A stretch of 64,000 bases of DNA from contig NC_068981.1 in the NCBI RefSeq assembly GCF_001194135.2, positions 108,281,151 to 108,345,150 of the forward strand, written 5' to 3'. This DNA is from Octopus bimaculoides. Taxonomy: Eukaryota. The position numbers and the translations under genes were made by a program. Every line of letters begins with the position of its first letter. The stretch's first letter is position 1. This document shows positions 1 to 64,000 of this stretch, piece by piece. The notes below the pieces were generated by a model. The model saw only the letters and a list, made by a program, of their open reading frames with translations, had not been told where the DNA came from and did no database searches.

Positions 1-499
1 TACATATATGTACATATATAACCTTACTTATACATATATAAACAAGTATACACAATCATATTGACACTCACACACGCTCACAAATATACATATTATCTTA
101 AAGTATACACGCATATACGCTTAACCATCACTACACCTATACATATACACACACACACATACACACATACATATATACAAATATGTATGACACTAATACA
201 AGGATAACGGTTAAAATTCAAATATGCATTTTTTTCTCCATAAACATACCACACATAGATATATCTACACACACTCATATCTACACATACTCATACGCCC
301 ATGCATGCACACACTCATAGTCACATACACAACGCACAACACATGTGCACACACACATGCATCTACAGACACGCACATACATATCAAACTATATACGCTC
401 ATACGGTTATATATAATAACATATATGTATGTATTATGCATCTCAACATGTATGTATGGAAAGGAATTCCACATGAAAAAAGAGAAAGAAGGGTGACTA

Positions 500-725
500 T
501 AGAGGTGTACTCCCGTGTGGAATCTGGATGTTACCCCACTCGGATTTACGGTTGAGAGAGGGTTTGTACTCCTGTATACAGACAACTTCAGTGACCTGTC
601 TCAACATTGCATCAGTGGGATGTTTGGACAAGATATTTAATTTAAGTCTCCCTAAGGAGCCCTTGTGGCAGTCTACAGCATGCTGATAGAAGATGGAGTT
701 TGGAGTTGGAGTTGGTAACGTCCTG
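500..725 (-). mobile_element. Penelope-like element fragment, GIY-YIG C-terminal end
   Basis: Translation ...QHAVDCH...RQVTEVVCIQEYKPSLNRKSEWG resembles the E..I....P.LN end of PLE endonucleases. Confidence 0.6.
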
Positions 726-957
726 TACCCTGATATGCATCTATATACACATGTAGATGAAAGTATATACATATATGTGTGTATACATGCATATATATTT
801 TTTGTATTATACATCATTGAACGCACACGTCCATTTTGCAAGTAAGACTGTACTTTATTATTCTGACGTGAGTCTATCTATCTATCTATCTATCTATCTG
901 TCTTCCTCTATCTTTCTATCTATCCCTCTATCTACCTATCTATCTTTCTTCTTACCC

Positions 958-1706
958 NNNNNNNNNNNNNNNNNNNNNNNNNNNNNNNNNNNNNNNNNNN
1001 NNNNNNNNNNNNNNNNNNNNNNNNNNNNNNNNNNNNNNNNNNNNNNNNNNNNNNNNNNNNNNNNNNNNNNNNNNNNNNNNNNNNNNNNNNNNNNNNNNNN
1101 NNNNNNNNNNNNNNNNNNNNNNNNNNNNNNNNNNNNNNNNNNNNNNNNNNNNNNNNNNNNNNNNNNNNNNNNNNNNNNNNNNNNNNNNNNNNNNNNNNNN
1201 NNNNNNNNNNNNNNNNNNNNNNNNNNNNNNNNNNNNNNNNNNNNNNNNNNNNNNNNNNNNNNNNNNNNNNNNNNNNNNNNNNNNNNNNNNNNNNNNNNNN
1301 NNNNNNNNNNNNNNNNNNNNNNNNNNNNNNNNNNNNNNNNNNNNNNNNNNNNNNNNNNNNNNNNNNNNNNNNNNNNNNNNNNNNNNNNNNNNNNNNNNNN
1401 NNNNNNNNNNNNNNNNNNNNNNNNNNNNNNNNNNNNNNNNNNNNNNNNNNNNNNNNNNNNNNNNNNNNNNNNNNNNNNNNNNNNNNNNNNNNNNNNNNNN
1501 NNNNNNNNNNNNNNNNNNNNNNNNNNNNNNNNNNNNNNNNNNNNNNNNNNNNNNNNNNNNNNNNNNNNNNNNNNNNNNNNNNNNNNNNNNNNNNNNNNNN
1601 NNNNNNNNNNNNNNNNNNNNNNNNNNNNNNNNNNNNNNNNNNNNNNNNNNNNNNNNNNNNNNNNNNNNNNNNNNNNNNNNNNNNNNNNNNNNNNNNNNNN
1701 NNNNNN
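958..1706. other. Assembly gap; others at 11170-11599, 42987-43317, 59201-59281, 60544-61272 and 61721-61820
   Basis: N-runs; ORFs crossing them are artefacts. Confidence 1.
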
Positions 1707-1995
1707 TATATGTAAGTGCATGTCTTTCTCTCTGTGTTTCTCCCTCATCACTGCTTCACATCTGCTGTTTATTTACATTCCCATAACATACTGGTTTCAC
1801 AAGAAGAAACTGATAGAATAAGTACCAGGCTTATCAAAATAAAAGAAAGCACTAGGCAGTGTCTCATATTTTTCTTTGCCCACTCAGTGGTATCTATCAA
1901 TCTATCTTTGTGTGTGTGTGTGTGTGTGTCTGTGTGTGTGTGTGTGTGTATATAATACACACACACATACGTGTATGTATATGTGGATATTCATA

Positions 1996-3694
1996 TCTAT
2001 TATATAAAAGTTAATGTCTTTATGTGTGTTCGTGTGTTACTTATACATTCAAAAACTACTGCACCGATCCTAATGAAATTTGGAACACAAAATCCAAGCC
2101 TAGGGAGAAGGGTAATGCTGTGTGTTTCATACAATTTCATGGGCCAAAATTACTGAATGGATCCTTATGATTTTTGGAACTTAGATTCAATGCATAAGGG
2201 CAGGTATAATGCAGTATGTTTGGTTTGAATTTGAGATGGCTTAAAGGAGGCAGAACCCTCATGGAAATTCATAAATTTTTGATGTTGATGAAATTTCAAC
2301 TATGGGTAATTAACACACATCAAGATGTATTCTCAAACTTTCCACTTCTCCCACTAGGGAGTCTCACAAAAGACTCCCTAGTGGGGGCCTTAACTCCCAA
2401 ATTTTAGTCATTTTTTATTAACCAAAACTAGGTCAAAAGTACTGAATGGATCTTTACGAAATTTGGTAATTATATTCTATGCATAAGGGCCATAACCCCC
2501 ATGAAAATTCATATATTTTTGCTGTTGATGAAATTTTAATCATAGATATTAGACACAAATGAAGTAATATTTCTAAAATTTCATCTTCTTAGAAGTTAGA
2601 AAGACCTCTTCATGTGGACTTAACACCCACAATTTAGTCATTTTTCCTAAGCGAAGACGAATACAGTTGTACTCTTGGAAGCTGTAGGGTCACCCGAGCA
2701 CAAAAGATGAGCGTTATTTGTAATTCAATGGTACAACAGTGTAAGAGTTTGCTTTGAGATATACTTACATTGTGATTTCTGCAATGTGGTGCATAAATTG
2801 TCAAATAAATGAGAGGCATTTTTGCCTCCACTGATTCAGTTGCAAAGTGTTGACTAAATTTATTTCCTTGCAGACCTCCTTTGAGTCTTTTTATCATCAC
2901 TGGGTAACACATAATCCCCAGGTGGTAACATTGATTTCAAGGCCTTCACAGATGAGTGACTGGTTATTCAAAGACATTTATAGATTGGAAATATATTCTG
3001 TCCAGTCACCTGTCAGTATAGTGGTCAGTTGCAAACTCCAGAGGTGACACTTTCATTTCCCCTTAGCCCTCACATCACACAGTTGTTAATGTTTATTTCA
3101 GTTGTGTCTCACCCTTCCAATTGCTACAGATCCTTAATGCATCTTAAAGCTGTGCCTGTCACCTGTATGGTGAGGAATTCTAGATTGGGGAGTAGCAATG
3201 ACTAGGGTAGGGTAGCTGACTGCTTATTGTGATCATTTGTCTTTTGGTTTCCTGTAGCTTTGCTCTCTTTTATAAACCCAGTGAACATACATATATATTT
3301 CCCACTTCAAAGAAATTCAAACAATAGATATAACACCCAAGTCAAAAAGATTCTCAACAATTCAACTTCTCTGGTTGACATTAAGACACCCACCCCCAAT
3401 AGGGGCCTTAATTCCCACATTTTAGAGCTCCATAACCTCCATTTTTCAGGAGCAAAATCCTTTTAACAAGTTCCATAAGACTGGAATTTTGGAATCTGCA
3501 TATAAAAATCAGTAGTATGGGATACATGTGTCATGAATAGAATTTTTTACAGTGTGTAAAGAGGGAAAGAACCTTCATCTGTAATTTTGATGAAAACCAA
3601 ATCATAGGTTTTCCAATTCATTATAGAAAATAGAACGGAAAAGTCTAATTCTTCCATTGCATGTAACATGGGCAACGCCAGGCATCTCTGCTAG
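1996..3694 (+). mobile_element. Non-autonomous Helitron
   Basis: 5' TC (a|TCTATTATATAAAAG), 3' CTAG at 3691-3694 followed by T, subterminal GGGCAACGCCAGGCA motif, A|T target and no TSD; internal imperfect ~270-bp duplication at 2150-2650. Confidence 0.75.
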
Positions 3695-3839
3695 TAAATA
3701 TATATTTTCCTCACCACGGTACACAGAAACAATCGTAAACTCACTCTTACTCTTACCTTTCTTAACTAATTAAACAATGGCTTCCTAGTACAAAAGACAC
3801 ACTTCTTATTGCTTTTTTCCTCCATTTTCTTTTCGTCTG

Positions 3840-3844
<5 letters not shown>

Positions 3845-3901
<57 letters not shown>
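3845..3901. repeat. (TA)n microsatellite
   Basis: Direct inspection. Confidence 0.95.
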
Positions 3902-3904
<3 letters not shown>

Positions 3905-4024
3905 ATGCTGGTATCATTTTGTACCCTTATTTATTAATTTGCCATTAGGCTTTAATTGCTAATGGGCCACCCATATTATGATATATTTAATAAGGCGAAT
4001 TACCCTTTAACCTTGAGTACAGTA

Positions 4025-4090
4025 AGATCCACAACTGACGAGAACTAGGATTAAATTAATCAGAGTTCGAAATCACATGATATGGGTATA
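4025..4090 (+). ncRNA. Degenerate type I hammerhead ribozyme motif
   Basis: CTGACGA (4035-4041), GAACT..AGTTC stem II with inner GATTA/TAATC, GAAA (4069-4072), stem III ATCA-CA-TGAT, then A4082; stem I pairs poorly. Confidence 0.5.
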
Positions 4091-4261
4091 ACTGTTACTT
4101 CATTTGTGAGTTCGTCTCACCACGGCAAGGTGCTCTCTTTCATCAACTCACTGGGTTAGTGCTTTTTTGTGGCTTTTATTTTGACTCTTATTTCTAGCAA
4201 TGCTATACTATTTTGTACTCTTGTTTATTAACTTGTCTTCAGATTTTACTTGATATAGCAT

Positions 4262-4625
4262 ATGAGTGGCTGTGTGGTATGTAGCTTGCTTACCAGCCAC
4301 ATGGTTCCGGATTCAGTCCTTTTATGTGGCACCTTGGGCAAGTGTCTTCTACTAAAGACTTGAGCCGACCAAAGCCTTGTGAGTGGATTTGGTAGATGGA
4401 AACTGAAAGAAGCCTGTCATGTGTATATGTGTGTGTGTGTATGTTTGTGTGGCAGTGTTTGTCACTCCAACATCGCTTGACAACCGATGATAGTGCGTTC
4501 ACCAAAAGAGACCGATAGAATAAGTACTAGGCTTACAAAGAATAAGTCCTGGGGTCGATTTGCTTTACTAAAGGCAGGGCTCTAGCATAGCCAGAGTCAA
4601 ATGACTGAAACAAGTAAAAGAATAA
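4262..4625 (+). mobile_element. tRNA-derived SINE, abundant octopus-type family
   Basis: A-box-like GTGGCTGTGTGGTA and B-box-like GGTTCCGGATTCAGTCC head; central GCCTTGTGAGTGGATTTGGTAGA; 3' GAATAAGTACTAGGC...TGACTGAAACAAG shared with many copies in the window. Confidence 0.8.
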
Positions 4626-4644
4626 AATAATACATAAATATATA

Positions 4645-4800
4645 TCATCATCATCATCATTTAGTGTCCGGCTTCCATGCTGGCATGGGTTACCTTGTTT
4701 GACTGGAATTGGTAAACCGGAAAGCTATACTCGGTTCCAGTCTGATTTATATATACACATATTTGGCATTGGTATAAAAGATTGTGGTCAGCGGTACCAT
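4645..4800 (-). mobile_element. RTE-LINE 3'-end fragment or RTE-tailed SINE
   Basis: (CAT)n followed by ...TCCATGCTGGCATGGGTT, the same terminus as the RTE copies at 16 kb and 40.3 kb. Confidence 0.65.
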
Positions 4801-4984
4801 TGGGAATACTACTGAAGACTGCCGTCTGGTACAATATTGAAACAAGACAACTCACACACATGCCCGAACGCATGCACGCACATGCATGAGTGTGTGTACT
4901 TGTATTCTTTTAATGATAGTACTGTGGCCATGCTGGAGCACCACCTTAATTTATTTTCTATTAGTTTTGTTGTTGCTTTTTGAC

Positions 4985-6230
4985 TGGAAGGTGGTCTATG
5001 ATTGAGTTTTCTAGCAGATGATTTCCCCTGAGTGCATCCTTGAATGGATATTTAAATGTTTCAGTAGAAGTCCCTTTTATATTTCTGATTAATTTAGATA
5101 GCTAGTTGAACAATTGGGGACCTCTAAATATCAGACAGGTACAATTGGGTATTTTTGCTCATGATTTCGAAGGTAGTATATTTGGAAGCTGACTGTGTAT
5201 AAGAGTTTGTGCATTAAAATTCTTTCCAATGCCGAAGTTTGGACCATCCGTCCGTGATAGTCCTGGGAATATGTCGGCATTTGAAATAGTACCTTTAATG
5301 ATTTCATGAGGTAATTTTTGCAATATGGCTGGGAGACCATCTGGTATAGATGCTGAGTTTGAATCTGAGTTATTAATACCTGCAAGTATATCATCTTCTA
5401 TGTTATCATTAATTTTTCGATGTGTTTCTGCAGTTGAGTTGTGGGGATTAAAAAATTCGTTTGGATTATGTATCATTTTGTTAACTATAAGTTGGGAAAA
5501 TGCATTGTTATATTCTTCACTTAAGAATGTGGTTATTTGTGCAGGATCATTAGCATATGATGCATTCTGATCCATTACAGAATCAATCTGGTTATGTGTT
5601 TAGTTCTGTTATGTATTAGTTTCTATCTATCTTGTGGAATTAATTTCTTGTGGGAGTAGGCGTTTATTTGGGACATGCTTTTGACAGATCTTGATTATCT
5701 CTTCATACAAAAACTTCATTCCCACGTTAATATTGAGGTTGCTAATACTCTGAAACCAATTTCTTTTGAAGATTTCGGCTTCAATATCTCTCCAGTTGGC
5801 CTTCCTGAAACTTAAGTTCATGATGAGTGAGTTATGTTTAAGGTTATTTGAGTATGTTGCCCTCTTTGTACCATATACAGATAATTCTATAATGCTTTGC
5901 TCGGAAATAGTGGTGAGAATGACCTGAACATTGTGAATGAAGACTAGGCCGAGTATGTTATTTTCCCTAATTGGACGGATAATGATTTGTTGTATGAGAA
6001 AGTCTTTAGTGCTATCGAGGAGAGCGTTTGTATCCTTTCCTATTCAGTTGCTTAGTTCCAGGTTGACATAACCCTCAGAGCAGCTAAGACTAGGAAAATT
6101 AAAGACCCGTGTTAAAAGTATATTAGCCTGTGTGATGGCCTCAGCTAGGGTTAGACTTATGAGCGACAAAGCATCTCTGAAGTGATCTCTATGGTTAACC
6201 ACGTCAGGAGGACGGTAGGTAATGCTTATA
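4985..6230 (-). mobile_element. Degenerate CR1/Jockey-group LINE ORF2 remnant, RT core apparently missing
   Basis: Endonuclease motifs TYRPP (~6210) and NILGLV, then FRKANW, pre-RT PDGLPAILQK, then 3'-terminal FRGPQLFN..IRN (~5110); stops and frameshifts. Confidence 0.7.
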
Positions 6231-7429
6231 TTTTTTTTCTTTCATATAGATTAGTTTGAAATTGTTGAATACATTTCTTGTTGGAACTTCGCAAATTAGG
6301 TAATTTCGGAGCTGGTCTGCAATCATTAAGAGTTAATTGTTTCCTTTCAAAGTTTTTTTTAAAACTATTTTACAAAGGTTCTTCTATAACGCACATTTCA
6401 GTCATTTAGACTAATATTTCGAAAGTTCAAAAGATTTTATAAAAGAATTATGTGCACGTGTGTGTGTCTGTGTATCTGAATTGAAAGCTAATTTGAATAA
6501 CACAGAAAATAATCTTTATAAATCAACAAAGCAACGAAAGATCCAGGTCAAATGGGAGAAATTCCAACTTATATGGGACAGATAATCAAAAAAAGTCCAG
6601 CAATGTAACAATGAGCACTAAATATCAAAGATAAAAATAAATAATTTTGTTCTGTTGGCAAAACTTCGGACCTAACAACTTAAATGAATGAAACACCCAT
6701 GTTTCCAGAGGTGACTTTAATCAAACCTCAAAGAATGGCTATGAAGTTGGAAAATGTGGGTCGGTTTGTTCATTTGGAATATTTATTGTTGGCTCTTGAG
6801 AGATAGTTATGTTCTTATTGCTACTGCATTATCTAATTTTATCGCACTGGTACTGCATATTGTATGCCATTATCCCAATAGTGGTGGTACTACTATAATG
6901 GATACAAACCATGTTACAGCATTTGGCGACAACAGGTTTGAAGCTCACATAGGTTGTAATTCACCTGCAAACCAAGCATTAAATTCTTTCCTACCTGATT
7001 GTCATCCTTATGAAATTCTCTTGCCCATGTATTTTCTTCTGCAGCCATCCATATATTAGTCAAGATTAACTACTTCAATCTTACAAGTTTTAACGACACA
7101 GCTCTTGCCTTTTGTCTCAGAAGGAATGCAAAAGCCAAGGATACAGACCCCTTTATCCAGCCAAATTGTTCATATAAAATTAAGCACCAGTTATGCACTG
7201 AGATTAATATAATTGACTTACTCATTCCCTCAAAAACCAGGCTCCTGCCAATATGCTTGAATTACACTATTCTACTTGTTTCAGTTGATTGGATAATAGC
7301 TAATAAGGGGAAAAAGCTAACAAAATAGTTGAAAAAAAAAAGGGCTTTCAAATAGTTGCTTCATTTCCTAGAAATAGCAGCCAAATCTTCCTCAAATCAA
7401 ACTCTACCATCATTTAGAAAATGTGTTAC

Positions 7430-7937
7430 TGAGTACACAGTACATAGAAAATTACCGAAAATTTTTTGAAAAGAATTGCACCAAATTTGGCAAAAATAAT
7501 CATTGGGTGAGTGGTTTGAAACGAGATTATCTTCAAACATACATTAATACAAACACAGATACGCACAGCGTAATTTATTATATAAACAATATATGCGTAT
7601 AGATTACCATTTTTCTGTAATTTTGTCTGCTTCAAAAGAAAACAAACCAAAAAAGCAGATGAAATATGTCATAATTACCAGAGAATAACAATTTTGACAC
7701 CGGCAAAAATTATTGTCGACAAAAACAGCAGTAACTGTATTCAGCTGAATAGACGTCAGTGATTGGTTGAAATTACCGAAATACGACAACTTTTAACATG
7801 AAATAACTTGCAAGATAGAAAGTTTTGTTACGAAGGCTAAGAGAAAAAGATGTTTTATATGACACATTCTACCAGTATCCCAAATTTGAAAGTGTTTCAT
7901 TAAGAAAACAAGTGGCGCCCATCAAATCAGAAAGATC
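7430..7937. mobile_element. Right-end fragment of a long-TIR DNA element family
   Basis: GATTGGTTGAAATTACC...CATTCTACCAGTAT...AGATCC matches the TIR of the 32037-33127 element. Confidence 0.6.
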
Positions 7938-10900
7938 CGAGATTTATTGATGTTTGTGTTTATAGCGTATTGCTATTTTGGTTTCTGTTTCTATTTTCTT
8001 GGGTTTGGAGCTGTAATATGAAGGATCAGCCATAGATCAGGGAGGTGTGGCAGAGAAGCAGAAGACTGAGTTAATGACGGACATGTTCCTTTATTTGCTG
8101 GTTGCTGTTCTGCCCCATGAAGCTGGAATGATGGTGTCGCGCTTGAACAAAGAATCCCATAAAGTAGATTTGCTAATGATGAGTGGATATCGCTGGCTGC
8201 TCTTGGCTCAACGCTTTCGCCATTCTATTCATGAGGCCTTGGTAAAACAAAATGTAGAATTTGTATATTTTAATAAATTATACGACTGGGTGAGGAGGCT
8301 TGATGTTCCAGTATCTACGTCGGTTTTACTTAAATGTAAAATGCCCCCAAATGACCGTGTACACAGATTTTATCCTCAGAAATCACCCTAAATATAGCAA
8401 CAACAACGATCATCATCACAGCAACAGCAACAACACCACTCAACTAATACGATAAACATGTGTGTTTGTTCCATATTTCTTAATAATACTGACACAGTCA
8501 CAACACACGATGACAACAAACGCCTAACAAGGTCTTGGATTTCTTGCAAAGACTTAAGACAACAGATTAATAATTGATGAAATTGAGATGTTTGGTCATT
8601 CATGGTTTTTGTTAAGAATCTAACCGATATAAATAGAGAAATCACTACAAACAATACAGATTAAGTGAGGTTTACAATTAATATTTCTAATAATTTGTAA
8701 CAAGGGAATGTTATAAAATATTCCGCTTATAAACTGTAATCAAAGACAAGCATTACGTAAGAATACCGAAGAGAAAACAAAAACATTTAAATTAATAAAA
8801 CAATGAGATAAAATCTGTTGATCTGTTGCTAATGAGCGCTGACGGCTCAATTATCGGCATCTCAGAGCAACCACAAAACTAAAACAAGTATCAAAAAAAT
8901 TATTAGAAAATATAAAATTGATAAAAGAAATCCTAACAACGCTAGTTAGATTTGGAATATATGATTGTTTTTACCTGTACAACACCAAACATTTCCTGAT
9001 AACAATAGACTCGTCCAGAACTCTTTCAAAGAAACGCAGCGTAATGAATCTTTTGACAGTTATTGTTGAGAGAAGTACCAGACAATATGCCTGTTACAAC
9101 ATCTGATTCCGAGGACAATATCGATACAAAAAGCAGCTCCAATATGTCTGCAGAAAATCCAGAGTCCAGTGAAGTTAACCAGTCGGCAGATTCTGATCAA
9201 ATTAAGCGATCTAGAAGACAGCGAAAGAATATTCGCCGCCGGGAACTTCTCAAAACTGTGAAAAAGAAACCTCCGGTCAAGCATGCACCTCAGATATACA
9301 AACCCGTCTTGAAGGAATTTACTCCAATAATTTATACCTGACTTTAATAATGGTCACTGAATATTGTTTTAACTGTAATGGTGTTTGTTCAAGTTGTCTT
9401 ACATAAAATTTTGTAATTTAACTGTATCTGGGTTTTGTGTCCTAAACCTTTCCACGCCAAATTTTGTTATCGTTCCGCATAAGATAGATTCTTTTTTAAT
9501 AGAAGTGCTGTAGTTTTAGATTTATAATTCCATTGCTATTCTATTTTCATTGCAAATCAATATAAAAAGGTGTTGCTTCGGCGGAGTTTTGCAACAGCTA
9601 GCACTGCTTCGTGGGAAACGAAAAGGGGAAAAGAATGGAATAGAGACTTTTTTATTTAATATTTGTGATTGCTATTCCAAAACTCCGTCATTTGATTTAG
9701 GTACAACTGATTTATCTATCAAGGTACCTAATTATTGGAAAGTACTTTTGCCATAAAAATGTCTTCAGCCTAGCCCTAAAGGTTTGTATTTGTATTTACT
9801 ATATTATAAAACTGGTCTTGAGTTCCATACTAAATTTTTTTCATTTTTGTCACAGGCCTTCAAAAGGCTTATAAGCTTCTGATTTTAATTTTTCAGTTTT
9901 TTTCTCTGTTTAATTATTTAGTCTGTACTTGGCCGACATAAATTCATCCGTTTGTATCCATGACATTTAAGTTCATCTGTAAAAACTTCAGCCACTTCAA
10001 TCTTTAAAACCGGTAAACTTAAACCAATTGTTATTCTGCCACTTCTTTCCTAAGACTGGGCAACCTTTTTAAATATGTAGCTTAAGTAGCATAGCGTATC
10101 GATTTCACCTTTTTTATGGAATTTTCTGAAAAGTAATTTTATTGGTTTGCACTCTTGCTGTGCTCATGAAAATATTGGGGATTTTTTTTTTTAAATTAGT
10201 TAATTGTTCCATGGCGACAGTTGTTTTAATCTGTATAACTTACACATAAGTGAAAGGTACGTTAAAAAGCCAGATAGCCAGTGATTTTGGAACAAGATCC
10301 TTCATTTGCTTCCTTCGCCACAAATAAGAGGCGAGCTAAAAACTTTGAGCACAAGTTTAATAAAACCCTGACTTGTTTAATAAATTTTTAAGTTTTCATC
10401 TGTTTAATCCACACCAGTATCGAAAGAACCTCGCATTTGTAATTTTCCATTAATTGCTATGACTTCGATGTAAGTCAAGTATAACATTTAACCTGATCCT
10501 CCGCGTTACTCGTCAGTATTGCCATCTTTGAAGTGGTTTTTGCTGTGACAGTTACCGTCTTTCGCTATTCCTAGCTGCGTCTTTGGATTCTTTCCATGAC
10601 CCACATTTAAAATTTAAGTCTTGTTCTATATTACTTTTCGCCATTCTGAGGTCTCTCAGCAGCTTTCAGTTTTTGAAATTTACTAAATACTATTTTGTCT
10701 CGAACCAATGAGGGAAACCTGTACGCAATTGCTCGACCTGCTAGAAATAACTGCTAACTCTCCTTTAGTGCACCTACGTTGGATACACTTAAAGCGAAAA
10801 AACATGGTATTTGATTCTTTCTTTCAGCCGCACGATTTTCGCTAAAAAAAACTCGGATTTTTTTGCGTGGAATCAAGTACCTTGACCTCCTAATATGCTG

Positions 10901-11001
10901 TAAATCCCTTATTTTGATTCGGAAAAAAAGGACTCCCCCCACCCCTGGAATCATTGGAAAATTTTTTTCGTTGAATTAATTCCTGTGACCTAATATGCTA
11001 C

Positions 11002-11635
11002 TGTAGGGAAGTGGTTATACACCGCTTCCGTACATTAAATTTCTAGAAGAAACAACGGAACGCAGATTCTGAACAACATAACAATATTTATTTACAGTGG
11101 AATTCAGTTCACGCTTGGAGGGAATTCGGTAGCTCGTCGCCCTCGGTTACTGAGACGCCTTCTGAATGANNNNNNNNNNNNNNNNNNNNNNNNNNNNNNN
11201 NNNNNNNNNNNNNNNNNNNNNNNNNNNNNNNNNNNNNNNNNNNNNNNNNNNNNNNNNNNNNNNNNNNNNNNNNNNNNNNNNNNNNNNNNNNNNNNNNNNN
11301 NNNNNNNNNNNNNNNNNNNNNNNNNNNNNNNNNNNNNNNNNNNNNNNNNNNNNNNNNNNNNNNNNNNNNNNNNNNNNNNNNNNNNNNNNNNNNNNNNNNN
11401 NNNNNNNNNNNNNNNNNNNNNNNNNNNNNNNNNNNNNNNNNNNNNNNNNNNNNNNNNNNNNNNNNNNNNNNNNNNNNNNNNNNNNNNNNNNNNNNNNNNN
11501 NNNNNNNNNNNNNNNNNNNNNNNNNNNNNNNNNNNNNNNNNNNNNNNNNNNNNNNNNNNNNNNNNNNNNNNNNNNNNNNNNNNNNNNNNNNNNNNNNNNT
11601 ATCATTATACGGATCTTTTCCCTTTGGCCGGCACA
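11002..11635 (-). mobile_element. Possible LTR or solo LTR spanning an assembly gap
   Basis: TG...CA ends, CpG-rich, AATAAA on the minus strand; no TSD found and the centre is N-gap 11170-11599. Confidence 0.3.
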
Positions 11636-11639
11636 TTTA

Positions 11640-11930
11640 AAAAATAATTTTTTGTAACTAAACACTTTCAAAATTCGTATACTGGTAGAATGTGTCACAT
11701 AAAACATCATTTACTCTTAGCGTTTTTGAGAAAATTGTGTATTTTCGAAGTTATTTCGTGTTAAAGTTGTATTTCGGTAATTTCAACCAATCAATGACGT
11801 TTGTTGAGGTGAAAACAATTACTGCTGTTGTTTGTCAACAATAACTTCCGGCGGTGTATATTTCGTTTGTCATTGTTATTTATGACATATTTCATATCAG
11901 TTACGTTTGTATGAATAAACGAGTGTATCT
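11640..11930. mobile_element. Left-end fragment of the same long-TIR family
   Basis: TATACTGGTAGAATG...GTAATTTCAACCAATCAATGACG matches the 32 kb TIR. Confidence 0.6.
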
Positions 11931-12137
11931 GAAACATGTTTACTTCATGGCACCGCCACAATTGTTCGTTCATTTCTGCTGCTTATAGTTTTTTTCCCCT
12001 GTTTTTCAGCTACTATTTTAGGAAAGACATTTTTGCCCCCCTCCTCCTCCAATTTCTTCATTTTTCACATTTTTCCGTAATTCTAACCCTAACCCTAAAA
12101 CCTTAACCCTAACTGTTCAAATGGAAAAGATCCCATT

Positions 12138-12220
12138 ATACATCATCACCGTCGTTTAACGTCTGCTTTCCATGCTGGCATGGGTTGGACGGTTTGACTG
12201 AGGACTGGCAAGCCAGGTAA
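12138..12220 (-). mobile_element. RTE 3'-end fragment
   Basis: CATCATCACCGTCGTTTAACGTCTGCTTTCCATGCTGGCATGGGTTGGACGG. Confidence 0.7.
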
Positions 12221-12814
12221 ATCTGTTCGGGATTATTATATATATTATATCCGGGGTCCGGTTTCCCCACCTTTCTTTCCGAACAAAAATAAGGAGATTG
12301 CAGCATATTAGGTCAGGGTACTTGATTCCACGTAAAAAATCCGAGTTTTCTTTTTTTCTTTCTTCTTCTTCTTAGTGAAAATGGTGCGGGTGAAAGGATC
12401 AAATAATACCATTTTGTTTGTATATTCGGAATCTCCGTCATCAAAAACCTAGGAATCCGATGAAAAAAAAAAAAAAAAAATTCCGAAAGCTCGGTTTTTG
12501 TGGATGGATGACTGTCGTCCAGCTCCACCCTTCTGTCTTATTTTATTTGTTTTTTTTTTTTTGTTAAAGCAGTAAGTTGAGGTAGATTTGAAATATTTTG
12601 GTGATATGCAGAAGTAGACTATGAAATCCTTAAAATTCTAATATTTGCGAGACGATTGCAAAAGATTTAACAGTTTGGAAATTAAAATACCAGGAATACA
12701 AAGCGGCATATGGAATTCTATTGGTTTTAAGGGAATCCTCGATAAATCATAGATGTGGCTTGTACACAATTGTGTGTCCAGATGCATTTACCATTTCTCT
12801 AAAATAATGATTGT

Positions 12815-12990
12815 TTCAAATTTTGACACTGGGCGAGCAGTTTTTGGAGGGAGGGAGAAGTCGATGTAATCGATCCTAGTACTTGGCTGGTACTTGTTTT
12901 ATCGACCTCGAAAGTCAACTTTGATAGCATTTGAAATCGGAACGAAAAGCTGGAAGAAATGCCGGTAAGCATTCTGCCAGCTCCGTCACC
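12815..12990 (+). mobile_element. Short interspersed repeat, second family
   Basis: AGTCGAT..ATCGATCC.AGTAC...GGTACTTG.TTTATCGACC; related copies at 14.1 kb and 22.5 kb. Confidence 0.65.
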
Positions 12991-13220
12991 TTAGGGAATT
13001 TAAATTTCTGATAATTTGAAATGCTTACAAATGCCAACAAAATTTATGTACTTGGTTATCATTTCCTGCAAGACTTCTTTTAGTACCCAAGAAATTAAAA
13101 TGCAATTTAAAAAAAAAAGTTATAGAAAATATATACAAAATAAATGAAGTATGCAAAAAATTAGAAAGATTCATCCATTTAAAAATATTTTATACTAAAA
13201 AATAAAACAAACCGAAAACA

Positions 13221-13572
13221 GGACGATACAAGGGGCGGTAATTTGCTTTTACTAATCAGGTATTATTAATGATAAGAGGGGCCTAATAGTAATTATATGA
13301 TGTATAATTTATTTTCTCTGTAAACTGAAAATAAAAATTACAAAACTTGCATACGTCTTAAACATATTTACTCTATTTTATTTCTGTCGTATATTACATC
13401 ATAAAATGGGCGACGGTAATGCGAGTGCACACCACCTAACCCTAACGAGTGTGTACAGTAAAAAAAAATCTGATTAAAAACAATCAAGAATTTGCAAACG
13501 ATATTGTCGGGCTCTTCGCATCATTAATAATACCCGACTGGTAAAAGTAAATTACCGCCCCTTGTATCGTCC
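13221..13572. mobile_element. MITE, 352 bp, with ~53-bp TIRs
   Basis: GGACGATACAAGGGGCGGTAATTT... at 13221 and its reverse complement ending at 13572; non-coding interior. Confidence 0.8.
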
Positions 13573-14084
13573 GATATGTTTATATTCCACGGGTGCCCGT
13601 TTCTGTTTTATATTTTAGTATAAACTAATAGATGAATCTTTCTTTTTTTCTTTTTCTTTTTTTGCATACATCATTTATTTTGTATATATTTTCCATTTTC
13701 ATAACTTTTTAAAATTGCATTTCATTTTCTTGGAGAGGTGCGTTTCTAAAGGAGCGTCGTGTGTTTTTGTTTTTTTATTGTATAATTTAAAAACATTTTT
13801 TTTTTCAAGGACAAATATATCATTCTGTATAGAAATAACATTTATACGACACCAGAATAAAAGAATATTTAATACTATACAAAATAGATTTGAAATTGTC
13901 TTCAATTCAAAACGAGGAAGAATCTGAAGACTAATTCTTGCACTTGCCATGGAAAAGAGTTTGGAATTGAAAATCTTGTGAAAGTACAATGCTAATACTG
14001 CCACTATTGAATACATTTTAGTTTCATTGTTTTCTCAGATATTCTGCAATAAAGCTATATAAACTACATTGAATATTGAAGAAA

Positions 14085-14295
14085 TATTCTTTCTACTAAA
14101 GGCACAAGGCCTGAAATTTAGGAGAAGGAACTAGTAGATTACATTGATGCCAGTGTTCAACTAGCATGTATTTTATTAACTTTGAAAGGATAAAAGCTGA
14201 CCTTTGTAGAATTTGAACTCAATACATAAAGCCAGTAGAAATGTTGCTAAGCATCTTGTCCAGCATACAAATGATTCTGCCAGCTTGCTTGCTTT
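14085..14295 (+). mobile_element. Short interspersed repeat, second family
   Basis: GGCACAAGGCCTGAAATTT...ATTTGAACTC...TTCTGCCAGCT. Confidence 0.7.
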
Positions 14296-14646
14296 AAGTA
14301 TTGAAGCAATACTAAGATTTGAAATTGTAGTCTTATAATTTCAATTTCCATTTTGACATCTATGATAAAGCTGGCAATAAGCTGGCAAATATAGCTATTA
14401 CAAACATATAAATATTTTTATGTTTACTATATTTGAACATTGTTGACATATTGTAAGTACTTTTTGTTAAAGTACATCATTCCAACAAGCATTCAATAAG
14501 GAATAACTTGTCTGAAAATAAACACAGATTACACTTGCAACCAACATCAATATTGTTGCAAGACCAATAATAAATGTAGAGAAACAGTACTGACTTCACC
14601 CACTTACACTGTAGCCACCACCAGAGTTTAAAATGACATTCTAGAG

Positions 14647-14873
14647 CAGTGATTCTCAGCCTTTTTTTGCCAGTATTCTTTGATTCCTATTTTACAGTAC
14701 TGGGCCCCCATAGTCGTTTGATGTGTAATAAAAAGAAATCTCACTGTATTTTTATAAATAAACATTAGGAATTGTATAAAAAATATATATACATTTTGTA
14801 TATTGCACATAAATTTTAACAACAAACTCTATGGACCTCAAAGGGCCATATGGATACCAGTTGAGAACCCCTG
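14647..14873. mobile_element. hAT (Charlie-like) MITE, 227 bp
   Basis: TIRs CAGTGATTCTCA / TGAGAACCCCTG; 8-bp TSD TTCTAGAG / CTCTAGAG (7 of 8 match). Confidence 0.85.
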
Positions 14874-15964
14874 CTCTAGAGGTTTAAATGTTCACAAGGC
14901 TGAAAATTATTAAATTAATCAAAAGGATCAGTCTGGTATCTAGCTTGTATCTATTTATCTCTCAACACACATGCACAAGATTCTGCAATGTAATGGACAA
15001 GCATACAAGAAATGTCCAGACAGTGGAGAACAGAATGTACTTCGTGCAAATTCATAGCTGCATGTTTTAACATATAGCATGGTTCTCATCCAAGTGCAGT
15101 TATAGTATATCTGAAGCAATAGATTTCTAAGTTGCATGTGACATTTTTGACTGCTGACTGTTTTTTTTTACTCGAATCCTGTTTGTGGTCAGTATTCTTT
15201 CTCATTCTCAAAAACTGAATTCTTAGGATTTCTTTTTATCCAGAAAATACTGGTCAACTGAGTGGCCTTATAAAGTTGGCCATTTTTATGTTTCTCCATG
15301 GGTTAATGTTGCCTAATTCAATGATGTTGGCTGCAGTCAGTTGTTGTTGCTCTCTACCCATGGTAACGGCACTGAATTCTCAATGGTCCAATCCCATCTT
15401 ATAATTTCGTAACATAGAGAAGATATAAACATCACAATTCTTTTTAAATCTTCAAAAAGCAACCATAAATTCTAGTATTCTTCTCTCGGGAAATACTTAA
15501 GTCTGCATACCATCCACTTGATTAGCAAAGGCCCTTGCATCAACTCACGGCAACCTCTGGCCTACAGATACATTGCCTTCTCATTCAGCCTATTCAATCA
15601 CTTCTACAACAGCCTCTACTTAATTTGTTAGGTGCTAACCCAATCCTTTTAACCCCTACCCCCATCTCTTTCCTTATATTAATCCTACTCTCTACCCCAC
15701 TTTCTTCTCTTCCATAATGTCAGGCAATTGAAATGTCTCTTTTGAAGTCCTTGATATACAAATTTTCAAACTGAACATCAACTGTAATTATCTGACCGGT
15801 CTTGAAGTGCCTTCAAGGCTTTGATCATTTCTACACAATAAAACATAAAAACAAGACATATCCTCCTAGGGTAATGTAGATGTCTTACAGTCTAACTGCT
15901 GTGGCATAATTGTATCTAAGCCATCAAAATACTAAGTCAAACATGCAACACAGCATGGTTATGA

Positions 15965-18900
15965 ATAATCATTGTCATCAACATTGAATGTCCTTTTTCC
16001 ATGCTGACATGGGTTCGACAGCTTGACAGGAACTGGTAAAGCCAGAGGCTGCACCAGATTCCATAGTCTGTTTTGACTTGGTTTCTTTGGCTGGATACCC
16101 TTCCCAATGCCAACCACTCCACAGTATACTGAGTGCTTTTTATGTGGCACCAGTGCTTTTTACATGGCACCAGCACCCACACCAACACTTTAATGTAGCA
16201 TCTTGGTTTTCAGACCTCAATTATCTTGGTCCTTTGTCATCTCCTCTGCAAAGTTCAGCGTTTTGAGATCGACCTTCAAAACTTCATCCTATGTATTCTT
16301 GAGTCTCCCTTGTCCATAACTTACCTCTACTTTAAGTGATCAGCACTTCTTTATGTAACTGTCCTCATCCATATGCTTCACATGACCAAACCAGTGCAGT
16401 CTTCTCTCTTGCACACTGCATATAATTCCTCTTGTTCCCAACCTCTCCCTCAATACACCAATGCTCTGTCACACATGCACACTGACATCACGCATCTAGT
16501 AGAGCATACCAGCTTCATTCCTTTCTAATCTTTGCATGTCCTCTGCATTCAGGGCCCACATTTCACTACCATGCAGCATCGCAGTTCATATAATCTTTCC
16601 TTCACTCAGAGTGAGAGAGACCTTTGGTTGCCAAAGAGGTAAAAGCTCTCTGAACATTCTCCATCCTATTTTTATTCTAGCAGTTACACTTTCTGTACAA
16701 GCTCCTCTACTGCTAATTAGGTCACCTAGATAGCAAAAATTATCTACAACTTCCAGAGATCCACCAGGACATTTAAGGAAATCAGTTTCTTGTGTATTTG
16801 TGGTCTTTATGGTTCCCTTACATCTTCTCTGTTAATCTTCCAACTATTTCACTGCACCTCTTGTGTGTCCATAGCTTGCACTGGGTACACCAGATGGAAT
16901 TTCTGCCTACACCCATCCTACATATGGAGCAGGGTCACTTACCTGATGGGTGAAGGGTCCTGTTTAATTTCTTGGTGACTAGGACCTTGGTCTTTGCTAA
17001 GTTTACTTTAAGACCCTTAGATTCCAGGTTCTGTTTCCACATCTGGAATTTCTTTTCTAATTCTATTAGAGATACTGCTATGAGGGCAAGATCAGCAACA
17101 TATAGGAATTCTCATGGGCTTCTAGTCTTAAATTCCTCTCTTGTGGCCTGGAGGACAATGATAAATAGGAGGGGCTGAGGACCAACCTTGTACACCTACC
17201 ATCACTACTATCATCAGTGTACCCATGGCCAACTCTTACTTTATTAACAGCACCCCTGTACATGGCCTGTACTGCTTTCACAAGCTATTCATCTATCCCT
17301 TGCTTCCTCAGGGACCACCATATTACAGAGCAGGATACTCAGTTGAAGGCTTTCTCTAGATCAACAGATGCCAAGTACAACAACTTGTTCTTAACTAAAT
17401 ACTTCTCTTGCAGTTGCTTGACTATGAAAATAGCATCAGTGGTGCTTCTTCGCGATGCAAAGCTGAACTACATTTCATCTTGTCTAATTCTGTTCCTAAT
17501 TAATTGGGCTTATAACTCTCTCCACATCTTTCATCACTTGGTCTAGCAATTTGATACCTCTATAATTACTTCTATCTAAGGCATCTGTCTTGTCCTTGTA
17601 GCAGCTGACTATAATGCTGCTGCAACAGTCACTAGAGATTACATCTTCCTGATTAACTATACAGATGACTATACTGTATCCAATTCAACCCGATATCTTG
17701 AGCATCTCGGTAGTGACTCCTGATGGGCCAGAGGCCTTCCTTGTCTTCATATCTTTAATTGCCTATCTATCATGCTGCTGTCAACTAGGATAGCTGGTCC
17801 CTCTGTTGGGTTCATTCTCTACATTTAATAGTCTCATAGTAGTTCTTGCATGTGTTCCTTTTCAGGATCACTAAGAGCAAGCATACCATTATCTGTCCGT
17901 ACACACTTCTCTCTTGATTCTCTCTAACAGACTATCTGGCATCCAGAACACTGCAAGTCTCTGATCTTCATGCTGTAAGACTTAGGCAAATCTCTTCCTT
18001 TCTACTTCTGCCCTTGCTAGATATACCTGACATCTAGTTTCTCTTTAGGCTATGGTTCTCTACAATCCCCACTCTTCCAGGCCCTTCTCTTCTCTTTTAA
18101 AGCCCTGTCTACCTCACTGTTCCACCACTATGTCACCTTTGCTTCAACCACAAATTTGTTTTGTTTCCCCTTAGTTGATTGTCCCATAAGAACTTCCAGT
18201 TGTCCTCTGCCATATGTCTCTATCTCTACCTCTTCATCAAAGGCTTCATTAACCCCTTGCAGATGGGAAGTGGTACTGACCACATTGAAACACTGTGTGT
18301 GAGCAGTGCCATGTCTTGCTCTGTGTGGCACTGTGTTTTCAAATATACCACCCTGAACAGCCTAATACTTGTATACAGCACAGACTGTCAGTACTAAATC
18401 CGTCTGCAAGGGGTTAAGGATATCTCTATATCTGTGTCCATTTAAGCTTCCAGAGCCTCCTTTCCCATATTGGTTCGTGTCTCAGCATCCTTCAAGCTTT
18501 AGTCCAAAGTCATTAACCTCTAACCTATGATGAGTTGTACATTCTTCACCTGGGAAAGACTTTGCATTGAGAATATGCCTGTCTCTGTTTCTGGTGAGGA
18601 TGTAGTCCATCTGGCTCGTGTGCCCACCAGATTGATGGGTGATCAGATGGCTGGTAGGTTTCCTGAAGTTGGTGTTGCATACCATTAAGTCATTTGCATC
18701 CCAAAATTCCAGCAGTCTTGTTCCCTCCTCGATTCTGGATCCAAACCCATAACCTCCATACATGCCATGAAAACCAACACATTCTTTTCCAATATGACCA
18801 TTGAAGTCTCACCTGCTGAAGGGATTTATAGAAATGGTCCTTCTGAATATCTGCAAGTCTGACATGTGGTGTGTATGCAGGAATAAATGACATTGTTACA

Positions 18901-19290
18901 TTAAACAGGACTAATATTAGCATAATAATCCTATCACACAACCTGACTACCTCAATCACCTTATCCACCCATTTCTCTGCCAAAAGAATACCTACACCAC
19001 CTAACCCATCATTGCTTTCCACCCAGAACTTGTATCTATGTATCTTGCCCATGAGCCATCTTGCTGAGTCTTCTTTCCATCATACCTCTTGCACACACCT
19101 CCACTCAAGCATTTCAAGCATTTCAACAATCTCACCAGACCTACCTTTCATTATGCCGACATTGATTGTGGCAGCTCCATGCTTGTGAACCTGAGATGCT
19201 TTGGAGGCAAGTTGTTGGGGATGTTTTCAGCACTCGGAAAGATTTTAATGGTCTCTTGCCTAAAGGCAATGGGTCCTTAAGCTTGGTGTA
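15965..19290 (-). mobile_element. Near full-length degenerate RTE-clade LINE (APE endonuclease plus RT)
   Basis: INVGIMKGRSGEIVEML, GGVGILLAEKWVDKV, YGGYGFGSR, QMDYIL, downstream RT remnants, 3' terminus ...CAGCATGGAAAAAGGAC with a GAT-type tail; many stops. Confidence 0.9.
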
Positions 19291-20779
19291 AGCAGTTACA
19301 GGTACAGGTTGTAGCATGGATTACAATTACAATTTCCTTCAGTCTTGTAAAGCCTTCATGGATACTCAACAATGGGAAGGAAGGGAGCATATAAATTAGA
19401 ATTTTTCATTATTATTATTAAGGTTACAATTATTTTTCAGCAATACCACACACACATAATGATAATATATATGTACTTCTAAATCATCACCAGTGTCACA
19501 TTGTAGACATATATACACAAACATACACTAATATACATAAGTGTGTACACATATTATGCAGTGTCCCTGTAAAAATGTAACCTTTGGATAAAGCACAGAA
19601 ATTGCAGTAGTTGAAAGTATTGAAGCTCCTCTAGTTTATCCATTTGTTATATTTTACAGCAAAACATATTGAATATGATTTCTGGACACGTACACATGTA
19701 TATATATTTCTTGCAATGAGATTAAGGAAAGCATTCATAAACTTAGTTAAAACAATAATAGCACTTTAAACATCCTATACATCACTTTAATCTTTGAAAA
19801 TAGCACAATTTACCCTTAAAGAAACTTCAGGAACAAAATACATTACATCGAAATCAATTGCAATCATTCCATCCATCATTCTTAGGAAACTTTGTCAAAA
19901 CATTTTTTTTGCAACCGTCAAACAATTCTTTAGATATAACCTCATTCAATAAATCACCTAGTATTTATTATGACACTTAGTGGTTTTAATGACAAAATTC
20001 AATATACAGCAAGTAGTTGGAGCTAGTAAATCCATATAGAGATCAAATGCAGAACCCAGAGCAATATGGTTACAAAGCCAGCATCTTAAACAACCCTAAC
20101 CATGTGGCCATGCTGTTGCTATTTTAGTTATTGTATTTGTAAAACTGTTAGAGGTTTGGGCAAGATGCTTTACAGTGTCTGCCTCTGCTCTTTGCATTCT
20201 GACAGTTTGTAATGACATGGGTGTCAGGCTGTATCAAGTCCAAGTCAACAGCCTTTTTCCTTGGATAAGCATGAATGGCAAGTAGAACACAAACTTGCAT
20301 GTATGGGCAGCTGTTGTCTTCCTCAAAATATCATGCTCAGGTCTGCATACACATGTGCAGATGCATGAACAACATTATTCAATGGAGATCCTACATAAAT
20401 ACATATACAATATAGTGGTTCGGAATTTCAGGTTAAGAACTAAAGCTGTTGACTATAGACTTCGCACATGCTACGAGTAAATATCAAATTCTGTTAAAGA
20501 GGTGAACATATTTAATAATGTTCTACATGGCTGAGATCATATGGGATAAACCTTCCAGTGACATTGGTACCTACTTTTCAGCATTGAAATGACTATGAAA
20601 ATATATGTAAAAGTTTGGTGGACAGATTGATAAGATACAAAAAGCATACTCATTATCATGCATTTCTGACCAATTACCATGGTTATCCATTGTACAAACT
20701 TATTTTTAAAGTAATTTTATAAATACTCTTAGACCAGTTAGACTGATGTAGCTAATATTAGACTTAAGCTCTTACATCT

Positions 20780-21250
20780 ATAAGTTGATGACTGCAGAAA
20801 GGGAATTCATCAAGAGGGTTACTGTTCTGGGAATGAAACATGAGAGATGAAATAGATGAGTTGGATATATAATTGTGAAAAGTAGACAGCATTTAAGTAG
20901 CTGTAGAAGGGGTAGAGTTAGGAAACAGTGTGTCTGGATGAGTAGTTGAATTGTGTTGGTGTACGACTCATCTTCAATCAATCAGATAGATTTTTTTTTG
21001 GATATGTTCAGAAAAGTTCAAGTATCTGCAGCACTAGCCAAGTTGTAGAACAGTATTTTGTTGTAGAGTCTTTCGTGGGATTTATAAAAATTCAGCCACT
21101 GTTCAGAACTGAAGACCCTTCTGGACCCAATGAGGAAGGCTAGTCTTCAGAGATTTTGATATGTTATGAATGTAAGATTGTCAGAAAAGATCATCAGTGA
21201 TTGCAAGGCCTAACATTTATAATGACTTTGAGGGTTCTAGTTGCTTGTTG
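20780..21250 (-). mobile_element. CR1/Jockey-group LINE 3' fragment
   Basis: Translation includes KYCSTTW and the terminal SCFIPRTVTLLMNSL, similar to the SF.PRT..LWNSL end motif. Confidence 0.55.
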
Positions 21251-22469
21251 CCCATAGGTGATTAATTACAAAACAAAGAATTAAATATATTAATGCAGAG
21301 AGATGAAAGTATCTGACTGTAATGTTCGGTGTTCTCTCTCAAAGCACAAACATTATCCAATATTTTGCTATTTTATTTCTTCTGAATTAAGCCAACTGCT
21401 GAAATGCAGAGTTATAGATTGGAGTTTTTAAACTTGGTAAAATAACAGCCAAATCTCCTACAAATCACACCTAACCATTCTAAAAATGGGACACATCGGA
21501 TAATGTAATCTTAGATATACTATGTCTGAAAAAAGTTAGAATGCCTTTTGATCATGGGTTTACTAAATATGGGCTCATCTGTTTCTAGATAACAACTGAT
21601 ATAGTATTGACTCATTAGCAAAAATTTGTAGATTTAAATGTGATTTGAATATGAAATGAAACAGCTGTGTGAATGTTATGACTTTAGGTTGACCAGAAAA
21701 CCTTATTGTTTGTCATTAGCAAGTAACTAATAAGGAAAATAGATATTGCAACAGCCAAAAGGACTTGAAAAATTGCTTAACTTCTAATATTTGAAGGTAT
21801 TCAAAAAATTAAATATCTGTTTTGTTTTTCAGCAAATGTAGAAGCATTTTAAACTCATATAATAAAGCAGACATATTAGATTTTAACAAAAAAAGTGAAT
21901 TGCAGATATCATGCTAAGCTAGTGTATAGGTAGTGACTATGGAAATAATTGAACGATTAGTAATAAAACCCGGTCAAAATTCCATTTAAAGAGGAAAAGA
22001 AATCTGAAGAAATGCAAAATAAACAATTACAGAAAATGTAATTAGGAATTTTCCTGTTCTAGAACCCAAGGGAGAGTACTCAACCATTACTTCTCAAACT
22101 AAAATACTTCACCTTCACTATCAGCATAGGTAGAAAAAAATAAGCAAAACATTAAAGTGTTGAATTAAGTAAACTATTTAGATTCCTGTCTAAGTGAATT
22201 GACCTTTCATTCGTTAGTTTCAATAAAATAGATATCCATTATATATACGAGTATGTAAATACAATATTTGCTTATATCTATAAATTATATTCTTTTGATG
22301 CAGCCTTGGATGTTTTGTATAGCAGTAGCATTGTCCTGGATATGAGAGAAGTATTACAATGTGGATTTTTCTTGTGCTTTTATAGAAGTCAACAGTTATT
22401 TTAGGCTGAACTAGTTTCTGAATCAGAAAGGCCAATCTTTAGAATGCAGTTTTTGCCATATAATAATCC

Positions 22470-22640
22470 TTTCTACTATAGGCACAAGGCCTGAAATTTT
22501 AGTGGAAGGTGGGAGTAGTTGATTAAATCAACTCCAATGCTAGTACTTATTTTATCAACCTCAAAATAATAAAAGACAAAGTCAACCGTAGCAGAATCAT
22601 TCTGTCCAGTGTGCTAATGACTCTGCCAGCTTGCCACCTT
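22470..22640 (+). mobile_element. Short interspersed repeat, second family
   Basis: GGCACAAGGCCTGAAATTTT...AAAGTCAACC...TCTGCCAGCT. Confidence 0.7.
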
Positions 22641-25600
22641 TTTTTCTAGGTCAAGTGGGATCACCAGACCAAGACTAGGGAGAGTATGTACAATAATTAT
22701 GTATCTACTTTTGAAGGAAACAAAACTGTCAAGTTGCCATTGGAGAATGTTTTGAGAATCTCTAAAACTCAAATTTCCAAGGAGAGGATATGACTGGCAT
22801 TTCAGGTCATGATTTTGATCATTAATGAAATTGTCAGTTCTCATGTACCTACCACTAGTAAGAGAGAAAAATGTATCAAAGGAATACTAATTAAATACCA
22901 TTGAATATGCCAACACATTCCAAATGATTAAAGTATGCAGTAATTTTAAACATTTGAATTTTGTACCATCACCACCACCACCACTACTAAATGAAATAAT
23001 GTAAAAGTGAAAAATGTATGTTTTAGAAAAAATAAATTTGCAAGTTTATTTTCTTTGTTTTAAAATGTGTACATTTGAAAGATTTGCATTACAGCATCAA
23101 AAAGAGGGGGAAAAAACTACAATTTTCTCACAGGAAGAAAAATAAAAAACAGTTTCAGTGTTTACTGCTTATATATAACCAAACACCATTGAAAGCATAC
23201 ATACAATAAAGTGTTGAAATTTTTGTGAAATACAATTTATATAACAAAGAATAGCTTTTTAACTGGCAATAACCACAATAAGATAGTTCTCACAGGCTTT
23301 TTTTTTTTAAATAACTTCTAATTAAAGAAAGAAAAAACTTAAGGACTTAAGTTTTTTTTCTTCACAAACTTTTGAAAGCTTTCAAGAAACTGGAGATTAA
23401 CTAGTAAAATTATTGATTCTATAACAATTAGGCAAACACTGCAGAATAATTGTAAACACCTTGTATACTAAGTCTGCAATATTTGTTTGATTCCTAGTGG
23501 AGTTTTTTCATTCCTTAATCTCTTATTCCTGTGATTTCTGACTAATATCAGGCTTGCAGAGAGGAATTCTATCTACCATGCTTACATGTCATCAATACAC
23601 AACATGAAGATTTCAGTGGCAATTAATGACCTAAGAAAAGTTAATTTCAATAACGTGTTACATGTGGTATACTCAAATCTGGATAAATGTCAAATGATTT
23701 GATATTGTATTTAGAAAATTATTGTTTAAATAAACTCCCTTACCGCCAACAAGTCTGATAACATTAATTTACTTTGACAAGGCACAGGATCAATTTTAAT
23801 AGATAGAAACTGAGTTGCTTCCTGTATTTATTTTTATTGACACTATAGAAATGAAATATTAAGTCACCCAGCCTTATTTTGAGCTCCAGTGAGCTACAAA
23901 TCAAATGTTAAAAAAAGAATTTAGACAGACGGAAATCATTTGTTACCAAATCCATTATTAGAATCCATGCAAGCAGAGAAGAATAAATTCTATGAAAACT
24001 TGAAACCAACTTTTGAGTGAAAGAATTTCACTGGTAATATCTTTTTATTTTAATGTGGAATGTGTGGCAAGAGAGTTTAGTTATGAGCTGTCTCATTGAA
24101 AACAAAGCATTTTCTGTATGACTTTCTACTATAGTTATTTTAATGAAGATAACGCAATAAGATTTAAGATTGGTTGGCTTTTACAGAAGGCACAAAGGCC
24201 ATTTATAAGAAATAAGAAGTTGCGAGGTCCTGTCTCTTCTAAGAGTATCAGTAATATAAGTTGAAGCAAAATCGTTTCAACCAAATATCAGTATTGTCAC
24301 AGTCTCACCTTGCTAGGAACTTATCATTGGCGCTATGGGTAAAAAATAAAGCCATATTAAAAGTAATATGTATATGTGTAAAATTTAATGGATATGATCG
24401 AGATAATCATGCACCAAACTAAGTGCTTTACAATATTAAATTTCTTTTCGATTCCAAATTTAAAAACCTTCAACTTTAGTAATCACTCCAAAGTCAAAAT
24501 AAGAACCAGTAGTAAATTACAATAAACTCAACAGACTATAAACTCGGCTAAACCCCCAAATTCACCTTTGTGCCTAGCTAAAGAAATGACATATATAAGA
24601 AGAGAAAGCTTTGAAACAAAATTATTTACAATTACCAAAGATGTGTTTATAGCTTTGATATTAAGGTTATAAATACAGGCATGCAATTTTTCAATTAATA
24701 AAGATAACATCTAGTGGGTGAAAGTCATAAACCAGATGCAGGCAGTAGACAGCAAAACTGCCTTTATAAATTGAACAAATTAGAGACTATGTTTAAAGCT
24801 GTAAAAAATACATCTTTGATAATCAAAACTTAAATCAATGGTGTGAATAATTTTGTTCCAAGCTATATTCAACACAATATGTTTTAAATGTATTATAATA
24901 CACTTGTGTACTTAAAATTTGTGCCTCTTAGAAAAAAATGTGAAACAAATAGTAATGCACAAATAAATCATGTGTAAAACATAATACTGAAACAGGACTT
25001 ATATATATTACGGTGTAATGTATCATTTTAAAATAAAAGACAGTGTAATACATGTCACCTTAAAAAGATTGGTTAACCTCATAAGAAGGAATAAATATGG
25101 TACCAAGAAGACAAGATGTCAAACTCATAAAATAGGTCCAAACTGAGCTCTTATGACATGTTAATTAATATACTCTTACATTTTTGGTTCAAAACAAAAA
25201 TTATATTGCTCCAGGACATACTTAAGCCAGCAGACCTGTTTGTACTATGTTTCTCAAAGTACTTTGAAACAAATATATAACCAGCACTGCAAAGTTATGG
25301 CTGATTTATAATTCATTCTAATAAAAGATTTTGTAAATAATTTTTTAAGAAATAAGCAGCCAGAACTGAAATTTAACTAAAAGTAATTTACAACATATAT
25401 CTTTAAATGCAAAAAAGATTATTCAACTAATAATATGCAAAATGAAAACTTGTGACAGAAAAAGAGAATGTGAAAATATTAAATATCATTCAAGAATTTA
25501 AGGTGAAAAATTTAGTAATACATATATAAACAGATATAAAATTATATATACTTCTTTAGAGTACTTGAAAATTTCTTCCTTCAGAGAAAAAAAGATAAAA

Positions 25601-27354
25601 ATATTGATACATAAACTGAAATATTTTTTTATTTGAAATTTCATAACATAACATGACTGTGAGAACATTTATTAAATTATAATTACCATGGGAGAATTAT
25701 ATTAAAAAAAAAAAAAAAGGAGAGCTTTAACTTATATTATCTCTCTCAACACATTTTGTCTTTCAACAATCTAAATTTTTTCAAATAGTAGGGTTGTCAC
25801 AAACTTGTGGGAAAAATTTGTATTAAGACATTTTTTTGATTCCCTTTAATTGCTTACTAAATGTAATTTGATTGAAAAAAATTAATTAATACATGTAAGG
25901 ATGCTCTTAAAAATCTAAGCTGCAAGTGTCAAACAACTTTATTTATGATGAATAACTTATAGGAAACTCATTTCTTTAAAGTACTAAACAGATATTGAAA
26001 TGAAATCCAATTGTATAGATTGGCAAGATTTGTTTATTAATTTTGTGAACTATTACATTAAAAAAGACTATGCCAAAATAAACGAAATGCAAAGAATTTT
26101 CTCACTGGCAAAAAAAAAGAAAAAAAAAAAGGGTTGGATAAAATAAAGTATTTTTTTAAAAAACAATATAACAATAAAAAGACTATAAATCTTGAAGGTT
26201 TCTTGAAAATGAGTAATATTAAGTTGTCCCTTTCATTCTCTAATAATCTCCAGGTCCATCATACCATGCCTACATACTTATGGTTTTTCTTCAAAGAGAA
26301 AAATCTGTCATCAGATGTGTGAACCATACCAGGAGGGAAAAGTATTATCTAGATAATTGTAATTATTTTTCATAATGTTTAGATTGTTAATTATAGAGAA
26401 CTTTAAAAAGGGTTTCAAGGAACAAAATTAAAATGTGCTGTTGTATAAAATGTTAGGAAAGAATAGAGGTAAGTGTGGCCAGCTTCCATCAAAGATGAAA
26501 TTCAATATGTTGGAGGAATAAATTACATGCTCTTTCAACTTTTCACTGGATACTCACAATATTAAGGATATAATACTTGGAGGATTATTGGAAAAAGATT
26601 CCTTTGACATTTTAAATGATTGATATTAAATATATCAATAAAATATCAATTGTTTTCAATAATGATATTTAGATGACCTCAACAAAATAACATATATTTA
26701 CTGATATATAAGATATTATAGACAATAAAGAATTATTTATGTTTGGGGTCTTATGTAAATAATGACGTGAATACAATTCTTTTCCAGGAAAATATGTATT
26801 GTTTGACTAATACCATGATGGCACATTACAAGTCACTGCTTCTGAAAGTTAGAGAGTTGGTTAGATGAATTTCAAGAAATTTGGAATAAGCAAATTATTT
26901 GAATGGAAAATACTGAGTAGTAAATAATTTTATATAGTTTAACATGATTGTCATGGCAGGGATGAAGACGAAATAAAATTAGAAACTAACTTATTGAACT
27001 TGCTAAATATATGAAGAAATAAAGAGTAACCAATGAAGTTTTATAGCCAGAGTTTTGTCTAAATTCTCAATTTAGGCAATTTATAAAGTCTAGGGGAAAA
27101 AATGCACTTGATTGTCAGCTTCTATTTTAAACGCAAAACTTTAATTTTATAAATGTTATTTAGGTGATGACAATACTTATCATATAATTCTAGAGTAAAT
27201 TTCATAGCTTTAATGATTTTGTTTTGGTAAATCATGATTGATGGATAACAGTTTCGAAGAGAAAGGAGAATAGAAAAACTCCTGTTAATGTATAACTGGC
27301 GACTAGGACTACAAATCTGAATTTGAGAGGCTATTATAACTTGATCACTTAGGT

Positions 27355-27655
27355 CTGGAGAACTGAACAAATGGTATCAATGTAACACAGTGTCAGTCGG
27401 TCAAGAGGTCTGGTAAACTGAGCTCGTGTTACTAATGTAGCCTGGTCAGTATGTCAGAGCTGAGCTAGAGATGTAGGTGTAGTCATCATTTAACGTCCGC
27501 CTTCATGCTAAATGATGATGATGACTACACCTACATCTCTAGCTCAGCTCTCCAGACATACTGACCAAGCTACATTAATAATACTAGCTCAGTTTACCAG
27601 ACTTCTTGACCAACTGACACTGTGTTACATTGATACCATTTGTTCAGTTCCCCAG
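27355..27655. repeat. Long inverted repeat (arms about 138-147 nt, 16-nt loop)
   Basis: Left arm ctggagaactgaacaaatggtatcaatg... matches the reverse complement of the right arm ...cattgataccatttgttcagttccccag, with about 7 mismatches and 2 small indels by manual alignment. Confidence 0.97.
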
Positions 27656-30373
27656 TAGTCTGTTTGTTTAATCAGTGTTCAAACAAGTTAAAGACAGTAT
27701 AAGCTGGTATCAGAAAGAAAGCTGATTCACATGTTTCTTTGCTAGATTCACTTCTATAATCTCCATTATAACACCCTCAGCTCCTTTGAACTATTAAAAC
27801 AAAAACATCTTCCAATGAAGTTCATTTGATTCATGTAGGTCTTACAGTTTCACATTCAGGTCTCACAATGTTTTTTTCCCCCCAGACATCAACCTACATA
27901 AATTTAAGCTGAATATCAACAGCATTAATCTCGTTGCTTGCTCTTTCTCTACCTGATTAATAACTGAGTAAAGAATTATCACAAAACCCCAACAAATATT
28001 CAGTTTATGTTATTTACATCACCAGTTACTGATTTTGATTGATAACCTTAATCAGTGAAGTACTATTTGATTAAGATGAAGCTAGGCAGTATTTATTTCA
28101 GCATTTCACGACGAAAAATAATGGGTATAGTTGTTTGGTCAGTGAATTTCTGTTACAAGCATGTGGTTCAGATTTGATCCTACTGTGAGAAACCTTGGAC
28201 AAATGTCTTATATCATAACCTCATGCTGATCATTATCTAGTATGGAAGCCCATTTTATACATATGTATGTGCATATATCATTCATTTACATATATTGGTG
28301 AAAAGTATAACGATCAAGAAATCTGATAAACCAGCGCCTTCAATATCTTGTGGCATTTTTTTGCATCTGAGTTGCTCAAATGCTCCCATGCAGTGAAATA
28401 AGTGATTGTTTCATCAGAGACCTCTACTCAAACAATGTTATTTAATAAAATCCAATAAAAAAATCAATATTAGAACTGAATAAATAATCAATCTGAACTT
28501 AACAAAAAACCTAGACCATAAAAAATAGAACTCAAAACATTTAGTAACGTAATAGAAATATTAAATTATGTTATTTTGATTATCATATAAATTAGATAAT
28601 TCAATACAACCAGTTAAGTGGAGGGCTTTAGGAGGTAAAAAAATTTAAATAAGTGTAAATAATTTGAAGTATTGTCCAAAAGTTGTTAGCAAGTGCATGA
28701 TAATGGAAGGATAATATAAAATAAAAAGAAACAATATGTAAATGGAATTATTTCTATGTAATAAAAACATTTAATATATTAGATACAAAATATAATTATA
28801 AATAATCATTTTATACAATTGTGAAGTGAGACATTTCATACTAATTAGGAATCAAAATTCTGAATGCATATCTACATATCATTCAAGATTTGATAATTGA
28901 TGATATATAGTGATCTTGTCTAACAAGTTACTAAAAGTAACAACCATTATCAATGGAAAAAAAAAATGTCCCTCTCTTTCTTACATTTATTACAAAACTA
29001 TATAATCACACCTTACTATTTTTTAACGTCCTTAATTACTCTTTGAACTGAAGAAATGTTACTAAAATATGAAGGTAGTATAAATTTACATATAAAGGTT
29101 TACTTCATTCTATTTAAATCTTTAAACTCAGTAACTGATAATCTTTTCATTGATTTCTAGTTTTCTTTTAATGTACAGTCATATGAGATAACAATTTCGA
29201 TTATTAGGCATCAAAAGTATTGCCATATCATAACAACATATTTTATGCAAACTTCTTAGGTCTTTGGAAATTGTGTGAAACATTATATAAACTATATGTT
29301 TTATATACAGATTTTTCCAGTGAATTGTTATAGTTTAAGCAGAGGTGTCAACAACAGAAATAAGCTCTAACCTGAAACACTATATCTGGAAGAAAACATT
29401 CAAATAAATTTAAATAAACATGGAATTTGGTAACCATATATATATATATAATCAGATCACTGTTTTATCTTAAACTTCAAAGGCTTTTACTAGTAGCCAA
29501 AGAACAACTGTATTGCTATACTGCTTCTTATAATCCAAGTCAATCAATATTGGAATTTAATTCAGTTAAATTGGATAACAAATTTTAAAAATAAAAAAGA
29601 TGACCTTGAAAAAATATTTTAACATCTAATATTTTAATTCCAATTCTTGTGAATAGTAAAACCAAATTTTCATTTATTTATTTACATTACTTTTAATAAA
29701 TCTCTTCAAATATTTAAGAGATTTAATTATTTCAGAATGTTCATATCATTAGTTACAACTAAATTCATACATTTAAGAACCAGGTGGCAAAACTCTAAAT
29801 ATTTACAGCTTTAAAAAGGAATTGAAAAATCCAACTGGAAAAAAAAAAACTTATATTAAACAAAAAATTTTTATTAAATAAAAAATTATGCATGGTTGGT
29901 AAAATATCAAAAATGTAAGTTACTATGTAAAATGTTATGAGCACTATAGCATTGCTGAAGACTATGTCTCTGGATTTACTTGTGCTATATTTCTTTAAGT
30001 ATTCTATAAAATTGCAGTTTATAAGATAAAATCATACTTATTAGGAGACGAGAGATTCCAATCTTCTCAACCAAACAGTTATGTAAAGTTCTTTTTCAAA
30101 ACTCAAGATTTCAAGGTGAGGAACAATAATAATATATTCAATAGAAATTATTCATAAGCAGTAATAAATACTAGATAATAAAAAAGAATAAATTTCTATG
30201 ATATTCCAACAAATTAAAATTGGTTATATTAAAGAAACTCAAGACATATCAAGCTTTATATGTTCTCCTGTCAAACTTGAATATGCTTTCCAACATCATT
30301 ATTTGTTTTAGTCAAAGAACCACAATAAGAAGTTTACAAAACATCATTTTGTATATATTATATACCATCAGTA

Positions 30374-30841
30374 TCAAAGTTCTGTGATTTGGTATTTCAT
30401 GGAAGATTTTACAGGAGACGAAGGTGCTTTTTGATCATATGGTCTTTGTGATGATTGATAGTTGTTCGATAGTAAATACTGTTCTTGGCCAGAACTAAAA
30501 TTGTGAGTATTAGTGTTAGCACCATTTGCATCTCCTACAGTACTATTGCTGCAATATGAGCCACGATAACCAGCTGGCGTATTCATACGTGGAGCTGTAA
30601 GAACACTGATTGTGGCAGGAGCAAAATCTCCAACAGTTCCACCAAGAGAGCCACCTGGAGAATCCACTTTAGAGTTTTCACTATTTATAGTTTTAATAAG
30701 CTGAGTAACAGGATCAATGCAAAACTGCTCATCGGGATAGCGGGCATTGAGGCGTTTTATGTGACAATCTCGGCAGAGCAATGTATTCTGGTATGGATAG
30801 CATCGCTTATCAGGTTCATCTGTAAGTTGCATGCCACAATC
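30374..30841 (-). CDS. WTIP: LIM gene last coding exon, 468 nt: end of LIM3 plus a 124-aa tail and TGA stop
   Basis: Acceptor ttcttatag|GAT TGT GGC ATG; contains ORF 30374..30832; CYP and CxxCH ligands complete LIM3. Confidence 0.96.
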   Translation of the reverse strand, partial: DCGMQLTDEPDKRCYPYQNTLLCRDCHIKRLNARYPDEQFCIDPVTQLIKTINSENSKVDSPGGSLGGTVGDFAPATISVLTAPRMNTPAGYRGSYCSNSTVGDANGANTNTHNFSSGQEQYLLSNNYQSSQRPYDQKAPSSPVKSSMKYQITEL

Positions 30842-32036
30842 CTATAAGAATGAAAGAAAACAGAAATAAGTTAATTTATGTATAAATTAACTTTCAGACA
30901 ACTTTGAAAATATTCTTTGTTTTAATTTAAAGCAGAGCAGTATAGCTGAATGAATTATCTTTAGTATTTTAACAGTGTATGGTGAAGAAAAGTTTAAGCT
31001 GACACTGAAGGGATTTGACTTTAAAACTTGCAGGATAATACATATTATAATGTGTTTGTTTAGTTTTACGTTGTCTGAAAATTATCATTTCTTGTGAAAC
31101 ATTATGATGAAAAATTACTGATAACTCCCATAAGTAATTTCTTGAAGAATACACAAATTAGCAGTATTTAAAATAACATTTTTTTTTTCATGTACACAAA
31201 ACAAAAAAATGTGAAATGGATACTACTTAGTTAATAGTAGTATATTATGTATTATTTTTCACAACTAATCATTCATTAAATTTCGCCTCTTTTATAATCT
31301 ACTAAAGCCAATGTTGGAGACATGCAGCAATAACCTGGATGAAGTTATGCCATGCCAAATATAGGCATCAAATTCAATGAAATGTTGACTATATGTAAGA
31401 TACACAAGCACAAAGAAGAATAGTCAATGGAATTATTTAAATGATTCTGTTAACATAATATATAAATACATATGAGATGCCTGGAATATCTAATCATCTC
31501 ACTTTCAATGATTTTCAATTGGTATCACTCCTCAATGAAGAATGCTACTAAAGTTCCTTAAAACAAGGAGAAAAAGTCCAAGGGGAGATAGGAATCTTAA
31601 GAAAGGAATGAAAAGTAAGTTACTAATTAAAAGAAATAAATAACAGCAGGGCTACTTGTTGAGAGAAAACCAGTTTAATTGAGAAGTATTAAAAAAGTAG
31701 GAGGATATCCTTCTTAACATCCAAAATACATAACTTCAACTAGTAAGATGTGGGAGCATAAAAGATTGCTTTTTTGGCTTTCTGGCTGGTCATAGATATG
31801 CCTCCTGAAAGAGTCATAGATATGCCCTTTTTCTGATCAACATAATCTTTACAAAATCTTTCACACCTAATTTTGTCTATTTTTCAGTCAGTGAGTCACC
31901 ATTAAGTAATACTGTAAATTATTTGACTTTTCATAGCAAAGGTTACTTTACAATAAGTGTTCAACCCTATTAACATTTAAATGAGACTAGTGGGAGCTAC
32001 ATGCCCTCATCTCAACCTTAATAGTTGAATTAATTT

Positions 32037-33127
32037 TGGATCTGTTCAATTTGGCTCAGATTTTTTACTCAATTTTTTTTTTAACTAAGCAGTTTGAAAC
32101 TTCATACACTGGTGGAATGTCTCATATAGAACACAGTTTACTTTGAACATTTTTCACAAAATTTGGTATTAAAGTTGTTGTATTTGGGTAATTTCAACTA
32201 ATCAACGACGTGTATTCAGTTGAAGAAAGCTACTGCTGTTTGCAATAGTAAGTGAAGCGGAACAACTTCCGGGTATCTCTACTAAATGTCACCACTCTGT
32301 TCTATTTTATTTTTTATTTACTGCTTGTGTTGCAAATTATACACCTTTTTTTTTTTTTTTTTTTTGGTTCTCGCGTTGGAGTAACCAGTAAATATCGAAG
32401 AATCAACACCAAGAAGGAGTAAATATTATTTACATATATTTATTCCTTTGCCCGACATCAGTGCTTTGTCCACACTTAAAGCACACCAGTGTTTCAAAGA
32501 CCTATAGAGCTACAAGTCCGCAGCTAGCTTTTTTGTTGTTGACATGTATGTAGTTTCAAAATGCCTTATTTTACAACTATGAAGTCTATTGTTATTGTCA
32601 TGATTTTATATTACTATAATCAACAACAAACACATTTTGTCAATATAAAAGTCTTTATTAGATTAAAAATAACATTATCAAAACATGAAGGTGAAACAAA
32701 ACAAATAGCGGCTTATACACTGGAAAATACAGTAATCGCTGGTTGCTAGTTGATAGTGTAGAAGGGAGGGAAAGAGTAAGGAATGCATGATGCTGACTAG
32801 AAAGGAAGAAAAGATAAAGGTGGCATCGTCTCATCATACAAATAGATCAGAGTGGTAACATTTAGTAGAGATGGCTGGGAAATTGTTTCTCTTCAATTAC
32901 TATCGCAAATAGCAGTAGTTTTCTTCAACTGAACACATGTTGTTGATCGGTTGAAATTACCCAAATGCAACAAACATGAAATAACTTCTAAAATACCAAA
33001 TTTCGTCAAAAATGTTCAAAGTAAACCATGTTCTGCATGAGACATTCCACCAGTATACGAAGTTTCAAACTGTTTAGTTTTTAAAAAATTAAGAAAAAAA
33101 TCTGTGCGCCAAACTGAACAGATTCAT
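32037..33127. mobile_element. Non-autonomous DNA element or large MITE with ~220-bp TIRs, in the last intron
   Basis: 32037-32255 (GGATCTGTTCAATTTGG...) is inverted at about 32885-33127 (...CCAAACTGAACAGATTC); no coding interior. Confidence 0.8.
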
Positions 33128-33232
33128 TACTGAATCCCAGCTTTCTTATTGAAAATGAGCTATATAAATTCATCAGCATTATCCCTTTTTGTTTTTAAAG
33201 ATCACAAAACATGTAAAATAGTATTTTATTTC

Positions 33233-33235
<3 letters not shown>

Positions 33236-33297
<62 letters not shown>
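33236..33297. repeat. (TA)n(CA)n microsatellite
   Basis: Direct inspection. Confidence 0.95.
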
Positions 33298-36200
33298 TAA
33301 TATTTAAGTTGATAGTTCTTTTTTTTTTGTTCAGATATATATGGCGTTATCTGATCTAGTCAGGGGTCCGCAGCAGTGAAGTTAAAACACCTCTTAAAAG
33401 GCAAGAAACCAAATCCAACATGCAGGAAAAATACAATCAGACGCATGCAGAAAAGAGTTTCAAGCCAAATTTCACAATCTTTACATAAATAACTGTATAC
33501 CAGTACTTGCTAATATTTTTCCTGGTTGTTTTTGTTCTTTCACACTAATGTTGGTAAAGATAAGGTATTTCTCCTTTGTGATAAGATATGAGTTCCACAA
33601 AATTTATCCGTATTTTGGACATCTTTATTTTTAAGTATCAGACTATATTACACAGATTGGACAATGAGAATGATTTACATATGTTAAAGAAACTAAACTG
33701 TTTAATTTTTAACAAAAATACGAAATGTAGATTACAAGGGAAACAACTTCACAAGTAATTTTGTTGATAATTATTGATAGGTATGAAGTTAACTCCCTTG
33801 AACCACACTGCTTCCAACTGAGTCTCCTGATATTCTGTGGAACTATTAAATTAAAATAATGAAACTACCTAACTTAGTGAATACTTTCAATACAGCACTA
33901 TGTACAAATGAGAACTAATTCCAACAACTAATTGAATGTAAAATAAAACTTCCGTTTTTAGTTTTTCAAAAGACATTCATTTAAATATAAAGAGAACACA
34001 TGGTCCAACAAGAAATGAAGAATTAGTGATATGAAAAGGAAATAATTTAAGTTACTTAATTCTAATAAAAAATTCTCTAAACAAATACAGATTTGATCAG
34101 CAATCTTTCTTCAAAAAGTTAGATTTAAGAGGCTGGAAATAAGAAGGCAGTAAAAGAATATTCTCAAAAGAAACATGTATTACATATCTAAATTAATATA
34201 GTGTTTTCTTTTATTTCTTAAATAAGGAAGAAACCTGAATATTTCAATAGATGAAGAAAGGAATTATGGTATACATGCCTTTCACAAAGTTATTGACAAA
34301 AGATGAGAATCTCAACCAGGAACAAAAACACAGCCAGAGATATATGGTGAGCTAGGCAAAACTTTAAATATTGGCTGAATATAATCACACACACACACAC
34401 CATAGCTAACTTGATTTTAAAGGAATTAATGAAATAACCAAATGAGGAATAATTTTTTTAAAGGAGGAAAAACATAAATGAAAAAAACAATTGTTAGAAT
34501 GAAAGCCAAATTTTACTAAAGTTTGAATATCAATTCCTGAAAGCCTTTGTTATACAACTAAAGACAAATAGCAGCACAAGGCTAACAGCATTTCTCATAG
34601 TGATGTCAATCACCTCAAACAAAAAGTAGTAAGTTTATTAATCAGGTAATAACCATGCCAATAATGTTTGAATTGCAATTAGTTTAGCAACAAGGAAACT
34701 GTAGCTATACACTAGTATGAGGTAAAGAAGAAAAAAAGAAAGATTCATGAAATGTCTAAATAAAACAGAATTCAACAATAATACATGCTGTATGTTATAG
34801 AGTAACTCAACAGGTGATAGTTTACTGTTTAATTCTGTCTTGAAAGCTGTAAATATGGATAGAAACACCTTTTGTTAATGTATTTCATAGTTTATACATC
34901 ATGATACTAGTAATAAATTGACTAGCTTAGTAACTGTTGATAGAATGTAAATAATTATATTTATTTATAGCATAATTAGCATTGATTTACCCTGAGTGAA
35001 AATAATTTCCAAATTTATTTTATATTTAAAACAAATAAAACATTTGAACTAGTTAACTGACACAAGATTGTTTTAAAAAGACAAAAAGGTAAAAAAATTA
35101 CATGGTAAAAAAATAATTATCCTTTCAAAACACAAAGATGCATGGGATTAGATTTTTGCTCTGGCTTTTGTAGTTATATGTATGAGATACATCCCTTTCA
35201 GGGCATGTCTCTAAAGTTGACAAACAAAACTAGACACAAACTGGGCAAAATCTTACATGTAAAATTCACAAATCAGAGCTGATTACTCAAGAGAAGCAAA
35301 GGTAAGGAAAAAAAGTATTGCCCTATGCACACTTCTGAGGCAAGGTTTGAAACAGTGGATATAACTGTAGACATCAAGCTGGGAAGAATATATTTCCAGT
35401 ATGAAACGGATTTAGAATGACCTAGGGAACTAAAAGTTGCAGAGAAAGCGCAACAATTGTATAAAGGACACAAATCTGAAGCTATATGGAGTATGTCTGT
35501 CTATCATGGATAAATGCTTCACAGAACATACTCAACCAATTCATTGCAGGCTCAATCGATACTGCAAGAAAGATCACCACCAACACCTTTTGTCACTCAA
35601 ATGCAGTAAACCAGTGATTGGATAACTGGAACCCTATTTATAAACAAATTTCAAAATAAGGATGAACTAATTTTTTAAAACTTCTTTATTAACAATAAAG
35701 TTTGCCTGAATTAAATATGGGCTTTTGATTTATCTCATTATTCACAGTAAATTCAAATATATACATGACAGTATAAAAGTTGCCAACATTGAAAGATTAA
35801 CAAAATCCTTATCACTGAAAGCCTCTAACAAAAATATTAAAATGATGAACTAGACGAATATTTCTGAGTGGTAGCCTCTTATTTGAAACAAGCAAGTTAT
35901 ATGTGACACAGGTTTTGCTCAGGGTATTTATCTTTCAGTAAGGCACTATGGTATAGCAAATGCTATCTATGACAACAGATTTCCTCAACAGCTTTAAATG
36001 CAGATATAATTCTAAAGACAAGAACATTGGTGGACAATTCTGGTAAAAATTCAATCAATTAAAAGCTTAATAGATTAAATACAGCTTTTTGGACAGAATA
36101 TGAAAATGTACACTGCTGTAGAGTGAGTTCTGCAGCTAATGTAAATGTCATATCAAAATTCAATGATAACAATATATATTGTTTCAACTGGTGCACTTAG

Positions 36201-36536
36201 TTGTATCCTCAAAAGTTTGCATAGTCACTTTGAGAAGTTGGAGTTCATTTTAAAAACATTGAATCAGATGAAGGTGATCAACTTCATTGAATTCAATTAA
36301 AATAAAATATGAAAAACGTTTTGACAGAAATTGTTACACAATAAAATGCACTTCTTTACTGGAAATGAATTCTCACTGCATTGAATGAACATCTCATAGT
36401 AGAAATATGCATCTGCACACACACACACACACACACACAAAAAAAACCTGTGTAAATCATACTGAGAGAGATGCAAGTAACTAATATGAAAGAGAAGAAA
36501 CTTTTATTAACAGAAACAAATTGTCCATTAACTCAC

Positions 36537-36605
36537 CTCACAATGGTAGCAGTCAACATGGAAATCCCTATCCATTGACACAACACGAACTGTTTCTTCA
36601 GTGCC
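36537..36605 (-). CDS. WTIP: LIM gene exon, 69 nt: GTEETVRVVSMDRDFHVDCYHCE
   Basis: Acceptor ttttaccttcag|GGC, donor GAG|gtgagt; the RVVSMDRDFH motif is typical of zyxin/Ajuba LIM3. Confidence 0.96.
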
Positions 36606-37719
36606 CTGAAGGTAAAATTAGACAATTTTTTTACATGTGCATGTTAAACTATATTCATTGAAATTTATTCAATAGAAATGTATAATGAAAATTATTTAAC
36701 AAAACTCATAGTAATTCATTTTACTTTAAAATATAGAATAAGTATTCCTTTTCCTCAATAGCAATAAAAATATGTTGAAACTAACAGCTAAATCAGATAG
36801 GAGTGAGTAAATTGCAGCCCACAGGGCATTCTGAATGGCATGCCTTAACAAAAAATTATCTTTGAATTTTTTTTTAGTTGTGAGGCCCACCTGATGATGA
36901 GTGAAGTGGCAAAATTTACAAAATGGTTGCTAATGTATGAGCTAAATATTTCATCACAATTATTTTAGAAGATAAATGCAAAATTCATTCACAATCAAGA
37001 CATACGTAACATAAACATGGAAAAAATTTCAATTAGCATTATTGAAACTTTTTCATGTATATACTACTAATGACTATTTTAGACAAGTAAGCCTGATCAT
37101 GATGCTTGCTAATGGAGGTGTTTTCACTGGATATATATTTATTAGTTAAAACACATTACTTTCTTTAGAAAAATAATATTAATTTCAACAGACACCAAAC
37201 CAACCTCCCTACCTTTTCCTTTCTGGTATCTATGTATATCTTTTCTTCAGCTGTCACTACACCCATAACATTGTCTAAGGAAGTGAGTTGAAACGCACTA
37301 CAGCAGCATTTGGACATGTTTGAATGATAATTTATATGTTCAAAATATACCCAGATGGATAACATGTTTCTGAACTTTGGATAATTTGAAAGAAATAAAA
37401 ATAAATAAATAGAAGGGGACACACTAATTTAGCAGTCCTTGAATTTAGTAAGTTATTCTAGTTTTTGTCAATTTGCATTTAATATCATTTTGTTTGGCAG
37501 CCACTGAAAATTTTTGTATTTCATTCTAGAGTTATGTCCATGACTAAATTCTTCTATCATTCATTTTCGTGGCTACACACACACACATATATATATGCAT
37601 ATATACACAGACATGACATAAGTAAATAGACACTCTTATAATCATTAAAATTTCTTTAAATCTAAAATTATGCATTCAAATTATTTATTAGTTGTTATAA
37701 TGTGAATATTTAATATTGA

Positions 37720-38600
37720 ATTTTTCAATGCAAGGACTCTATTAGGCATGATACTGATCAGATGATGAATATTCTCTTGCAGAATTTCTTGTCAAGTTTC
37801 ATGCAGTAATCGCAAAAGATCTGGCTTTGAAGATGCTTTCTTGTTCTTTTTATGAAGTGTCCTGTCATTTATATAATAGGGGTCATATCTGATGACTGGC
37901 TTAGCCATGGAAGCTTTTTAAAGCCATTCTCAAACAAATCTTGTGTTATTTTAGCTGTGTGACAAGGAACCCCATATTCCATAAATAAAGAGTTTTCTTT
38001 AATCATTTCACCACCGGAGAGGAATGGAAAGAGTCTTTTCTGCAATATGGACACATATCTATCTGAGTTTATGTTGGTTGCAATTTTTCCACATCAAATT
38101 CTTGATCACAGAGTCTCCAGACCCACAATCAACCAGTGTCAGAAAATACAGCAAATCTGGAATCATCAGAGAATATGACAGTGTCCCAAAATGCTAGTGG
38201 CCTCTCCACCATCTCACTGGCCCAATCTTTTTCTCTACTTGATGTTGGCTGGTCGAAGAAGTGGCTCCCTTCTTGCCACTCTGCCATAGTAACCAAGTTT
38301 GTGGAGATACCTGACAGCTGTTCTGGGACTGGCATCAACTTGTTTGGCTATGACAGAAACCTAGCAACAAGGATTATCCTCCACACTTCTCTTACCAAAG
38401 AGAAGTGTCCTAGTTGATCTGGGCAAGGTGATGTGGACTCCTTCCCTTTGGTGCATTGCACAATCACTTTATTAACTGTAGAAAGCAGGATCCCAAGGTT
38501 TTCTGCGATTTTACACCGACTATGTCCACCTTCAGAATGCCCCATTATACAGCCTCTTTGAAATTCAGACAATTCCAAGGGTTCTATTAAAAAGTTATGT
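37720..38600 (-). mobile_element. Degenerate Tc1-like transposase
   Basis: [18 protein letters not shown] (HTH), WDTVIFSDDSRF, VPCHTAK, WLSQSSDMTPI (WP.QSPD.NPI-like); frameshifted. Confidence 0.85.
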
Positions 38601-38675
38601 TAAAAACAGCTGTAATGAGCTGACAATCCATCGTATGTTATTGTTCATTTGATATCCATATATATATATATATAT

Positions 38676-40293
38676 GGCCCTGCTCGACCTGTAGAAAAGG
38701 CATAGGTAGAAACTCCATAAGATGTACCCAATGTAAGCTATGGACACATAAGAGGGGCAGCAATATCAAAGGAAAGTTAACTGGGAAGATAGTTTTTGTA
38801 TGTGGCAAATGCTCAGGCGCTATAAACACAGAAAATGTGCAGAGAACAGCTTCTGTCACATTCCAGGGAGAAAAACTAGAAGTAGTTGAGAGCTTCTGTT
38901 ACCTAGGAGACCAAGTCAGTAGCAGGGGTGGATGTGCTGAAAGTGTAGCTGCCAGAATAATAATAGCCTGGGTAAAGTTCACAGAGCTCCTACATCTGCT
39001 GGTGACAAAGGGCCTCTCGCTAAGAGTAAAAGGTAGAGTGTATGATGCATGTGTGCGAACAGCCATGCTACATGGCAGCAAAACATGGGCCATGACTGCT
39101 AAGGACATGTGTAAGCGTGCAAGGAATGAAGCCAGTATGCTCCGCTGGATGTGTGATGTCAGTGTGCATACACGACAGAGTGTAAGTGACCGGAGAGAAA
39201 AATTGGAATTAAGAAGCATCAGATGTGTTGTGCAAGAGAGACAACTGCGCTGGTATAGTCATGTGTTGTGTATGGATGAGGACAGCTGTTTGAAAAGGTG
39301 TCACACCCTAGCAGTTGAGGGAATCTGTGGAAGAAGTAGACCCAGGAAGACATATGATGAGGTGGTGAAGCACAACCTTTGAACGTTGGGCCTCACTGAG
39401 GCAATGAGAAGTGACTGAAACCTTTGGAGATATGCTGTGTTTGAGAAGACCTGGCAAGCCAAGTGAGACCATAGCCCATGGCCTATGCCAGTGGGTGTAA
39501 CCAGCCCATTTATGAATACCCCACCATTCATTAGACAATAAACCTTGCTTGTGAAGACCTATTGAGGCAAGTAAAATCAAAATCAAAATGGAAATTGCTG
39601 AGGTGGCTGACGACAGTACCACCTGATAGGCACTTGTGCCAGTGGAATGTTAAAAGCACATCCGAACGTAGGGTGTAACTGGCCCACTTATGAATACACC
39701 TCATTCATTGGACAATGAACTTTGCTTGAGAAAACCTATTGAGGCAAGTGTAAACCAATCAAAATCGCTGATGTGACCAATGACAGTACTGCCTGATTGG
39801 TACTCGTGCCAGTGGAACATTAAAAGAAGCATATCTGAGCATAATCGTTGCCAGAGCCACGGATTGGCTCCTGTGCCGGTGACATGTGAAAAGCACCATT
39901 CGAGCATGATCGCTGCCAGCTTTGCTGGTGGCACATGAAAAACAATATTTGAGCATCATCGTTGCCAGTGCCACTGGACTGGCTCCCATGCAAGTAACAT
40001 GTAAAAACACTGTTTGAGCATGGTCGTTGTCAGTGCCACTGGACTGGCTCCTGTACAGGTAACACATAAAAACACCGTTTGAGCGTGGTCGTTGCCAGAA
40101 CCGTGTGAGTGGCCCTCGTGCATATAAAAAGCACCCACTACACTCTTGGAGTAGTTGGCGTTAGGAAGGGCATCCAGCTGTAGAAACTTTGCCAGACCAG
40201 ATTGAGCCTGGTACAGCCTCTGGCTCACCAGTCCTCAGTCAAACTGCACAACCCATGCCAGCATGGACAGGGGACGTTAAACGATGATGATGA
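38676..40293 (+). mobile_element. 5'-truncated RTE LINE, antisense to the host gene
   Basis: ORF 38837..39382 (LEVVESFCYLG...KGRVYDACVRTAMLHGS...RWYSHV...GRSRPRKT); 3' end GGACGTTAAACGATGATGATGAT. Confidence 0.92.
39835..40130 (+). repeat. Tandem ~65-bp repeats in the RTE 3'UTR
   Basis: About 5 copies of a GAGC(A/G)T..TCGTTGCCAG...AAAA.CAC unit. Confidence 0.75.
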
Positions 40294-40495
40294 TATATAT
40301 ATATATATATATATAATTTGGATGACATTGTTGAGGTCAGTTCAGCCTCACATTTAACTGACTTAGTGTTACATACCTAATTTAATGGGCACATTGCAGC
40401 ATTTTTACAGGCAATGGTCAATCCCAGCCTAGAAAAATAGATTCAAAAGCTATTCAGCAAAGATTTCAGTAAAATTATATATCATAAATACATAC

Positions 40496-40547
40496 CTCAA
40501 CAGGTGTGATTGCTTGACCACAGGCTGCACACTTTGGAGCATAAATC
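40496..40547 (-). CDS. WTIP: LIM gene exon, 52 nt: (R)IYAPKCAACGQAITPVE
   Basis: Acceptor tttatttacag|G, donor GAG|gtatgt; the first nt completes the split Arg codon; start of LIM3. Confidence 0.95.
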
Positions 40548-41069
40548 CTGTAAATAAATATACATAGTTTATGCAATGGAAACAGAAGAAAAAAAATGGA
40601 CTAAAATTTTGTACTAACATCTGGATATTTTTTAATTAGTTTAGGTTCATCATCAGTTGCTTTGATATGGCAATGACTATGCAATTCATAAATTAAGTGA
40701 AGAAACAAGATGGCGGCTTAGTGTGAGAGTGTCAAACTTAGAGCATGTCAATGTTGAATGTGAGAAGAAAATACTGATTTGACTGCATTATTAAACTTAA
40801 CTTCACAGTTTCAATCCAATAACAGGCAATATGTATGTTACAGCATTGGAAAACTTACTTTAATCTATTTCTACAAGTTAAACTTGAAAAAATAGAAACT
40901 GACCCATCATAAGCCAAGTTTTTAAAGGAAATTCAATCATAAAACTTATGTTCTGAAATGATATGCACATTTCCTTGCAAAATACAATGGATACTCAGCT
41001 AAAGCTTGTTATCACAATTTGGACTAAAGTAAAATATCTGAATTCATCCAAGTAATAAGCACAGTATGA

Positions 41070-41697
41070 TACCATTAATCCTCGAGTATAATCCACATTT
41101 TTCCCCCCAAATTTAAAGGTCAAAATCCCTAGTGCATACTATATATGAAGTTAAAAATGAAAAATATTTTCTAAGCAATATCCAAGTCTCTATTTGCTGT
41201 CCGGCAATGTTTATTCAGATGCATTTTGTGATGTCGGGAGCGAAAATACCTTAAGCTAAGCCTGAAAGCAATGAAGTCATAAAAGAATCATCCATAACTT
41301 GCAATAAGCAACATTTATTAAAATAAAAGTGTTGTATATCGTCTTCACTGGATTGTACTCAGGATGACGTTGTATGGAAAGATGAAATAAATGAAAGTGA
41401 ATCTTCTGATGTTGACTATGAATTTGACGATAACAGAGATTTACACTACAATAATGCTGACATGTTTACGGAGGAACAAATGGAACAGTTATTTGATGCT
41501 GAAAGTGAAGTTGAAGTTGAAGGATTTGAATAAATGTTTTTGCTTTTGCTTTTGTAACTGATAGTGATAAATAAAGGCAATTTTTAGGGGGCTGTATCTC
41601 TGAAAAATTTAAACCTTGTGTATAATACACACCCCTTCTCTAACTTGAGTCAAGGAGGCCTATATAACGTCCTTGGTTTGTAAACATATATACGGTA
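41070..41697 (+). mobile_element. Internally deleted pogo-like transposon retaining the transposase acidic C-terminus
   Basis: Ends TACCATTAATCCTCGAGTATAA / ...TATATACGGTA; 41327-41533 reads KCCISSSLDCTQDDVVWKDEINESE...EVEGFE*, like the pogo KC.IS..LDG.EDD motif. Confidence 0.7.
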
Positions 41698-41794
41698 ACG
41701 TCCTTTATTATTATTGTATATATATAACATAATGCAAATGTGTAGCTTTTTTGTGCACTTTGTTTTCAAAAAATAAAGAAATAACAGTAATAAC

Positions 41795-41885
41795 GTCATC
41801 ATCATCATCGTCGTTTAACGTCCGCTTTCCATGCTAGCATGGGTTGGACGATTTGACTGAGGACTGGTGAAACCGGATGGCAACA
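41795..41885 (-). mobile_element. RTE 3'-end fragment
   Basis: CATCATCATCATCGTCGTTTAACGTCCGCTTTCCATGCTAGCATGGGTTGGACG. Confidence 0.75.
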
Positions 41886-41894
41886 AGTAAATTG

Positions 41895-42031
41895 CCTTTA
41901 CATATTTATCAGTTAGAAAATTTTGCTTAGAAAATATTTTTCATTTTTAACTTCATATATAGTACACAGTAGAAATTTTTACCTTTAAATTTTGGGAAAA
42001 AAGTGTGGATTATACTCGAGGATTTACGGTA
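41895..42031 (-). mobile_element. Inverted second copy of the pogo-like left end
   Basis: Reverse complement TACCGTAAATCCTCGAGTATAATCCAC...GAAGTTAAAAATGAAAAATATTTTCTAAGCAA matches 41070-41180. Confidence 0.8.
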
Positions 42032-42202
42032 TATATAAATCAAAGCAAAATATTTACTGAAGATACAGAATAAAAGTCTGAAGACTGAAATATAACCAAA
42101 CTATTTAAAAATTTAATCTGTATAAAATAAATATGGCAAATAAGGAATATTAGATCATTCAAGAAGAGATACATACATACATACATATATATATAAATAT
42201 AC

Positions 42203-42333
42203 CTGTGATAATCAGCAACACAATATATTTTGTTTTCAACATCAATTGTAAAAGGTACACCATCTAAACATTCATTACACTGACAACAGCGGAAACAACC
42301 AGGATGGTAAGCTTTACCCATTGCTTGTAAGAT
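42203..42333 (-). CDS. WTIP: LIM gene exon, 131 nt: [43 protein letters not shown](R)
   Basis: Acceptor ttttcag|ATC, donor AG|gtatat (phase 2); lies within ORF 42040..42354; LIM2 zinc ligands present. Confidence 0.97.
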
Positions 42334-42774
42334 CTGAAAACAGAATATGTACATTTATATGAAAAATAATAAAAATACATTTTTTTTAAACAATATTCTA
42401 TTTGTTTTCATATGTCTATAGACGTTATTTTGCTCTGTCTACAATTGTTTCTTCATTTTTGGTTAGACCTACTTTAAGACACTACCCTGTCACATTATAC
42501 TACTCACTTTCACTTTAAAGTAAATACTTTGAATAAAATTCAAGCCTAGAAATATTACCATTATTTCATTTTTAAGTCCCAAACTGAAAAGTAAATATAG
42601 TTCTTTTCACTTTTAACTCCAGTCCTTTAAAATTTCTTTATTGGAGCAAAAAAGAATATTTGTAAAGTAGTTTGGCCAAATTATATACATGGAGCTGCCT
42701 TGAGAGATCATCAGACATTGGAAAACGTAGGATTTATAACAAATTTGAGGGTTTTAATGGTGCATTGTTCATAG

Positions 42775-42986
42775 CGTGCGAGGTTAAGGTACAGGACCGT
42801 TGATCTAATAGTTATGCTCTAATGGCAATAGGAAAACACTGAGATTGAACAGTATCCTTTGTTTCAGTCATTAGACTGCGGCCATGCTGGGGATTCACCT
42901 GGAAGAATTTTTATTTGAATGAATCACCCCCAATACATTTTTTTAAAAAGTCTGGTACTTATTCTATCAGTTCCCTTTTGCTGAAC
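42775..42986 (-). mobile_element. SINE 3' part, runs into a gap
   Basis: TGTTTCAGTCATTAGACTGCGGCCATGCTGG...GGTACTTATTCTATC. Confidence 0.75.
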
Positions 42987-43319
42987 NNNNNNNNNNNNNN
43001 NNNNNNNNNNNNNNNNNNNNNNNNNNNNNNNNNNNNNNNNNNNNNNNNNNNNNNNNNNNNNNNNNNNNNNNNNNNNNNNNNNNNNNNNNNNNNNNNNNNN
43101 NNNNNNNNNNNNNNNNNNNNNNNNNNNNNNNNNNNNNNNNNNNNNNNNNNNNNNNNNNNNNNNNNNNNNNNNNNNNNNNNNNNNNNNNNNNNNNNNNNNN
43201 NNNNNNNNNNNNNNNNNNNNNNNNNNNNNNNNNNNNNNNNNNNNNNNNNNNNNNNNNNNNNNNNNNNNNNNNNNNNNNNNNNNNNNNNNNNNNNNNNNNN
43301 NNNNNNNNNNNNNNNNNTA

Positions 43320-46240
43320 TATATATACTTTTCAAAAGACACAATTCATCATATAAAATATATATAAATATATATCCATATGAGATCACCTGAAATTGTA
43401 AAGGTTGAAGGTCAAATGTACATGATCAATGCATTACAAAATCGAAAATATTAAAAAGATGTATGGGTAGCTCAAAAACGCAAATACTTGAGTGCAGAGA
43501 TCAAATTCATACATATCCTATGGCCGTTTCAGGAAAGGTATTTCAGAATGGGTGAACTATTTGTACCCATCTCAAATATATACATTTCCTTCATCAGGGA
43601 TTAATTGAAAAGTTTAAAAAATTATTTAAAAGATTTTAAAAGACTTCATACTTGGACAAGGTATCCTATGTTGTGATAAAATTTTGTTCAGATAACTATA
43701 AATTCTAAAATGACGGTTGAATATACTACAAATCTTACAGAAAAATGACGCTTTTACGGTTATTCTAAAACATATTGAGAATTTAGGTTTCAATTAACAT
43801 GGGTTGGTTATACTTTAATATGAAAAAAACCTGTTTACAAAATATTAAAGCATCCAAAACTTATTTAATAATATTTTTCTACTTGTATGAAGTAATGTTA
43901 ATGGATTCTTTAGTGCATAAACCACACATTCTAGTGTCTGTTACATGGAGTAGTTTGAATAATTATTGACCAATCTAGTTTAAATTGTTTATTTTGCGCT
44001 TTTAAATTATCTATGTGTCTGGCTAATGCTGTCAAATTTTTCATGCTTGGGTTTGTAAATGAATTTTTGTGCCCCCATATCAAATTTTAAAGTCTATTGT
44101 GTTTTTTTTTCAAACAGGATCCTTTTAATGGGCAAAATTCTGGGGATCGGCAATTACAGGTTTGTTTTATGAAATTCAGATTACTACTCTCCTGATTACG
44201 TTCCATGAATTCCCTTTCCAAAATATCCTTTTTAAGTTTAAATTTATCATTAGCAGCAATGATGAATCCTAAATTAGGTGAATATAACAGTTTTAAACTA
44301 GATTTGTTAAAGATGGGAGGATATAATTATGATCCTGATGAAAGTTTTTTCAATGATCTTAAAGAATAATTCTGGGAGATTCTTAATGTGAAGGGAAAAA
44401 GGTAGGGTGAACCAAATTATTTCCTGTTTTCTAGTGGGTGTATTCCTAACCTGCCAATTTCTTACTGAATTTATTGTAAAGTTATAACTAAAAGGTTGAT
44501 AATATCTCCTATGTATATGGGGAATCCATTGTTCAACAGGCTCACTTACTGATGGAATGTCAATATTTAATTTAGTTAAGCCTGGAAAGAGTTTACTTTT
44601 AAATATTGTATTTCTTATACAATAACTGCCAGGAAAACATATCTTTTAGGGATAAGAACTGGACTCAAAATGACCTTCAGGATAAGTTTGATGTAACAAT
44701 GAGGTCATTGGACTCAGCACAAGTTATATAAGGATGATGCATTATTTACATTAACTGGCTCCCCATTGCAAACTTTGATTAGGACTAGATAAGTTTTGAT
44801 AAAATTTTTTAAGGAATATAACTTAGATATAACATTCGAAAATATTACAAAAGTAGTAAGCTTTCTGGATGTTTACCTTAAATCTCAATAGTGGCTTGTT
44901 TTCCCCTTACAACAAGCCAAATAAAACAATACAGTATATTAATACTATGTCAAATCACCCTAAAAGTGTTATAAATAGGGTAATTAAAGGGGTGTCTATA
45001 AGAATATCTAATCTTTCAGCTAATGAAATAATTTTCAATAATCATGCACAGCACTCAAGAATAGTGGTTTCCATGAGAACGCTTATCATATAATACAATA
45101 ATTAAAAGTAAACTAGGTAAACTCTTTCCAGGCTTAACTAAATTCTGTAAATAAGAGAGATATCATCAACCTTTTAGTTATAACTTTATAATAAAGTCAG
45201 TAAGAAATAGGCAGGTTAGGAATAACCCCACTAGAAAACAGGAACTAATTTGGTTCACCCTGCCTTTTCCCTTCAAGTTAAGAATCTCCCCGAATTGTTC
45301 TTTAAGATCATTGCAAAAAACTTTCATCAAGATTATAATTATATCCTCCCATCTTTAACAAATCTAGTTTAAAACTCTCATATTCACCTAATTTAGGATT
45401 CATCATTGCTGCTAATAATAGATTTAAACTTAAAAAGAATACTTTGGAAAGGGAATCCATGGAATGTAATTAGAAGAGTAGTAATCTGAATTTCATAAAA
45501 CAAACCTGTAATTGCCGATCCCCAGAATTTTGCCTGTTAAAAGGGTCCTGTTTGAGAAAAAATGTAGTTTATAAGTGTGAAGTAAGTACCTCAAAAGAAC
45601 CCAAGAAAATCTACATAGGGAGCACAATAAGCTTTAAAACTAGATATAGGGAGCATAAAAATTCATTTACAAACCCAAGCATGAAAAATTCAACAACACT
45701 AGCCAGACACATAGGTAATTTAAACTAGATTGGTCAACAATTACTCAAACTACTTCATATAAAATACATCCTAGAATGTGTAGATTATGCACTAAAGAAT
45801 CCATTAATACACTTCATGTGAGTAGAAAAATATTATTAAATAAGATTTTGGATGCTTTAATATTTTGTAAACAGGTATTTTTCAACTTGAAAATTTTTTT
45901 ATCATTAAAGTATAGCCAATCCATGTAGTATATTTAACCCTCATTTTAGAATTTATTTTAGTTATCTGAACAAATTTTTATTGCAACATAGGACACCTTG
46001 TACAAGTATGAAGTCTTTTGAAATCTCTTATATAATTTTTTAAACTTTTCAAATAAGGAAATATTTTTGATTTAGCAATGCATTGGCCGTGTACATTTAA
46101 CCTCCAATCTTTTTATGTTTTAGAACAGATTCACAATTTCAGGCAATCTCATACAGATGTATATTTTATATTTATATATATTTTTGTATTTATATATTAT
46201 ATATTTTACATGATGAATTGTGTCTTTCAAAAAATATATT
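43320..46240 (+). mobile_element. Penelope-like retroelement remnant: 5'-truncated RT/GIY-YIG copy (+) preceded by an inverted copy of its own 3' part
   Basis: LYKDDAL (YxDD, ~44730), FLDV..LNLNSG.FSPYNKPN..YIN..SNHP (thumb), VVYK..IYIGST.SFKTRYREHK (GIY-YIG, ~45570-45660); 43320-44605 is the reverse complement of 45100-46240. Confidence 0.88.
43515..43601 (-). ncRNA. Type I hammerhead ribozyme motif, Penelope-associated minimal type
   Basis: Minus strand reads ATCC-CTGATGA-AGGAAA..(internal hairpin)..TTTCCT-GAAA-CGGCCAT-A-GGAT: full core, 4-bp stem I, 6-bp stem II base, near-palindromic stem III ACGGCCAT. Confidence 0.75.
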
Positions 46241-46372
46241 GAGGAAAATAATCTGTTTTTGAAAGGTGCCTTTTCATTGAAATCTGCATTACTCTGTATT
46301 CTCTTAGCTCTATTTAGTGAGTGCCAACTTATTGTTCTGTATAGGAAATTCATTTCCTTCTATTTTCTTCTG

Positions 46373-46405
<33 letters not shown>

Positions 46406-47116
46406 GGGCGTCTTTCAATTTCTGTCTACCAAATCCACTTTGCATTTGAAATGAGTTAGGGGATTTATATTTTGTATTGTTCATAGCTAGAGAGTATAAA
46501 CGTACAATAACATTTCTTTGATATGTAGTGATTGAGTATTTGAGTTGTGAAAAAGGTGACAAAGTTGTCATGTCACCAATTCATAGAAGTATTGTATATT
46601 GGCATAGTGTTTCAGTTTCACATAGAAGATGCTTGTATGCAGAAAGTTAGGAAGCAATAAAGGTAATTTCAACTGCATAAATGTGTGTGTTGTTATAAGT
46701 AACAATAAGTAGTTCCTTAATGTACAGAAGGAAGAGTACACCAAAGCTGATAAGAGTTTATGGACAGATAACCTAGTCAGTACACACAGTAATGATGTAG
46801 TCAAACAAGCTTCCAATCTAAAGATAAATGCAGGACATAGGCAGGCAAATTAGCTAATGGTTCTCATGTAGGGAACAAACACATCACTGATATCAAGTGC
46901 AGTAACACTGCTTTTACCAAAGTTCTCAAGAGTGAAGGACCAATGGTGAGTGACTGGATGCCTACATAATTATTTTACTAAAAGGTTAGAACTTTTAAGA
47001 TACAAAATACTGAATGGATGAGACACTGCTAAAAAACACACACAATCATTGTTATAATGAAAGTAACCCTAGATAAAATTTAGGCAAATGCATATATGCA
47101 GAGAAGTAATACCTAC

Positions 47117-47179
47117 CATATCCATGATCAAATGACCACAAACACAGCATTTATCAGCAGTTTGTTGAAAACCAGAATA
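47117..47179 (-). CDS. WTIP: LIM gene exon, 63 nt: YSGFQQTADKCCVCGHLIMDM
   Basis: Acceptor tttgtttttag|TAT, donor ATG|gtaggt; start of LIM2. Confidence 0.95.
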
Positions 47180-47394
47180 CTAAAAACAAAATATTAGAAA
47201 GAAACAAAATATGAGACAGAAAGCAAAAACAAACGATTTAGAATTTGAGCTAATAATCTTCATTAATTGAGAAGTAAAAATGAGGAATAAAAATTTAGTG
47301 AAAGGATGAATTCTACATAAAACAACCTAAACAAATTAGATCAAAGACTGTATGGATGTATGACGAGGGCTGGTCTTTTGAATATTTCTTTTCT

Positions 47395-47590
47395 CTTTTC
47401 TGTCATCTTTTGTTTCAGTCATTAAACTGTGGCCATGTTGGGGCACCACCTTAAAGGATTCCAGTCAGGCAAATCAACCCCAGTACTTTTTTTTTAAAGC
47501 CTGGGGTTTATTCTATCAGTCACTTCTACTGAACTGATAAGTTACAGGGATGTAAACACACCAACACTGGTGGGGTACAAACAGGTGCGT
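47395..47590 (-). mobile_element. SINE 3' part
   Basis: TTGTTTCAGTCATTAAACTGTGGCCATGTTGG...TTATTCTATC. Confidence 0.75.
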
Positions 47591-47639
47591 GTACGTGTAT
47601 ATATTATGTAGGTAGGTAGGGTAAATCCCTATTCCACAA

Positions 47640-48140
47640 TGCCTAACTTAAGTGATACATTTTCCTCAAATTATAAAAAAACTTAACAGTAATAATTATT
47701 ATCCTTGTAGTAATAATATTCATAATAGTATCAATACAACTTCTAATCTTAGTAATATTACTATTAATATTACTACTTCTTCAGCTATAACTGTGGCTTC
47801 TGATAATACTAACATTACAGCTATTACTACCAATAATAGTAATAGTGGTGATTATAATCATATTAACCATCATGATAATTATAACAATAATAATATTAGC
47901 TATGACTTTAATAATACTACTGATCATAATAATAATAATTACCATAATAATCATATTGAAAATGGATCATATAACAATAATCTCAACAACAATAACATAA
48001 AATCAAATTCAATTAAATTACGCAATTGTTCAATAAAAACATCTTGTCCTTTAAATAATAAATGTCTTCTAGAAAACATAATTTATAAACACTTCCTCCA
48101 TATTCACCATAAAACATGCCACATCTATAAAATTTAAATT
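47640..48140 (+). mobile_element. Penelope-like linker fragment with an Asn-rich microsatellite-derived insert
   Basis: ORF 47652..48137: HFPQIIKKLN...CSNNI, then AAT/ACT-rich tract, then NCSIKTSCPLNNKCLLENIIYK (Cys linker preceding GIY-YIG). Confidence 0.65.
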
Positions 48141-48494
48141 AAGGTATTATAACCAGATTTCTTCTTTCAAATATATGTTTGATTTTTATCACTCTCAGTA
48201 CAAATCCTCAGATCGAAACCCAAACACCGTGAAATGTTCATATTGGAGCTTCCAGTGCGAATGCCAAGAAGTACAGCATGCTGTTTCCAAATTTCTGGCA
48301 GAGTGAATTGTGTCATGGTGGTGTTTTACTCACAGATAGTGCTCAACTCACTGTGCTATATATACTATGTAGTTGACAAAATCAGAAACAAACAATATGC
48401 ATGCGCAAACTTAAAAATATAAAATGGCAACAATTTACCCACCGTACCTTGTATATGTGTGTGTATATGTATGTATGTATTATCTCTCTCACTA

Positions 48495-48496
48495 TA

Positions 48497-48537
<41 letters not shown>

Positions 48538-48580
48538 TGTATCTATGTATGTATGCGTGTGTGTGTGTGTGTGTGTGTAT
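48495..48580. repeat. (TG)n microsatellite, interrupted
   Basis: Direct inspection. Confidence 0.9.
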
Positions 48581-48730
48581 GATGGGTTTCTTCCAGTTTT
48601 CATCTACAAAATCCACTCACAAGGCTTTGGTTGGCTCGAGGTTATAGCAGAAGACACTTGCCTGAGGTGCCACATAGTGGGACTGAACCTGGAACCATGT
48701 GGCTGATAACCAAACTTCTTACCACAGAGT
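48580..48730 (-). mobile_element. tRNA-derived SINE 5' part
   Basis: Reverse complement of the 4262 head and central domain (AAATCCACTCACAAGGCTTTGG...GGAACCATGTGG). Confidence 0.75.
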
Positions 48731-51700
48731 ATTTCTTATTTTGTTGTTGCCTTTTGCAGTGATTTTTTTTTAATTATAAACCTTTCAGTCAGGAGAAACC
48801 AGAGTCTTAACCTGAATGCTTGCAACATTGTGGACTCCACTAAAGGCACCCAAGGTGTCAGGTCACCTGGTTTGGCCTGGGTAATGGATTACATGTTTTT
48901 GCTTAGGTGATTGTGTTTGTGTGTTGCCCTGCATTGTTGGTAGTGAGGCTGCAGGTTAGGTATTGCTATTGGTGATGATAAGCCTTTTTTTTTTTTTTTA
49001 ATTTCTGCACCAGTGAGCCGTCTGACTTTGATCTTGGAGAGCCTTTAATTTTTATGTCACAATGACCAACAGACTTGTCTCAACCTCATCACACAAGGTC
49101 GTTGATGCAGAAAAGCCTGAAACAGGGCTATGAGTGGATATGTGAGTACATGTATAAGTGTTATAGTGGACTTGAGAGGGAGGGAGAACTTGTTTGTAAT
49201 GATGGAACTGTCCTTCTAGTCGCTGCTACTGTCATTTTTACTGCTGTTATTATTGTTCTTGTTGTGGTAATGGTGTTGGCACCAGTATAAGCTTTATTAA
49301 TTACTAGTATAGGCATGATGTAAATTGAAACAGATTTTGTCATTGTTCTATTTATGGTTCTCTGGAAGCCAAGGGATTCAACACCAGTGACCTCACTTGG
49401 CGAACATTCTAGAATGTTCCAAGAATACCAGAGTTATATCCCTTTTAGTAATACCACTATGGCATGGACCATCTCCTAGACGAGCTTTATTCACCAGGGA
49501 GAACCAGCAGTCTTTCAGCCTATATATGGGACAGAGAGATTCGTTCTTTCTCTCTTTGCTACACCGAATCCGATCTGTTCACATCCTTGGTATGGAGAGC
49601 AACTATACTTGTTTACACATGGTCTAAGCTAAGTAGATGGTCTCTAACAGCGACTGTGTGCCTCAAGCCCTTTATGCTACATGACATGTGTATGGATTTC
49701 TCTTGCATCATTAATGAACCATTTGCAGTGCGACTTTCCTTCATACCCTTTCTATTGTATTTCTTTCATGCAGGCAACTAGGCAAAATATTGTATGTAAC
49801 TTTTCACATTTCTGTGCAGCTTCACTCGAAGAATATTCTTGGTGAACTTGTGTCTGTTCTTATTTATAATTAAATTATTTGTGAAGTTTAAGAACGCCTC
49901 CTTCATTATTCTTAACCTTGCATCCGCATTAATATTTTGTACAGAGAAAACTACTACTAGAGTGATGACCGCACAATACTAAACTAGCAAGGACACAGTA
50001 TTTAATTTTGCAACCATAATGTATGATCCAGTATATTAACCCTTTAGTGTCAAGTGTAATGTTTATTTCTTCACATTGTTTTGAATTTATCTCACATTAT
50101 CTTGTAGCTTTGAGATATTGATGATGTGGTTGTCTATTTTATAAATGATATTGTAGTGTTGGTATGAGAGGCCAGTTTGAACATAAAACAGGTAGAATAT
50201 TTTGGTTGGATATGATCAGCTTAAACACTAAAGGGTTAAAGGTTTACAAGTCAGTATTGTGCCTTACTTTTTGTGTCAGCAGCGAGATATTCTACAGATT
50301 TTCTACAGAATTCAGACCCAACACTGTAAGTTATGAATGCAAATACATCTCTGTAAACAATGTAATCAAAGATAGAGAAAAATACATAAAGGATGGTGGG
50401 TGTATATGCATATTCATATATGAAATATCGCAACTTACAGTGCTGGCTCTGAACTCAATAAAAAAAATCTATAGTTTATGATTTAAAAATTAGTATAGGC
50501 TTTGTCCTGTCCATGTTTTACGCTCTGCCATAAACAGAGCGCCAATTAGATGGTTGTTAGCACTATATGTGCAGTACCTTCTCCCTTCCATCACATACAG
50601 CTGAATGTTGTTTGGCAGCTTGATCAGATTGGAGAAGTTTGATTCCTGCTATGTTTGGATCAAGAGTACTATCTCCATCCTAAACCACTCCTGTTCTCAA
50701 ATGTGTGGACTTCCATAATTACTGAGGTGTCATTTCATTGCTTAAAACAGCTCTGACAACCATGTATGATGGTATGAGGATGAAATCCTTGCACTTAACT
50801 AAGGAAGGAAACTGACTTATGGGTTTACCCTCAAAGAGGAATCTAACCACCACCATTCCACATTACTTACAGTGAATAACAAAACTGTTTTCCTTCCATA
50901 TTGCTTTCAGGTACTTTTCCACCTGGCAATGCATTGGTTTTTCCTCTCTCCAACTTTCTGTAATTATGCACTTGTATGTCACTGTGCATCTGCAAATATC
51001 ATCTACCAATACTTGTAACAAGAGCAGAGTAACTTACCTGTGGTCCTTTTGGACAAATCCTCTGCTCTCCTTTAGCTTCTTTTATTGTATCTCTAGTTGC
51101 TCAGTGACCCTTACTATACTTGTAAAAGACATAGTCCCCTTGCAGAAACTATATTGTGTCTATCATTACTGCTGTCACTAAGACAGCCTTTGAAGGTGAG
51201 AGAGCTGGAAGTTTACATTGGAAGATATGGTGATGGCACTGCTTGCAACTGTAGAAGTTGTGCTGTTGCTGTGTTGTTTTTCCTAGTCTTGGCTTCCATA
51301 TTTTTGTGTTCACTAATATGTTGCTGTTGGTGGTAGTGTTGTTTGTAGATGTAGCAGTAGACTGACTTGTTAAATTGGTGGTGGGGTACTGTGAACATAT
51401 TAATACTGTTGTTGCCCTTATTTTTTGCCTTTGGTGTTGTTACTACCACTTCCCTTCATTCATACCAGGATGTCATTTTACAGTAATAATACTGGTTGTT
51501 ATTGTTGCTCTTATCATTTCAATTGCTGCTGCTGTTTGGCATGTTGTGGTGGTTGTTAATATTCCTCTTGCCCACAGTGTTGCTACTTATAGCAGTGCTA
51601 CTCTCTGCCTTACTGCTGTATACTGATGGTGTCAGAATCAACAAACACTTATGTTGCTACACTTATCCAAAAAAGTTTCTAATAAAAGCTCTAAAAGCAA

Positions 51701-52089
51701 GCAATAATTTCTGTACTATTGCTACCATGGTTACCTCCCACTACTTTGCCCTTATCAACACTCAAATTTGTTGACATTTAAGTTAATATGTTTCACCCCT
51801 GACTGCAGACAACAGGTAAAACAGTTTTGTCCCACATAATTAGGAGAGAGACAGATTTTAGATCCAATTTTCTGGAGAATGTCATAAATACTAACAAAAT
51901 TCTTTATTTTTGTCAGAGAAATTTGTGAAAATTGGTTAAACCTTATGCAGCATCAATATTTACAGTCACTGCAACTTATATATGAAAATGATTACTTCTA
52001 TTGCCACAAAGGCAATGGATGTGAGGACATTACACAGACATGTTACATAAACAGTGAAGGCTTTACATTGAGTGTGATGGGAAAACAAC

Positions 52090-52400
52090 AGATGGGAACA
52101 AAGTGATATATAAATGTGTGTCTTTTCAAAAAGAGAATGGCTACTTTGACCCAATCAAAGCACACCACACAAATACTCAAATTATGGACAACCCTCTCCC
52201 ACATTCTACCCATAACATACAGACCATATATTCAAAACAGATCCATTCAGCTACGCCATACTCAAAAGGGAAGCATTCCTCTCTCAACTGTCACATTCTT
52301 CTTTAAGTCATACTCAAAAAAACTAGTAACAACAGTAAAAACCAAATTTTGATATAAGATCCTAAACTGAATTATCATCAAGTTGTATTTCTTTCCATTA
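52090..52400 (+). mobile_element. Penelope-like RT thumb fragment
   Basis: ENGYFDPIK...NPLPH resembles the thumb motif at 44870; disrupted. Confidence 0.4.
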
Positions 52401-54200
52401 TCAAAAGTGCTATGAAATATATTAAGCTCTGCTGAGATGGACCATTTGGAGCAATAAAAATTTGCTGATATTTATAATGAATACTGTGTTGTTGACCTTA
52501 AGCACAACAAAAATCTATTAAACCAATGACCATTGGGAGTTTAGGGGATCAGGATGTTTTCAGCATGAAAATTAATATTATTATGATAACAGTTCTGCTT
52601 TACATCTTAAAGAAATTACACAACAGAAGAAATATGATTTTAAGCGGACAGCAGGAGAATAACCAGCTCAGTGTATAATGTGAAACTATCAAGTGAACCT
52701 ACAATTACTTAAGATGTCTGTAACTAAAATTAATCAAGTATCATTTATTACAAGAAGATCATAACAAAAGTTGAGTAAATAATCAGAATAAATAGGAAAA
52801 AAGATAGGAGTAGTTTGTGAAGATTTAAAGAAATTTTGTTTTTTCATTGTTGAGAACAAAATATAGTTGAAAAAAGTTCTGTTGCCATGATTCATAAACT
52901 ATGTTAAGACAAATCGTTAATTAAGACTAATCAATGTGAAGGTCACCTAAAAATGAATGACATGGTTTATGTGAGGTTTCATGAAAAACTATCATACATT
53001 CAGTGTATAAATAGGATAGATAATTAAGGTTCCTAATAAAAATAATGTTTTATTCTGTTATTGGTTTCAATAATTGCACTGCAGCCGGGCTTGAGCACAG
53101 CCCTCAAGGGGTCTAGTCAATTACATCAGCCACTATTTATCAGTCTCTTTTGCTAACATTTTGGGTAACATTTAACTGAGAAATATACCTATCAGGACAG
53201 ATTGAAAGTATACTATAATTCAATACACTGGTTAGTAACTGAAAATTTCCCATAGCATTCCTGTATATTAGCAGGGAAAATGAAGCAAATCTAAGAAATA
53301 TTTTCTTATGCTTGATTAAATTACAAAATAAGAAATTCTTAATTTTAAATATTTAGAAATTACATGCTGTTGTTTAGCCCCAATCTAGATATGACCATCC
53401 TGTTTATTTTATATATTTTGGACTATATTATCTGGGTAGGGGGGCTCCAAAACAGGTCTCAGGGAGTAGCGTCCCTGCCTTCCTGAGCTAGTTTTCCACC
53501 ACATTTCTTAAAAATCATGGTAGAGGCCTTGGTCTCAGGACCACTTATGTCTAGAAACTGAGGTTGAGAGTAAGCAAGGGCATGCTCCCTGCAAAAAATC
53601 TAGCTCCAAGAAAGCCTCATGATACCAAAGGAGAATAGGCACCAACCAGCCCAAAGGTTGGGGTGGGTTGAACCTGCCTACCTCGGTTGCTATGGCATTG
53701 AGGTAGATCTGGCCACCTCCGTTAACGGGGACAAAACCCAGATTTAAAACACTGGATGATAATGATATCTAATATGATCTTGTGACTTGATCTAAGGAAG
53801 ATTTGACTGCTATTTTTTTTGAGATTGATGACTTCACAAAGACTGCTTTATGGGCATTTAAAATATATCAGCTGTATAAACAAAGACCAACTAAAAAATA
53901 TTTTATTATTTCTGGCTGGACTACAAAATAAAATATTTAGAAAATGTGATTATATATATATTTAGAAATATATATGTTTTAAAAATTATCAACAATGAAA
54001 GAAATATATACTAAACTACTCAAGAAATTATATCTATGTTATATACATACCCCTTAGGCATCAGCTTCTATGAGTCCCTTTCTCTAAGCCTTTCTTCTTT
54101 ATATCATGACAAAAAAGTCACAAGTCCCATTGAAAGCTAGACCTGTACCTAACATCACAGAAAGATGAAGCTTCTTAACTCTAATGAAAGCAATTCCATC

Positions 54201-55440
54201 TATCGGATAATCCCATAAATAATGCAGTTTTTTTTATACTTCTTTTATTTTTCAAAATTAAGACAAACTAAATTCTTTTTTAATCTAAAATATACTCTCC
54301 TTCATTTTCTACAATGCTCTTCCATCTATCTGGTAGACTTGCAAGGCCCCTCTTCCAAAATTCACTTGTCTGTGATGAAAAATACTCCTCTAGTACTGTT
54401 CTGATTTCATCTACAGAATTCATATTTTTTCTGTCCAAATGATTTTGAAGACTGCATAATAAATGATAATCAGATGGGGCAATGTTCGGCGAATATGGTG
54501 GGTGGAGCATTGTTTCCCATTCAAACTGCTCCAGCCTTTGGAACGTCATCCTTGCAGTATGTGGCTGAGCATTATCCTGACGGAAGAACCCCTTTTGTCT
54601 TGAAACCAAAGATGATCATTTTTTTCTAGCGCTGACTTAAGCCACTCAAGCTGCTCACAGTAGATCTCCTTAGTTATCATTTGGTTTGGGTTTAAAAGTT
54701 CCAAGTGGACTAAACCTTTCATATCCCACCAAACAGATAACAACATCTTGCATGGGTGAAAATCTACTTGAGCCTTGGGTGCTGGTGTTTCTCCTTTCTC
54801 TACACACTGTCTTTGGCATTTAACATTTCTCGTCAGTCACTATTCGGTTTTAAAAAAGGTTCATTTGTGAGATGTGACAGCAAGGAAGAGCACACATTCA
54901 CTCTCTGCACACAATTAGGCTCAGAAAGTTTGTGAGGAACCCATCGACCTAATTTGCTGATTTTCCAATGGCACGCAGGTGTCAATGAATGGTTGAATGA
55001 TCAAATCCAAACTTCTCTGCTAGTTCCTCAACAGTTACAATGGGATTTTGTTTCAGAGTTTACAGGATGTCCTTGTGGAGCACTACTGATCTTCCAGGAT
55101 GAAACTCGTCTTCTAGGCTGTAGTTTCCAGCTTGGAATTTCTGGAGCCAATGTTAACACTGGCTTACACTTATTGTCTGATCCCCACATATTGTACTAAT
55201 ATTCGTCACACTTTCTATTGTGTTGTTGCCTTTATTGAACTGATAAAACAAAATATGCTGAATATGCTCCTTTGTCACTTCCATTATAGCTTTGAAAAAA
55301 TAACTGCTAAAATCGAAATGCACTCTCCAAAATTTGCACTAAGAATAAGCACAAGGTAAAATTACTAAGTGCTTTTATAGCAAGTTGATGCAGGTAGTTT
55401 AACCCATCCCCCTCAGCATTATTTATGGGATGACCCAATA
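54201..55440 (-). mobile_element. Near full-length degenerate mariner transposon, 1240 bp
   Basis: 25-bp TIRs including the TA: TATCGGATAATCCCATAAATAATGC / GCATTATTTATGGGATGACCCAATA; MEVTKEHIQHILFYQF.., WVPH, LSVWWD, QDNAQPH, HPPYSPNIAPSDYHL, NEGEYILD*; frameshifts and stops. Confidence 0.93.
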
Positions 55441-56022
55441 CAAAGTTTAAAAAAGGCTGTCCTATTCAGAGCTCTGCAAGTAGTAATAAAGTCAAGCTAA
55501 GAGAGCAGTAACTCAGATTTAAAACTGACATAATAGAGGGGACATTCTACTTCTGCCACAGACCTTTCCAGAACTCACAGCATGATAAAATACACCCAAA
55601 ATACACACGTAATATGGTTAGTGATGGGAAGGACATCTCGCTATTCCCCCTCCCCCACCCACTCACACATACATACAGTTTTTTTCTGTTGCTGGGTGTG
55701 CCTGAGACTAAAATGCCTTGGCAAGTGACAAACCATTGCGATATCCATCCAATCCATACTAGTATGAAAAACAGATGTAAAATTATATGGAATCAGAAAA
55801 TCAAAGAGCTTAAAAAATATGAGTAATAACATATTTACAGAATAAAAATTTGTAAAGGTAAACTGTTAAATTACTGAAAATAAAACTATATCACCACCTA
55901 ACAATTTACTAGGTCATAAACCACAATGACATTTTCTAATGACAGTTATGAAAGAACAGCAATTAATATCACTTAGAAACACCTAGCTTATTAATTATAT
56001 TAGTGAAATAACATTAACTTAC

Positions 56023-56090
56023 AAGGTAATCTTCTTCACAGTAGACTTTTCCATGGACGTTGTAAAATGCTTTCCCTCGCAGAGTACGGC
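56023..56090 (-). CDS. WTIP: LIM gene exon, 68 nt, C-terminal half of LIM1: (G)[22 protein letters not shown]
   Basis: Acceptor ctttcatcag|GC, donor CTT|gtaagt; begins after a phase-1 intron. Confidence 0.95.
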
Positions 56091-57584
56091 CTGATGAAAG
56101 AAATTTTAGCAAATTTTTTGAAGATTTAACATTTAAAACAATTCAAGAACAACTTTTCTATTTTTCTTTCATTTATTGCTGCTTCATACTATACTTATAC
56201 ATCAGTCCATCCGAGCACAATTCCAATAATATTTCAGTTTTTCTGAGAAGAGGTTGCTAACTTCTCATTCAACTTTTCTATTACATAAAATTAAATAAAA
56301 AAATTTCCACTGGAGCCTTTGCAATTCCCATCCTAGGAAATTATTCCATGGAAACAACCTAAGATGGCACAAAACTTATCAGTGAAAGAAATGTTTTCAA
56401 AACTCAACCAATACTATAGCCAAAAATGGATTGGATTATTCCAGTTCGCTATTTAAGAAAGAACACAATAAGTCCAAATGCTTCTACTTTTATATCAAAC
56501 TAAGTTCCATTGTTAATCCACAAAAGTGAAATCTTACATTATTTCAACAAATATAAATACATCCTACCTCTAATATTATCTTTAATGTAACATAATTACC
56601 TATTTACTATTAATTTTCAAAAATATAAGTATTTGCATATCTTTAGTAAGAAGAAACTGAATATATGCATGTACATATAGAAATATATACACCACTGTTT
56701 TAAAGATTTTTTATTAAGATGGGTCTTTTGTAGAGGCAATATTTTTTTGACAACCAGATGCCCTTCCTACAAGTAGGGTGGAATTTTTTCAGTTGGATAA
56801 ACAAACAGATGCCAGCATAAAGACAATAGCAGCAATAAAGTTTGTATTCACAACCATGTGGTCAATGGTTCAGCCATTGACCCAAATTTATTGAAGGACG
56901 TAAGCAGAGTTACTGATTTCTATACAATAATAAAATCTTATGAAACATCTCAGTCAACATATTACATTTCTAAATGTATAGTAGTTCAGAGAAGTCAAAA
57001 CAAATCCATTACCTAAATTTCACAATGCTTGGATATTCTATTCTCCAATAGATATTCATTCTTTGCTCCTCTCCCTACCCCCGATAACTGATAATCTGAC
57101 ATTATTAATAGTTACAAGAGAGTAATACCAATTGCATTTGATAGCCCTTCTCTATACAAGATGAGGAAAATTGATGAGGTTAATTTTCAGCTTGAACTTA
57201 TGTAGGTCAACATCTGCAAGAAAATATGTGGTTAAGGAGAAATTATTGTGTAAAGTTTTCAATTCAGAACCTAGGGGAGTAGTAATATATAGCAAATATA
57301 AAAAGAAATAGGCATGTTGGTTAGGTTTTAGAAAGTTGGTAGGTCAGAGAAACAGAGGTTATTATAGTTATAATAGATAGAAGAAAGAAACGCATTGAAT
57401 CTGTGAGCTAGTGGTTGTTGTGTGGAGGTGAGTTTTTACTTATCAGTTAACTGGCTTGAGATACTAAAAGAGAGTAACAAGGGACCTAATATTTGTAGTG
57501 AGTTGGAAGGCTTCATATGTGTATCATTCAAGCATAGTAATGTCCAATTGTTATCCAAGAAAAAATATAAACATTCAAACGTGT

Positions 57585-57815
57585 CAGCATCTTTTAGATG
57601 TTTCAGTCATTAGACTGTAGCCATGCTGGGGCACCACTTTCAAGAGTTTTAGTTGAATAAATCAACCTCGTTAAGTAACACTCTAACACTGGTTGTCAAG
57701 CAGTGGTGAGGGACAAACATGCATGCACACATACATGATGGGCTTTTTTCAGTTTCCATCTACCAAATCCACTCACACAGTTTTGATTGCCCCAAGGCTA
57801 TAGCAGAAGATACTT
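57585..57815 (-). mobile_element. SINE copy
   Basis: TTTCAGTCATTAGACTGTAGCCATGCTGG...TACCAAATCCACTCAC. Confidence 0.7.
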
Positions 57816-58534
57816 TCCACAATTTTCTTGGGTCTTTTTTTAGCTTCTTTTATTAACTGTACCACTTCTGCTAAAATGTCTTGCACTACTTAAAATGTGC
57901 CAGTTTACTATGTCAGTGTGAACTGACATGTATAGACATGTGTAGACTCAATTATATAATAAGGTACTACACTGGGATTGAACTCAGAACCAGGTGGGTG
58001 GAAAACAAACTACTTACCATACAGCCAAGCTTGTGCCTATATGAACAATATTCAAATCAAAAGTTTGTTACTTATCAGTCCTATGAAAGACTGCTGATAT
58101 GTTTCTTTCTAGAATAGTACTTCAAAGTATTATAAACACACAAAGTTTTATCTAAATTACATTTTAAATATCACCTAGAAAATTGACTACACCTTGCATG
58201 TCTAAGAGTCAGGAACTTGCTGAAAATTAGTTGACAACTAATTCTATTAATGTAACACAATTTAATATTATCACACCTCTTTAGAAGCACACCTGGTTTT
58301 TAGAACGAGTACCCCATATCTCTACAGGTGGTTAAGAAGCAACTAAAAGGGTTAGCATCAGGAAAAGCATCTGATCATAAAACATTATTTTAAAAAAGTA
58401 TCATCTAACCGCTATGGAAAAGCTGCAGCAAAATGAAAATGGTAGTTAAAGAAAGTACTTTATTTCATTGCAAGCAATTCATTTCAATATTTAACGCGTA
58501 TATAATACATAAGAAAGAGTAATTTAAAGAAATT

Positions 58535-58700
58535 ATGTGGACAAGTATGGTTGAGGGGTTAAGAAGCTCACTTTGCAACCATGTGTCAGGCTCAGTCCCA
58601 CTGCACAGCATCTTGAGCAAGTGTCTTCTACTATAGCCCTAGACTGATCAATACATTTTGAGTGAATATGATAGAGGAAAACTGTGCAAAAGCCTATCGT
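58535..58700 (+). mobile_element. SINE 5' part
   Basis: GGTTAAGAAGC...CAGTCCCACTGC...GCAAGTGTCTTCTACTATAGCC. Confidence 0.7.
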
Positions 58701-58719
58701 GTTTACACATACACACATC

Positions 58720-59030
58720 TTTTAGTTGTTTCAGTCATTAGATAGTAGTAATGCTGGGGCATCACCTAGAAGGGTCAAGTTGAACAAATCAACTCCAGTA
58801 CTTAATTTTTTATTGGTCTCTTTTTAACAAACCACAAAATTATGGGGACGTAAACAAACCAATGCCTGTTGTCAAACAGTGATGGGGAACACACACACGG
58901 CGGGCTTCTTTCAGTTTCTGTCTACCAAATCCATTCACAAGGCTTTGATTGGACCAGAGCTATAGTAGAAACGACTTACCCAAGATGCTATGCAGTGGGA
59001 CTGAACCCAGAATCATGTAGTTGGGAAGCA
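58720..59030 (-). mobile_element. Near-complete SINE copy
   Basis: TTGTTTCAGTCATTAG...GGGCTTCTTTCAGTTTC...GGGACTGAACCC. Confidence 0.75.
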
Positions 59031-59305
59031 AGCTATGCTAGCACCTAATATGTGTGCTAGCATAGCTTCATCACAACAATGATATATGTAAGGCTGAAAA
59101 CACCTCTAAATCATTGTCACAGTGAGAAGCTGGAAAGGAGCACTGAGAGCAAAGTAAGAGCATGGGATTTAATATGGAATAAAGTGGAGGCATTTTATAT
59201 NNNNNNNNNNNNNNNNNNNNNNNNNNNNNNNNNNNNNNNNNNNNNNNNNNNNNNNNNNNNNNNNNNNNNNNNNNNNNNNNNTATATATATATACACACAC
59301 ACATA

Positions 59306-59910
59306 CAGGGTGTATAAGGTATTTGAGGACATACCTTTTTGGGGTCACTGCTGCATGTTTTGCCAACTCTGTATAATCTTTCAGAAAATAATAATGGCAG
59401 ACCCTCAGCTTACTCAAGAAATGAAGAGGCATGCTGTTATTGTAGTTATAAAGGCTGAGCATAGAGATTTAGAAATATCTCGAGTTTTAAAAGTTTCCAG
59501 ATCTTTCGTCTACAAAGTTTGTAAGGAGCTAGAGAATGAAGATGGAAACGTATCACCAGTATCAAGGCATAAAAAGCATTCTAAACACTGAAATCAGCAC
59601 TCCTGAATTTATCCAGACCATTGATTACAATCCCAGAAAATTCATGAAGTCAATTGCAAAAGATCTCCAGGTATCAGAAGGAACAGTCAGAAATGTTGTC
59701 CACAAAGACATCAGATATAAGTTTTATACAATGAGGAATGGTCAATTTGTCAGAAAAAGCAGAAGAAAATCACTACATCAAATCTAAAAGGCTCTTAAAC
59801 AAACTAAAAAATCCAGCAGCAGAAGATTTGATTTGGTTTTTCTCAAACAAGAAAAACTTCGACCAAGACCAAAAAGTTAAAAGAAATGACAGATGGTTAT
59901 GTGCAGACAT
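59306..59910 (+). mobile_element. 5' half of a Tc1/mariner-superfamily transposon (maT/DD37D-like), truncated by an RTE
   Basis: TA|CAGGGTG terminus; MKRHAVIVVIKAEHRDLEISRVLKVSRSFVYKV.., IAKDLQVSEGTVRNVVHKDIRYK, WFFSNKKNFDQD. Confidence 0.75.
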
Positions 59911-59911
59911 T

Positions 59912-60543
59912 TAATTCGATTTCGATTTCACTTGCCTCAACAGGTCTTAGCAAGCGGAGTTTAGTGTCCAATGAAGGAAAGGTATACATAAGTGGGCTGG
60001 CTACACTTCTGGCAGAGGCCTTGGATTATGGTCTCACTTGGCTTGCCGGGTCTTCTCACGCACAGCATATTTCCAAAGGTCTCAGTCACAAGTCATTGCC
60101 TCGGTGAGGCCTAATGTTCGAAGGTCGTGCTTCTCCACCTCATCCCAGGTCTTCCTGGGTCTACCTCTACCACAAGTTCCCTCAACCACTAGAGTGTGGC
60201 ACTTTTTCACACAACTATCTTCATCCATTCTCGCCATATGACCATACCAGCGCAATCGTCTCTCTTGCACACCACAACTCATGCTTCTTAGGTTCATCTT
60301 TTCTCTCAAGGTACATACACTCTGTCGAGTATGCACACTGACATTACACATCTATCGGAGCATACTGGCTTCATTCCTTGCAAGCTTACGCATGTCCTCA
60401 GCAGTCACGGCCCATGTTTCACTGCCATGTAGCATGGCTGTTTGTATACATGCATCATACAGTCTGCCTTTTACTCTGAGTGAGAGGCCCTTTGTCACCA
60501 GCAGAGGTAAGAACTCTCTGAACTTTGCCCTGGCTATTCTTAT
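59912..60543 (-). mobile_element. RTE LINE RT C-terminal fragment, runs into a gap
   Basis: KGRLYDACIQTAMLHGSETW...LRWYGHMARM...GRGRPRKTW; same family as the 38.7 kb copy. Confidence 0.9.
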
Positions 60544-61272
60544 NNNNNNNNNNNNNNNNNNNNNNNNNNNNNNNNNNNNNNNNNNNNNNNNNNNNNNNNN
60601 NNNNNNNNNNNNNNNNNNNNNNNNNNNNNNNNNNNNNNNNNNNNNNNNNNNNNNNNNNNNNNNNNNNNNNNNNNNNNNNNNNNNNNNNNNNNNNNNNNNN
60701 NNNNNNNNNNNNNNNNNNNNNNNNNNNNNNNNNNNNNNNNNNNNNNNNNNNNNNNNNNNNNNNNNNNNNNNNNNNNNNNNNNNNNNNNNNNNNNNNNNNN
60801 NNNNNNNNNNNNNNNNNNNNNNNNNNNNNNNNNNNNNNNNNNNNNNNNNNNNNNNNNNNNNNNNNNNNNNNNNNNNNNNNNNNNNNNNNNNNNNNNNNNN
60901 NNNNNNNNNNNNNNNNNNNNNNNNNNNNNNNNNNNNNNNNNNNNNNNNNNNNNNNNNNNNNNNNNNNNNNNNNNNNNNNNNNNNNNNNNNNNNNNNNNNN
61001 NNNNNNNNNNNNNNNNNNNNNNNNNNNNNNNNNNNNNNNNNNNNNNNNNNNNNNNNNNNNNNNNNNNNNNNNNNNNNNNNNNNNNNNNNNNNNNNNNNNN
61101 NNNNNNNNNNNNNNNNNNNNNNNNNNNNNNNNNNNNNNNNNNNNNNNNNNNNNNNNNNNNNNNNNNNNNNNNNNNNNNNNNNNNNNNNNNNNNNNNNNNN
61201 NNNNNNNNNNNNNNNNNNNNNNNNNNNNNNNNNNNNNNNNNNNNNNNNNNNNNNNNNNNNNNNNNNNNNNNN

Positions 61273-61317
<45 letters not shown>
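61273..61317. repeat. (GA)n microsatellite abutting a gap
   Basis: Direct inspection. Confidence 0.95.
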
Positions 61318-61319
<2 letters not shown>

Positions 61320-61820
61320 CCACTTACACATACATGCAAAAAAATACATACATGATGATACACATCTTCACTCTCTCACACACATGTCCACTTCATATAC
61401 AGTACATACGTCTTTTACTTTCTCCTCTCACTTCAAAGCAAATGTTGTCTTTTCCGTTTCTCCTCTCTTTCAATTTCTGCTCTTTTCAAAGCATAAAGAA
61501 ACAAAAAAGATTTACAGAAATTAATGAACAATCAGATCCCGTATGATCGAGGTGACAACTTTCCTGCTTCAAACAAAAAGAATGCCATAAAATAACTTCT
61601 TTTGGCACACACACACACTCTCTAGGTAAAACTTCTGTATGAATTATGTTATTTCTTGCTATGTACATGTGCAAAATTACAGCTCAAATCCAATTGAAAT
61701 CACCTTTTTCTATTCTGTAANNNNNNNNNNNNNNNNNNNNNNNNNNNNNNNNNNNNNNNNNNNNNNNNNNNNNNNNNNNNNNNNNNNNNNNNNNNNNNNN
61801 NNNNNNNNNNNNNNNNNNNN

Positions 61821-62020
61821 ATATGTTTGTGTGCCTGTGTTTGTCCCCCCACCATCGCTTGACAACCAATGGTGGTGTTTACCTCCCCGTAACTTAGCGG
61901 TTCAGCAAAAGAGACTGATAGAATAAGTACTAGGCTTACAAAGAATAAGTCCTGGGCTCGACTAAAGGCGATACTCCAGCATGGCCACAGTCAAATGACT
62001 GAAACAAGTAAAAGAGCAAA
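61821..62020 (+). mobile_element. SINE 3' part
   Basis: CGCTTGACAACC...GAATAAGTACTAGGCTTACAAAGAATAAGTCCTGGG...TGACTGAAACAAG. Confidence 0.8.
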
Positions 62021-62177
62021 AGAGTATATATATATATAAATATATTTACTGGTCGTTTTTATATACACAACTACTACAATCCTCTCAGGGTCTCGGAAAA
62101 TTTTTTTCTGAACCTTCTGATTCTTTTAATGTGCTAGTTTCATCGTATTAAATTGATATGAATTAATATCGAACTTT

Positions 62178-62208
<31 letters not shown>

Positions 62209-64000
62209 AAGCATGGTAATTACAAAACAGAACTTTCTCAACTTCACTTTTCTATGTTATATAACAATATTATTACTAGAATGTTTTCATGTTGCTATTC
62301 TATTCTAGAAATATTTTGCAGCCCTAAACATTTGAAACTATATAAAAAATAGTCAATAAAATGGCATACAGAGTTTTTAAAGTAGTAGTGATACTGAGAT
62401 ATACACAAAAGATATTTCTTAGCAAGTTTGGTAAAAATTCAATACAAATAAAGAGGTGCAGAATTTCACTTAACAGCAGTTAAGGAATTTGAAAGAAAGA
62501 AAAAGAAAAACAGTAGAAATAGTAAAACAAAAATTAGAAACATAAATTTTTAAACTAAAAGAAAAAAAAATGCACCAGCCAAACTAATTACCATGTATGC
62601 TGAGCCTACCATACTGAAATAATTAGAATATTTGATCTACTTTATACTTATTTATGTTCACAGATTTTTTTTTTCTACTATACAATACTGAAATTAAAAA
62701 AAAAAAAGAAAATTCTAATGTATTTAAAGAAATTGCATAACACCAGCTGCAGCCAACAGACATGTAGAAATTATATATTGGTGCATATTTTCATATTTTA
62801 TAATCAATTCACTAGCTCAAATAGGTTGTAGCATGGATTATTCTGATTTTATAGAAAACTTGATGATTTTCAATCTCTGTAGAATTCTATCATCAAGTAA
62901 GTTAATAAAGATATCATAATTGAGTAGTCAAGACACAGGTCCAAGATACTGGATATAAATTCCAATTCACTCAGTAGTATAGCAGCAGGACCTCTCTACT
63001 TGCCTAAGTCAATTTAACTGAACAGTAGAAAGGGCATCCAGCCGCTATAAAAAAGGCATCTATTTTCATTAAAAGATCAGTGATATTAACACTAATGTTG
63101 AAGCTATGGTTTTTACAGTTGGGTGCTTTCCTACACAAAATGGAATAAATTTGTGTCAGAAGTAGAAGAATTTGTTTCAGACAAGGTCCTTTGTTGGAAA
63201 AGAAAATAAATATTCTTTAACTAGCAGTCAACAGTTTAACCTAGTGCTTAGATATAAGTTTTATTTTTAGTTGTTATTTAACCCCAGGTCATCCCTAGTC
63301 TTAAAGCGCCCGCAAAAGCCCTGTGGCGAAGTCCTTTTCTCCAGAAAAAACAATGGGAGACATAAAGAGAAAAAAAAGGCTAGTTAGATATAATTCTGAA
63401 ACACTATTTCTACAAATTAGTTTCAAATGATATTGATACAATGTTACCAGCAGAGATGTAACAAGATTCACAGTTTTTGCTGATTTTTTTTTCTTCAGTC
63501 TAATTTGTACTGAACATTCATTAGTATGTTAATAAATTATTTATCAAACATTAGCAAATATTTGATAAATAATTTATAACTGTCCACCAAAAATGTTCCT
63601 TCTGATCATTGGTCCAGCTACACAAGCTAAGATACTTTTTTCTTCTAGTCTTCAGTAAAGTCATGTTTTCTTCAGTGAAGTAATGCTAATTTTTCTTCTT
63701 TTTGTCATCTGGTCAAGATCAAAATTCCAACTTTAAGAATAAGCCAATGCCAACAGTTCTTGTGTCTTTCAACCTATAAATAAACTGACTTAAACCCTTT
63801 AGCAATCAGATTCCTCTGTCAAATGTAATGCTTATTTATTTTTGTTGCTTTGAATTCATCATGCATTATATCATAGCCTCAAGATTTCTATGATGTAATT
63901 GCTTATTTTTAGATTAGCATTGTAAGACAGGTGTTTGAATATAAAACAGGTAGACCATGCGGACTGAATATAGTCAGTTTAAATGCTGACAGGCTAAATA

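Follow-up and report, generated by a model that had tools for sequence, protein, structure and literature searches.

When target-primed reverse transcription (TPRT) is carried out by the R2 protein in human cells, synthesis of the cDNA can snap back before the 5′ junction is formed, and such products constitute a "snap-back" class of junctions (PMC11371274). For human L1, a report on somatic insertions describes foldback inverted duplications of 52–220 bp, which were found at the 5′ head of about 0.3% of them (PMC10191854). Activity of RTE-type LINEs in octopus is known (PMC9115989, PMC13282606), and long inverted repeats forming double-stranded RNA (dsRNA) are reported to be exceptionally common in this animal, where they drive hyper-editing (PMC5625713).

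Here we analyse a long hairpin from a 64,000-nt stretch of octopus DNA (hereafter the window; all positions are counted from its first letter). Comparison of its arms, junctions and loop with other sequences of the same window suggests that this hairpin is probably the fossil of one abortive TPRT event performed by an RTE-like LINE, in which the growing cDNA turned back and copied its own primer strand. Coordinates of all features mentioned below are collected in Table 1.

Structure and folding of the inverted repeat

The inverted repeat at 27355–27655 was confirmed by repeat detection, blastn and gapped alignment. The original prediction described it as a near-perfect hairpin with arms of about 140 nt and more than 90% identity, and this description holds: blastn gave 92.8% over 138 nt. 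Repeat detection divided it into two collinear pairs, one of 101 nt with 93% identity (27355–27455/27555–27655) and the other of 34 nt with 100% identity (27456–27489/27518–27551). In the gapped alignment the left arm, taken together with the adjoining tail sequence (27355–27492, 138 nt), faces 147 nt of the right arm (27509–27655). The two differ by 7 substitutions, a 3-nt indel (27552–27554) and a 6-nt difference in the length of the (ATG)n run, which is longer by two ATG units on the right.

RNA folding gave a long, near-perfect intramolecular duplex of about 140 bp on either strand. Its predicted energy is −240.8 kcal/mol for the minus-strand RNA, while dinucleotide shuffles, used as controls, gave −85.5 ± 6.4 kcal/mol (z −24); for the plus-strand RNA it is −234.7 kcal/mol (z −29, shuffles again at about −85 ± 6 kcal/mol). 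Two A-C mismatches and one A-G mismatch were expected in the minus-strand RNA and are indeed there, but the number of G-U pairs is four and not three as had been counted by hand. Four of the six transition differences appear as G-U in this RNA, which is not a significant excess. All differences between the arms weaken or break pairs. No compensatory change is visible in the comparison of the two arms.

In the part of the arms where these substitutions fall (27359–27442 versus 27568–27651), 6 of the 7 differences have G or C in the left arm and A or T in the right one, when both are read in the same orientation. This bias suggests that most changes occurred on the copy or that some of them were made during copying, although a ratio of 6 to 1 is not significant and the changes affect both strands. 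A strand-specific deaminase signature was considered for the same differences and rejected, the changes being mixed across strands.

The left arm has an internal periodicity of its own. Three degenerate tandem units of approximately 45–55 nt may be recognised in the region 27351–27484; units 0 and 1 share 71% identity, and units 1 and 2 agree at 80% over 30 nt. Tandem Repeats Finder applied to the region 27000–28000 detected nothing.

Genomic surroundings

The hairpin is located downstream of a jub/Ajuba-like LIM-domain gene, the last exon of which ends with ..KYQITEL*, as it does in relatives, and five upstream exons of which were found by tblastn. On the strand of the gene the distance from its stop codon is 2719–3019 nt, in agreement with the 2.7–3.0 kb expected. 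Between the stop codon and the hairpin there are five AATAAA and seven ATTAAA hexamers, and over the 8.4 kb scanned the density of these poly(A) signals corresponds to chance expectation.

Table 1. Features of the hairpin, of the LINE family and of the neighbouring gene (positions in the window)
Feature	Position	Strand	Remarks
Left arm	27355..27478	+	Proposed original target-site flank and primer strand for cDNA; three degenerate 45–55-nt tandem units
GTAGTC, proposed target-site duplication, copy 1	27479..27484	+	3′ end of primer strand, just before the tail
LINE microsatellite tail (CAT)n	27485..27489	+ (cDNA strand)	(ATG)n on the sense (minus) strand of the element
21-nt LINE 3′-end fragment	27490..27510	-	TTAACGTCCGCCTTCATGCTA on the + strand; ends in the apical loop of the family stem-loop
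Unpaired loop of the hairpin	27493-27508		16 nt within the LINE fragment; from RNA folds
Right arm	27509..27655	+	Inverted copy of 27355-27492, including TAAA and (ATG)4 from the tail junction
GTAGTC, proposed target-site duplication, copy 2	27655..27660	+	Last base of the right arm and first five of the right flank
Decayed LINE copy of ~3.3 kb	15968..19250	-	Tail family defined by its final ~80 nt; interrupted by stop codons and frameshifts
5′-truncated, tail-only LINE copy	41798..41877	-	Closest match to the hairpin loop
LINE tail copy	4641-4721	-	
LINE tail copy	12137-12216	-	
LINE tail copy	40220-40299	+	Inverted; extends further than ~80 nt
Last coding exon and stop codon of jub/Ajuba-like LIM-domain gene	30374..30841	-	Stop codon 30374-30376; ORF 30374-30832
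Five upstream jub-like exons	36537-36611, 40496-40561, 42175-42333, 47114-47179, 56017-56115	-	tblastn

For the last exon the best relative is P0001 (ENA ERZ21867824, locus L001, contig ctg118421l, 163667–184212), which has 61% protein identity and is the only one with full-length similarity; proteins of the window's own species or genus were absent from the collection searched. No hairpin was found downstream of the orthologous exon in this locus, and its comparison with the window revealed neither common interspersed repeats nor common UTR sequence. Because none of the window's interspersed repeats is shared, this locus is judged from its sequence to come from a distant lineage.

The hairpin had been placed in a block poor in transposable elements, and the region of 18–32 kb is really free of within-window repeats. 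The arm, expected to be unrepeated in the window, has no second copy in these 64 kb (the best other match in blastn has E 0.08), and the flanks of the hairpin are likewise unique there. Outside the window, a 27-mer of the outer arm and a 28-mer of the inner arm had 0 exact matches in metagenome contigs. For a 48-aa ORF of the right arm a word-index protein search gave no candidate and a HMMER scan over 1.84 billion representatives gave 0 hits. Neither this ORF nor an 82-aa ORF at 27122–27370 is recorded in the assembly index. All these external searches are weak negatives, as the contig and protein collections cover cephalopods poorly.

At least four other loci of the window contain long inverted repeats. 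One of them, much larger than the hairpin, is composed of arms of approximately 1.1–1.2 kb (43355–44596 and 45117–46184) with a spacer of about 520–650 nt and sits in an intron of the jub-like gene. Identity of its arms is 93–100% near the centre, falling outward to 75% and then to 69%, and it could give rise to far more dsRNA than the hairpin at 27355–27655. The element at 41069–42032, flanked by TA at either end, carries terminal inverted repeats of 113 nt (88%), looks like a non-autonomous Tc1/mariner-like element and serves as a local example of a genuine element with terminal inverted repeats (TIRs). The tail-only LINE copy at 41798–41877 sits within it. The segment 41798–42032 was therefore rejected as a second snap-back candidate: 41069–41181 and 41920–42032 are the terminal repeats of the TA-flanked element, and the LINE tail is inserted between them. 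One more element has terminal inverted repeats of about 200 nt (32074–32270 and 32878–33088, 85–86%), and further pieces of its family are found at 7723–7908 and 11766–11829. Three tandem units of 65 nt at 39938–40132 and a repeat with 170-nt spacing at 39587–39826 lie in a G+C-richer stretch, which adjoins the inverted LINE tail copy at 40220–40299.

LINE family represented in the loop

The centre of the hairpin reads GTAGT CATCAT TTAACGTCCGCCTTCATGCTA AATGATGATGATG ACTAC and includes (CAT)2 followed by 21 nt from the 3′ terminus of a LINE family. The loop had been supposed to be an RTE 3′ terminus of the kind present at 12.15 and 41.8 kb. Its similarity to these tails was reproduced: the loop matches 41808–41836 with 86% identity over 29 nt (E 5.6e-4), and also 12152–12176, 4654–4681 and 40272–40293. 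The RTE label itself falls short of proof. In the decayed copy at 15968–19250, whose family tail occupies 15968–16046, the reverse transcriptase domain RVT_1 is scored at 27.7 bits against the Pfam cut-off of 29.6, and another piece scores 16.2 bits. Upstream of the reverse transcriptase endonuclease-like motifs such as DFNGHIG and ..HHRLEV can be seen by eye in broken frames, while no Pfam family matched the endonuclease region. Because the 3′ end is short and carries an (ATG)n tail, it is plausible that the source was an RTE-type LINE; the interpretation of the hairpin does not depend on this clade.

On the sense strand every copy of the family terminates in (ATG)n, and most of those other than the decayed one retain only about the last 80 nt. 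Judging from these remnants, severe 5′ truncation is normal for the family in this window and early abortion of its copying would be usual. The sense RNA contains an invariant stem CCAUG-NNNN-CAUGG nested in CGUCC/GGACG, which is separated from the (AUG)n tail by about 20 nt. The stem never varies among the copies and so offers no covariation; it may be the structure recognised by the reverse transcriptase of the element. The copies at 41800 and 12141 diverge by 6%. Around the other tail copies, low complexity or ambiguity of the target-site duplications prevents their use for fixing the usual length for the family. A search of the literature for the tail and SINE sequences as text found no publication.

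Junctions and direct repeat

Orientation of the LINE fragment determines which of the arms was the primer strand. The hairpin has TTTAACGTCCGC after (CAT)n, and the same order is seen in all five copies of the family, which on the plus strand reads (CAT)n and then TTTAACGTCC.., that is, as a cDNA strand growing 5′ to 3′ from a primer at the left. Given this orientation, only the left arm could have been the primer. The mirror reading with the right arm in this role was considered and does not fit the family sequence. The left arm is also continuous with its flank, because the tandem sub-repeat begins already at 27351 and includes 4 nt that precede the inverted repeat, and those 4 nt are missing from the right arm; continuation of the sub-repeat into the right flank was sought, and the match obtained was not significant.

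The right arm starts with TAAATGATG(ATG)2, which is what CATCATTTA gives as its reverse complement. The tail is, thus, contained in the inverted copy, and copying must therefore have crossed a junction between flank and tail that had already been formed. This excludes landing of a LINE in an older palindrome, as the inverted copy was templated by the existing flank-tail junction. The family match extends to ..CATGCTA (27510) and ends within the CTAG or CTGG tetraloop at the apex of the family stem-loop. Its last dinucleotide, TA at 27509–27510, is at the same time the first one of the inverted copy and has its partner in TA at 27491–27492, which gives a microhomology of 2 nt.

The hexanucleotide GTAGTC occurs directly before the tail and again at the end of the right arm, so that the pair brackets exactly the tail, the LINE fragment and the right arm, which is the geometry of a target-site duplication. 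G27655 belongs both to the end of the right arm and to the second GTAGTC, representing a 1-nt microhomology at the 5′ junction. In position pairs sampled from the window a 6-mer repeat at two junctions is found by chance in 0.07% of cases if an exact position is demanded, in 0.5% with slack of ±1 nt and in 1.2% with ±2 nt; for a 5-mer the values are 1.5% and 3.9% with slack. These figures should be read with the reservation that the repeat was noticed after inspection of the junctions. Being only 5–6 nt long, GTAGTC is suggestive as a target-site duplication of the inserted block. The whole inverted repeat is flanked by ..CACTTAGGT on the left and TAGTCTG.. (TAGTCTGTT..) on the right, which share only an offset TAG, and no target-site duplication around it was found in the flanking sequence.

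Origin of the hairpin

The original prediction had proposed that an abortive retro-insertion with template switching duplicated the flank into a palindrome. This proposal is supported and becomes sharper owing to the tail orientation, the presence of the tail in the inverted copy, the GTAGTC repeat and the 2-nt microhomology. While these parts are seen in the sequence itself, we infer from their arrangement one event and the order of its steps. The plus strand would have been nicked after ...GGTGTAGTC (27484), and the 3′ end so released would have primed synthesis of cDNA on the (AUG)n tail of the element. Only 21 nt past the tail would then have been copied, through the 3′ half of the stem-loop to its apex, where the structure itself may have caused the stop. 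The 3′ end of the cDNA (..CTA) could at this point have snapped back on TA at 27491–27492, leaving a loop of 16 nt, and a polymerase, either that of the element or one of the host, would then have used the tail and about 130 nt of the primer strand as its template, thus producing the right arm. Joining of its end across the staggered break, with the 1-nt microhomology at G27655, would have left the 5–6-nt duplication GTAGTC. If all of this was a single insertion, it comprises 27485–27660, and in the empty site ..GATGTAGGTGTAGTC would have been joined directly to TGTTTGTTTAATC...

Divergence between the arms (7/138, approximately 5%) is similar to the 6% between copies of the family, and because of this similarity the date of the event fits the period of activity of the LINE family. 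If the arms have undergone gene conversion, this estimate is a lower bound on age.

Alternative explanations

The same anatomy might arise in two steps. An extremely 5′-truncated LINE insertion, consisting of the tail and 21 nt with its GTAGTC duplication, would come first, and a template switch during replication would follow, in which the polymerase departed at ..CTA, used the opposite or nascent strand as template for 145 nt and then resumed at the next base. Replication template switching is able to make perfect hairpins in one event and does so frequently in primates (PMC10710096). Departure and return points adjacent in the ancestral sequence are typical of such switches, while snap-back of the cDNA predicts the same adjacency, and the TA microhomology suits either kind of polymerase. 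What makes this scenario unlikely is its demand for two independent rare events at the same nucleotide, namely at the 5′ junction of a 27-nt insertion: the switch point coincides with the 5′ end of the LINE fragment in a block that has GTAGTC at both its ends. One TPRT event with snap-back accounts for the position of the switch directly.

The 300-nt unit might alternatively be one copy of a mobile foldback element or of a MITE with long terminal inverted repeats, repeated elsewhere in the genome. The window is not devoid of other elements with long terminal inverted repeats (41069–42032 with TA at both sides, 32074–33088, 43355–46184), tandem sub-repeats in the arms are usual for foldback elements, and one window of 64 kb is compatible with a family of thousands of copies. 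We consider this origin improbable, nevertheless, as no duplication flanks the whole inverted repeat and the only junction repeat brackets one arm together with the centre. The centre, moreover, is the 3′ end of a LINE whose tail is itself included in the inverted duplication. A high-copy MITE, which the original prediction named among the findings that would refute it, would be expected to have further copies: none was found in the window and none in the metagenome and protein searches, although the latter, in collections poor in cephalopods, count as weak negatives.

Equally improbable appears the idea that the hairpin is a functional RNA element maintained by selection, either in the 3′UTR of the jub-like gene or in a transcript of its own, where it might serve as a source of hairpin RNA or miRNA, a platform for ADAR or a site of Staufen type. 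Location in the 3′UTR, with use by ADAR, Dicer or Staufen or as a miRNA source, had been suggested in the original prediction. Such a role would be in line with the very stable structure on both strands, with the position 2.7–3.0 kb past the stop codon on the strand of the gene in a block free of within-window repeats, with the exceptionally strong hyper-editing of long dsRNA in octopus (PMC5625713) and, to an insignificant degree, with G-U in 4 of the 6 transition differences. On the other hand, each of the arm differences weakens or breaks a pair. The 12 poly(A) hexamers that precede the hairpin occur at chance density, the one relative compared has no hairpin past its orthologous exon, and loci able to form dsRNA are common both in such genomes and in this window. 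The stem is also about four times as long as that of a pri-miRNA, and at gathering thresholds no Rfam family matched the hairpin. Below threshold the region 27442–27568 gave hits of 33–40 bits on both strands to four unrelated families, mir-279, MIR4374, mir-643 and mir-61; the two best of them, mir-279 (40.2 bits against 56) and MIR4374 (38.9 against 105), fall on opposite strands. We read these hits as the generic score of a long stem. The alignment to mir-279 has UGACUA in common with the mature miRNA, while position 7 of the seed differs, and the bases so aligned belong by origin to the tail and to the target-site duplication.

An assembly artefact, whether from a read that is chimeric or palindromic or from collapse of a repeat, can practically be set aside: the scaffold does contain N gaps and some types of library are known to generate palindromes, but the nearest gap is more than 15 kb away, the arms differ by 7 substitutions and 2 indels, and the centre is asymmetric with a recognisable LINE fragment, whereas artefactual palindromes are perfect and loopless.

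Expected RNA products and significance

Any transcript crossing the hairpin, in either direction, is predicted by the folds to form nearly perfect dsRNA of approximately 140 bp. In an octopus-like genome long dsRNA is expected to attract hyper-editing by ADAR. By analogy with what is described in the literature, the duplex would, if transcribed, very probably be edited by this enzyme. Nothing found points to a present function of the hairpin, and most likely it persists as a neutral inverted duplication. One can also imagine, as a distant speculation, that snap-back of LINEs offers cephalopods a way to make long hairpin RNAs in a single step out of unique sequence lying in long 3′UTRs, and that this very locus is transcribed with the jub-like mRNA and then hyper-edited by ADAR or diced into small RNAs acting on the host gene. 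If this were true, it would be a retrotransposon route to new genes of structured RNA, parallel to template switching in primate replication.

If the origin by an abortive TPRT event is correct, the locus represents a clear case, found in nature, of a rare by-product of retrotransposition, of which R2 has furnished experimental examples and human L1 somatic ones. Unique flanking DNA would have been turned here into a germline inverted repeat of 140 bp, which would long have persisted beside a gene, and events of this kind would be one concrete source of the unusually numerous dsRNA-forming loci reported for octopus (PMC5625713). In a genome-wide count, the pattern to be searched for is a fragment of a LINE tail and, after it, its own 3′ flank in inverted orientation, with a short duplication at both ends of this block.

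Comparison with known systems

A snap-back or foldback junction is an accident already known from other retrotransposons, and no new mechanism or function is revealed by this locus. With MITEs and foldback transposons it has in common the inverted arms, the short centre and tandem sub-repeats within the arms, but it differs from them in the absence of a duplication flanking the unit, in the LINE tail at the centre and in being single-copy within the searches made. Like the hairpins and new miRNA genes born by template switching (PMC10710096), it would have acquired a perfect stem in one event by copying of the opposite strand of adjacent sequence, and it is a potential source of a new structured RNA where transcribed. 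Those hairpins arise at replication forks, are mostly tens of bases in size and have neither a target-site duplication nor a retroelement, while the stem described here is approximately 140 bp long. A long near-perfect inverted repeat with a short loop is also characteristic of the hpRNA loci producing endo-siRNA in Drosophila and of palindromes hyper-edited by ADAR (PMC5625713); our locus resembles them in the structure of its sequence.

The likeness to the foldback insertions of human L1 (PMC10191854) is closer, since in both cases target-adjacent DNA forms an inverted duplication of the same size range at the 5′ head of an insertion with a target-site duplication and a tail. According to that report, it is the upstream target at the 5′ side that is duplicated in L1, and the duplication is attributed to host polymerases acting at the final resolution. 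In the octopus hairpin the duplicated DNA is the tail-side flank, i.e. the primer strand, and so the topology of the L1 products may differ.

The junctions left by R2 proteins in the PRINT experiments (PMC11371274) resemble the locus in having antisense sequence between the upstream target and a truncated insert. They differ in their setting, for here we deal with a germline fossil in a mollusc, left by an RTE-like LINE that is not site-specific. They differ also in proportion: the RNA-templated part is only 21 nt long in our case, so that nearly all of the copy is target flank, and the product is a clean hairpin made of unique DNA.
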